NCBI GenBank assembly: GCA_048013815.1
Contig: CM106585.1
Coordinates: 3,100,001 to 3,164,000, forward strand
Length of the DNA stretch: 64,000 nucleotides
Direction of reading: 5' to 3'
DNA from: Setoptus koraiensis
Lineage: Eukaryota > Animalia > Arthropoda
This document shows positions 1 through 64,000 of the stretch, piece after piece. The first letter of the stretch is position 1, and each line of letters starts with the position of its first letter. A program made the translations under genes and the position numbers. The notes beneath the pieces were generated by a model. That model ran no database searches and was not told the DNA's origin. It saw only the letters and a list, made by a program, of their open reading frames with translations.

Positions 1-3000
1 TATAAAATGGATTCTCTTTACTTTGCTCCTTTTGGATCATCTTTCTCATAAATGAAATTCTGTCACAGCTTTATATCCAACCATCACTCAATATATCTCT
101 CACTCTCTACAATTGTGTATATCTACAATTTTTCTCGAACAAATTCAATGCGATTCATCTATAAGAATGGCAGAGAAAGAAAGAGATAAACATTCATCAT
201 TACTTAAGCTGCCTGACAAAGCAGCATTTAGTGGCGTCACGTCAAATTGTGAGGCGTCCACATTGTGCGCTTCGTGGCGAAGCCTACCAAACCAAACGAA
301 CACGGGCTCTATCTCTTTATAACCGGCTTATGTTCGAGCATAGATAAATTGTATAATGTTTTGATGCGGATCTATCTGAACTGGGATGGATAAGGGAAGT
401 GGGGAGGGTGCCAGAAGAATAGTGAGTTAGTTGGCCAAATGGCCAACTAACTCACTACCTGGTATAGAAAGGAGGCGAAAGAAATAGCATCATGATGATG
501 TTTTATCGTGTGCGGCCTGTGTGTTGCATCGGTACAACTATCAAAGTATTTTGCACTGAACAAACCTAGTCTAGTTTTGTTAGCAAACAAGATGCAAGAT
601 CTAGATAGGAGATAGGCAAATATTAAGATATTTATCTCGCCATAACCACATCTGCACACACGCTGATAGACGAAGCAAAACAACCAAACCAGTATCTTTC
701 TCTTCGCCATGAATTGACGCTCAGTGGATTCCTCGAAATATCACGACCCTCTATATGCGGTACGATGCCAACGAACGACTGGGCCCGAACACGTCGTTAT
801 CATTGGTTATTCAGCTATGCTATGTGATACTGATTGGTGTTCGGCCTAGAACCTCTGATTTGAGGGTTTCTTTTAATGCAGTTTCCTAACAAAAGAAGCG
901 CCCCTTTTCGCAGCCTCCAATTGAGTGATCTTATTTGTGGCAAGACAAGCTGGGGAGGTTAAAAAATGGTGCAGGTGAATACCACAAAAGGGTTGGCTAG
1001 GTCGCTGTTATTGTTGTCATTATTATTGTTCGTATTTGAGGCACTCTCGAAACGTTAATGATTATGGTTATTAATTCTCGCCTTTTGCAACTTATCGAAA
1101 CACTTCTTGGAGCCGATGAACATTTCGTTGCCTTTTGGCAAACAACAATGCGCCCAACAAATGAGAAATACTGAACGCATTGAACGACAACTCAGTGGCA
1201 AGTGGCAACTATTGGTTACCACGAGCTATCACGTGCTATGGAGAGCACCACAACATGACAGCGATAACAACAGCACAGATAACAACAATACCAGCACTGT
1301 CAATGTATTCACGTGCTGGTTGTGCTGCTTTTGTGAGGCAAACAATAACAGAAATGGTCGGCAGACAACACCATAAAACACGACAACAAAAAAGATCTGG
1401 ACATGTGTACAGTGACAGTGTTTTGTTCTTGGCAAATTTGCGACTGCAAACAGTCTCACATGCAAACTTTGACGTATCTATTCACCTAGCGGCTAGAGAC
1501 TCGCGTGTAGCCAACCAATGATTGTTCCGGTGGGAGAGCGCAAGTCGAAACAACTGTTGTTGATGAGGTAGCGAGAAGATTTCTCTGTTTCGTCTGTTTC
1601 TATTCATGCCTTGCACTTGTGCATGGAATGAATGTAGTAAGTTATATTTCAAGTAGTCTCCCAAATGTGATTGCTCCATCAAGGGCAGAAAAGGGTAAAA
1701 CACAGATAGCTAGCACCTCGTCAAAAGAGGGGTCCACTTGTACACACTGGCTCGACTTATGGCCATAACTTATCGGAATGGCCACTTTTAGCTAGATCGT
1801 AAGATGGCAACACAACGATCGTTGTGCCTTGTGAGTGATGGCTCATTTGTGTGACAGCTAGTGCGAGATGGTAATATAATGTGTGTCCAGTTTGTATGTG
1901 TGTTTAATTTAAATAATTGCTTTTGTGTATGTGCGTGCATTTAGGCACATTTATAGCGAGTGTCCGAATCGAGTGTTAGCCAAAATGGTCTGGCCAGCGC
2001 CAGTGATGGCGCCATCATTAGTTATAAGAAGCTCGCTGGTTTGCTTGTCATGATTATATATTGTGTGCAGTCGTCTTCTCACTAAAGCAAACTAAATCCA
2101 CCCCCATATTAGTTGACATCTACTCGCTGGAGCCCATCATCATCCTTATAGCAATAATAAAACTTGTAAGTCTTAGGAGGCAACTTGTGGCCGATTGCAA
2201 TTGCCTGCCAGCCTATGCACTTGCCCTGGATCCACTGCTTTATTGATCAAACAACAACAACTTAGCCCCCATGATAATATGCATCTAGATATACAATTCA
2301 ATATATATGGGGCAAAGAGAAATTGTTGTCGCATGATGCCACGTGTTTGTGTAAGCTTCTGGTGTGCTGGCATAACCAAGAAGCGATTTGCGACATGCCA
2401 ACCAATACCGATGACAAATGAACGAGCGAACAAACAAACAAACTAAGCTTAACCAAACGAAACTAGACAAGATCAAACAAACTCAACTAGACTAAACCAA
2501 ACCAAAATAGAAGAAATGTTGCATCGGAAAAAGCATCAAGATGTCGGGATTAACATCTCGCCAAGCAAACTCACAATAGTGCGCGAATAGTATATGAGAG
2601 CCAAGGAGAAGGCTGTTCGTATGGGCCTATCGCCGTAGTTGCCATTTTAATCAGAGCTGGGCCTCGTGCGACCTTTAAGCTTGCCACTGACACCTCAAGC
2701 GCCAGGTGGAGGAATAAATTGTGTCAGTTTATCTTTGCTTAACATGCAAGAGATGTTGACTTGGTGATATATCGGACTGGCTATCCTTAATCAAAGATCG
2801 ATCAAATGTAATTGAGTATTTACATCTTGTTCTTCTTTTCAGTCGAGCCAACCTACTATTATATAAGTACTTGGAGCGAGGCCATTACACTCGATAGGCG
2901 CACAAATATACACTGGCCATGAGATTGTTATTACTATCGTCTCTATTATTATTACTGTTATCATTATGTGCAAGTTGTAGCAATTGTATGTGGTATGTGG

Positions 3001-4391
3001 CAATTGTATGTGATGCGATGCAACCAGAAACAGAGCAAACAAACTATTCCTGAGACAATAATAATGTAAATAATCCATCTGAATTAATTTAACTGGCTAT
3101 CGGTGCAAGTGTTGTTAAGTGAAATCTTCAAGTGGTATCACATTTCGACCACTATACACCAGTCCGACCAGCATCTATGGTGGCTATCGATGGAACAACA
3201 GACACTTGCTTCCAACCAACGTTTCCACTGGCCCTGTCCGTGGGCCATTAGTGCTTTTGAATCGAGGGGACCACTTGAACTATTGTATCATCAGCCGCGG
3301 CTTCACCTAGCCGCTCCTATGGTAGTGAAACGAGCAGTGCACTCTTGCTTGCTTTAGTCTCGACATTCATTGAATCTATTCACGATCAGATGCGATCCTC
3401 CGGGCCTCATCCGGGCCACACTCATAATAACGCTCCGGCCGAGTTTATGGAGCGTGAAAATTCTCGCTTCTCGCTAGAAACACAAGGCATCGTTAGTATG
3501 ATATTAGTGTAGCGATGAGGTCGGCCAGCCAGCCAGCAAGCCGACCAGCCGACCAGCCAACCAGCCAACCAGGCACCAGTTATTGAGCCAACCGTATCAT
3601 GTTGATGCTTGAGTGGCAGTTGGCGAGCTGTCCAACACTGGTCTACCATAAAGCTGAGTCGAGCTTGTGACTAAGCCATCGACTTATCGCCTTTCATATA
3701 GTACAATACTCTCTCCATTGAGTCTTTTTCTCTCACTTCTCTTTAATCTTTTCTGCCCAGTTCCGTTATTCTTGTCTAACCATCACTTGGACATGCGACA
3801 AATATCATTGTTATTGTTCACATCACCAACTAATACATTAATACATGTTTTTTGTTGTTGCCATTGTTGTTGGTCCCGCCCGTTAGTGTTGCTGGCAAAT
3901 ATTTTCTCTAATACAGTTGTGGTGACACGACTGTGTTAGACAGCCAAACTATCCCAATGGCTAACAGGCTGACTGGCGCATGCCCAAGCGGATGCGCAAA
4001 TTGTGTGCCCATTGCAAAGACCAGACCAAACCAGAACTGCTGTGTGTTTGTGTGAACGAGAGCTAGTTTCTGGCGCCTCACAATAAGTACAACAACAACA
4101 GCGTAAACGACAATTTAAACTGCACTAGCGAGAATAGCTACAACAAATTGAGTCTTTTCTCGTGTAAATCGTCAGCAAGTACCAATAGAGGCAGCCAAGT
4201 TGCAAACTGAAATCTAGTGTGCAAGAAACAGAATAACTAACTGCAAGAGAGGCCCCGAATCTTGAGATTAGATCCGACAATAATTTATCACCAAATAACA
4301 ACTGTAGCACAACAACAACTATGGGCTTGTTAACTATCTAACGTAACGTGAATAAAGTTAAGTGAAGTGAATTGAAGTAAGGACAGCTAAG

Positions 4392-4740
4392 GTATGTCAT
4401 TTCAAGTGGAGCGAAAACGGGAACTAACGTTTAACTAACATCGCTTAAATAACAGTATGATGAGACATTAAGTTGTCAATTGATTTGAGCTTTCGTGACA
4501 CTTTCTGTTTGATCGGATCATATAAAAAATCAGTTAAAGTTAGTGCAAACACCTTCAAAAATAATCACTAGCATACAGATATCACCATTTGGAAAATAGA
4601 AGCAGATTTTGGTGTTTGAGTGAGAAATTGTTACTCCAATTCAGCTCATCTTGCCCAAGCTAGTTTGACTCTCGACAATTTGACTTTGAAGTTGAGTTTA
4701 CAAATGAAACTATACTACTACAACGAATAATTTTATATAG
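4392..4740 (+). other. Putative 5'-UTR intron of the FSTL4/5-like gene
   Basis: AAG|GTATGT donor at 4392 and TTTTATATAG acceptor at 4740, 16 nt before the first ATG. No transcript evidence. Confidence 0.4.
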
Positions 4741-4756
4741 TCGAATTGTGACGAAC

Positions 4757-7700
4757 ATGAATCGCTTTTTATGTATCAACCAGAAAGATAACTCTGGAGA
4801 CATGTGGCACCCAATCAAGGTCACCAGCAAGCTCCTTGTAGGAGTGTTTGTTTCCTTATTAGTGTTATCAGCGATTGCAGTTGAATTCACTGACCATCAT
4901 CGGCTCCATCTTAATCGACGCTCTCGCCAGCATCATCAGCAAAAACAAAGCGAGAAAAGAGGTTACACTAATGATAAGTTGCAACTAGAATATCTAAACC
5001 AACATTTTATGCAATCGGACTCTGATGGTTCATCGGCCAATGATCCGTTAGTTGATGACAGCAACAACTATTACCCCGATAATCGGCAGAGTGCTACGAC
5101 CGGTGAACAATGGCCAACACTTATCGGCACCGACCAGAATGTCCGGCGGGCTGAAAATCGAAAATCATGCCCGCGTCATTGCTCAAGCCAACTTCGCGCT
5201 AAAGCGCTTAAAATACCAATTAATGACTATGTTGTTCCATCAATGAGAGACGTCGATCCACCCAACGATAAATTGATCTATAAGCAAAAAGCTTCTTCCA
5301 TTTGCGGCTCCGACAAGAAATTCTACCCAACTTATTGTCACATGCAACGAGCCTCTTGTAGAACTCGGCAGACGATTCATCCCGTAGACCCGAATGTATG
5401 CTTATTCAAGTTGCATGATTCTAAACATGGTGAAAACGAAATTGTTTCGCAAACAAGCGACTCATCGAGGCGATATATACAAGAAATCAAAAAAGTAAAA
5501 AGAGATCATCTGATCGACGATCAAAACGAAGTTATTGAAGGCGAAAAGATTGATCAAGACGATTTTGACGAAGAACAAGATGAATTGATTGATAATGATC
5601 TCGGAGCGATTCTCGAAAAAAATAGCAAATACTACGATACTTTGAAATTATTCGAACTATCAAATCTGGAGAATAAGTTGCAACCAGATTCGACAAACAA
5701 TAGTGAAACTGTGATAGATAGTAGCAAACATATTTGCAATCGTCAGCTATACAACCAAATGCTTATTAAAATTGCAGCCTCAAGTGAGTATAAATGATTC
5801 ATATTTTTTCCTATAAGTAACCATTTGCATCGAACATCTTATTAAATTCCCCACCTTTTTTCCATGTTGCTTTTTGTTTTTTTTTTTGATTACCAGCTGT
5901 GAGAGATTCAAGCGAAATATTCCATTATTTTGATAGGAATCACGATCTCAAAATTAGCCCACACGAACTGCTTTTAGATAACGACGAATCATCATCCTTC
6001 TTTTATGCTCGAAGCAACGAAGAGTTACCAATCAACATTAGAGGCAACTATATATTGGAGCCTTTGTTTGATGACAATCCGTGTTCATTGAGTCATATTC
6101 TATTGTATGAGGATGTGAATAGAGATGATGCACTTGATTTAAATGAGATGACAACTGCCTTCCAGTCGATCTTGCCAAGCATTCCTGGCGGACAGAAAAA
6201 ACTTATTAATGACCCAACGACTCGAAACAGGGTTATCAGTAGCTCTAAGGAGCACCATGTGAATTTGGGTGACATATATAGAATAGATTGCCAATTAAAC
6301 GACGACAATATTCAGGAAAAAAGCGACAATCCTAAAATTGAATGGTTACGCAATGGAGTTCAATTGGGTAGTCAGCCGATCTATGCACAACAGCAATCTA
6401 CAAACACACTTCGTCAGCTCACTATTGATCAAAAGGATTGGTCGCTATTATTCAGAGACATACAATTGTTTATGGCAGGCAACTACACTTGTCGACGGCA
6501 AATCGGCGAATATTCATCACCACCTCTGTTAATTTATGAGCAGCACCATTATTTGTACGTTTTCGGTGAGTTTATTAAAATAAAATAACACAAAACAACT
6601 CTATCATTTTTAAAAACTACCAAACGCATTATATTAATACTCGCCCCGTATACCATGACACGTTGTTTAGTATCACCGAAAGTGACTGTGAGACCCGCAT
6701 TCCAATGGGCACCAATCAATTCTCAAGTTCAGCTAGAGTGCCAATATGAGTATTTATCCTTGTTCATTAACGACGGTGGATCACTGATTAAAATTAGATG
6801 GTTCAAGAATGGCCAGGAGCTTGAGGATAAGGATCAGACAGCAACCAATAGTTATCACACTAACAATTCAACAAGCTCGCCCGATGATGGTTTTTACGAG
6901 TATGACTCCCAATCATCGTCTATTGTGGCTAACACTTTCCAAGAAGCCTCCCCAAACGAAAATGTCCATTCATCGCATGAAACTGTCAACAGGAACAACA
7001 AAAATGGCGCTAAAGATATTGCACAAGTACAGACTCTAGACCAACAACGAGCCAAGAGCTCTTCGGTTAGTGTCAGCATGAGGTCAAGCAGGCTTACGAT
7101 AAACTCTCTGGCACAAACGGATACAAGTTTAATATCTTGTCAGGCAAGTTTAGATTTTCACGGCTCATCAGGAGTAAACAGCAACAACAATTTACCGACA
7201 ATTGATAAATTAGACAAATTATCATTGTCAGCTTCAGATTATGGCTCACTTCTTGTTCAGGATGAACCGGCACCGATTGCAATCCATGAGCTTGACTCTG
7301 GCAAAGAACATCTTTGGTTGTTTCACGACAATGGTATCACTATTTATTCGATATCGCTGAATGACGCAGATGATCAAATACAGCTAATTAAAAAATTCAC
7401 AGGTCATGACACAATAGAGCCTCAGATCGACAATAACTGGAATCAATTGACATTGTGCGGTGGCGTAAGTCCCAACGAGGCGGTCATATGCGAATGGAGT
7501 GATAATGCTGTCATTGTGAGGCCGCATTACTTGACACCTTATGGATCTGTCGATCAACAGAAACGCCGCAGAAGAAGCAAACAATCGCTCGGCTATATTT
7601 ATGTGGGCCAGCCAAATCTTAATAGAGTGCTGGTGTTTGACAGTCAACAATTTGAGATAGTGTCCATTTTGAACACAGATCCACAGCCAAAGCAACTGTG

Positions 7701-9198
7701 GCTTTACAACACCATAGACCATGTGCCAAATATTAATCAGCATAATCCAACGAGAATTGCATCGCCCGCGGAGAATCATCGAAACAAGATGCGCAAACAA
7801 GACAACATAGCCATATCAACTCAAGCTCAGTTTGGGTACGATATATGGATCTTATGTCATGGTCAACCATTGGTTGTCGACACCACAAACATCAGCAAAA
7901 TCACTGTCAATGATTCGCCATATCATGCCAAGTCAAACGTAACAGATTTCATCAAAAATAAGGACAAAAATACGATGACGAGCAATTATGAAGCAGATGA
8001 TCAGTGGTCACTGGTATCGGATAAACAAAAAATTGCTAATTATTGGCAACAGCAAATGGTGAGCAAAGAACAACGCTTAAGAAATCGTAAAAGTGTCCAA
8101 ATTATTCGCACAACTAATAGGTCTAACATCGACGTACTTAATAGGCACGGTGACACTAAACTATCGACAACTATGACAAATAATCGAAGCTTGCGCAGTC
8201 ATCATCTTCTCAATAAAATAGATAAATATCAGTCGGACGAGAAATTGTCGGAGTCCGCAAGTCAAGCTGCAACACTATCGTCAGACAGCTTGAAACGTTT
8301 TAAATCAAACAACTCTATAGCCATGTATCATCTTAAATCCAATCATCCGTTTGGCCTTATTCACGATCTTTACATGCCCCCTGTGGCAACACCATTAGTT
8401 GATAATCATCGTTACCAGGTCCAATATGCCTATGTTTCGCATTACGATGAACCAAAATTAACCCGTATAAACATGAAAATCATGGCCTCAGACAACATTT
8501 TCAATTTAGGCGATTGTGTCCCAGTATATCAATTAACAACAGCTACCGGTCTGCTCATAATTCAGTGCCGTACACCAGTCACTCATCAACTTAAAGGCCA
8601 ACTAATATTAGATCAGCTAACAAGTTCTTTTATTGGTTACAATCCGGATATCCGAGCCCAGCGAAGCTCTCTATCGCCAGATCATAGATATCTGGTTAGT
8701 ATCCATACTAATTACAACTACTACAACACCAGTGACATCAGAAAAGAATTTAAAAATGATAAAAATGTTTTTGGTAGCGTCGACATGAGGAGTGAGAATC
8801 AAGCAGTAGGCAAGAGATTTTCATCAACAAAAATTATTGTTCAGAAAGTTGAACCTTCTGGTCTAGAGTTTCAATATGATGTTAACACGTCACTATCTAT
8901 AATAGATTGTGCTTTTGTGTGGAAAAACGGCGATTATGATGCAATATTAGTGTCAGATCAAGGAAAACAAAATGAAATATTGAGCTTGCGCTTATTAGAT
9001 GGACGTGTTGAATTGATCAGCGGAATCTCGGGTAATATCTTCAATCAGCGTTCAAACTTGAAAGTATCAGAAAGATCGAAAATGGCCGCAGTGACCACCA
9101 ACAATGGTGTCTACGTCTTGGATATGGAGGACAACAGAGTCAAATGTCAAGTGCCTAAGCATCATCAATTCACATCAGCCACCATTTTGTGGGCATAG
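4757..9198 (+). CDS. FSTL5: Follistatin-related protein 4/5-like secreted protein (signal peptide, Kazal, EF-hand, 2 Ig, beta-propeller-like C-terminus); 3 coding exons
   Basis: Exons 4757(or 4802)-5783, 5897-6565, 6671-9198. Introns 5784-5896 and 6566-6670 are GTGAGT...AG, both phase 1, and join the three ORFs in frame. Signal KLLVGVFVSLLVLSAIA; Kazal CPRHC..ICGSDKKFYPTYCHMQRASC; EF-hands DRNHDLKISPHE and DVNRDDALDLNE; Ig motifs C..W.RNG..GNYTC and C..W.KNG..ISC; YIYVGQPNLNRVLVFD. Domain order matches the FSTL4/5 family. Confidence 0.85.
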
Positions 9199-9235
9199 AC
9201 AAATTATTTATAAACAACCGAACAATTAGCTACTG

Positions 9236-9241
9236 AATAAA
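9236..9241 (+). promoter_or_regulatory. Candidate polyadenylation signal
   Basis: AATAAA 38 nt after the stop codon at 9198. Confidence 0.4.
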
Positions 9242-9477
9242 CAATATCTGGTCTTACAATGAAGTCGATGTATTCCGAATTCATTTCCACAACGGAATGT
9301 TTTGAACCAATGTATCACGATTCTCAAGCACACACGATAAGTGGCGAATCTCAACTTAAGATAATTGACTAAAATGTCTACCTCGCTACAATTGTCAAAG
9401 TATCTTTCACTCATCTAGACTCGGACGCTTTACAGTGAAACTGGCTGAACGGCCACATTCTGTATGGCCACAAAGGA

Positions 9478-9884
9478 CCTGCTGGAGGCCGTCACATCTC
9501 CGTCGTCGCTCCCGCGACGACTGCGTGCGACGGCAACCCTTCAGGTAGGGTTGATGAGCGCTTCGGGTTTCGGGGTTCGCCTTCAGCCCTCCGCTCAAGT
9601 GACTGCAATTCATTTACTACGGCGGGTTCATGTCCCATACGTAGATTTGTTCGGATATCTTGAGAACCGGAGGTTGAATAATTCTGTAAATGATGTCAGT
9701 CTGCTCGTCATACTTTGATCTAGCTGCATATCGAGTTTTAAGCCTGTATCTTGAACTTCATGTATAACCGGAACAGGAAGTTTCCGCACTTCCGGACTAG
9801 TCAAACTGTTGCGAGGGGGCCGTACGGGCCCCATGTGTGAAGTTTTATCGAAATCGGAGTGTGGCGCTATTCTGCACTACACCC
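9478..9884. mobile_element. Merlin-family MITE fragment (one degenerate end)
   Basis: Shares the GGAGGCCGTCACATCTCCGTCGTCGCTCCCGCGACG and TTCCGCACTTCCGG core with the arms of 52246-54403; degenerate terminus at 9884. Confidence 0.7.
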
Positions 9885-9919
9885 AAAAACTCATTCAGGT
9901 AATGGAAATTCTGATTTCT

Positions 9920-10092
9920 AGCGCTTAATTTTAATTAATTTTAATTAAGAAGCTACTGGGGTAGTGATGATGGATACGTTAATTCACTTGACTATGTAAT
10001 CCTATGGAGGTTTGACTTGGTCTATTATCTCTTCACTCGAAAATATTTCGCATGCAATCCTATGGAGATTTGACTAGGTCAAATTTGTGAGG
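9920..10092 (+). mobile_element. HINE/Helentron-type 5' end fragment
   Basis: AGCGCTTAATTTTAATTAA sub-terminal repeat followed by the family 5' body. Confidence 0.7.
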
Positions 10093-10325
10093 TTGGTTGT
10101 CGCCTAGATTATCTATGACCGCGAAACGTGCATCGTCGATTATTCTCGTGTTGTTGTTGTCTTTAACCGTAAGTTCGCTTACCAAAACTCCTCGGACAGG
10201 TAACTTGTGTCCATCTGCAGCTGTCAGTGCGCTACATTCTTTGTTGTCAAACTCGATCTTGTTGTCTAGGCAATACTTGAGGCTTACGGCGGAGACTACG
10301 GCACCTGAATCTATGAGAGCAAGTG
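10093..10325 (-). pseudogene. Ty3/gypsy aspartic protease fragment
   Basis: LALIDSGAVVSAVS...LTAADGHKLPVRG; cut by a Merlin TIR on one side and a HINE on the other. Confidence 0.75.
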
Positions 10326-11300
10326 GGGTGTTGTTCGGAATACGTACCAAGCCCGATTCCCTTCAAACTTCACACATGGGCCCCGAAGGGGCCCCCAAAA
10401 ACAAATAAAGTGGTCCGGAAGTGCGGAAATTTCTACTTCCGGAGATATGGGAAAATGCATTTTTCGGGCCTCTTAGGAGCCCCAGACCCCAAATTTTCGT
10501 ATGATTGTCTAGATCCTAATGCTTACTATGTGATAGCGTTAATATCAATCCCTTGCATCAACTCGTTCGGGAGATATTCGACAATAAGTGCAAGTCACAC
10601 TCCCGGTTTGCAAACTGACGCGATTCGGCTGTACTAGCACCTAGTTACGGTCTCTAAAGCAAGTTCACACCTTATATAAAAGAAACCCGGCCCGATCACG
10701 GGCCCCGCCCACTCGACTCCCAGTCCTCGGGAAGAATCTTTTTTAGTTAGGTGGCCGTCAGTCGTCCCGCCGGAGGCCGCAGGCCGTAGGCGTGGACGAC
10801 TGGAGGCCGAACCCCTTCTCCGGCCCGGGCCCAAGCTGTTCGACCGTGGTTTTCACAGCTGATCCTGTGCTGTACGTGAATCTGGTTCACGCATGAATAA
10901 ATCACGCGCAGCAGGTTGCAAAAAGTAATTATGCACGCGCTAGGACTCGGTGTGTGGTCGCACGATCTGCGGGCGCAGATCCGATCCGCGCCGCGCGCAT
11001 TGGTCACGCCTCTTCAGTTTGACCGCTTTTATTTTCTTCCTGCAGCTTCTAGGTACAGACTACCCTCGGTATGAAGACGTTAGTACCCTACCCGATGTCC
11101 GTGCGGGTGGGTACGGCCAATTATTCCGTCAATATGCCCTCAAATACCCTAGAATACCCAGTATGCGGTACCTCGGGTATCTCGGTAACGAAGAATTTCC
11201 GCACTTCCGGAATACCCGTTCGGGTATCAGGGTACAATACCCTACCCAAAAATACCCAAAATACCCAAATTGGGCGTGGTACGTATTCCGAACAATAACC
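10326..11300. mobile_element. Merlin-type MITE (TIR subtype GGGTGTTGTTCGGAATACGTACC)
   Basis: Inverted ends at 10326 and 11300 (GGTACGTATTCCGAACAATAACC); interior shared with 32440-33370; flanks AGCAAGTG/TCTATCTC do not match, so no TSD. Confidence 0.7.
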
Positions 11301-11347
11301 TCTATCTCTATCTCTCTATCTACTCTAATTTTTTTTATTGCCTTTTT

Positions 11348-13611
11348 AGCGCTTAATTTTAATTAAGTAGCTATTGGGGTGGTTCTGGCAGATACGTTTA
11401 TTCACGTGGGTAGAACAAATCAGTGCTTTTTCCAACTAGGAAAAAATAGCACGGTGAAAGCTGTACTGTGAGAAATAAACTAGATAAATTTAGAACACTC
11501 AAGGCTTACAATGTTGATTAGTTAAATTTAGCACATAGAATGCTATGCGCGTTCACTTACTAGACGCGATTAGCACGCTCAAAGCTGAGATGCTAACTAG
11601 ATGAATTTAGCACAGCAGAAGGCTAGCTGTATACAATTCGGATTTAGTGCACTGGAAGCTAGAGGTGTTGGAACTAGGAGATTGTAGAACAGTAGATACT
11701 ATTCAGAATAACTACTGCTTCTCAGCACTGTCAATGCTGATGTGGCTGTAACTAGACGAGAGTAGCACGTTCAATACTGTGATGCTAACTAGATGAATTT
11801 AGCACAGCAGAAGGCTAGCTGTATACAACTCGGATTTAGTGCACTGGAAGCTACAGGCGTTAGAACTAGAAGATTGTAGTACAGCAGAAACTGCTCAACC
11901 ATTCAAGGTATCTAAACGTTAACAATGTTAACCCTATGGGAATTTGACTTTGTTAATTTTGACAATTTTTTTTTGTTCTCTGTGTTAAAGTATCTGAACG
12001 TTAACAATGTTAACTCTATGGGAATTTGACTTTGTTAATTTTGACAAATTTCTTTTGTTCCCTGTGTTAAAGTATCTAAACGTTAACAATGTTAACTCTA
12101 TGGGAATCTGACTTTGACGATTTTGATGAATTTTGATTTTGGGTGTTGTAGCGAATAGCGACCCAGTCAGATTTCGATGAAACTTTACACATCGGGCCCG
12201 TGGGGCCCCCTGACAACAGTTTGAGTGGTCCGAAAGTGCGGAAACTTCCGGTTCCGGTTTTACAAAAACATTGAGATACAGATTTGAAACTCACTAGATA
12301 ACTGAAACTGTGCATGCGGAATACGATCATGTCTATTTCAAGTCTGTACGACTTCCGGTTCACGAGATATTTGGTTAAAACTGCTGAGAGGGCGTCGACG
12401 GGACGAACTATCCGCGCGCCTGAATGAATTCGTGCGCTCAGAGGCTCATGCAATTTATCACACAAGCTGGCACAGCCTTTTTTCTGTGCCAAAAACATGT
12501 CTCCAGTTCGTTCTTTCACCTTCATTCCTGTGTGGATTGCAGTCACCTGAGCGGAGGGTAGAGGGCGCAGCCCGATACCCGAAGCGCTCATCAACCCTAC
12601 CCGAAGGGTTCCCGTCGCACGCAGTCGTCGCGGGAGCGACGACGGAGATGTGACGGCCTCCAGAATACGAGGCCGCAGGCCGAGTTTTCAGACCCATCGC
12701 ATGTTCATCCCCGAGCGCAGCGAAGCAATAATTCGGTCACTTCCGGTGTTTATTCACGTGACTATGTAATCCTATGGAGGTTTGACTTAGTCAAATTTGT
12801 GAGAATCCTGCTAGACATTACACATGTATTCCTATGTAGATTCGACTTGGTCTATTATCGCTTCACTCGAAAATATTTCGTATGCAATTCTATGGAGATT
12901 TGACTAGGTCACATTTGTGCGCAGTTCGGTGGTGACAAATCGAACTTCAAAATTGAAAATTCGAATTTCTAATAAGAGTTTTAGCTGCTCGTTCAAAGTT
13001 AGTGGTTGAGTGTTCTTAGTTCTATGGTCAGAGTTCGGTGGTAACATTTCGAACTTCGGAATTCGAAATTGAAAATTCGGATTTCTGATGAGAGATTCAT
13101 CTGCTCGGTCAGAGTTCGATGGTCAGAGTTCGATGGTCAGAGTTCGATGGTCACATTTCGAACTTCGAAATTCGAAATTGAAAATTCGAATTTCTGATGA
13201 TAGTTCCATCTGCTCGTTCGATGTTCGATGGTCAGAGTTCCGTGGTGAGAGTTCTGTGGTGACGATTCGAAGTTCGAAATTCGAAAATTGAAGATTCGAA
13301 TTTCTGATGATAGTTTCATCTGCTCTGTCGAAGTTCGATGGTTGGAGTTCGAAGTTCGATGGTCAGAGTTCGGTGGTCAGAGTTCCATGGTCACATTTCG
13401 AACTTCGAAATTCGAAATTGAAAATTCGAATTTCTGATGATGGTTTCATCTGCTCTGTCGAAGTTCGATGGTTGGAGTTCGAAGTTCGATGGTCAGAGTT
13501 CGGTGGTCAGAGTTCTGTGGTCACAATTCGAAGTTCGAAGTTCGAAATTCGAAATTGAAAATTCGAATTTCTGATGATAGTTTCATCTGCTCTGTCGAAG
13601 TTCGATGGTTG
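11348..13611 (+). mobile_element. HINE/Helentron-type composite with ~78-bp and ~100-bp tandem repeats, running into the gap
   Basis: 5' sub-TIR at 11348 after a T-run; AAAGTATCTAAACGTTAACAATG repeats 11905-12140; TTCGAAATTCGAAATTGAAAATTCGAATTTCTGATGA repeats 12940-13611. Confidence 0.75.
12141..12750. mobile_element. Merlin MITE, left TIR only
   Basis: GGGTGTTGTAGCGAATAGCGACCC matches the left TIR at 52246; truncated on the right. Confidence 0.8.
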
Positions 13612-14111
13612 NNNNNNNNNNNNNNNNNNNNNNNNNNNNNNNNNNNNNNNNNNNNNNNNNNNNNNNNNNNNNNNNNNNNNNNNNNNNNNNNNNNNNNNNN
13701 NNNNNNNNNNNNNNNNNNNNNNNNNNNNNNNNNNNNNNNNNNNNNNNNNNNNNNNNNNNNNNNNNNNNNNNNNNNNNNNNNNNNNNNNNNNNNNNNNNNN
13801 NNNNNNNNNNNNNNNNNNNNNNNNNNNNNNNNNNNNNNNNNNNNNNNNNNNNNNNNNNNNNNNNNNNNNNNNNNNNNNNNNNNNNNNNNNNNNNNNNNNN
13901 NNNNNNNNNNNNNNNNNNNNNNNNNNNNNNNNNNNNNNNNNNNNNNNNNNNNNNNNNNNNNNNNNNNNNNNNNNNNNNNNNNNNNNNNNNNNNNNNNNNN
14001 NNNNNNNNNNNNNNNNNNNNNNNNNNNNNNNNNNNNNNNNNNNNNNNNNNNNNNNNNNNNNNNNNNNNNNNNNNNNNNNNNNNNNNNNNNNNNNNNNNNN
14101 NNNNNNNNNNN
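13612..14111. other. Assembly gap (500 N)
   Basis: Run of N. Confidence 1.
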
Positions 14112-14112
14112 C

Positions 14113-14793
14113 CGTTTGTGCCATTATGACGGAAGATACTATTGTTTCAAGTGCCATACAGGAGACGAAATGAGTCCAATACCAGCCAGAATAATCAGGA
14201 ATTGGGACTTTACACCCAAAGCTGTGTGTCGGACATCGTGGCACAAGATTTGTTTTATCAGAAACAAGCCAATATTGTTCAATTTATTCGAAATGAACTC
14301 AATGCTCTACGGATTTATTGATAGATTGATTGATATCAAACAAGTAAGAGAGAGTCTTAAGTCAATGCTCAATTATCTGAAATTCTGTGGCCAACCCCAG
14401 AGGCCTAAACTATCCTCAGTGCCAGCTCATTTCCTAAATGATGATCTTATCAAATATTACAGTTTGAACGACCTATTAAATATTCAACAAGTCTACGAGT
14501 CATTATGCTCGCTACAAGCAACATTGGAGCAGCACATTGTGAAATCCTGTGAATCTTGTAGAGGCAAAGGATTCTTTTGTGAAATGTGTAAAGACGAAGA
14601 GGATATACTATTCCCTTTTTCGCAAAATGCCTTAAGTTGTAATAAATGCAGCGCGGTTTATCATAAGAATTGTTATAACAGGAAGAAGAAGAATTGTCCT
14701 AAATGTATCAGACTGAAGAGAAAGGAAGAACAGTCAGAAATGCCTCCAGCTACCAGCTCGAAATCTTACGATTGTGCTGCTTCAAAAGAATAG
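14113..14793 (+). CDS. DEF8: DEF8-like protein, Rubicon-homology zinc-binding domain (5' part missing, at or beyond the gap)
   Basis: LCHYDGRYYCFKCH..IPARIIRNWDF..CESCRGKGFFCEMC..ILFPF..CNKCSAVYHKNC..CPKCIRL; PLEKHM1/Rubicon paralogues not formally excluded. Confidence 0.85.
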   Translation, partial: RLCHYDGRYYCFKCHTGDEMSPIPARIIRNWDFTPKAVCRTSWHKICFIRNKPILFNLFEMNSMLYGFIDRLIDIKQVRESLKSMLNYLKFCGQPQRPKLSSVPAHFLNDDLIKYYSLNDLLNIQQVYESLCSLQATLEQHIVKSCESCRGKGFFCEMCKDEEDILFPFSQNALSCNKCSAVYHKNCYNRKKKNCPKCIRLKRKEEQSEMPPATSSKSYDCAASKE

Positions 14794-15729
14794 ATATTAG
14801 ATTACTCATTCTGTCTATCGAATAAACTAAGAAATTCTTCAATATAAAACTCATCAATGAGCATTTCAAGCTCCTGCTTTCCTCGTTTGGAATCCTTGTT
14901 TACGTTTTTGTGACATCTTGTGGTATGAGTTGTGAGAATCAATTTCACTTTGTCATGATTCTTGTTGTTGCTACATCTCTAGACAGGTGTTATCAAGTCT
15001 GTTCTTACTTATTCAACATAGTACGCACGCAATACCTGCAATTACTATTACGTGCATTTGTTTATACATTGATTATTTGTTATTTTGTTGCCGCAAACCA
15101 GTTTCAACAGTGGATTATGTAATATATAAAGTGCTCAATTACTTGGAGACGTAGGCAAATAAAGAATGGAGGATAGTTGTTCATCAGAGTAAATAAGACA
15201 AACAGACAAAGTTTGAGTGTTGATAACTAGTTTGACATATATGTTACTCTTCGTGTTTCTTTCAATAGCTCAGATTGATAGTAGATGGAGAATTTGTCTT
15301 AAAAAACGATTAGCACAGTTTTGGATTTTGTGTGAACGATTATTTATCATGTTGCTGACAATTCCAAGAGTATCAACAATAACTACTGCAAGTGAACATA
15401 CAATCAGATCAGTTGATTTATAAGTTTTTAACTGATCCTGCGCATACCACTTATGACAGTACCAAGATAGTTCTGTTAGATTTAAACTTGTTCGAAGAAT
15501 TAACTTGTATAGCAGTTCATCGAAGTTTTTAACATTTCACATACCGGAGGATCGAATCGTGAAAAATCGGGTAGTGAAGATGATCTTTACCCTAATATTA
15601 CAAATAGTACAAATGACAAAATAAATGACAAAATAAACTATGCCGACAATAAGAAAGTAGCCCAGCCGAAAATACATTTCTTGGTGATAATTGCAAAAAT
15701 AATAAGCAAAAACTAGAGAAAAAAGAATC

Positions 15730-15945
15730 ATGAAACATATTATTTTGATCAATTTGCTACTGCTAGTGCTGGTGCCTACTATCTTCTTGGTATCTACGAT
15801 TTCTGGTAAGCCTTACAAAGGAGTTGGTACATCCCTTAGTCCAGAGCGAATTGCTGCCAAATTAAGTAAAGAATGGAACAAAGTTGTTGCCACCCAAACA
15901 ATTGGAACTTATCCTGTCAATGGTAGATTTCCAATAGCTGGTTAG
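15730..15945 (+). CDS. Putative small secreted peptide (71 aa)
   Basis: ATG start, signal-like MKHIILINLLLLVLVPTIFLVSTISG, basic mature part ending in Gly. No recognised homology. Confidence 0.45.
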   Translation: MKHIILINLLLLVLVPTIFLVSTISGKPYKGVGTSLSPERIAAKLSKEWNKVVATQTIGTYPVNGRFPIAG

Positions 15946-18059
15946 CTAGCCAGAAAGCAAAACAAAATCAATTTATCATAAAAGTCGATTACAATATTAA
16001 GATAAATCACTTTGGGGGTGCAACAGTAATGCATATGAGAGGCTACTAGTGAATTGGATAATTATCGCTCAAAAGAAGCATTATGGAGGTACTATTGTCC
16101 TCTGAAAGGTTTCGAAAAATAAAACGAAATCAAATTGGAAATATGGTTGGGAGTAATTTCCTGTAGAAATATTGCCGTGAAAAAACGTTTGAGTTGGTTT
16201 ATGGTCAGAAGTTCATGTTGATGTTCAGAATACTGGCTGGGTTGAGGCGAATATGATCGAGCATCGATGTGAGTGGGACACGGTGGAAGAGGATACGTTT
16301 TGTCAGAAGCGGGCCAAAATTGTTCAATTTGTTCTAAATGAATGAGTCGAAAAGAAATAAATTCAATGATATAGTGATTGATTTCAATCAAGTTGAAGAA
16401 AGTCTTTCGAGTGAGTCGGTGATTGTTCTGATGGATCATGTTAGAAAGCGGGGCTTACCGCCATGTGTTGATTGTCAAGTGGGCTGTCTAGTCAAATTTC
16501 TGCGACAATACAAGTGCGATGGATTGGAAGATTTTTCAGGCAAAGCCATTGATTAAAGATGGCGGACTTTCCGTATTGCACGTTGTTTGTTTCAGATGTC
16601 GCTGCGATCGTTGGTCAGTTGGTTCTTCTTGTTCGTTACATCGGTTGTTCGTGTATCGGTACTGAACCAAGTTGCTGGAGAGCATGCGCATTGGCTATAA
16701 GTGGACGCGATTAGATTTGTTGGAACGATTCGACGAGCTCCATTCGAAGTGTGTGAGTCATTCGAATCAGTTCAGTCCGAAGCGATCCAATTCAATTCAA
16801 CACAATTCAACACAATTCGAATCGATTCGATCTGTTTGTCGTCAGAAATAAAAACTGCTTGAAATTGCAACAAGTGAACCAGCGTGCCAAGATCAGCCAA
16901 CTCACAATCACGTAAGAATCGTCGTAAAGAACAAGTAGCGCCATCAGTGAACATATTTTAAGATCGCATCAAGATGAAGCGTTGATAGCCAGACGACAGG
17001 TGAATACTGTGAAGTTCTCATTGCGTCTGTAGCCATGGCAATGGTCGGCTCAAAATCAGACTATCTCCCATCAGTGGCATCGGACCAACAATTGCAGCAA
17101 ACATCAACCAACACAACAACAGGTAAGTCCAAACATTAATTATTATAACTCATGGATTGGCAATAGGGCACCTATGTGCCGCTTATCTAGTGCACCTCTC
17201 ATTCAGTAGTTCGCTTATAAATCAAATTTTCTGATGATTGAGGACTAAATAATCAAAGTGAGAGAGATGAGATTATCAAAGATGATGAAATCAAAATCTA
17301 AACGAGTCGACTGTTCGAATGAGTGTAGAAACCGAAACGGAAGTGCCACCCACTGGTTAACCGTGCTGATTTTGGCTTCGGTTCAATTAACCAATCCGGT
17401 TGACCATCGACATCTCTTGTTCGGAGGTCCTGGAACTAAAGACGAAGGTTGAACGATAAATAGCTCGAATTATCGATTCGAGCAGCGGGTCACTCAATTG
17501 GACTAGAGTTCTTGAAGGGCGCAACTATCTAAATATCCGACAGTGAATCTATTTGTCTCATTTGTCTCAAATGAGCTACCCGACATTCGCATGTCAGCCA
17601 ACCATCTAGCTTCAGTTGATACGCCGAGATACTTCGGTCGGCTTTGTAATCATATTCATGCGATTGTTCTCTACTTAAGATGAGTTTCCCCTGTAAACTA
17701 TCTCGAAAAAGGCAATGATGCCTGTTTGCTGGCTGGAGGCTGTTTGGTTGGCTGATGCTGACATGCATGCAGCATGCTGTAGTCCACAATATTTGATTGT
17801 CCATGACGAGATTTGCCAATTGCGCGATCAGTTTACGAGGATTAGACTGTTGGCACCAGTTTTCAACGATATACACGATACACTGTAGTTCTAGCGCGTG
17901 CTGTAGCGATCTTACTGATCACTTCGTGATCAGTCTTGATACACGGCTACACTAATTAAAAATGGTGTCAATAAGTAGTCTGATACTGTATCAAAAATTG
18001 ATTTCACATTCACTTTTGGCTACCAGCTGTTCGTTACCCAGTTTATCTTGACCCAAAAC

Positions 18060-18420
18060 CATCTGGAAAATCGGTCTGGAATTGCGAAAACTTCCGGTTC
18101 CGTTTTTACGTGAACTTGTATCAAGAGAGCTGACAACCTTCTGTGAGACTTACCAGACTGTCGTTTCAAACAACACGATGAAGTAATTTTCAGTTCTGCA
18201 CAACTTCCGGTTTCCCAGTTATAATGATATTTCAGGAGTTGGGAGACCGGAAGTTAGAAAATTCAGCCTGCGATTGTTCTGAGTGCTCGGCATGCAGCCT
18301 CGTATCTTGGAGGCCGTCATATCTCCGTCGTCGCTTCCGCGACAACTGCACGCGACGGGAACCCTTCGGGTAGAGTTGATGAGCGCTCCGGGTTCCAGGC
18401 CTCGCCCTCAGCCATCCGCA
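18060..18420. mobile_element. Merlin MITE internal fragment
   Basis: AAACTTCCGGTTCCG and GGAGGCCGTCATATCTCCGTCGTCG core; no clear TIR. Confidence 0.65.
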
Positions 18421-19016
18421 CTGACGATGTTTTTGAGTCCCTGTGTTAAAGTATCTAAACGTTACACATGAAACTCGTAAAATCGAGCGCTGTTCAAGCA
18501 ATAACAAAATGACGATGTGAGTCGTATTCGACCTAGAAAAACTCTGCCCCATTGAAAAATGTGACAGCGCTTTTATTGACTGTTTACTGTCTAGACCAAG
18601 TGCTAGACAGTATAATCTACACTTTTAAATTGATAATTTTGTGAGTGCAACCGTGTATCTCGACTGATCACCTCGTGATCAATCCCGGTACACAAAGCAC
18701 TAAGAACGGATCGTTACAGCTTTCTCATTCGAGTCTAGCTTGATTTTCTCACAATTTCAGATACAGCGATAGAATCCTAGTTTTGATGCTCGAAGCAAGT
18801 TCCATGGAAATGCGATAGATTCTCGTGCAGTAGCGATCAATGAGCGAATTACCTCAGCCGATTCAAATCCTAGACTCATCTAATGTCGCATCTTCAGAAA
18901 TTTTCAAATACTTGACAATAATATTGTGCTAACCGAATTTCTTTCCGTTTCCTTCCGTTTTGTTTTCTCTGGATTCCTGAATAGTATTCACTAATAATAG
19001 CGACTTCCGGCAGATC

Positions 19017-19523
19017 ATGTCGACCATGGCGGCAGCACCCAGAGGAGCCACATCAAAAAATCCAGAATTTTCTAGGCAGGAGAATCCAAATGATGTGATC
19101 GAGAGGCTGCTTCAGCAAGGTAATGTACGATCATTGGTCGACGTTCAACATAGAAATAGTCAACTCGCCACAGTTGAAAAATCTTATCTCTCCGGCGGTA
19201 GTGATCATCGGCACTATGATCTGGATATTGCAAATTATTTGCCCAGAATACCCACATGTACGCGAAGGCGAATTAAACAGCATTACGAGGATGGTTTGGG
19301 CTGTAGATCGACACGGCAAATTAGGCTCAGTGAGTGTTCCGGGTCGTGTGGGAGCCAGTGTTGTCATGCAACAAAATTCAAACAGAAGCGCATAAGAATG
19401 CGTTGCCCTGATGATTCATACTATGTAAAAACAATTGACGTGATCAGAAAATGCTCCTATCATGCACCCCCCTTTAATTCGACCAGTCAATTCATTGGAG
19501 GCCCTACTGTAACCAGCAAATAG
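19017..19523 (+). CDS. slit: Slit-type C-terminal cystine-knot (CT) domain ORF; probably a terminal exon or gene fragment
   Basis: CTRRRIKQHYEDGLGCRSTRQIRLSECSGSCGSQCCHATKFKQKRIRMRCPDDSYYVKTIDVIRKC follows the arthropod Slit CT Cys pattern; frame open from 18981, pyrimidine tract and AG at 18983-18984. No LRR/EGF/LamG exons recognised upstream. Confidence 0.65.
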   Translation: MSTMAAAPRGATSKNPEFSRQENPNDVIERLLQQGNVRSLVDVQHRNSQLATVEKSYLSGGSDHRHYDLDIANYLPRIPTCTRRRIKQHYEDGLGCRSTRQIRLSECSGSCGSQCCHATKFKQKRIRMRCPDDSYYVKTIDVIRKCSYHAPPFNSTSQFIGGPTVTSK

Positions 19524-20245
19524 TAATAAATATATAAGTCATCATTGGATCTGAAAAGACTCGTTAGTAATATATTCACAGCATGATTCTTATGATTCAT
19601 CATCCGATGTGGACAGCAAGTCATGAAGTCAAAGAGTATGCAAAGGATCCTGAAGTATTTGCCATTGTGCCCTCTTTGACAGGTTTCTCACCTCGAATTG
19701 TCTACGCCCCTCATTCTCTTCTTTACAGCCTCTTGCTTTCAATAGTGACAATTTAGTTCTTAGAGCTCTGCATTTTTTGGAAACAGTGATCCGTGAAGAG
19801 GAGAGCTTGATCTGCATCGTCTCAATCCTCTGCTTGTTCATAGATCATGTGTGCCACCAGGAATCGATAATTTTCCTAATCGTTCGAATTCCAGTTTAAC
19901 GTCTTTCTAACCGTGGCGATCTTTGGCATTTTTTGATAACAATCTTCCCGTTACGACACGTCCGTGTATTTTTCTCTCATTTTCATTCATTCAATTTTCG
20001 CTCTCAGCTCGATCAGTTGAGAACAGATAGTCTGTAGCCAGCCCCTTCTGACACTACCACCTAACTAGGTTACCTTGTTGGACAGTTACCTGTTGATGTC
20101 CATATGAACATGGACAGTCACGCGTTAGTATCCATGTCAGTATGGATGTTCACATCTTTCGTGTGCATTATGCCTACAGTGCCTTCATCAGTGCTCTCAA
20201 TCAGTTGGTCTGATGCGCAGCAATGACACGCTCTAATTGATTTAA

Positions 20246-20618
20246 AGCGCTTAATTTTAATCAAGAAGCTATTGATGTGGGTCGGATGGATACGTCTATT
20301 CACGTAGGTGGAACAAATCTGGAAAAATAGCATGGTCAAGGCTTCACTATGAGGAACAAACTAGATTAATTTCGAACAATCAAAGCCTATGAAGTTGATC
20401 AGTTAAATTTAGGGAGAAACACTAACTAGACGCGATTAGCACGCTCAATGCTGAGATGCTAGCTAGATGAGTTAAGCACAGCAGAAGGCTACTGCTTAAT
20501 CAAGATCAATGACAATTCGAACTTCGAACTTAAAATTTCGATTTTCTGAAATGAGTTTCAGTTGCTTCGTCGAAGTTCGATGGTCAGAGTTCGATGGTCA
20601 CAAGTCGAACTTCAAAAC
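20246..20618 (+). mobile_element. HINE/Helentron-type 5' fragment
   Basis: AGCGCTTAATTTTAATCAAG at 20246 plus family body and start of TTCGA repeats. Confidence 0.7.
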
Positions 20619-21990
20619 TTACAGTGAGAACATTTTCAGAAATTCTTGTGATACTGCTTCGCCATCGACGACTGACACCGAGTTATAAGGATCTTTGAAA
20701 GATTCGCCTACTATAGCCGTCCTATGAAGTACTTGGTGTCGATGCAATACCAGAGTTATTTCATTCGAGTTCGAACCAGGTGCTAGTCTAGCAGCTTGAT
20801 AATAAAGTCGAGGTACCGGTTGGGACGAAGTCCCTGGACTGGGCTCGGTAGAGTTTCTTTGGGAGTCCAATTCGAGTGTCAACCTCATCCTCTTATCTCT
20901 GTAGTTGCGGATGTTCTTGTTCAATACGATTGATACTGAACTATACGGGTCCTTGAAAGCTTCGCCTACTTTCGCCAATCTATGGAGCACTTGATGTCGG
21001 TGTACGAGCGTTATTTCGTTAGCGTTTGACCCAGGTATAAGTCTAGCCGCTTGGTAATATAGTCTAGCTACCGTGTCCCCTGGCTCGGCGTGACCAGCGA
21101 CCTTATTAGGCGTCCCTCTTAGTATTCTCCCATCACGGAAGAATTCAATTTTTCGATACGGTCTTTCGTATTTATCCTGGCTGGGTGGGTCACTCACGAG
21201 TATCACTTTATCTCTTTCCGGAACGTCCACCCTGGCTTCGGCAGCGACGTTTGCCGTCCTCTGAAGAATATCTGATGGCCAGTCGGCACAGTCTTGTGAA
21301 TGCGTTGGCCAGGACTCTAAAGGTATCCCTTCATTACAGAAATAACAACGGGTCTTGAGGTTGCGATGATACTTTCTTTCGCGTCTTGTGATGGGGATAA
21401 TTCTTAGAGGCTCTACCCCTGTATTATGTCCGCAAGGGCAATTCAGGTGTTCGTCTCTAGAATGACACGATTCGCATATAATTGTTTGACACTTGTCATG
21501 CATTGTGGGTTCTAGAGGGACTTCATGGCTTGTTTAGTACGACTGATACTGAACTATACGGGTCTTTGAAAGCTTCGCCTACTTTGGCCGTTCTATGGAG
21601 CACTTGATGTCGATGTAGTACTAGCGTTATCTCGTTCGAGTTTGACCCAGGTACAAGTCTAGCCGCTTGATAATATAGTCTAGCCACAGAATCCCCCGGC
21701 TCGGCATGGCCAGCTACTTTATTAGATGCCCCTCTCAGTATCTTTCCGTCGCGGAAGGATTCGATTTTCCTGTAGGGTCTCTCATATTTATCTTGACTTG
21801 GCGGGTCGCTTACGAGGGTCACCTTATCCCTTTCCAGGACATCTACCCTGGGTTCTGACGCGACGTTCGCCGGTCTCTGTAGTATGTCGGATGGCCAATC
21901 AACGCAATCTTGCGAGTGTGTTGGCCAGGATTCCAAGGTTATACCCTCATTGCAAAAATAACATCGGTTTACTTAGAATTCGAGATTGAG
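20619..21990 (-). pseudogene. Internally duplicated ORFs with RING-like, C2HC zinc finger and ubiquitin-like repeats
   Basis: ORFs 21523-21936 and 20619-21503 are diverged paralogous units; motifs MHDKCQTIICESC..CPCGH, RCYFCNEGIPLESWPTHSQDC, AEPGDTV and RLYYQAARL.PGS..EITLV (3 copies). Frameshifts present. Confidence 0.5.
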
Positions 21991-22242
21991 CCTTGGAACG
22001 CAGTATGCAGTTAGTGATGGGGACTTGACTGGGACTGGCACCATGAAGTTGCAAGTCCCAGTCCGAAGACTGAGTCTGGACTTGGCGCAGTTAAGTCCAG
22101 ACTGCAGGTATGACTGCGCCAGTCCAAGTCCGTACTCGCAGTCGGACTTGGCGCAGTCCAGTCCGGACTATGGAGGTGACGCATAGTCTTAACATACGCC
22201 CCACCTTAATTTTCAAACGTCCTCGTTTGAACTTCTCACTAC

Positions 22243-22900
22243 AATGGTTGAGGTCCGCAGCCTCGAATTGATAGGGTTTCGTTTCGTACACATCGCATGT
22301 ACTTGAATATATAATATGAAGTGTGGTTATGTTTTACCTTTTTGTTATTTCTTCGCGTTACGGGTCTTATGTTACATTTTTTAATTAACCTGGTTTTGAT
22401 AGGGTACAGACATGATCTTTGACGTTTTATTTGACGAAAAGTAGTTTCTTTAGTTGTACATTTTGTGTTTTATTATAAATTTTTCTTTTTTAAAAAATAT
22501 GGTCAAGCGAGAGGAGGGATGTGGAGGACCGGAAGGGACTGCCGAACCCAATTATACAAGGTGAGTGAGAGAAGAGTGTCCATTTTATTTTGTACGGAAG
22601 ATTTGCAGTGTGGTTTTGGCTTGTCTTCTTGGTGTTTCTTTGCGTTACTGGTCTTAGGTTACATTTTTTAATTAACTTGTTTTTGAGAGGGTACTGCAGA
22701 CATGATCTTATACTAGTGAATTTTTATTCGACATTTTATTTGATTTTATTTTTGGTTGGTAGTTTCTTAGTAGCAGCCTCAAATTGATAGGGTTTCGTTT
22801 CGTACATATCACATGTACTTGAATATAATAGTTTCTGTTACATGTAGATCTCCATATCATCCGCAGTGTTATACGTCTACATTGGTTGAGGTCCGCAGCC
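22243..22900. repeat. Diverged non-coding direct duplication with shuffled blocks
   Basis: ATGGTTGAGGTCCGCAGCCTC, AATTGATAGGGTTTCGTTTCGTACA and GCGTTAC.GGTCTTA.GTTACATTTTT each occur twice. Confidence 0.6.
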
Positions 22901-23813
22901 TCAAAAATTATATAAATGTACCTATATCGATTGTGGTCGAAGGTATTTTCGACAGATTTCTTTGATTCGCTCACTCATATTGTACCGGCATTAGGTAGGT
23001 CTTTATGGGTTCATTTGAAAGGGTTTCTTCTTTGTTTCTTTTCGATATTTCAATTTGATATTACTTCACATTGAATATGCTATCATTAAGCATTTTCTAC
23101 ATACTATTGTCCTTCCGCAACCTTCATGTTTAAGCGGAAATAGGGATACTAGCCTGCAGATTATGCATATGAAACTTTGCGCCACGAACTGATCCATAAA
23201 TCTTTCCCTGTCCATGTTTGGTGAAATGTTGGTGTTTTGGATGATTAATATCTTGAGGTCCGTAGGTTGATTGATTGCTTAACCAGTTGGTTTGATTTGA
23301 TTTAGTTTAGTTTGGTTTGCTGGATGATTGATTAGTTGGTTGGTTGGTTCTCGACTACTTCTTGTTATCACGTTGATATTGATGAGCGCAAGAGTGGTGT
23401 TGTCGGATTGTTTCACTTTTACTTTATGACTGAAAAGATCGATTGATTCAATCTTTTAAAACTCTCGACTTGAAGACTGAGAAACCTGATATGGTCTCAC
23501 TCTTCATTCACGTCAGGCAGGTAAGTTAGTTAGTTACTAATTAAGTCGGCACTTTTCACTCACCTTAATTAGGATCATGTCTAATTGATCGGGTGATTGT
23601 TGTTGTCTGCGTGACACTATGTTTTAATTAACAAGTCGACTCTTGTACATCTGGTTTTGTATGCAAGCTAAATTATTCAACGATGAACTTTGCCCATAGT
23701 TTCATCGTGTGTCCCAGATTTATGTTATTATTTTTGTCTTTATCCCCCATTTTATATTTTTTCTTCTATTTTATAACTTTTTGTATGATTTCTTGGTTCT
23801 GGTATTTCATTGG

Positions 23814-26300
23814 TTATAAGAAGAGAGTCTGTCCTCTCTCGAGAATCAGGGTTCCTTCTAGATATGGACGTAATTGTTCCAACATGACATAGGTCTTGTC
23901 CTGGTAATTATTTCTATCTACTACTTTTATGGGTCTGCTTTCATCGTAATTTCTTTTAATCGACCAACGCTCGTGATAGTCGTGCAGTTTTGCGAGATAG
24001 TCGGTAGTAAGCTTGTTCTCTCCCCCTTGTTTGATCCATTCGATCAATTTCTTCGGTTCGCTACGTATATAGATGATGAGTTCTTGCTCTTCAACCTCTT
24101 TCATCAAATTCTCACATAATAAATGCATTACGTCGTATTCTAACATCGTTAGCTTGCCAGTTTCTTTTAGGAGTTCAACAAAACAAGATGGAGCTGTACT
24201 TTCTATATTCTGCATTGTACGATGTCCCAAATCAGATTGCTCTAATTTGTTTCGTAATTTGAAGCAAAGGTATCGGATTATCCTGACCAGGATCAGCACA
24301 ATGAATGCGGTAATGACGCCCGCAAAGATCGTTCTTCTTATACTAAATTTTTCTGAGAAATCAATTTTACTATACTTTTCTTGTATCTCCTTGAGTTTTT
24401 CGGTCGCATTGTGAAGTTCATTTCCCGTTTTATTCAACGCCAGGGTTAAATTAGCATGGGTATCTTTGGCTAGTTGCATTGCCATGGATGCTCATGGGCT
24501 AACTCATCTATGGGATGGGTATCATTAGTGTTTACGTAGAAATCTTCCTATGGTCTCACAGAGCGATTTAAGGTCTCTTCAGTTTTCTTAAACTCAATTA
24601 AGACGTCGTCAATCTATAGTGTTCCATCGATATCAAACACCAAAATTTCATCCTTCGCACAAGGAACCTTTCTGAGACCATTCTTGGTATACATGGACGG
24701 ATAACAGTAAACTATGACTTTGTTTCCGCTCTTCTCTATTTCATGCGTTCGGTAGTCGGATCTGACTGGTATGCATTTCTGGGTAAACATATAGTCTCGG
24801 GGATTATAGAAATCCTTGTTGAGACAGTGTTCTGCTTTAACAGGTACTGTAAGCGTTTCGGATTCGTCATCCTGATGTAGTTCTCGAAAACATTTACTTC
24901 CGTCTTCGAAAAAAACGTATTTAGGACCCAAATATTCTTCGAAACATAGTTGCGTTTGGTTTGTTCCAGGAAAGAGTGACTATATACCTCTCTTGAATGG
25001 TTCAGCTTTAAGGATCGTCTTGGACGCATCAACTAAGTCTTGAGTGAATTTAACTTCTAGGATCAGAGCTTCTGGATCGAATCTGCAATGAGGTTCTCGT
25101 GCCAAATCGGTAGGGCAATCGTCATTGCAGGGTCTGGAGTAATTCCAGAGCTCAAAGAAGTCTTTGCCTACTACATTCTCTTTCTCCCAAGTAATTCTCA
25201 TGAGATTATGAGTTCGGGCCATATTTGTCCAGTAAGTGGAAAAGCTGAGATCATGGCTATGTTTCTAGGGTCAATTTGTAAATCTATGTCCTTTACTATG
25301 CTTATTAATTTGTCTAGAGCTTGATTGGTTCCTCGCTGACCGGCTAAAAGATTTGCACTAGCTATAACGAGTTCATCTTCGTGTAGGATGATCTTAGGCA
25401 TGATCTCCTCTAGACCTTCGATTCTAGCGTTTAGCGCCTCTATTTTCTTGGCATCAGTGTCTGAAGCCCATAAGGCTATCCCTAAACCAGTAAATGCGGT
25501 TACTGTAGCAATTGTGAGCGTGATTGGTTCTCTTTCCTCCCGGGATTTATATTCTTCGCACCGGTATGTGTCAGTGTCAGATTCTTGTAGCTGACAAGTG
25601 GGAATTATCGTTCAGTTTTGATAGACTGCTGAAGAAGAGGTGAGATTAGCTGGTATCCACGATTTTTCCTCAACGTTATCTTTAACACTATGGGTCCAAC
25701 CCAACCCATCTTTTAGGCATGCAAAAGTAGCTCTAGAATCTGCCTCATTAGTCATATAACTGATGTCTATAGCCCCTTTTCCGTCACAACAGAATCCACA
25801 ATATAATGAGGAAACTGGGTGTTTATTTTTCTTCTTCTTCTTCGTTGGCGCTTGTTCGGCTGGGTAATCCTTCCTTTTCTTATTTTTAGAATCAACGGAT
25901 CCTATTTTCTCTGGTTCGACAATTTCTTTTGCACGAGGCACAGGATAGGACCGGGGGAAGGTATTTCGCGAAGGTTCGCGTACTTGTACGGGGAAGTTCT
26001 TTTGTGAGTTCAGCGGGTCTGCAGATTTGTTTTAAACTCTCAACTGTTTTGGCTTTGAGATTCGCATTACACCACTGCAGAAATTTAGAGTTCGTCGCAA
26101 TTTGATTGTACCCCGGACTACCTCTTAAGATATTGTTCTGTTCGTCGCAGGCGGGTAGCACACGAATATAGAGTGTTACATTCTCGATTCCGGTTAACAC
26201 CCTCTTTTTAGTGGGTCGCCAAATTATCTCGTTGGCTTCTTCGGTAAGAGTCACTGTCTTGAGGGTCAATAATGCTGTGAATAACAGAGGTAACGAGTCA
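23814..26300 (-). pseudogene. env: env-like class I fusion glycoprotein of a Ty3/gypsy element (stops and frameshifts)
   Basis: Signal-like LPLLFTALLTLKTVTL; Cys-rich ectodomain; REER|EPITLTIATVTAFTGLGIALWAS (25470-25542); heptad-rich segment; TM IFAGVITAFIVLILVRII; ~150-aa tail. Directly 3' of integrase. Confidence 0.75.
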
Positions 26301-26399
26301 CTTCTCGATGAAATAGATCTGACAGAATATGGTTCGGACGTGATCTCGTCTTGACTCAGCTGTCGATCGGTTTCACTTTCTTCCGATACTTATTCAACC

Positions 26400-27250
26400 T
26401 CGACTGTCCTCATAAAGTACGGCTTCATTCAGCTAATATGAACGGTTTCTGTCCTCTTCGAGGATTGGGTCTTTCTATCATGTAATTGACAGGACTCATC
26501 CATTCGGTTACAGTAAAGGGTTATTGAAATTTATGTAGGAACTTAGAGGTTTGGCCAGTGTATCCCCTGGGGTGGAACACTAGTACTTTATCGCCCACTT
26601 GATACTCGATGGCCTTGTAACATTCATTTTACCTTGCTCTCGTTCTATCGCTTGAAGCGCTCTTCGCCTTGCTTCCATCAAACTTGGAAGACATCTATTG
26701 TTGTGGGAGGATATCACTCCGAACTGTATATCGGAAGGTAGTCTAGGTTCGTGCCCGAACATCAAGTAGTAGGGACTGTACCCTGTTGTTGTCTGTTCGG
26801 TCAAATTGCATGCGAATACGGCTGCTGAAACATGCTCATCCCAATCGGTGCGTTTTGTATTGACGGTCACGGCCAATATTGTCGATAAAGTCCTAAAATC
26901 TTTCAGTGAGACCGTTACATTGTGGGTGGTAACCGGTCGTTGATAACTTTCTTATAACTAATTCATTTAGTTAGATATTCTTTCAAACGATTGAAACGGG
27001 AGCCCTGATCTGACAAGATAGTTCGCGGGTATCCGTATCTATGGAACACATCATCTATCAGAAAGTCACATATGATTTGCGTTGTTAATTGGGGTATAGC
27101 TTTCGCTATCGCATAACGAGTGCCGCAATCCGTCACTACTATTTCACGATATATACTCATGACAATTACCCGTATACGGTTCCTTAATCCGCACTCGTAT
27201 TCTCTATTCATGCTGGACCTCGATCAGTCATCCTGCATGTCCGGCGGACT
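26400..27250 (-). pseudogene. Ty3/gypsy integrase (core and C-terminal domain), decayed
   Basis: VVTDCGTRYAIAKAI..ILSDQGSRFN..WDEHVSAAVFACN..TTGYSPYYLMFGHEPRLP..TETVHIS*MKPY. Confidence 0.9.
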
Positions 27251-27339
27251 GCAGTTTTAACAAAAATAACAAAAAAAAACAAGACGCAATGTTATATTAA
27301 ACACCATTTTATTCAAGAAAATAACACACAAAAAGAAAA

Positions 27340-27665
27340 CTATTCTAAACCCAGGTCCTCATCTGAGTCGGAATCTTCATCATCCAGTCGAATTCGTCGA
27401 GCTCGGCGAGGACGACCCGGACGTCCCGGAATACGACCAGTGAATAGGGCCCGATTCGCACGACAGCGAGCTGCCCGTAAGCCGTTCTGGTTCCGCTCCC
27501 ACCTACCATACACTGCCTGGGCTCTATTATTAAGGAAAGTCCGACGCTCCCAAGTCTCGTCACCATCTGTCCAACGCACTAAATACTCCACCAGATTTCC
27601 GGTCCTGCGGTAAGACAAGATCTCCTCTGGTCTCGAGGGTATGCCCACGGGCAATGGCTCATCCT
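27340..27665 (-). pseudogene. Chromodomain plus basic/acidic tail ORF, 5'-truncated paralogue of 27965-28512
   Basis: PEEILSYRRTGNLVEYLVRWTDGDETWE..GRPGRPRRARR..DEDSDSDEDLGLE; AATAAA downstream. Confidence 0.7.
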
Positions 27666-27669
27666 GTCG

Positions 27670-27897
27670 TATTGAAGCTCATATCACAATTATCAGTGTA
27701 ACTCGGCCGATATCAGGCAAATACTTACGATACTGGTGCTTATACAATTATCATGTAACTCACCGCAACATAATTGATTATTAATCTGTGAAAAGCACGA
27801 ATTTAGTATCCACCATCGCACCATGCACAAATAATTCATACGTGATCTATAGGATCCCACAATACTACATCATAAGCACTTAATTAAAATTAAGCAT
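27670..27897 (-). mobile_element. HINE-type 5' end (variant subtype) between the two chromodomain ORFs
   Basis: Minus strand AATGCTTAATTTTAATTAAGTGCTTATGATGTAGT; same subtype as 60826. Confidence 0.6.
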
Positions 27898-27964
27898 TAG
27901 CAATTAGGACGCCATGTTATGTTAAACCCCATTTTATTCAAAAATTATTACATAAAAAGAAGAA

Positions 27965-28512
27965 CTATTCTAAACCCAGATCCTCATCTGAGTCGGAATC
28001 TTCGTCATCCGCTCGAATCCTCCTGTTTCGGCGAGGACGACCTGATCGTCCCGGAATGCGGCCGGAGGCTAAGGCTCGGTTAGCCCGACAACGAGAGGCC
28101 CGTAAGGCGTTCTGATGCCGTTCCCACCTCCCGTACACTGCCTGGGCCCTATCATCAAAAAAGGCACGCCGCTCCCAGGTCTCATCCCCATCTGACCAGC
28201 GAAGTCGATATTCCACCAGGTTTCCAACCCTACGACAAGACAATATTTCGTGGGGCCTAGGAGGTATGACGACAGGCAACGGGTCATCTAAGCGAACGGG
28301 AGATAAGGGACGAGGCATCTCTGGCTCCTCCCCAATGATGACCACTTCCATACCATCTAAGGGCTCCCAAGCCCCCAAGCGGGACCTACAATAAGGGCAG
28401 TTTCGGTCACCTCCCTCTTTCCCCGCGACCCATTGGCCTATGCACCCGAAACAAAAATTATGACCACAGGGAGTTTGCGTGGTCGTTGCCTCTCGAAACA
28501 CACCAAACAACT
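27965..28512 (-). CDS. RING (C3HC4) plus chromodomain protein, one apparent frameshift near the 5' end
   Basis: CLVCFE in the adjacent frame, then TPCGHNFCFGCIGQW..CPYCR; PHEILSCRRVGNLVEYRLRWSDGDETWE; Arg-rich then acidic tail; TTTTCTTGCAG acceptor-like site just upstream; AATAAA downstream. Confidence 0.75.
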
Positions 28513-28559
28513 GCAAGAAAACATAAGAATTCGAAAATATTTCATATTATTCATCCTTC

Positions 28560-29302
28560 GAAAATATTTTTCCTTGGACCAAAGTGTCCCGCATCCGCTT
28601 GATCATGATGGATCTCGAGGATGGTTTTGACAAGGGTAAAGGGTACCACCAATTTCTTTCTTTCTCTCTGATTAAGATATAATAAACCGTCGATTTCTTC
28701 AATTTCGAGAGTATGGCCTTCCTTCATGCGTTCTCGAATTGTTTGACAGAGTGGGTCATTTCTTTGGAGTTCCCTAGTGTCTATTTCGGTAATCCATCAT
28801 ATTATACCCATAAAGTTGATTCTTATCATTACCATTATTATTAGTATCATCGTAACCGCTAACTTCATTATTTCAGCTGTTTTCACCCCTTTTAGGCGGC
28901 TTCTGGGCGGTTGAGCCGCCCAGGGCGGGCGTGCCGCCACCCAAAATCCGCTCAAGCGCTAGGCAGCCTCTGTCCATGCCCCTGCCCCTAGCACTAGATG
29001 TTCCTCGAATGTGGTACCGAATACCGTATATCGGTCAAGGTACCCGATACAAGCGTTCCATTTCAAACAGGACAAAAGGATATCCATTGTCCGCTGGAAC
29101 ATAGCTGTTGCGTTAGTCAGGCCGAACGGCATGACGGTGAATTTCCGCAACCCATCTTGGATAATGAAGGCTGTTTTGCTCTGATCCTTAGGATTCATAG
29201 CGATTTGGAAATAACCATTATTGAAGTCAAGGCTACTGAAATACTTCATTATTTGTAGAGTTTGAATACATTCTTCCGTTCGATAAAGAGGATAGACATC
29301 CT
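28560..29302 (-). pseudogene. Ty3/gypsy RT fragment (28975-29302) and RNaseH-integrase linker/HH region (28560-28850)
   Basis: YFSSLDFNNGYFQI..MPFGLTNATAMFQR; LQRNDPLCQTI..VVPFTLVKTILEIHHDQADAGHFGPRK. Confidence 0.85.
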
Positions 29303-30163
29303 GGGTGTTCTAGCGAATAGTGCCGCACTCAGATTTCAACCAAACTTCACACATAGGCCCCGAAAGGCCCCTAAACCACGGATTTGCTAGTCCGGAAGTG
29401 CGGAAACTTCCGGTTTCGGTTTTACACAAACTTCAAGCTAGAGCTATGAAACTTGATAAACAGCAGGATGCAGACGTGCTGAGTACAACAGAGTTCGTTT
29501 CACTTGTGTGCGGCTTCCGGTTCTAGAGATATTCAGCAAAATCCTCGCGGATATTTCGCTCGGAACGAAGCATCCGCGCGCACGAGTATATACGTGCGCC
29601 GATTCATCCCGATATCTCTCCGATTCTTGATGATACGCATCATTGTGATGAATTCAGTTTCTATCGTCGCATTTCTTCAACCAAGAATTCTCCATGGTTT
29701 GCAGTCACGTGAGCGGAGGGTAGAGGGCGCAGCCCGATACCCGAAGCGCTCATCAACCCTACCCGAAGGGTTCCCGTCGCACGCAGTCGTCGCTCACGCG
29801 ACGACGGAGATGTGACGGCCTCCAGAATACGAGGCCGCAGTCCGAGTTCTCAGACCCATCGCAGGTTCATCCCCGAGTGCAGCAAAGCCGAACTTCGTCA
29901 ACTTCCAGTCTTCCGAACCAATAAATATGCAGATAACTCGAGAACCGGAAGTCGTACCGAGCTGAAAATTGTGCCATTGTGTTCAGCGTCTTTTAGAACG
30001 CTAGTATCGTGAGTTTTAGACTTCTAGCTCTAATTTGAGGTAAAACCGGAACCGGAAGTTTCCGCACTTCCGGACCACTTTTTTCGTTCTATTGAGGTCA
30101 AGATGAACCTTTATCGAAAGTTTCATCAGAATCTGGGTGTGGCACTATTCGCTACAACAACCC
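29303..30163. mobile_element. Merlin MITE with both TIRs and no TSD
   Basis: GGGTGTTCTAGCGAATAGTGCC at the left, GGCACTATTCGCTACAACAACCC at the right; flanks differ. Confidence 0.8.
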
Positions 30164-31885
30164 AAAAATCTACGCATCACTAGATATGAATTCAGGATAT
30201 TTTCAGATCCCAATTAGAGGTATTGAAAAAAAGACGGCTTTTATCACTATCGATGGCTTCTTTCAATTCACAGTGATGCCGTTCGGGCTCATGAATGCCC
30301 CCAACTTTCCAGAGATTTATGAATTTGATATTGAATCAGCTCAAATACAAACATTGTTTAGTATATTTGGACAATATCATTATTTCTGGCGATTTCTTTG
30401 ATAAGTTCTTGTTGTCGCTTTATCGTTTCCTAGACACGGTCTCTGCTGCAGGGCTCACACTCCAACCCGCGAAATGCCAATTTGGAATGGAAGAAATAAG
30501 CTTTCTAGGGCATCGTATTGGTGCAAATGGACTGGCCATGGATGTCGTTAAAGTTAGAGCAATTCAAGAGAAGGTACCTCCGACGAACGTAAAAGGCGTA
30601 AGAAGTTTTCTAGGGTCAATTTCATACTACCGCTAGTTCATGAAATCTTTTGCAGAACTCGCTGCACCCCTAACAAATAAGGACAAGGGATTTATTTGGA
30701 CTGAAAAATAGCAAGAAGCGTCCGATACCATAAGAGAAAAACTTTGCCAATATCCAGATTTACGCCATTTTGATGAAAGATTGCCGTTGGAATTAAGAAC
30801 GGATGCTTGCGATAGTGGAATAGGCGCAATACTACTACAAGAACATAGGGATGGCCTGCATCCTATCTATTTTCTGAGCAGAGCTCTGAAGAAGGCTGAG
30901 CTAAATTACACAATTACTGAAAAAGAATTGCTGGCAGTGGTTTGGGCCATAAAAAAACTGTCCAATTTCTTAAAGGGGAGCCAATACACTGTAGTGACCG
31001 ACCATGTTGCCTTGTGTTGGGTGAAGAACAAGAAACAACTACCCCCTCGCCTGATTCGATGAACTTTAGAACTTCAAGCTTACGATTTCAGCGTCAAATA
31101 CAGGAGTGGCCAACACCATGAGGACGCGGACTACATCTCACGAGACGTAGTCCCATGTAATTACATAGAAGCAGAACTGGCTGTTGAATTCAAAGAAGAA
31201 CAACGTAGGGATAAAACATTTGGAAAAATAATCGAGGATCTTGAGACTGGTAATAATGCAGAAAACCAGGAAAAATTTGTACTGATAAACAAAGTTTTAC
31301 ACAAAGAAGTTCACACAGGCACAGGGCCTCAATAAGTGGTGTGTGAACCCGAATCTAGAGAGATGGATGTACTAAGAGCATGCCATGACGACCCAATGGG
31401 GGGTCATCTAGGGAGAAACAAAACATTGAAAAGGATTGGGGAGCGATTTTCCTCCGACAAAATATACGATAAGGTGGCAATCTATGTACGCTCGTGCAGC
31501 GACTGTCAAACAAAAAATAACCCAACAACCCTCACCGCAGGGCAATTGGTACCTATTACCTCTGGAGGTCCGTTCGAACTTGTGGGGATTGACATGTTGG
31601 GTCCTTTTAAAAAATCGGCGAGTGGCAACAAGTGGATTGTCTTAGCCACCGACCATTTTACCAAATTCGTAGAGGCAAAGGCCCTGAAGACAGCCAACAC
31701 ATGAGATGTCGCCAAATTCTTCGTGGAAAACATTGTGTGTCGACACGGGAGCCCTAATAGAATACTTTCCGACAGAGGCTCAAACTTAAGTTCGAGATTT
31801 GCTGAAAACGTGTATACATTAGTTTCTACTAAACACGTAAAAACTACCGCATACCATCCGCAGTGCAATGGACTCACCGAGAGAG
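30164..31885 (+). pseudogene. Ty3/gypsy pol fragment RT-RNaseH-integrase
   Basis: [86 protein letters not shown]; multiple stops and frameshifts. Confidence 0.92.
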
Positions 31886-32439
31886 CCCCAGCAAAATGGG
31901 GCGGCAGAGCGTTCAACAGGACCCTCATAGAGTGTGTGCGAACACCCCTGAATTCCACAGATCTTCCCAGCAACCTGTGGGAAGTGGCAGTTTATGCAGC
32001 GATTTATCTATTAAATATGGTTACGACGGATCAGAGACCCTCCCAAACACCTTTCGAAAGCTGGTTTGGTAGAAAACCAAGTGTGGGCCATGTCCATCCC
32101 TGGGGCAGGCAGGTTCTGATTCTGGATCAGCCCAGGACAGGTACAAAATTCGACCCGAAGACCAAACGTGCTTTTCTGGTAGGATATACTAGGAGAGCCA
32201 ACACCTATCGATGTTATGTCCCCGAAACTAACAGTGTGAGAACAACATGCGATGTTGTTTTCGGTCGCCATTCTGACCAAACCGTTGAAAACAGATTCCA
32301 AGTGACCAGTCCAGAACCAGCGTTCCTAACCTCTGTACAGCCTTGGTCAGAAGACAAAGAATCTTGGCAAACTGTTGACGATTACTTCGAAAGATTGCAG
32401 AAAAAGGATGGCCATCATTCTGCACTAACAGAGGAAAGC

Positions 32440-33370
32440 GGGTGTTCTTGCGAAGTGGGCGTAGACCAGATCGCGACCAAACTCACGGTGTGAGTACCTT
32501 AGAGGCCCCTGATGAGAAATATTTTGGACCGGAAGTGTAGAAACTTCTGGTTCCGGTTTTAGCTTCATCTTTGAGATACAGCCTTGAAACTCGGTATGTT
32601 GGTATATCAGACTACTACAACCTCGATGACATCATTTTCAAATCTCTACAACTTCCGGTTCTCGAGATATTCAGGAAATTTGCATGTATGAGCGAATCTA
32701 GGCCGGTCTGGGTCTGTTCATCGCCATAATCTTACACCCAGAGCATGGTGACACGCATTCATGAACGAAACCCGGCTCGATCACGGGCCCCGCCCACTCG
32801 ACTCCCAGTCTTCGGGAAGAATCTTTTTTAGTTAGGTGGCCGTCAGTCGTCCCGCCGGAGGCCGCAGGCCGAAGGCGTGGACGACTGGAGGCCGAACCCC
32901 TCCTCCGGCCCGGGCCCAAGATGCATGGCAGACGGAAGGGCTACTGTATATTATATACGAGTGAGCATGGGTACCCCTCGTACCTCGTGCTACCCGCAAC
33001 GGTCATGCCGCACTCATGCAGTTGTCATTATTACCCTCGCATAGCCCATTACATACTCGGGTACCTGAAATACCCGGGTAAACCCTCGTATCGCACCTCG
33101 GGTTCATTTTCACACTTCCGGTATAGTATTTCTGAGCTCAGAATACTCGACTGTACCTTGCTGTACAAAAAATACCTTTAAAAAAAGCAGTGGGAACCGC
33201 TAGCGGTCGTCGGGTATCTCAAAACGCCCACTGTGCGGTACCTCGGGTAACTCGGAAACCGTAAGTTTCTACATATTATAAATACCCATTCTGGTATCAG
33301 GGTATTATACCCTACCCAAAAATACCCAAAATACCCAGATCGGATCTACGCCCACTTCGCAAGTATAACC
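32440..33370. mobile_element. Merlin-type MITE with perfect 8-bp TSD
   Basis: TIRs GGGTGTTCTTGCGAAGTGGGCGTAG / CTACGCCCACTTCGCAAGTATAACC; TSD AGGAAAGC at 32432-32439 and 33371-33378. Confidence 0.9.
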
Positions 33371-36300
33371 AGGAAAGCTATATAGATATCCCGAACTTTA
33401 GTAATCTCACTGTGCGACCGGCCGGCAATCAAGAGACTGCTCAGGAAAATGGCGACGCACAGAACGATGATAGATCGGCGATTGATGTCCTTCAGAACGC
33501 TGACTCTGTCTAACCTCATGGCCTGTTTGCTCACTCACGTAGAGCCACAAGACTTTTAGGGCACATTCACGTCCGTGTTGACATATGTCGAACCACAAGA
33601 CTTTGAGAGCGCTATAAAAGGCAGGGAGGGGAAAATGTGGAGGAAAGCAATACAAAAAGAAGAACAAGCACTGCTTGAGAACAAAACATGGACGATCGTA
33701 CCACTGGAAGACAGGAAACCTCTCACAGCCAAGTGGGTGTTTAAGAGAAAAACATTGCCATGCGGGATGGTCGATAAATACATGGCGCGCCTAGTCGCCA
33801 GAGGCTACGCGCTAAGGATGTGTTGAGAAAAGGGCCATATGTGAATTTTTTTGCTTCAGTCGAATGGACCTCGGAAGTGGATAGGGGGGTGAAAAAAAAT
33901 GTGTCCCTACCTGCGTCCGGGCTCTTCCGGTGGCCACGCCCACTTACTACGCCGCTTTTTCTTCTTTTTTCATCTTGCTGTGCAAACAATCAAGAAAATG
34001 CGCAGAAAAGGCACAAAAACGAGCAGAGAATTAAAGTAGAGGCAGTAATATTGAAGAGACTTGTTGTTTATTAGCATATTAATCTATATAGAGAGCATCA
34101 TCATTGTCATCAACTCCGACAGCCTCTATTTCATCGATATCGTCAGCAGGCTGCTCATTGTTAGCTCGGGCTCTTTAAAGAGAGCAAGGACGTCACGCCG
34201 AATGCCTGGTTTGACTTGGCGGCAGGCGTACATACTGGACTGAAGGAGCTGCAGTTCGACGTGGCCTCGGCCTTCTTAAACGGCACTCTGTCCAGAGGAG
34301 AAGGCCGTCCAGAGCGAGCAGGTTTATTTGTTCCCGCCGCCTGGCGTTGTTTGTCCAACTAGAAGCGTGCTAAAACTCAACGAAGCCATTCACGGCTTGA
34401 AACAGGCGCCAAAATGTTGGTATGCGCGCCTTGAAGCCATTTTGAGAGCGCTTGGTCTTGTCCAGACAAACGCTGACCCCTGTTTGTTCCATGGAACATA
34501 CAAGCAAATCAGAATCTGGTTGGTTGTATACGTCGACGACGGCTTGCTGATGGGTAAAAACAGAACAATTTTGGAGGATTTCGTGAAAGACCTGAGTAAA
34601 CAACTGACCGTAAAAGTTTTGTTGTCAAATTGTTTCATTGGACTCGAATACACGATAGATGAGTCCTCTGTCCTTATTCATCAGACAAGCTACATAAAAA
34701 GAATGCTTGAATATTTCAGCTTGAAAGAGAGCCAACCAGCCAAAACACCGATATCAGACATAAATAGCCTGCCGACACCAGCGGTGTCGGATGTACCATC
34801 AAAGGCTCCCTACCGACAGCTGGTAGGAAGCTTGCTCTTCTGTGCGAACACTTGCAGACCGTATATCTGTTTTGCAGTGAAAACATTGGCACAATTTAAT
34901 GAGAAACCAATGAATAAGCATTGGGCGGCTGCGAAACAGGTCCTAGAGTACTTGAAAGGTACACAATACCTGGGTTTGATGTACCGCAAGACAAATACAC
35001 TGGCCATAGATGCATACTTTGATGCTGACTGGGCAGGGGACTGTAAAACTCGCCGGTCAACCAGCGGATTGGTCATAAATTTGGCGGAGGGTTCGGTGAT
35101 TTTTAAAAGTAAGAATCAGGCCACCGTCGCTCTCAGCACGATGGAGGCGGAGTACTCCGCCGGATGCATGGCAGCTAGAGAAATAAGCTGGCTGAAGGGG
35201 CTTCTCAAAGAGATACAAGTGATACTGATTAGATCAGTATCTCGAGCGCTTAATTTTTTGGTTAGTAACGTTGGAATAGAGGAGCGAGTATGTGATGGAA
35301 TGTTTCTATGACGGAAGAGATGTTACGCTGTGTGCAATCATTGTCTATCGTTTGGCGAAGAGCTTGATTTCTGCATAAGTTCTCACCGTAAGAAGTTCGT
35401 AAAAATTTGCACAGAGCACCAATACAATGCTAGATGTAATCTGTGCAAGTGACATCGATGTGCACTTGCTTGTTTTCGCAGCATTGGAAATATCCGGATG
35501 TTTCAGTCCATGTGAATATTGAACTTTCTGAACATGTTTTCACCGTAAGACTTTCGTAAAAATTTGCACAGAATATCTCATCCATTTGAAATTGTTCCTG
35601 TTTCTCTTTCCATTCTTCGCTCTGTCTTTCCTACCCATCAAATTATTTTCCTCGTTGGGCTCTGTCCATACTATTGCACTATGTCCAATTATTAAATATC
35701 CTAGTTATCTACAAATCATCTTCCTGTGTTTATAATAACGATTGTTTGCATCCATTCTCCTGCTACGCCCAATTCATCTGGTAAACATCTCATCCTCAGA
35801 TATAATATTCATCTAATGTTTAGATCACACGCAACCTTCTTTGTGTGGTAATCATTCATATTCAGTTGCAACTTCTGTCACCCAGTTTAACTGTCACTGT
35901 GCTACTCACGCCCAGCACTACTAAGCGTATCATAAATACTAGAAGGACCTACTAGTCATATCGAGTGGTTTCTACTGTGCTGTAATCTTCTAGTTACAAC
36001 GCTCCTTGCTTCCCGTGCGCCAAGTCCGAATTGTACGCCGAATGGCTTCCTCTGTGCCGAATTCATCTAGTTAGCATCGCAGCATTGAGCGTGTTACTCT
36101 TGTCTAGTTTTATCTACATTAGCATCAACACTGCTGAGAAGCAGCAGTCATTCTGAATAGCTTCGACTGTTCTACAATCTTCTAGTTCTGATGCCCCATG
36201 AGCGTGCTACACTCGTCTAGTTTTAACTACAACAGCATTAACAGCGCTGGGAAGCAGTATTTATTCTGAATAGCTTCTACTGTACTACAATCTTCTAGTT

Positions 36301-36448
36301 CTGACGCCTCCAGCTTCCAGTGCACTAGATCCGAATTGTATACAGCTAGCCTTCTGCTGTGCTAGATTCATTTAACTAGCAACTCAGCATTGAGCGTGCT
36401 AATCGCGTCTAGTTAGTGTTTCTCGCGCATAGCATACTGTGTGCCAAA

Positions 36449-37988
36449 GGACCTGTTGCATTTAGGGTCTCCAGAATCAAACTGGTCTGACATACATGAA
36501 TATAGTATTTTCGTGATCGGAAGAGCCTCCTGAGCACGAATATACCAATTGCATCATCTTTTAGTTCGACGTTTAGCCACTAGGCGGCGTTGCTGTTTTT
36601 GACTTTCGGGGCCTCTGGAGCCTCAGTCTCTTGTCGTAGAGACACGTTCTTGGTATCGTTGGATAGATCTTTGAAAGACGCATCTATGGAGGGTATAATT
36701 TTTCCCTAGACTCGAATCCAAGTCCGGAAAGAAAACAAAAGAAAACTTTGGCCCCATTTTGTGGGGTCCCAAGAATGTCCGCCCAGAGATTTGACAGCTC
36801 ATGAAAATAGCCCTATATAAGAGCTTCGAAATGATATATAATACATCGAAATCAAAATGAACGTCGATGACCAAAAATGAAAAAAACCACACACACATCC
36901 CCTCGAATTAGAGATATAAGGCAGATCGGGTGCTCTGCTGATTAGGAGCCAAGCTCGATTTCCCTAAAAATCGATACGTGGGCTATGAATGGGCCCATGA
37001 AGACGTTCTTGATCGTCCAGAAGTGCGATAGAGCCTACTTCCGGAGATAAGAAAAAACCCGAATTTCGGGCCTCTGAGGGGCCTCAAAACAATTATCTTC
37101 GCACAGTTGTCTAGATTGTTATATCAATATCGAAGTAGAGTGAAAATTCACACTCTGCGTCACCTGAACCGTTAGAAATTCACTGTTGGTTATGTAAGGT
37201 ACGCATACGCCCTGCTAGAGATGTTGGGAGGCCCAAGGCCGAGTCGGTGAAGATCGAAAAAGAGGTCAGTAGTACTGACAGTACCATTCAATCAGTGAAC
37301 GAGTGAAGAGTGGGGATAAATCACCGTAATTCTGATGTCAATATGCCTTCAAATACCCTTCAATTCCCGGAATGCGGTACCTCCGGTATCTCGATGATGA
37401 AGAATTTCCGCACCCCTGAAATACCCACTCGGGTATCAAGGTACAATACCCTACCCAAAAATACCCAAAATACCGAATTTAGGCTTGGCCATCATTCAAC
37501 GGAGCACCCGATCTGCCTTTTATCTCCAATTCGAGGGGATGTGTGAGTGGTTTTTTTCATTTTTGGTCATCGACGTTCATTTTGATTTCGATGTATTATA
37601 TATCATTTCGAAGCTCTTATATAGGGCTATTTTTATAAGCTGTCAAATCTTTGGGCAGACATCCCTGGGGCCCCACGAATTGGGGCCAAAGTTTTTCTTC
37701 GATTTTTTCCCGGACTTGGATTCGAGTTTAGGGAAAAATTATACCCTCCATAGATGCGTCTTTCAAAGATCCATCCAACGATACCAAGAACCCGTCTCTA
37801 CGACAAGAGACTGAGGCTCCAGAGGCCCCGAAAGTCAAAAACAGCAACGCCGCCTAGTGGCTAAACGTCGAACTGAAGGATGATGCAACTGGTATATTCG
37901 TGCTCAGGAGGCTCTTCCGATCACGAAAATACTATATTCATGTATGTCAGACCAGTTTGATTCTGGAGACCCTAAATGCAACAGGTCC
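36449..37988. mobile_element. Spy-type foldback MITE (~490-bp TIRs) inserted between AAA and TTT without TSD
   Basis: AAA|GGACCTGTTGCATTTAGGG...CCCTAAATGCAACAGGTCC|TTT; other HINE copies read GCTAAATTTAACTAATC at this site. AAA|TTT insertion without TSD is the published Spy hallmark. Confidence 0.8.
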
Positions 37989-38329
37989 TTTAACTAATCA
38001 ACATTGTAAGCTTTGAGTGTTCTAAATTCATCTAGTTAATTTCTCATAATACAGCTCACACCGTGCTATTTTTTTCTAGATAGAAAAAGCACTGATTTGT
38101 TCTACTCACGTGAATAAACGTAGCACCCAAACCTATCCCAATAGCTACTATTGTAGAAAACCAGAGAAAATTTCCATGTCCATCTTGCAAATCGTATTTC
38201 AATAGGAAGGACAATATGACCAAATACATTAAAATGTATTCATGTGGTACCGAAAATTTGATGAGTTTGATCGGAACGCCCTCGTGCTCCAGCACTAATC
38301 CCATTAATGACCCTGGGACATGTTCCGTT

Positions 38330-38930
38330 TCTCCTATTCGCTACAATGTGTGCCGAGTCCTATCGACATGAACTAAGGCTACAAAGCTCAGCCGAACAAG
38401 CTACTTTGCAGATCGCACAACTACAAAAACGTATAAACGAGGAGGCCTGCGACCCCTGAATCCTTTCCAAGGACTATGACACATGGATGAAAAACGAGGG
38501 CCAATATGCAGTGACACTATCATGCGCAATTGCCAAAATCAACATTAACTGCCCATGCGACTCATCAGAGAAAATTGTGCCGGTGGTACCCCAAAACAAA
38601 CTGCGCTACGTGGACAACTACCCCAACGTGGGATGCCCGGCTATAAACAAAACTAAAAAGTATGAGAAACAACTGGATATGTTTGCCATGATTTCCGATT
38701 TCCTCTGCTACGAAGCACACGTCGACAACTGGTCACGTCATCATTATGGCCAGTTATTGGCGTCTGCCTGCATACTGTCGAAACAAGCATACAACTGCCA
38801 CTGCCATGGCAGCCACCATCACAAAAATATATACCGAGATCAATTGACCATTAGAGCGACTCAGGCAAATTTGACCTCCAGAGTGAAACAGTGCTTGACA
38901 AGTAATACTGATCAAATCAGTATTTAGAGC
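38330..38930 (+). pseudogene. Possible viral-type glycoprotein fragment carried in the HINE
   Basis: QATLQIAQLQKRINEEACDP*ILSKDYDTWMKNEGQYAVTLSCAIAKININCPC; by-eye resemblance to chuvirus-like G only. Confidence 0.3.
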
Positions 38931-39850
38931 GCTAGATGTACATGTCTGCTGCCTGCATGCTAAAATTGGTGCACTTTCATCGGTTAGTTTCGCCACAATT
39001 AATGATTTAAATACATACACCAAGACGCAATGGCGCACAACGTGTGTTGTGTGCTATTTCAATGTGTGATTGTGCTGCGTATTACTTGTCAACTTGAGTA
39101 GCTTCTACTGTACTGTGATTTCCTAGTTTCATGACTACTAGCTTCCCGTGCGCCAGATCCTAATTGTCAACAGCTAGCCTTCTGCTGTGCTGGATCAACC
39201 TAGTTAGCATCTCAGCCTTCTCTGTATAATTGCTCTCTATTGATTCTACCTCCCAGCTTTCCCTGTGCTTAATTTAATAAGCCAACATTTAAGCGTTCTA
39301 TTGTACTGAATCTACCTAGTTTTCGTCTCTCTAGCTTTTTTAGTTCTAATTACAATTCGTAAACAGTAAATTGTACGTTTTTTTTCACTGTATATTTGTT
39401 TTCCAATGAGTCCGCCTCCTAGCTTTCAGTGTACTAAAAAACTAGGTAAACTTAGAACGATGAAACCTACCAGATGCTTCCAGATGCCTTCCTTGTGCTA
39501 TTTTTTCCTAGTTGAAAAAAGCACTGATTTGTTCTACCCACGTGAATAAACGTAGCACCCAGACCCATCCCAATAGCTACTTAATTAAAATTAAGCGCTG
39601 AAAAAGTGAAGCCGCCGAGTGCAAGTTAAAACTTGATAATCAAGGCGCGATGAAATTGATCAAAAGTCCGGAGCATCGAGCCCGGACCAAACATATGGAC
39701 ATAAAAATGCACTATGTCAGAGACAAACATGAGTCTGGTGAATATAGTCTGGAGTACATACCTGCAAAGGCCGACAACCTGACTAAGGAGCTAGGACCTA
39801 GGAAACATCAAAACATGCTGCAAGTTATGGGCATGAAATCTTGTGCTAAC

Positions 39851-40680
39851 CTGCTCATTTCCGTTGCAACAGTTGTATGCTTCCTAGTGTCGCACGTCAT
39901 GGCGCAGGACTTGCACGCAGAGGACCTGGTTCTGTGGAGAGAACGAAAATAAGCCATGTCAAGTTTTAAGGAAAACTTGATTGATGAGATGACGGGAATG
40001 TGCCCATCTCAGCGGCGACAAACCCGGCAGGCGCAGGCAACAGTTATCATCAGTGCGGTGTCAGCGGTAGTGTCGACAATATTCCAAATCCACAATAACC
40101 AGCGATCTGACATGAGGGAGAGAGAGTGGAGAACTCTGTAGGAGTTGGTCAGCGATGAAACGCCCCAAGAAAACAGTTCTCTTGAGCAACTCAAGGATGA
40201 CAGATAAGCTCAAGGAAGTGGCCAGAGACGTGGAGGTGCTAGCTGTAGCAGTGGACATTCAACCCGAGATAGCCGAGGCGCTGAACAGCGTCATGCCGAA
40301 AATCCATGAAGTAGGTGCTAAGATCAAAAAGGTCAAGCCCAACATGCAGGTGGGCAACAACGTACCACACGACCTACCTGTCTCTGAACAAAATCGGCCT
40401 TGTCATAGACTCAGTAGAAGTATCTGTATGTTTGTATATTACTTTTTCTTGTGTATCTGGCAATTAAGTCAAGAATTAGAAATCAGCGACAGATCAACTC
40501 GGCTGATGCGATAGCAATTATCTGTATCCTCCCGTTAGTTCTGGGTGACGACACGCTCATCACAATCCAACTGTCACAGGAGGAAGCTACAGTGGATATA
40601 TATCAACATCAGGAATATATGAAAGATAGGTGGTGTAACAAATGGAGGTACAGGTACAAATGGTTGACCTAGTCGAATTA
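39851..40680 (+). pseudogene. env-like ORF in frame with copia pol, decayed and 3'-truncated
   Basis: LLISVATVVCFLVSHVMA signal-like segment; RRQTR|QAQATVIISAVSAVVSTIF (40013 onward); heptad-like KLKEVARDVEVLAVAVD..; ICILPLV..TVDIYQ. Confidence 0.55.
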
Positions 40681-40685
40681 GTGAG

Positions 40686-41371
40686 GAGTTCGGTGGTGAC
40701 AATTCGAACTTCGAAATTCGAAATTGAAAATTCGGATTTCTGACAAGAGTTTCAGCTGCTCTGTCGGAGTTCGATGGTCAGTGTTCTCAGTCCGATGGTC
40801 GATGGTCACAATACGAAGTTCGAAATTCGAAAATTGAAAATTCGAATTTCCGATGAGAGTTTCAGGTGCTCGTTCGGAGTTGAAGGTTCAGTATTCGATG
40901 GTGGGAGTTCGATGGTCACAGTTCGAACTTCGAAATTCGAAATTGAAAATTCGAATTTCCGATACGAGTTCTAGGTGCTTGTACAGAGTTCGGTGGTTCC
41001 AATTCGAAGTTCGGTGGTGACAATTCGAAGTTCGATGGTCACATTTTGAACTTCTAAATTCGAAATCGATGCACTATAATAAAGCGTGCGCCATTGACTG
41101 ATTGGTGTGTCTAACTGAATTACACATTGTGGCGAGACTGACCATCAAAATCTTACTAAATTCCGCACGCAAGAAATCCCCATGTGTATCATGCTGCGAT
41201 AGAAATTTGGAGAACTTGTATATATTATGTCATCTTTTCGGCTACTCTGATCTGACAGGCATAGATGTTTATCTCCGACATGTTGTCACATACTCGCATC
41301 GATATTCCAACGATACTCGTCTATCCAAAAAATTAAGCGCTCGAGATACTGATTCAATCAGTAACACTTGT
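40686..41371 (+). mobile_element. 5'-truncated HINE with TTCGA repeats and intact 3' end
   Basis: AAAATTAAGCGCTCGAGATACTGATTCAATCAGTAACACTTGT. Confidence 0.8.
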
Positions 41372-41854
41372 ATAATCAGCAAGTCGAGACAGATAATGCC
41401 AATCAGGAAATATTACCAGGACCATTGAATATAACAGACATCAGCATTGAATCAATATCTGAGCCACCCCGTGAAATGCAAACTGCTAATGATAATGAAA
41501 TCGCTGAGAATAGTCCGACATAAGCAGTCATCATGAACGTAGCATCGATGATCCAAATGAAAGCTATTCATCATCAGAGCATGATACAACGATCATTGAA
41601 AAACAGCATTCGACACCTAAAAGTTTTGCTAAACGACTTAACATAGGTATTTGTAAGTTAGTACCGTTTCATAAGAAAACAACAGGCGAAACGTTATCCA
41701 TGAGTCAACCCTGCGCGCATCAACGAATCAGCACTGATAATAACGATCAGTTAACAGTCCAACGTGCAGATACGTCCGATACTGTCACAGTTACTGAACC
41801 TTATCAATTACTAATGTCGGCATCAGAAAGTTATACCCTTCTACTTCGAATAGT

Positions 41855-42344
41855 ATTGAGGTGAATGAACTATTTGCATTAATCATGTCAGCTTCTACAA
41901 GCGGTGAACCGGTAACTTATAAAGAAGCGATGTCAAGACCTGATGAAAAGAGCTGGTCTCTAGCTATGGAAGAGGAAATCGATTCAATGAGTAAAAATCA
42001 AGTATGGACCCTAGTTGATGAGTCTACTGGGGTGAATGTGATGTTGAATAGATGGATTATTGTTATTAAAAAAAGCCGAATGGAGAAATCGACAGATATC
42101 GTGCTCGCCTAGTAGCCAGGGGGTTTAGTCAAGCTCCGGGTCTCGACTATCACGAAGCGTGCGCTCCAGTTGCTTATATGCCCACAATACGACTTTTATT
42201 CGCGTTTGCGGCGGCAAGAAAATTGCAAATGGGTGGTTTCGATGTTAAAACCGCATTTTTGTATGAGACGCTTGACGATAAAAATCTATATGGAACAGCC
42301 AGATGGGTACAAGATGGATGTCAACAAAGTTTGTTTGCTGCATA
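41855..42344 (+). pseudogene. Second Ty1/copia RT fragment
   Basis: EPVTYKEAM..WSLAMEEEIDSMSKNQVWTLV..RARLVARGFSQ..FDVKTAFLY. Confidence 0.85.
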
Positions 42345-42635
42345 GAAGTGTGCGCCATTGACTAATTGGTGTGTCTAACTAATTTACTCATTGCGGCGAA
42401 ACTGACTCTTAGAATCATACTAAATTCCATACGCGAGCAATCGACATGTGTATCATGCTGCGATAGAAATTTGGAGAACTTGTATTTATTCTGTCATCTT
42501 TTCGGCTACTCTGATCTGACAGGCATAGATGTTCAACTCCGACATGTTGTCACATACTCGCATCAATATTCCAACGATACTCATCTTTCCAAAAAATTAA
42601 GCGCTCGAGATACTGATAGAATCAATATTACTTGT
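42345..42635 (+). mobile_element. HINE 3' module only
   Basis: GTGCGCCATTGACTAATTGG body, sub-TIR, hairpin and ACTTGT. Confidence 0.8.
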
Positions 42636-43011
42636 TCAATTTCATGTCCGCCTTCCAACTAAATGAATCTGCGATGGTTTCGAAATCGTCGATCCAATTT
42701 ATGATATCACTGTCTATTTCACTCTTAATTGGGCTCAATCGAGTGGTCGAATCAACCCCGTTCCTGAACCGATTGACGGCTCTGCCTCTACTGTGTCCAG
42801 TGTCGTCGTTCCTTGCTCGTCTGATGGCTTGCTCCTGAACTGACAAAGTAAACCTCCTAGGGGTGACACTCAGAATACGCCCTCTGTAGTCTTTATGAAC
42901 TCTCCAATGTACCGAGAACAAGAATACGCTAGTCTCGTTACCAACTTCGGCCAAAATAATTCTAGACTTTTCTTCGTATTTTCTGAAATAAGACTCACTA
43001 TTTGGATCCAC
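42636..43011 (-). pseudogene. Ty3/gypsy gag N-terminal fragment
   Basis: NWIDDFETIADSFSWKADMKL matches the retrotransposon gag W..FE..A....W pattern. Confidence 0.6.
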
Positions 43012-43471
43012 AATAGTCCATCAAGCATCCACGGATGATGCTTATGGTAGAAGATAAATTTCTGATTGGTTGGTTGGTTGGTAATTCCTAGCGTAATTAA
43101 TACAGCCAGCGTATTCGTAAAGTAGTAAATAGGCGGATTTCAACAAATTTGTGGATTTTTTGGTATCAAATAATTGTCAAAATCTACACTTCATTTCAAC
43201 TCAAATCACCTAATACTATAATCTCGCGACGAATAGAAGCAAAACAATAGAGTTCTGGGAAATATTACGATTATTCCAAAAACTAGACTTTAGTTGAGGT
43301 TTTTATATACCTTTTCTTGCTCAGCTTGATCAGGAGAGAAGATTTAGGCTATAGTCAGTTGGAATCCTTTGTACCTGGAAAGGAAATTTACCTTGTGAGC
43401 CGCTCGAGAGCGCGGCCATCTCATTTCTATCAAGTCTCGAGTGTACTTCGTTCACTGGAGATGACGGATTG

Positions 43472-44552
43472 GGGTGTTGTAGCGAACTGGGCGTAGCTCA
43501 GTTCGCGACGAAAGTCACGGTGTGAGTACCTTAGGGGGCCCTGATGAAGATTTATTTGGACCGGAAGTGTAGAAACTACAGGTTCCAGTTTTAGCTTAAT
43601 CTTCGAGCTACAGTCTCGAAAGTCAGTATGTAGGTGGATTTGATCACGATGATTCCGATGACATCAACGTCTGATTCTCACAGCTTCTGGTCCACAAGAT
43701 ATTTGGGTTATTGTGTGGAACAGCGCCACACTTTGATTTTGATGAAACTTCATACCTGAGGCCCGCAGGGCCCCCTGACAACAGTTTGAGTGGTCCGGAA
43801 TTGCGGAAACTTCCGGTTCCGGTTTTACAAAAGCTTCGAGATAGAGCTTCGAAACGCAGTGTGCAGCATGATTCGAGCATGCTGAACACAATGCAGACAA
43901 ATTAAAGTGCGTGCAACTTCCGGTTCTTGAGATATTCTCAGTTCAAGATATATTTCCATGGTAAATGGACTGTTCATCCACCTTCAATCGTGTATGGATT
44001 GCAGTCATCAACCCTACCCGAAGGGTTTCCGACGCACGCAATCGTCGCGGGAGCGACGAGTTCCCACATCTGCCGCTTATTCATTCCTGAGCAAATCGGA
44101 GCTCCAATTTTCCGCACTTCTGGACCGTTCTTTCCGGTCTATAGACGTCAAGATGTACCCGTACAGGATGTTCCATCAAAATCAGGGCGGGGCACTCATC
44201 GCTACAACAACCGATCCTTGGAGCAGTGATCATGCGTTATGCTGAAATACCCATCACACCCCACACCAGTTATTTCGAATTCGAGTCGATTCTCCACTTT
44301 CGGAATACCTTTAAAGGGATGAGAGTTCTCTGATGTACGCACATAGTGCCCGAAATACCTTCAAGTACGCTCCTAAGACTCTTAGCGGTCGTCGAGTATC
44401 TCAAAACGCCCACTGTGCGTTACCTCTGGTAACTCGAAAACCGTAAATTTCTGCATCTTATGAATATCTGTTTGGGTATCAGGGTACTATACTCTACCCA
44501 AAAATACCCAAAATACCCAGATCGGAACTACGCCCAGTTAGCTACAACAGCC
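43472..44552. mobile_element. Merlin-type MITE with perfect 8-bp TSD
   Basis: TIRs GGGTGTTGTAGCGAACTGGGCGTAG / CTACGCCCAGTTAGCTACAACAGCC; TSD ACGGATTG at 43464-43471 and 44553-44560. Confidence 0.92.
43706..44212. mobile_element. Merlin MITE nested inside another Merlin MITE
   Basis: Degenerate left TIR, right TIR CGCTACAACAACC; flanks GATATTTG/GATCCTTG match 6 of 8. Confidence 0.6.
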
Positions 44553-46607
44553 ACGGATTGTCCCTAGGTGTTGTTGCGATCATCTTCATTCTCGCAATAG
44601 CGTTCCGTTTCGGCTTTTCCGTCGCTGATGGTGGATGATTATGCTCGTTAGATGATGACATATATTCATGAAGTTCTTCCAATAAATCGGTCACCAGTCT
44701 GGCCCGGCATTCATGCGTCTAACATGAGGCGCACCTCCAGTACTGCTTCTGATCTCTCTTCTTGCCGATTAGAATGGAAAATCCGTTAATTAGAGCCAAA
44801 GGCTCCCCCTGGTTGATGACCGTGATCACAACACCCTTTTCTTCGAGATCGTAGGCATCTTCCATGGACGTGTCTGATGGATCTTCCATTTTGTTGATTG
44901 TAATGATGATAAAATTTAATTAAATGGATGCGAACTGTTTGCTTGGGCGACTGGATGTTGAATGACGGGGTGCGACCCCAAGTGCTGCTGAATTTATAGC
45001 AACTCACCATATTACTTGTTGCGCTACCGTAGGGCCCAGGCGGTGGCAATGGCGTTGCAATATTTTCGGCCCGGGCAGCGTTCATGGTGTCGTAATATCA
45101 TGTACCAAGACGGCGAGTGACGAAGAAATCGGGGCTCGTATTTTTAGCGCTTAATTTTAATTACGTAGCTATTCGTGTGGTGATGATGGATACGTTTATT
45201 CACGTGAGTAGAACAAATCAGTGCAATTTTCTATCTAGGGAAAATTAGCACAAGGAAGGCATCGGGAAGCATCTGGTAGGTTTCATCGTTCTAAATTTAC
45301 CTAGATTGTTAGTACAGTGAAAGCTAGGAGGCTCAGTCATTGGAAAACAATTATACAGTGGAAGCTTAGATGCTTACTAGTCAAAATTAGAACCGAGAAT
45401 GCTAGCTGTTTACAAATTGGAATTAGCACTAGGGAAGCTAGAAAGACGAAAACTAGGTAGATTTAGTGCAATAGAACGCTTAAATGTTGGTTTGTTAAAT
45501 TTAACAGAGGAACAGCTAGGAGGCAGTATCACTAGGAAACAATGATACAGAGAAGACTGAAATGCAAACTAGGTGGATCTAGCAAAGTAGAAGGCTAGCT
45601 GTTGACAATTAGGATCTGGCGCACCTGAAGCTAGTAGTCATGAAACTAAGAGATCACAGAACAATAGAAGCTACTCAAGTTGACAAGTGTCTCGCAGCAC
45701 AAGTTATGCTATGATTGATTAAACTAGGTGAAAGTGACGAACTTGAAGCTGAGATGCCCAGTAGAATGATTGGTTGTTGTAGCGATTAGGTCCCCACTCA
45801 GATCTTGATGAAACTTCCGGTGCGGGTCCCCCTTGACCCCAATAGAAAGGAAAAAGTAGTCCGGAAGTGCGGAAACTTCCGGTTCCGGTTTTACAAAAAG
45901 TTGAAGCTAGAGCTCCAAGATTCACCATAGAGACGTTTCAAGCTACGCTGAACACGATGACATAATTTTCAGCTCTGTGCGACTTCCGGTTTTCGAGATA
46001 TAGAGATATTACTAGGGTTAGAAGACCGGAAGTGACCAAATTATTGCTTCGCTGCGCTCGGGGATGCACATGCGGTGTGTCTGAGAACTCGGCCTGCGGC
46101 CTCGTATTCTGGAGGCCGTCACATCTCCGTCGTCGCTCCCGCGACGACTGCGTGCGACGGGAACCCTTCGGGTAGAGTTGATGAGCGCTTCAGGTATCGG
46201 GCTGCGCCCTCTACCCTCCGCTCACATGACTGCAATCCATGCACAGATGTAGGGAGAAAGGCGAAAAAAACCGACAAAAAATGAAAACAAATGGGACAAG
46301 AGGATATGGATAATCATTTTATTTTTATTATATCAATGTGATGACTGATATATGACCCAATACATGGTGTTGCTCACTATATGAACAGAATGGGTCCGCT
46401 GACCGCATCCGCACAGACCCGGCCACACCTCTTAATCAAATAAACCTTGATATCTCTTAAACCGGAAGTGATGGGAGATCGATTATGATTTCATCATTCT
46501 CCGCTAGGCGTCATCTACTAGATTCTGAATTTTCAGAGCTCTATCTCGATATTTTTGTATTTCCGGAACCGGAAGTTTCCGCACTTCCGGACTACTCAAC
46601 TCGTAAG

Positions 46608-47720
46608 TCCAAAATTAACAAAGGAATTCGACTTTGTTAATTTTGACAAAATTTTTTTTGTTCTCTGTGTTAAAGTATCTAAACGTTAACAATGTTAACC
46701 CTATGGGAATTTGACTCTGACGATTTTGACAATTTTTTTTTGTTCTCTGTGTTAAAGTATCTAAACGTTAACAATGTTAACCCTATGGGAATTTGACTTT
46801 GACGATTTTGACAAATTTTTTTTTGTTCTCTGTGTTAAAGTATCTAAACGCTAACAATGTTGACTCTATGGGAACAGAGTTAGATGGTCACAATTCGAAG
46901 TTCGGTGGTGATTATTCGAAGTTTGATGGTCACATTTCGGACTTCGAAATTCGAAATTGAAAAATTCGAATTTCCGATACGAGTTCCAGGTGCTTGTACA
47001 GAGTTCGATGGTCACAATTCGAAGTTCGGTGGTTACAATTCGAAGTTCGATGGTCACATTTCGAACTTCGAAATTCGAAATTGAAAAATTCGAATTTCCG
47101 ATACAAGTTTCAGGTGCTTGTACAGAGTTCGATGGTCACAATCCGAAGTTCGGTGGTTACAATTCGAAGTTCGATGGTCACATTTCGAACTTCGAAATTC
47201 GAAATTGAAAATTCGAATTTCTGATGACAGTTCCATCTGTACGTTCGATGTTCTGTGGTCAGTGTTCGATGGTCAATGTTCGATGGTCACATTTTGAAGT
47301 TCGGTGGTTAACAGGTGAAATAGCACACAACACACATAGTGCGCCATTGCGTCTTGGTGTATGTATTGAAATTATTAATTGTGGCGAAACTAACCGATAG
47401 AAGTGCACCAATTTTTGCATGCAGGCAGCTGACATGTACATCTAACTATGGTGAAAATTTGAGAAACCTGAATCTAGTTTGTGATACTCTTTAGATGGTA
47501 TGAAACGACCAAACGATCAATTTGTATAGCATACCGCACACGAGCATCTCAGCTGTACCACTATTTGGTATAGCTTAGATCTCTTGTACTCTTGGCTACC
47601 AAGTATGCATCAATTCATCGATTGCGAGCGCTAATAGGTTGTCATAAACTCCTTTGAATCCTTCAACAATACTTTTCCACACGAAAAATTAAGCGCTCGA
47701 AATACTGATTTGATCAGTAT
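46608..47720 (+). mobile_element. 5'-truncated HINE, near-identical to part of 61911-63360
   Basis: Same repeat order and same distinctive 3' body; two listed ORFs (47259-47441, 62892-63074) are identical. Confidence 0.8.
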
Positions 47721-48008
47721 GTATAGTTTGTGACACCATGTCAGAGATGAACATCTATGCCTGTCAGATCAGAGTAGTCGGTCATCATGTGTATCACGTT
47801 GTGATAGGAATTTGAAGAAGGCATAGATGTTCAACTCCGACATGTTATCACATACTCGCATCTATATTTAAACGGTACTTGATCGCTATGATGCATCCGC
47901 ATTTTCATGCACTATTTTATTTTCGAAAATCAGCCATAGTTTCCAAGTTTGTCAAGATAAAATTGCCAATTTTCGCACACTAGATAGCCATAGATAGACT
48001 GTTCGACA

Positions 48009-48851
48009 GTGCGAATTTGGCGACGTGTGGCGTATTATCCCGGTAGTAACACTTCTGTGGTTCCCAAGAATTCTGTCGGTCTCGGGTCTTATGTCAACCG
48101 ATCTCTTTGTGCACCTGTTAATATTCTTTCCACCCGCACAGACCCTATTAGGCCTGGGCTGGATTGCACAACTAAATATTATACACCTAATGAGATTCCC
48201 GTCCCCAATTTGACTAATGAGTTTCGGGTCATCGTTAAAGGCTACCTGGACGGACATTATTACACGCCTCCATTGACCTGTATGTCTTTGACTCTTTTGG
48301 TCAAGTTGCCCATGATTAGAGATAGAGTTGGACCCTATTTTGGTTATAATAATCCGGTCACCCCTCTTTGGGATCGCCCCACAGTTGTCCATGGAACCAT
48401 GAGTCCTCCACATTACATGGACTTCTCTGATTCTCAATTTAATACGAGAAATATTGCTTTCCCCACTGGAGGGGAGTATTCTGATGTTTGTAGGTGCCTT
48501 CGAATACGTGCCCTCATAAAGTATTTCTGCCTGGATTCCAAGTCCAGAGCTGAGTATACGATTGAACGTTTCAATGGTAAACGTGCCTATGACCATCATA
48601 TTGTTATTGAGGCATATACACTCGACGACTTTATCACGACGGCCATGTCCCCGGAATTTTACTTTATTATTCACAAGGAGTGGTTTGGCGTTTATAACAT
48701 CAAGTCTCGGATTGCGAACGTTTGGACCTCCGACCCCCTTGAGTGTTCGGATGATATGCCAGCACGGCCTGATCTTGGCGCAAGGCACGAAGAAATGAGA
48801 ATTTCTCTGAAAAACGGCTTCGTGTTACGAGAGGACTTAATTAGCGCTTAA
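48009..48851 (+). CDS. Uncharacterised 280-aa ORF, possibly degenerate tandem MATH/TRAF-like domains, truncated by a HINE
   Basis: Long open frame in unique sequence; weak motifs WRRVAYYPGSN, CLRIRALIKY, EYTIERFN; the last codons come from the HINE sub-TIR at 48843. Confidence 0.35.
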   Translation: MRIWRRVAYYPGSNTSVVPKNSVGLGSYVNRSLCAPVNILSTRTDPIRPGLDCTTKYYTPNEIPVPNLTNEFRVIVKGYLDGHYYTPPLTCMSLTLLVKLPMIRDRVGPYFGYNNPVTPLWDRPTVVHGTMSPPHYMDFSDSQFNTRNIAFPTGGEYSDVCRCLRIRALIKYFCLDSKSRAEYTIERFNGKRAYDHHIVIEAYTLDDFITTAMSPEFYFIIHKEWFGVYNIKSRIANVWTSDPLECSDDMPARPDLGARHEEMRISLKNGFVLREDLISA

Positions 48852-49697
48852 TTTTAATTAAGTAGCTACTGGGGTAGTGATGATGGATACGTTTATTCAC
48901 GTGACTATGTAATCCTATGGAGATTTGACTAAGTCACATTTGTGCGGAGTTAGGTGGTGACAAATCGAACTTCAAAATTGAAAATTCGAATTTCTAATAA
49001 GAATTTCATCTGCTCATTCGATGTTCGGTGGTCAGAGTTCGATTGTCACAATTCGATGGTCACAATTCGAAATTCGAAAATTGAAAATTGAAAATTCGAA
49101 TTCCTAATGATAGTTTCATCTGCTCGTTTGATGTTCGGTGGTCAGTGTTCGATGGTCACAGTTCAAAGTTCGGTGGTAACAATTTGAAGTTCGAAGATTG
49201 AAAATTTGAATTTCCGAAACCAGTTCCAGGTGCTCGTACAGTGTTCGATGGTCACATTTCGAAGTTCGAAATTCGAAAATTGAAAATTCGAATTCCTAAT
49301 GATAGTTTCATCTGCTCGTTCGATGTTTGATGGTCAGAGTTCGATGTTCGATGGTCAGAGTTCGATGGTCACAATTCGAACTTCGAAATTCAAAGTTGAT
49401 GCACTATAGCAAAGTGTGCGCCATTGACTCATTGGTGTGTCTAACTTAATTACTCATTGCGGCGAAACTGACTATTAAACTGACTAAATTCCACACGCAA
49501 GCAATCGACATGTGTATCATGCTGCGATAGAAATTGGGAGACCTTGTATTCTTTCTGTCATCTTTCGGCTACTCTGATCGACAGGCATAGATGATTATCT
49601 CCGACATGTTGTCACATACTCGCATCCATATTCCAACGATACTCGTCTATCCAAAAAATTAAGCGCTCGAGGTACTGATAGAATCAGTATCACTTGT
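48843..49697 (+). mobile_element. Complete HINE (~855 bp)
   Basis: 5' sub-TIR, TTCGA repeats, 3' sub-TIR, hairpin and ACTTGT. Confidence 0.88.
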
Positions 49698-49704
49698 TTT
49701 TTTT

Positions 49705-51664
49705 AGCGCTTAATTTTAATTAAGCTGCTATTGGGGTGGTGATTATGACTACGTTTATTCACGTGACTATGTAATCCTATGGAGGTTTGACTTAGTCAAA
49801 TTTGTGAGAATCCTGCTTGACATTACACATGTATTCCGATGTAGATTCGACTTGGTCTATTATCCCTTCACTCGAAAATATTTCGTATGCAATTCTATGG
49901 AGATTTGACTAGGTCACATTTGTGGGCAGTTCGGTGGTGACAAATCGAACTTCAAAATTGAAAATTCGAATTTCTAATAAGAGTTTTAGCTGATCGTCCA
50001 AAGTTAGTGGTTCAGTTTTCTTAGTTCCATGGTAGGAGTTCGGTGGTGACATTTCGAAATTCGAAATTGAAAATTCGAATTTCTGATGACATTTCCATCT
50101 GCTCGTTCGATGTTCGATGATCAGTGTTCGATGGTCAGTGTTCGATGGTCACAATTCGAAATTCGAAAATTGAAAATTCGAATTTCTGATGATAGTTTCA
50201 TCGGCTCTGTCGAAGTTCGGTGGTCAGAGTTCGGTGGTCAGTGTTCGATGGTCACAATTCGAAATTCGAAAATTGAAAATTCGAATTTCTGATGATAGTT
50301 TCATCGGCTCTGTCGGAGTTCGATGGTCAGAATTCGATGGTCAGAGTTCGATGGTCAGTGTTCGATGGTCACAATTCGAAATTCGAAAATTGAAAATTCG
50401 AATTTCTGATGACATTTCCATCTGCTCGTTCGATGTTCGGTGGTCAGAGTTCGGTGGTCAATGTTCGATGGTCACATTTCGAACTTCGAAATTCGAAATT
50501 GAAAATTCGAATTTCTGATGACATTTCCATCTGCTCGTTCGATGTTCGATGATCAGTGTTCGATGGTCAGTGTTCGATGGTCACAATTCGAAATTCGAAA
50601 ATTGAAAATTCGAATTTCTGATGATAGTCTCATCTGCTCTGTCGGAGTTCGGTGGTCAGTGTTCGATGGTCAGAGTTCGATGGTCACATTTCGAACTTCG
50701 AAATTCGAAATTGAAAATTCGAATTTCTGATGATAGTTTCATCTGCTCGTTCGATGTTCGTTGGTCAGAGTTCGATGGTCAGAGTTCGATGGTCACATTT
50801 CGAACTTCGAAATTCGAAATTGAAAATTCGAATTTCTGATGATAGTTTCATCTGCTCGTTCGAAGTTCGATGGTCAGAGTTCGATGGTCACATTTCGAAC
50901 TTCGAAATTCAAAATTGAAAATTCGAATTTCTGATGATAGTTTCATCGGCTCTGTCGGAGTTCGATGGTCAGAGTTCGATGGTCAGAGTTCGATGGTCAC
51001 ATTTCGAACTTCGAAATTCGAAATTGAAAATTCGAATTTCTGATGATAGTTTCATCTGCTCTGTCGGAGTTCGATGGTCAGAGTTCGATGGTCAATGTTC
51101 GATGGTCACATTTCGAACTTCGAAATTCGAAAATTGAAAATTCGAATTTCTGATGATAGTTTCATCTGCTCGTGTCGAGTTCGATGTGTCAGAGTTCGAG
51201 TTCGATGTCAGTTCGAGTTCGATGATCAGTGTTCGATGGTCACAATTCGAAATTCGAAAATTGAAAATTCGAATTTCTGATGATAGTTTCATCTGCTCTG
51301 TCGGAGTTCGATGGTCAGAGTTCGATGGTCAGAGTTCGATGGTCACATTTCGAACTTCGAAATTCGAAATTGAAAATTCGAATTTCTGATGATAGTTTCA
51401 TCTGCTCTGTCGGAGTTCGGTGGTCAGTGTTCGATGGTCAGAGTTCGATGGTCACATTTCGAACTTCGAAATTCGAAATTGAAAATTCGAATTTCTGATG
51501 ATAGTTTCATCTGCTCGTTCGATGTTCGATGGTCAATGTTCGATGGTCACATTTTGAAGTTCGTTGGTTGACAGGTTGTCATAAGCTCCTTTGAATCCTT
51601 CAACAATACTTGTCCACACGAAAAATTAAGCGCTCGAAATACTGATTTGATCAGTATTACTTGT
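49705..51664 (+). mobile_element. Complete HINE (~1.96 kb), head-to-tail with the previous copy
   Basis: Starts in the T-run that follows the previous element; both ends intact. Confidence 0.88.
49920..51560 (+). repeat. ~100-110 bp TTCGA-rich tandem array inside the HINE
   Basis: About 15 units of TTCGAAATTCGAAATTGAAAATTCGAATTTCTGATGATAGTTTCATCTGCTC..GTTCGATGGTCAGAG. Confidence 0.9.
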
Positions 51665-51783
51665 TTTGAAATCCTCCCTTTCTCTCGCACAAATCCGTAA
51701 GTAAATCCAAGCTGCATGAAAGATCGCAAGCATAACATGTCAATTCTCAGTTCATGTATCCATTGCCAGAGGAGAAAAGCTTC

Positions 51784-52245
51784 GGTTTTCGTAGCGATTA
51801 GGTCCCCACCCAGATTCTGATGAAACTTCCGGTATAGGTTCATATTGACCCAAATAAGACGATGAAATTACTCCGGAAGCCAGGAAACTTCCGGTTCCGG
51901 TTTGACATCAAGTTGAAGCTAGAGATCTGAAACCCACCAGATCGACGTTTCAGAGAATGCTGAATAGAATGGCTCACTTTTCAGCTCTGTGCGACTTCCG
52001 GTTTTCAAGATATCGGCTTATTTATAGGTTTGGAAGACCGGAAGTTGACGAATTTCAGCTTCGCTGCACTTGGTTATGGACCTGCGATGGGTCTGAGAAC
52101 TCGGCCTGCGGCCTCGTAATTCGGAGTCCTTCACATCCCCTTCGTCGCTCCCGCGACGACTGCGTGCGACGGGAACACTTTGGGTACGGTTGATGAGCGC
52201 TTCGGGTTTCGGGCTTCGCCCTCAGCCCTCCGCTCACATGTCTGC
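51784..52245. mobile_element. Merlin MITE fragment, one degenerate TIR
   Basis: GGTTTTCGTAGCGATTAGGTCCCC; truncated by the TIR at 52246. Confidence 0.75.
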
Positions 52246-54403
52246 GGGTGTTGTAGCGAATAGCGACCCAGTTAGATTTCGATGAAACTTTACACATGGG
52301 GTCCGTAGGGCCCCTTGACAACAGTTTGAGTGGTCCGGAAGTGCGGAAACTTCCGGTTCCGATTTTACAAAAAAAGAGAGCTACGGCAATGAAACTCGGT
52401 TGACTGATTGATTAGAGCATGTTGATCATGCTGAACTCGTTCTTAAGTCTCTGAGACTTCCGGTTCGGGAGATATCGAGGGAATTCAGGAGATAGGGGCG
52501 TTTCTGCTTCGTGCGCTTGCACAGAGCTCAATCTGAGCATGTGCAGACTCAATTCTGAGCGTGTGCGGACTTCATTCTGATCATGCGCAGAATTGATTCT
52601 GTGCCAGGGGTATGCTCGGGAGGATACTTCGGGGGGATCTGAGGCATTACCGCCACATAGAACCTCCAATGCTGAAATTCTATGAAAATTCTCTTAACTA
52701 ATGACTTGGTGGAACGATTCATGATGATTTGCTTCTATTAGATATGTCAGGAGACAAATGAACAATTAAAGAACGCCCTGTACGAACTGTAATCAATTGG
52801 TACGCTCTGTTCATATATAGGGATGCACACATTGGACCATTTTCTTCACTAACCATTTCTTCTCTTTTCACCCAATATCTACAGGCACTACAATGGATAC
52901 AGATTCACAGACCGACGAATATACCGAGGTGGAGAGCCAGGACTCGATACCGGCACCAATGCTGAGGGGTCACTGGGGTCCGGTTCGTCTGTACCGTGAG
53001 GCACATTTGGGGGATACCCTGGCATGTGCCCAATGGTGTATGGACGCCGGGATTCTCGGGACCCGCAAGCAATGCCGGATCCACAGAAAGCCACGGAGCC
53101 TCGAAGTCATCGAAGGCAAGCTCTTCTGGCGCTGTCGCCGATGTGACGACAGACTGTCAGTTCTAAGGGGGGGCACTGCCTTCGAGGACGCAAGGCTACC
53201 CCTTGGCAAAGTGCTCATGTTAGCACTTTGTTTTGCCAATGGGGACAGCTACGAGGCTACCCAGCGGAACTGCCTCTTTGAGGCGGAAGACATCGTCGCC
53301 AAGACGACCATCGCAAGATGGTTTACGATGTTCCGCGAGTTCGTGGTGGACGTGGCCCCCAAGCCATGGCCCCGATCTATGATCGGTGGCCGGGGGAAAA
53401 TCGTCCAGGTGGACGAGGCGCTGATCGGCCGGCGGAAGTATAACCGCGGCCGAGTCATACCGGGCAGCACCTGGGTGCTCGGTATGATCGACGAGGACAG
53501 GGCGGTCCAACTGCAGATCTGCCCAGGCCGCTCGAGAGCAGTCCTGGAGCCGATCATCCAGAGACACGTCCGCTCGGGCAGCGTCATCCACACGGATGGC
53601 TGGGCGGCCTACAGTGGCCTAGAAGCCCTAGGCTACGAACACCGAGTGGTCAACCACTCGGAAGAGTTCGTAGCCGATGATGGGACTCACACCCAGCGTA
53701 TCGAGTCCCAATGGAGGGCCCTTCGGAGGGATTTTGGACCAGGAGGTCGACGCCACGCCAGAGTTTCTACTCACCTGGCCAAATACATATGGCGCCGTGG
53801 ATGTCGCCAGTCTGGCTCTGATCCATTTGTACAACTACTCATATTAATAAAGATAACAGAATAAATTTAAATGAAATTATGTCTCAATTTTTCTCTTCTT
53901 TCTCTTAATTTCAACCATCCTATTACTTCTGTTTATGGATTGCAGTCATGTGAGCGGATGGTAGAGGGCGCAGCCCGATACCCGAAGCGCTCATCAACCC
54001 TGCCCGAAGGGTTCCCGTCGCACGAAGTCGTCGCGGGAGCGACGACGGAGTTGTGACGGCCTCCAGAATACGAGGCCGCAGGCCGAGTCTTCGAACTCAT
54101 CAGAGGTTCACTCTTGAATCCAGCAGAGCTGAAATTCCTCCACTTCCGGTCTTCCAAGCCAAGAAATATACCTATATCCTGAGAACCGGAAGTTGCACAG
54201 ATTTGAAAGTTATGCCATCGTGTTCAGCGTTGTCGAAAACATCGGTCTGGTGAGTTTCAGACCTCTAGCTTCAACTTAATGCTAAACCGGAACCGGAAGT
54301 TTCCGCACTTCCGGACTATCTTTTCCGGTCCATTGGGGTCAGAATGTACCCGTACCGGAAGTTTCATCAAAATCGGGGCGGGTCGCTAATCGCTACAACA
54401 ACC
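52246..54403 (+). mobile_element. Putative autonomous Merlin DNA transposon (2.16 kb)
   Basis: TIRs GGGTGTTGTAGCGAATAGCGACCC / GGGTCGCTAATCGCTACAACAACC around an intact transposase; arms homologous to the MITEs; own TSD not seen. Confidence 0.85.
52893..53864 (+). CDS. Merlin / IS1595-family (ISXO2-like) DDE transposase, intact 323 aa
   Basis: Zn-ribbon CRIH..WRCRRC; QVDEALIGRRKYNRGR, IHTDGWAAY, VVNHSEEFV..GTHTQRIESQW; no stops; acceptor-like site and AATAAA flank the ORF. Confidence 0.95.
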   Translation: MDTDSQTDEYTEVESQDSIPAPMLRGHWGPVRLYREAHLGDTLACAQWCMDAGILGTRKQCRIHRKPRSLEVIEGKLFWRCRRCDDRLSVLRGGTAFEDARLPLGKVLMLALCFANGDSYEATQRNCLFEAEDIVAKTTIARWFTMFREFVVDVAPKPWPRSMIGGRGKIVQVDEALIGRRKYNRGRVIPGSTWVLGMIDEDRAVQLQICPGRSRAVLEPIIQRHVRSGSVIHTDGWAAYSGLEALGYEHRVVNHSEEFVADDGTHTQRIESQWRALRRDFGPGGRRHARVSTHLAKYIWRRGCRQSGSDPFVQLLILIKITE

Positions 54404-55505
54404 AACAAACGACCCCAAAAACCGCAGATAGGACTCATGGCGCCGTAATACTAGAGGAGTAACAATACCAAGAATGTCAGAATCATGGATACGTTCTATA
54501 ACTCACAAAGTAGACCCAGAAATACTGATCACAGGTTTTGGCAAGAGTGATATACCGCTATATGTAGCCAACAGTATTGATAAACCAACTGAGGGTATTG
54601 TTAACGTCCTTGTAATGAATCCTCATGATAAAAACATCATATTAGAGAAAAAACAAAGGATCGCAACTTGGGAAAAACTACCAATAGAAGTGAGCATTAA
54701 CTCAATACAGACAGTTGACACCGAGAAAGGCGAAACTGAAATCGAGGTCGGCGACCAACTCAACAAGGCACAGATAGACGATATAATGAACCTAATCAAC
54801 GAGTACAGCGATGTGTTCATCGTCAACGGAGAGATTGGTAAAACAACACAAACATCGCATATAATAGAACTGACACCAGACGCCAAACCATTTATAGAAC
54901 CACTCAGACGCAAGAGCGAAAAGGAATTGGACGCCGTCGATTTGCAAGTCCAAGAGATGCATCGAGCCAAGCAAAAGTAGTTGGGCTTCAGCATATGTGA
55001 TAGTAAAAAAAAAGACGGCGGCCTCAGATTCTGCATCGACTTTCGTCGTTTGAACAAAATAACAAAAACTTGCTGTTATCCACTTCCTCGTTGTGACGAG
55101 ATTCTCGACCAAACAACAGGAAAATCATATAACACGAATCTCGACATGAACTCGGGCTATTGGCAAGTCCCAATGGACCCTAAATCAAAAGAATACACAG
55201 CCTTCAGAACTAGGCGCGGCCTTTGGCAATTTAGTTGTATGCCATTCGGCTTGGTAAACGCAGGAGCGACATTTCAACGTCTGATGAAAAGTGTCCTATC
55301 TCCACTGAAATCAACTGAGATATTAGTATATTTAGACGACGTTGTAATTTTTTCGAGTATATGGAGTTCTCACATGTCCCAATTGAAACTATTTGAAACT
55401 TAACGCCTTCAGGACTCACAATCAAACCTAGCAAGTGTGTATTCGGAACGAATAAACTAAAGTTCCTAGGCCATAAAGCTCAAAGGATGGTTTGACTCCA
55501 GAGCC
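54404..55505 (+). pseudogene. Ty3/gypsy pol fragment (pre-RT linker and RT)
   Basis: KKKDGGLRFCIDFRRLNKIT..YPLPR..LDMNSGYWQV..MPFGLVNAGATFQR..VYLDDVVIFS. Confidence 0.92.
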
Positions 55506-55512
55506 TGAAAAA

Positions 55513-56282
55513 ACAAGTGATACTGATTCAATCAGTATCTCGAGCGCTTAATTTTTTGGATAAACGAGTATCCTTGGAACATAGACCGGAGTATGTGATA
55601 ACATGTCGGAGATAAACAACTATGCTTGTCAGATCAGAGCAGCCGAGGAGCGACCAAATAAATACAAGTTCTTCAAATTTCTATCGCAGCATGATACACA
55701 TATTGATCGCCCACCACTATCGAAATCGGATCATCGAACTTCAACGAAGCAGATGAAACTATCATCAGAAATTTGAATTTTCAATTTCGAATTTCGAAGT
55801 TCGAAATGTGACCACCGAACTCTGACCATCGGACACTGACCACCGAACTCCGACAGAGCAGATGAAACTATCATCAGAGAATCGAATTTTCAATTTCGAA
55901 TTTCGAAGTTCGAAATGTGACCATCGAACTCTGACCATAGAACTAAGAACACTCAACCACTAACTTCGAACTAGCAGCTGAAACTCTCATCAGAAATCCG
56001 AATTTTCAATTTCGAATTTCGAAGTTCGAAATGTTACCACCGAACTCTGACCATAGAACTAAGAACACTCAACCACTAACTTTGAACGAGCAGCTAAAAC
56101 TCTTATTAGAAATTCGAATTTTCAATTTTGAAGTTCGATTTGTCACCACCGAGCTCCTCACAAATTCGACCTAGTCAAATCTCCATAGGATTGCATACGA
56201 AATATTTTCGAGTAAAGCGATAATAGACCAAGTCAAATCTACATCGGAATACATGTGTAATGTCTAGCAGGATTCTCACAAA
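55513..56282 (-). mobile_element. HINE 3' portion on the minus strand, interrupted by a Spy MITE
   Basis: ACAAGTGATACTGATTCAATCAGTATCTCGAGCGCTTAATTTTT and reverse TTCGA repeats. Confidence 0.8.
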
Positions 56283-57700
56283 GGACCACTTGCATTTAGG
56301 GTCTCCAGAATCAAACTGATTTGACATATATAAATTTAGTATTTTTGTGATCGGAAGAGCCTCCTGATCACGAATATGACTATTGTATCACCTTTCAGTT
56401 TGTCGTTTAGCCACTAGGCGGCTTTGCTGTTTTTCGCTTTGGGGGCCTATGGAGCACCAGTCCTTCGTCATAGAGACACGTTATAGGTATCGTTGAATAG
56501 ATCTCTGAAAGATGCATCTATAAAGAGTATGATTTTCACCTAGACTCAAATCCAAGTCGAAAAAAAACTGGAAATAAAACTTTGGCCCCATTTTGTGGGG
56601 TCTCAGGAATGTCCGCCCAGAGATTTGACAGCTCATGAGAATGACCCTATAAAAGAGCTTCAAAATGATATATAATTCAACGGAATCAAAATGAACGCCG
56701 ATGACCATAAATGAAAAAAACCACACACACCCCCCACCAAAAATAGAGACAAAAGGTAGATCGGGTGCTCCGTTGAATGACGGCCAAGTCCAAATTGGGT
56801 GTTTTGGGTATTAATGGGTAGGGTATCGTACCCTGATACCCGAGTGGGTGTTTCAGGGGTGCGGAAATTCTTCATCACCGTGATACCAGAGGTACCGCAT
56901 TCCGGGTATTTAAGGGTATTTGAAGGCATATTGACATTAGAATCACGGTGATTTATCTCCACTCTCCACTCATTCACTGATTGAATGGTACTGTCAGTAC
57001 TACTGACCCCTTTTACGATCGGCCTTGGGCCTCCCAACATCTTCAGCAGTGCGTATGCGTACCTAACATAACCAACAGTGAATTTCTAACGGTTCAGGTG
57101 ACGCAGAGTGTGAATTTCCACTCTACTTCAAAATTGATATAACAATCTAGACAACTGTGCGAAGACAGTTGTTTTGAGGCCCCTCTGAGGCCCGAAATTC
57201 GGGTTTTTTCTTATCTCCGGAAGTAGGCTCTACCTCACGTCTGGACTGTCGAGAACGTCTTCATGGGCCTATCCAGAGCCCACGTGTCGATTTTTATGGA
57301 AATCGAGCTTGGCTCCTAATCAGCAGAGCACCCGGTCTGCCTTTTATCTCTAATTCGAGGGGATGTGTGTGTGGTTTTTTTCATTTATGGTCATCGGCGT
57401 TCATTTTGATTCCGTTGAATTATATATCATTTTGAAGCTCTTTTATAGGGTCATTCTCATGAGCTGTCAAATCTCTGGGCGGACATTCCTGAGACCCCAC
57501 AAAATGGGGCCAAAGTTTTATTTCCAGTTTTTTTTCGACTTGGATTTGAGTCTAGGTGAAAATCATACTCTTTATAGATGCATCTTTCAGAGATCTATTC
57601 AACGATACCTATAACGTGTCTCTATGACGAAGGACTGGTGCTCCATAGGCCCCCAAAGCGAAAAACAGCAAAGCCGTCTAGTGGCTAAACGACAAACTGA
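56283..57700. mobile_element. Spy-type foldback MITE, right end in the gap
   Basis: CACAAA|GGACC start at a HINE AAATTT site; inverted arm 57360-57700. Confidence 0.75.
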
Positions 57701-58200
57701 NNNNNNNNNNNNNNNNNNNNNNNNNNNNNNNNNNNNNNNNNNNNNNNNNNNNNNNNNNNNNNNNNNNNNNNNNNNNNNNNNNNNNNNNNNNNNNNNNNNN
57801 NNNNNNNNNNNNNNNNNNNNNNNNNNNNNNNNNNNNNNNNNNNNNNNNNNNNNNNNNNNNNNNNNNNNNNNNNNNNNNNNNNNNNNNNNNNNNNNNNNNN
57901 NNNNNNNNNNNNNNNNNNNNNNNNNNNNNNNNNNNNNNNNNNNNNNNNNNNNNNNNNNNNNNNNNNNNNNNNNNNNNNNNNNNNNNNNNNNNNNNNNNNN
58001 NNNNNNNNNNNNNNNNNNNNNNNNNNNNNNNNNNNNNNNNNNNNNNNNNNNNNNNNNNNNNNNNNNNNNNNNNNNNNNNNNNNNNNNNNNNNNNNNNNNN
58101 NNNNNNNNNNNNNNNNNNNNNNNNNNNNNNNNNNNNNNNNNNNNNNNNNNNNNNNNNNNNNNNNNNNNNNNNNNNNNNNNNNNNNNNNNNNNNNNNNNNN
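57701..58200. other. Assembly gap (500 N)
   Basis: Run of N. Confidence 1.
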
Positions 58201-59331
58201 CGTGGTCAGAGTTCGATGGTCACAATTCGAACTTCGAACTTCGAAATTCGAAAATTGAAAATTCGAATTCCTAATGATAGTTTCGTCTGCTCGTTCGATG
58301 TTCGATGGTCAGAGTTCCGTGGTCAGAGTTCGATGGTCACAATTCGAACTTCGAAATTCGAATTCCTGATGAGAGTTTCAGATGCTTGTTCTATGTTCGA
58401 TGGTCAGAGTTCCGTGGTCAGAGCTCGATGGTCACAATTCGAAGTTCGAAATTCGAAATTGAAAATTCGAATTCCTGATGAGAGTTTCAGCTGCTCGTTC
58501 AATGTTCGATGGTCAGAGTTCCGTGGTCAGAGCTCGATGGTCACAATTCGAACTTCGAACTTCGAAATTCTAAATTGAAAATTCGGATTTCTGATAAGAG
58601 TTACAGCTGCTCGTTCGATGTTCGATGGTCAGAGTTCGATGTTCGATGGTCACAATTCGAACTTCGAAATTCGAAAATTGAAAATTCGAATTTCTTATGA
58701 TAGTTTAATCTGCTCTGTCGATGTTTGATGGTCAGTGTTCGATGTCCGAGGTTCGATGGTCACATTTCGAACGTCGAACTTCGAAATTCGAAAATTGAAA
58801 ATTCGAATTCCTGATGATAGTTTAATCTGCTCTGTCGATGTTTGATGGTCAGTGTTCGATGTCCGATGATCACATCCCGAACGTCGAACTTCGAAATTTG
58901 AAATTGAAAATTCGAATTTTCGATACGAGTTCCAGGTGCTCGTACAGAGTTCGATGGTCACAATTCGAAGTTCGCTGGTGACAATTCGAACTTCGATGGT
59001 CACATTTCGAACTTCAAGATTCAAAATTGATGCACTATAAGAAAGTGTGCGCCATTGACTAATTGGTGTGTCCAACTTAATTACTCATTGCGAAGAAACT
59101 GACTATTAGAATCTCACTAAATTCCATACGCAAGCAATCGACATGTGTATCATGCTGCGATAGAAATTGGGAGAACTTGTATTCATTCTGTCATCTTTTC
59201 GGCTACTCTGATCGACAGGCATAGATGATTATCTCCGACATGTTGTCACATACTCGCATCCATATTCCAACGATACTCGTCTATCCAAAAAATTAAGCGC
59301 TCGAGGTACTGATAGAATCAGTATCACTTGT
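58201..59331 (+). mobile_element. HINE 3' portion with TTCGA array
   Basis: Array, then 3' body, sub-TIR, hairpin and ACTTGT. Confidence 0.82.
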
Positions 59332-59789
59332 ATTATATCAATGTGATGACTGATATATGACCCAATACATGGTGTTGCTCACTATATGAACAGAATGGGT
59401 CCGCTGACCGCATCCGCACAGACCCGGCCACACCTCTTAATCAAATAAACCTTGATATCTCTTAAACCGGAAGTGATGGGAGATCGATTATGATTTCATC
59501 ATTCTCCGCTAGGCGTCATCTACTAGATTCTGAATTTTCAGAGCTCTATCTCGATATTTTTGTATTTCCGGAACCGGAAGTTTCCGCACTTTCGGACCAC
59601 TCAACTCGTGATATAGGGCCCCTACGGGGCCCATGTGTGAAGTTTCATCGAATTCTGAGTGGGGACCTAATCGCTACAACACCCGAATGATTTAGCAGAG
59701 CAGAAGGCTACTGATTAATTAGGATCAAGTGCACGAGGATCGAATAATAGCTAGCGTACATTATTGGGTCGTAATCAGCACTGTGGAAG

Positions 59790-60230
59790 GCACATGACTC
59801 AGTCATGCTGAGTGGAAGCTGATGATGCAAATGCTCTCAGCTATAACAAACACAATTAGCACAGTCAAAGGCACATAACTTGGATGAACAGCGTCATAGC
59901 TGAGGATTGAACAGTTCTCAGCTATGACACACACAATTAGCACAGTCAAAGGCACATAACTGTGCTGTACTGTGTGGAAACTGAAGATGCACATGCTCTC
60001 AGCTATGACACACACAATTAGCACAGTCAAAGGCACGCCAAAATTTACACAGCGTCATAGCTGAGGATGCACAATTTCTCAGCTATGACACACACAATCA
60101 GCACAGTCAAAGGCACATAACTCAATCATGTTAAGTGATAGCTGAGGATGCACAGTTTCTCAGCTAACACACGCGCAATTAATACTGTCAAAGGCACATA
60201 ACTCAGTCATACTATATGATAGCTAAGGAG
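59790..60230 (+). repeat. ~72-bp tandem repeat inside a HINE
   Basis: CTCAGCTATGACACACACAATTAGCACAGTCAAAGGCACATAACT, about 6 copies. Confidence 0.8.
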
Positions 60231-60507
60231 CGGACATTTCCTTGTAATCATGCGTTAAATTAGACTAGTTAGCGACGAAAGGCGTTATATAGTTGTATAG
60301 CTGAGATCTCTTGTATTCTCAGCTACCACACTCACATCAATTCATCGAATGCGAGCGTTAACAGGTTGTCATAAACTCTTCTGAATCCTTCATCAATACT
60401 TGTGGGTGTTGTAGCGAATAGTGCCCCAGTCAGATTTCGATGAAACTTCACACACGGGGCCCGTTGGGCCCAAAAACAATAACCTCGGTGGTGCGGCTTC
60501 TAATGGA

Positions 60508-60819
60508 TTAGCGACGACCATAAGAGGCCAACCTGGCATCTATCTCATCAAGCTCCTCCAATTACGGATTTGTCACCCCCAAGTGATCAGGTAGGAAGGA
60601 CATGGGCGTGTGCGACGGACGAAAAACTAACGGGTTGTTCTTGGGTAAAACCCACTTGTATTGGGAAGGTTGATGGGTTGCTCGCATCGGTGTTACGCGA
60701 TAATTGTATTCGCGGTTGTATCGGTTGGGCTGAATGGCTGGTCTCATGATATGCGCTTCAAACGGAGCCATAGATGCAATGATGAGAATTAATACGAACG
60801 AAAAACGAATCGATGACAT
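60508..60819 (-). pseudogene. Putative secreted peptide precursor with one in-frame stop
   Basis: Signal-like MSSIRFSFVLILIIASMAPFEA; after TAA at 60562-60564 the same frame reads LEELDEIDARLASYGRR*. Confidence 0.4.
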
Positions 60820-60927
60820 CTTTCTAGCGCTTAACTTTATTTAAGTGCTAATGATGTAGTGTTGTCAAGATGTACCCGTACAGGGACGCACGGTGAGAGC
60901 TGTATTACGAGAGATAAACTAAATAGA

Positions 60928-61395
60928 GGACCTGTTGCATTTAAGGTCTCCAGAATCAAACTAGTCTGACATACATGAATATAGTATTTTCGTGATCGGA
61001 AGAGCTTTCTGATCACGAATACCAACGTATACCAATTGCATCATTCCTAAGTTCGACGTTTAGCCACTAGGCGGCGTTGCTGTTTTTCGCTTTGGGGGCC
61101 TCTGGAGCCTCAGTCTCTTGTCATAGAGACACTTTCCTGGTATCGTCGAATAGATCTTTGGAAGACGCATCTATAAAGGGTATAATTTTTCCCTAGACTC
61201 GAATCTAAGTCCGGGAAAAAATCAAAAGAAAACTTTGGCCCCATTTTGTGGGGCCCCAAGAATGTCCGCCCAGAGATTTGACAGCTCATAAAAATAGCCC
61301 TATGAAAGAGCTTCAAAATGATATATAATACAACGAAATAAAACTGAACGCCGATGACCAAAAATGAAAAAAACCACATACACATCCCCCACCGA
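60928..61395. mobile_element. Spy-type MITE, single arm
   Basis: GGACCTGTTGCATTTAAGGTCTCCAG arm homologous to 36449. Confidence 0.75.
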
Positions 61396-61419
61396 AAATT
61401 GGTATCCTTCCACCTATCT

Positions 61420-61840
61420 TTCCACCAGGCTATATTATTAACACAGGTGATACTATGCCTAGTCGTTTTGTGTATCGGCTGAAGTCCAAGGTGAATCGTT
61501 TTGAAGCCTCTGATGACACTTTGTCAACTAAAGGGGAGAGCAGTGCTTCAAGGGCAAACTTTACAGCTTCTTTAGTCTAGTATTTACGTTGGTATGATGG
61601 ATCTAGCACGTATGCCGGTAGAAGCAGATCCAGATCCAACGATTCGAACCGTTTGATGAACGTTGATTTCAGGTATTTTTTCATCAACACTGAATCGAAA
61701 ATGTTCAGCGATAAACCGTATATAATTATATTGTGAAAGAAGTCCGATACAGAGCACTTGTTGCTCTCGACTTCTGCGATAGTTGTGGCGAGTGGCTCGC
61801 ACACTATAGGAAATGGGCTAGCATTGACTCTAGGTTATAT
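61420..61840 (-). pseudogene. hAT-like transposase fragment
   Basis: EPLATTIAEVESNKCSVSD..KRF..LLPAYVLDPSY. Confidence 0.5.
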
Positions 61841-61841
61841 A

Positions 61842-63584
61842 AAGGGTGTTTCAATCAAAGAGGTGATGGAGTACTGTCGAGGCTACGGCTGCCTTCCACA
61901 GTGCTTTTTTAGCGCTTAATTTTAATTAAGTAGCTATTGGGGTGGTTCTGGCAGATACGATTATTCACGTGGGTAGAACAAATCAGTGCTTTTTCCAACT
62001 AGGAAAAAATAGCACGGTGAAAGCTGTACTGTGAGAAATAAACTAGATAAATTTAGAACACTCAAAGCTTACAATGTTGATTAGTTAAATTTAGCACATA
62101 GAATGCTATGCGCGCGAAAACTAACTAGACACGATTAGCACGCTCAAAGCTGAGATGCTAACTAGATGAATTTAGCACAGCAGAAGGCTAGCTGTATACA
62201 ACTCGGATTTAGTGCACTGGAAGCTAGAGGCGTTAGAACTAGAAGATTGTAGTACAGCAGAAACTGCTCAACCATTCAAGGTATCTAAACGTTAACAATG
62301 TTAACTCTATGGGAATTCGACTTTGTTAATTTTGACAAAATTTTTTTTGTTCTCTGTGTTAAAGTATCTAAACGTTAACAATATTAACCCTATGGGAATC
62401 TGACTTTGACGATTTTGACGAATTTTGATTTTTTCTCTGTGTTAAAGTATCTAAACGTTACCAATGTTAACCCTATGGGAATCTGACTTTGTTAATTTTG
62501 ACAAATTTTTTTTTGTTCTCTGTGTTAAAGTATCTAAACGTTAACAATGTTAACTCTATGGGAATTTGACTTTGTTAATTTTGACAAAATTTTTTTTGTT
62601 CTCTGTGTTAAAGTATCTAAACGTTAGCAATGTTAACTCTATGGAGATTTGACAGAGTTCGATGGTCACAATCCGAAGTTCGGTGGTTACAATTCGAAGT
62701 TCGATGGTCACATTTCGAACTTCGAAATTCGAAATTGAAAAATTCGAATTTCCGATACTAGTTTCAGGTGCTTGTACAGAGTTCGATGGTCACAATTCGA
62801 AGTTCGGTGGTCACATTTCGAACTTCGAAATTCGAAATTGAAAATTCGAATTTCTGATGACAGTTCCATCTGTACGTTCGATGTTCTGTGGTCAGTGTTC
62901 GATGGTCAATGTTCGATGGTCACATTTTGAAGTTCGGTGGTTAACAGGTGAAATAGCACACAACACACATAGTGCGCCATTGCGTCTTGGTGTATGTATT
63001 GAAATTATTAATTGTGGCGAAACTAACCGATAGAAGTGCACCAATTTTTGCATGCAGGCAGCTGACATGTACATCTAACTATGGTGAAAATTTGAGAAAC
63101 CTGGATCTAGTTTGTGATACTCTTTAGATGGTATGAAACGACCAAACGATCAATTTGTATAGCATACCGCACACGAGCATCTCAGCTGTACCACTATGTG
63201 GTATAGCTGAGATCTCTTGTACTCTTGGCTACCAAGTATGCATCAATTCATCGATTGCGAGCGCTAATAGGTTGTCATAAACTCCTTTGAATCCTTCAAC
63301 AATACTTTTCCACACGAAAAATTAAGCGCTCGAAATACTGATTTGATCAGTATTACTTGTTTTCGATATTTGTCGATGCACTCTGGAAGTTACAGTGTGC
63401 AGAGAGAGACTGTGTGCAGCGCGAAATTGATAATTGTGCCAAGCGAATGGAACTTTTCTTGACCTCAACACAGTCTATTTGATTTGTTGTGCTGAATTTC
63501 ATTTGATCACCACTTCGAAAAGAATATGTGCTAGCGAGCAGCACAGTGTGTTTTCTCGATTCGCGCTTTGATTGAAACACCCTT
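61842..63584. mobile_element. Tc1/mariner-type MITE (~290 bp of own sequence) with TA TSD, split by a HINE
   Basis: TA|AAGGGTGTTTCAATCAAAG ... CTTTGATTGAAACACCCTT|TA. Confidence 0.75.
61911..63360 (+). mobile_element. Complete HINE (1.45 kb)
   Basis: TTTTTT|AGCGCTTAATTTT...AAAATTAAGCGCTCGAAATACTGATTTGATCAGTATTACTTGT|TTT. Confidence 0.9.
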
Positions 63585-63598
63585 TATATTGCTTTATT

Positions 63599-63946
63599 AG
63601 CGCTTAATTTTAATTAAGTTGCTGTTGGGGTGGTGATTATGACTACGTTTGTTCACGTGACAGAACAAATCAGTGCTTTTCTCCTTCTAGAAAAAATTAG
63701 CTCAGCGGAGGCGTTGGTGAGCATTTTGTAGGCTTCATTGTTGTGAATCTATCTAGTTTGTTAGTGCAGAGAAAGCTAGGAGGCGGAGTCATTAGGAAAA
63801 GGTCTGTGTTTTGTAAAGGTTTTGTAAAACCGGAACCGTAAGTTTCCGCACTTCCGGACCACTTTCCCCAATGGTTTTGGGTCAAGATGAACCCGTACCG
63901 GAAGTTTCATCAAAATCGGGGCGGGGCACTATTCTCTACAACAACC
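63599..63946. mobile_element. HINE 5' fragment fused to a Merlin MITE right end
   Basis: Sub-TIR at 63599; GGGGCACTATTCTCTACAACAACC ending at 63946. Confidence 0.7.
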
Positions 63947-64000
63947 GAAGATACTTGAGAATACTTGAGAATATTACCGTCTGGGGCAAGACGAAAGGAT

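Follow-up and report, generated by a model that had tools for sequence, protein, structure and literature searches.

The 13.9-kb stretch that lies between two Merlin ends was probably formed when one 908-bp Merlin MITE, inserted a single time, was later split by at least 12.7 kb of other repeats through a HINE-linked insertion and repair synthesis, and the 13.9-kb unit as a whole would then be a bystander. Distant, matched TIRs with a perfect TSD can, in such a case, be one small element that was split after its insertion. The coordinates below refer to the window, which is the whole 64,000-nt stretch of DNA that was analysed.

Outer ends and target site

The outer ends, the duplicated part of the MITE, and the surrounding target are listed by position.

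45141–45771, plus strand: 5' part of the host HINE (left flank and target of the MITE insertion), 88–94% identical to many dispersed copies that run straight into the right flank
45764–45771, unstranded: left copy of the TSD GAATGATT, supported by paralogous empty sites
45772–46606, plus strand: Merlin MITE, family positions 1–835, with the left TIR at 45772–45817; five other copies align to the whole of it at 98%
46327–46606, plus strand: left copy of the 280-bp duplicate, MITE positions 556–835, with 3 differences from 59332–59611
59332–59684, plus strand: Merlin MITE, family positions 556–908, with the right TIR at 59639–59684; aligned to five copies
59332–59611, plus strand: right copy of the 280-bp duplicate, MITE positions 556–835, a 99% direct repeat of 46327–46606
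59685–59692, unstranded: right copy of the TSD GAATGATT, supported by paralogous empty sites
59685–60400, plus strand: 3' part of the host HINE (right flank) with 81-nt tandem units, which rejoins the left flank in other copies

The inverted ends are 46-nt TIRs with GG at the start and 42 of 46 positions in agreement; the same TIR pair is seen in all five other copies of the MITE family. Directly outside them, the two copies of the 8-mer are identical at 8 of 8 positions, a match for which the chance expectation is ~1.5e-5. The genome has at least nine further copies of the flanking repeat in which the stretch matching the left flank and the stretch matching the right one overlap by exactly 8 bp; these are paralogous empty sites, with the 8-mer present a single time and no insert. 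When the empty site of this locus is rebuilt with a single 8-mer, it aligns to two paralogs without gaps over 120 of 120 bases at 95–96% identity, and a start resembling a HINE 5' end is found at ~45144 in the left flank. The matched ends, the TSD, and the rejoining flanks are all explained by a single insertion of the 908-bp MITE into a HINE. The initial annotation had described a ~45-bp TIR pair set 13.9 kb apart, an identical 8-mer on both sides, and flanks that rejoin into a continuous HINE, and these observations were all borne out. Some contigs from public data have loose ends at 59685 that resemble an empty site, but these carry the C of the paralogs rather than G and were assigned to other copies of the host repeat.

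Elements of the Merlin superfamily have TIRs that start with GG and TSDs of 8 or 9 bp (PMC8101967). The 908-bp MITE has terminal 5'-GG TIRs, and the copy described here has an 8-bp TSD; among the five other copies, one has an 8/8 TSD, one has a 7/8 TSD, two lack a TSD, and one has a damaged left end. Nothing about the 908-bp element is unusual for this superfamily.

The 280-bp duplication

Taking out the interior together with one of the 280-bp copies leaves a 908-bp element whose whole length aligns without gaps, at ~98% identity, to the five other MITE copies found in 48.7 Mb, each of which is itself 908 bp long and ~98% identical. Judged from these alignments, the outer ends belong to a single 908-bp Merlin MITE, of which they are overlapping parts, and not to two elements. 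The two 280-bp copies differ from each other at 3 positions, compared with 8–15 differences from every other copy of the family, and they have 4–5 private substitutions in common. These few mutual differences and common private substitutions show that both 280-bp copies come from this MITE copy.

The initial annotation missed the 280-bp direct repeat that brackets the interior. Local tandem duplication was considered as a source of the interior and rejected, given that similar stretches to the right of the element are 84–88% identical (96% at best, over 727 bp), compared with 99% for the 280-bp repeat.

Contents of the interior

Between the two MITE parts, the following features can be recognized.

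46607–46622, unstranded: 16-nt filler at an abnormal left junction, matching nothing else in the genome search or the window
46623–47729, plus strand: 5'-truncated HINE that begins in the middle of its first 82-nt tandem unit; 88% identical to 62312–63353 of the window, whose 5' part has no counterpart here
47730–48840, unstranded: palindromic piece resembling a HINE 3' region, plus rare sequence; includes a 280-aa ORF at 48009–48851
48841–49700 and ~49703–51666, plus strand: two head-to-tail HINEs with 109-nt central arrays
51784–52245, plus strand: 462-bp Merlin-end fragment that adjoins the autonomous Merlin, 81% identical to 45772–46233; other copies of the fragment reach 92%
52246–54403, plus strand: autonomous Merlin of 2158 bp with a 323-aa transposase ORF at 52893–53864; no TSD at the site
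54404–55507, plus strand: internal fragment of a retroelement pol with RVT_1 at 54981–55403; single copy in the searched genome
55508–56282, minus strand: inverted HINE, interrupted near its 5' end by a foldback-like element; loose ends at 56282 correspond to its continuation in other copies
56280–57700, unstranded: foldback-like element with TIRs of ~380–500 bp, truncated by the gap with ~117 bp missing; 87% identical to a complete copy at 36445–37991
57701–58200, unstranded: assembly gap of 500 N; depth is zero in four runs, none of which has a bridging contig
58201–59331, plus strand: 3' part of a HINE whose exact 3' terminus is the right interior edge; its last 132 bp match HINE 3' ends

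These parts amount to at least 12.7 kb and comprise five HINE copies or fragments, the Merlin-end fragment, the autonomous Merlin, the pol fragment, and the foldback-like element. The HINEs, the putative gypsy reverse transcriptase, and the intact Merlin transposase that the initial annotation placed inside the composite have counterparts in this inventory, which includes several HINEs, the RVT_1 domain of the pol fragment, and a transposase ORF that carries a DDE_Tnp_IS1595 domain and retains its DDE residues. For the Spy MITE of the same annotation, the foldback-like element at 56280–57700 is the candidate. The 280-aa ORF that had also been listed does exist, but it is open on both strands, has low Atlas recognition, and yields no Pfam match, and thus is probably a chance ORF rather than a gene. 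The inverted duplicate formed by 56395–56776 and 57320–57700 might be mistaken for an assembly artefact, but it corresponds to the TIRs of the foldback-like element, as seen in the complete copy. An ORF at 57624–58274 that spans the gap is an artefact of the N run.

The HINEs resemble DINE-1-like non-autonomous Helentrons, which are characterized by subterminal inverted repeats, central tandem repeats, and a 3' palindrome (Thomas, Vadnagara and Pritham 2014, PMC4067079). Those found here have 13-nt subterminal inverted repeats, with the 5' motif AGCGCTTAATTTT pairing with the 3' motif AAAATTAAGCGCT; they have central tandem repeats, including the 109-nt arrays; and close to the 3' end they carry a short palindrome, a hairpin with an 8-bp stem located 7 nt from the terminus. 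HINEs and Helentrons are described as inserting at TT or T-rich sites without modification of the target, and they are not known to duplicate it (PMC4067079). At this locus the 3' end is joined normally at a TT site, but the other side has an irregular joint with a 280-bp target duplication.

Interior edges and proposed mechanism

On the right, the interior finishes with an exact HINE 3' terminus, hairpin included; it meets the MITE at a TT site (positions 555/556), on the final T of a T run. The last 132 bp of this HINE are 98–100% identical to many HINE 3' ends. A joint at the same base, made by a different HINE subfamily, is present at G000:C2:584411–584433 in a MITE copy that is 91% identical, and a third occurrence of a HINE 3' end joined at MITE 555/556 was not encountered in the genome search. 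At this second locus, no part of MITE positions 1–835 lies within 10 kb upstream, and a 500-N gap is located 41 bp from the joint. The use of the same TT by two HINE subfamilies in two MITE copies suggests a site preference beyond 'T-rich', although both this point and the target duplication rest on very few loci in an assembly with a gap.

The left interior edge is of another kind. After MITE position 835 comes the 16-nt filler, followed by the middle of the array of the 5'-truncated HINE. A regular 5' joint, in which MITE position 555 would be followed by a HINE 5' end, had no exact match in the genome search. With the HINE joined after position 555 on the right and the irregular joint located after position 835 on the left, MITE positions 556–835 are present on both sides. 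Among 27 HINE 3' ends in the 264 kb around the window, this locus is the only one at which the downstream flank is duplicated upstream.

One account of such a structure is plain growth in place, in which the MITE was filled stepwise by ordinary nested insertions with normal ends and decayed later. This account would suit the dense nest of repeats in the region, the normal HINE end at the preferred TT site, and the one clean nesting, that of the foldback-like element within the inverted HINE at 56280. However, ordinary insertions neither duplicate 280 bp of their target nor leave MITE positions 1–835 uninterrupted on the left. Furthermore, the left edge combines filler with the middle of a tandem array and has no transposon end, the internal Merlin lacks a TSD, and the pol fragment is cut at both ends. 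Unless the assembly is wrong about the 280-bp duplication, that duplication contradicts plain growth, which we consider very unlikely. The initial annotation had included growth of a ~0.9-kb MITE in place among its readings; the 908-bp MITE and the secondary nature of the interior are upheld by the ungapped ~98% alignment to five copies, and it is the plain nested insertions that do not fit. Alternative transposition mediated by Merlin was also rejected, as neither interior edge coincides with a Merlin TIR.

In the preferred reading, by contrast with plain growth, a HINE-linked event would supply the duplication. A non-autonomous 908-bp Merlin MITE would have inserted into a HINE and created the 8-bp TSD, and at least 12.7 kb of other repeats would later have come to lie inside it. 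The HINE-linked insertion, of the rolling-circle type used by Helentrons, may have joined its 3' end at the TT site of the MITE, while on the other side an uninterrupted template would have been copied by DNA synthesis that started at MITE position 555 and reached 835. The product of this synthesis would then have been end-joined to incoming or resident DNA at its broken 5' side. These events might have occurred in one step, by one-ended integration, or in two, if a normal insertion was followed by a break that was repaired by aborted synthesis-dependent strand annealing and end joining. The mechanism proposed for the 280-bp duplication is drawn from a single locus, and a HINE-linked insertion with a target duplication of this size is not predicted by the standard model of Helentron insertion.

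Aborted synthesis-dependent strand annealing with end joining follows P-element breaks in Drosophila. The present locus resembles its products in the partial copying of an intact template, the filler at the joint, and the partial duplication beside the break. Unlike the P-element case, the process is deduced here from the final sequence alone and would require an uninterrupted template allele, which was not observed.

A more specific proposal, which we view as doubtful, is that the locus is a natural footprint of one-ended Helentron/HINE integration. The 3' end would have been joined at the TT in the MITE while the 5' end failed, the free target end would have been extended by 280 bp and end-joined to the truncated 5' side, and a mosaic of neighbouring repeats of at least 12.7 kb would have been carried in by composite rolling-circle transposition. 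If true, this would be evidence, at the level of sequence, for the order in which Helentron integration joins strands and for the transfer of repeat mosaics as blocks. Searches for a donor of the interior with 47700–49000, 51600–56400, and both junction stretches returned single repeat families and never the same joints (two sequences, 48.7 Mb).

The assembly gap

The true locus might be simpler than the assembly shows, consisting of a plain 908-bp MITE or of a MITE with one ordinary HINE insertion, if the joint at 46606/46607 were chimeric, if the scaffold had been joined wrongly over the 500-N gap, or if two haplotypes had been mixed. False duplications are known to appear as 99% duplicates on either side of a gap, and such a duplicate is found here, with the gap lying inside the interior. 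Nine 500-N gaps are present in the surrounding 264 kb, which indicates that contigs are short in this region, and gaps of the same size occur beside HINE arrays elsewhere.

Public data from four runs, belonging to four studies, were compared with positions 55000–60200 of the window as Logan contigs of ~100 bp, a length that cannot link across the 280-bp repeat; X5 and X6 are two filings of one data set. No contig of this length from the four runs bridges 57701–58200. Every contig that covers the private sites 59384 and 59389 shows the common letter of the family, which is weak evidence for an artefact because such contigs drop minor variants, and the letters of the window at 59514 and 59552 do occur in run X1.

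Several features of the locus speak against an artefact. Neither duplicate abuts the gap, the left one being 11.1 kb away from it and the right one 1.1 kb. The left joint is located well inside the gap-free stretch 14112–57700 and lacks a shared repeat through which a mis-join could arise. The same private substitutions on both 280-bp copies indicate that neither came from other copies of the MITE, and with a mixture of haplotypes the same 908 bp would have to have received two large insertions independently. In addition, the TSD and the continuity of the flanks independently match the order and orientation of the scaffold. Overall, an assembly artefact seems improbable, although it deserves more weight than plain growth.

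The internal Merlin and possible movement of the unit

The transposase ORF of the internal Merlin matches DDE_Tnp_IS1595 (PF12762, E 8.2e-21 in Pfam) and is full length in comparison with relatives of 300–345 aa. Residues D174, D235, and E271 are invariant among 14 relatives, and the element at 52246–54403 combines the domain with an intact DDE triad. An independent contig encoding the exact transposase was not on record in a contig look-up. The 8-mers beside the element, ATGTCTGC and AACAAACG, do not form an 8-bp TSD. A twin that is 93.6% identical lies 69 kb away at G000:C1:3223295–3225451 and has a 7/8 TSD; the family makes TSDs, and the flanks of the internal copy are rearranged.

The MITE and the 2158-bp Merlin have identical terminal 18 nt. 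The first 480 bp of the MITE are ~82% identical to the right end of the larger element, and its last 150 bp are ~79% identical to the left end, which makes the MITE an element whose ends are shared with one that encodes a Merlin transposase. With subterminal regions only ~80% alike, the internal Merlin represents a sister lineage rather than an evident master. The group as a whole resembles the Merlin superfamily, whose DNA transposons and MITEs were reportedly described by Feschotte in 2004, in its GG TIRs, its 8-bp TSD, its DDE_Tnp_IS1595 transposase with a conserved triad, and its short gene-less derivatives with ends common to an autonomous relative.

The presence of a transposase between matched ends invites comparison with bacterial composite transposons such as Tn5 and Tn10, in which two IS copies flank the cargo. 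The likeness lies in the inverted ends of a long stretch with unrelated DNA and in the one TSD around the whole. The initial annotation had raised the possibility of a eukaryotic analogue; on that reading, the 13.9-kb unit, bounded by Merlin TIRs and carrying its own transposase, would transpose as a whole. The outer TIRs are identical to those of a young 908-bp family, and the intact transposase inside comes from a related lineage with the same terminal 18 nt and subterminal regions ~80% alike, both of which speak for such a unit. In bacterial composites, however, two complete elements form the ends, whereas here the left end comprises positions 1–835 and the right end positions 556–908 of one element. 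All five close relatives are 908 bp long, and it takes no more than the insertion of the small element to explain the TSD and the private substitutions. The search that had been proposed, for the same interior between these TIRs with different TSDs, found only the 908-bp relatives in 48.7 Mb, and in the same 48.7 Mb no interior junction recurs and the whole unit is not seen at other sites with other TSDs. A mobile composite is therefore hardly credible as an explanation of the locus, and a tempting but unsupported claim of a eukaryotic composite transposon can be removed. Since the outer TIRs are intact, mobilisation of the large unit is conceivable in principle, and it has left no trace of movement. 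At least two intact copies of the Merlin transposase exist, one of them at this locus, and thus the Merlin family, on the evidence of these reading frames, may still be active.

Outer ends and the MITE family

The ends of the proposed 13.9-kb composite are as the initial annotation described them. Inverted repeats at the left end (45772) and the right end (59684) match at 42/46 positions and both start with GG, and the identical 8-mer reported for the two sides, GAATGATT, lies directly before the former and directly after the latter. The proposal that the flanks rejoin also withstood scrutiny. The outer flanks belong to a dispersed repeat, the host HINE (a DINE-1-like non-autonomous Helentron). 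Both flanks match at least nine other copies of this repeat, and in each the left and right matches share exactly eight bases. When the empty site is rebuilt by joining the left flank, with one 8-mer, to the right flank, it gives a gapless 120-base alignment to two of these copies (95-96%). Given this eight-base overlap and the gapless alignment, both ends mark a single insertion, which left an 8-bp target-site duplication (TSD).

The window spans G000:C1:3100001-3164000, and genome searches covered two sequences (G000:C1 and G000:C2), 48.7 Mb in total. The first 835 bases of the structure (45772-46606) have full-length 98% matches at five other places. Joined to 59612-59684, they make up a 908-bp element, which aligns over its whole length and gaplessly to those five copies (97.7-98.0%), each 908 bp long. 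The 8-bp TSD is perfect at one of the five and matches at 7/8 positions at another. Since such features fit the published hallmarks of the Merlin superfamily (GG at the termini, a TSD of 8 or 9 bp and a DDE_Tnp_IS1595 transposase), this is an ordinary, young family of Merlin MITEs. At one 908-bp copy (L004, G000:C2:2036995-2037902), no TSD was seen and the left flank resembles MITE positions about 541-552; this copy may lie within another member of the same family.

A 280-bp direct repeat brackets the interior

Parts of the split MITE (family positions count along the 908-bp element)
45772-46606, left part, family positions 1-835
59332-59684, right part, family positions 556-908

The MITE in the window is more than simply interrupted. 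Two copies of family positions 556-835, one at 46327-46606 and the other at 59332-59611, form a direct repeat that brackets the interior, a duplication that the initial annotation overlooked. The two copies differ at 3/280 sites, versus 8-15 differences between each of them and every other family copy, and they have in common four or five substitutions absent from all other family copies. Given the few mutual differences and these private substitutions, both stem from the window's own MITE rather than from other family members.

Edges of the interior

On its right (59331/59332) the interior finishes in an exact HINE 3' terminus, with a subterminal repeat, a hairpin with an 8-bp stem and a short tail. 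Over 132 bp, its identity to many other HINE ends is 98-100%. In the MITE, the joint falls on the final T of a T run. Comparison of window positions 59326-59348 (about 1937 in locus L001) with G000:C2:584411-584433 (locus L010) showed that this joint, at that very base (family position 556), occurs once more in the 48.7 Mb searched. At the second site, which has a 500-N gap 41 bp from the joint, the MITE copy is only 91% identical and the HINE belongs to a different subfamily, whose hairpin differs in both loop and stem. The two joints are read as independent events at a preferred site, in line with the TT or T-rich targets that HINEs are known to favor, and position 556 looks like a site-specific hot spot for HINE joining.

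The left edge (46606/46607) is no transposon end. MITE position 835 is followed by 16 bases without any other match, after which a HINE starts midway through its own first 82-nt tandem unit and lacks its 5' end (as compared with the copy at 62312-63353). The regular joint of MITE position 555 with a HINE 5' end was not found in the 48.7 Mb.

Contents of the interior

Features between the two parts of the MITE
46623-47729, 5'-truncated HINE
47730-48840, HINE-3'-like palindromic piece and rare sequence
48841-51666, two HINEs, head-to-tail
51784-52245, Merlin-end fragment (462 bp)
52246-54403, autonomous Merlin
54404-55507, retroelement pol fragment (RVT_1)
55508-56282, inverted HINE, interrupted by a foldback-like element
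56280-57700, foldback-like element
58201-59331, 3' part of the HINE forming the right edge

The HINEs and the reverse transcriptase (RVT_1) noted earlier are thus recovered, as is the intact Merlin transposase. Its 323-aa ORF carries an IS1595-type DDE domain, is full length relative to 300-345 aa relatives from insects and other animals (best 54-56% identity), and retains D174, D235 and E271. A full-length twin on the minus strand 69 kb away (L009, G000:C1:3223295-3225451) shares 93.6% identity with 52246-54403; its transposase frame is open and its TSD matches at 7/8 positions. The autonomous family may be active now or have been so recently. No TSD surrounds the window's autonomous Merlin, which indicates that at least one of its flanks has been rearranged.

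The 280-aa ORF exists as a frame, with a GTG start. It was given low recognition by Atlas and no match in a Pfam search, and the region is open on both strands for about 840 bp, at 48009-48851 (+) and 47952-48788 (-). The 48009-48851 region has no family match and one other copy in the 48.7 Mb (83%, G000:C2:891440-891947). This ORF and its opposite-strand counterpart probably arose by chance within a rare repeat.

Among public sequencing runs available as contigs, the single-copy pol stretch 55000-55347 is covered by run X4 (organism B) only; X1, X5 and X6 give no coverage. The tables of X5 and X6 are identical, and these are probably one data set filed twice.

The gap and assembly continuity

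The region is rich in repeats and its assembly fragmented: nine gaps of exactly 500 N occur in 264 kb (G000:C1:3000001-3264000), including window positions 13612-14111 and 57701-58200, and those inspected adjoin tandem arrays of HINEs. The gap at 57701-58200 conceals at least 117 bp of the foldback-like element (judged by the copy at 36445-37991), as well as the 5' sequence missing from both the inverted HINE and the last HINE. No coding sequence spans it, and the ORF listed there is an effect of the N run. The inverted duplicate adjoining the gap was considered as an assembly artifact and rejected, as it represents the two TIRs of the foldback-like element, complete at 36445-37991. The element measures about 1.55 kb and has TIRs of about 500 bp; a second copy (56280-57700) is cut by the gap, and a fragment lies at 60927-61399. 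It may be the "Spy MITE" of the initial annotation.

An assembly error might produce the split-MITE layout, given that a gap is present and contigs are short. Public-run contigs (about 100 bp here) do not bridge 57701-58200, and contigs of that length cannot connect sequence across a 280-bp repeat. However, neither 280-bp duplicate borders on the gap, and the left joint lies well within the gap-free stretch 14112-57700 and has no repeat able to cause a mis-join, making such an error unlikely. Had two haplotypes been mixed, the same 908 bp would have had to take up a large insertion twice, independently. Scaffold order and orientation have assembler-independent support from the TSD, from the unbroken host repeat and from the private substitutions that the two duplicates share.

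Origin of the split MITE

Sequence comparison shows a single MITE insertion with a secondary interior, whose right edge is a regular HINE end at a preferred site and whose left edge is an irregular joint with filler; the 280-bp duplication derives from the same MITE copy. The suggestion of a roughly 0.9-kb MITE that grew in place thus stands as to the 908-bp element and its secondary interior. Plain nested growth is contradicted by the duplication, the irregular left joint and the TSD-less internal Merlin. The alternative suggestion, a composite-transposon analog moving as one unit, is not supported: it runs counter to how the ends are built and to the lack of a second copy in the 48.7 Mb. Close MITE relatives are all 908 bp; the interior edges recur nowhere in the 48.7 Mb except at the independent HINE joint at G000:C2:584411-584433, and genome searches with 47700-49000 and 51600-56400 returned single repeat families only. 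Movement as a unit is without evidence; with the outer TIRs intact, mobilization would be conceivable in principle. The locus consists of known families (the Merlin MITE and an autonomous Merlin) nested among HINEs, plus one unusual scar.

For this scar, we infer that DNA synthesis on an uninterrupted template may have run from MITE position 555 through 835, followed by end-joining to the broken 5' side, which fits because the duplication begins exactly at the HINE insertion site. Such synthesis could follow a one-ended HINE integration, with the transposase joining the 3' end alone, or a regular insertion with a later break, aborted strand annealing from an uninterrupted allele and end-joining. 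The interior would have either arrived as a block or gained later additions. End bypass and composite rolling-circle transposition have been proposed for HINEs, and could explain the arrival of a mosaic of several same-strand HINEs and intervening DNA as a block. The event generating the duplication appears to be rare, because only one of the 27 HINE 3' ends in 264 kb around the window, that at the right edge of the interior, has its downstream flank repeated upstream.
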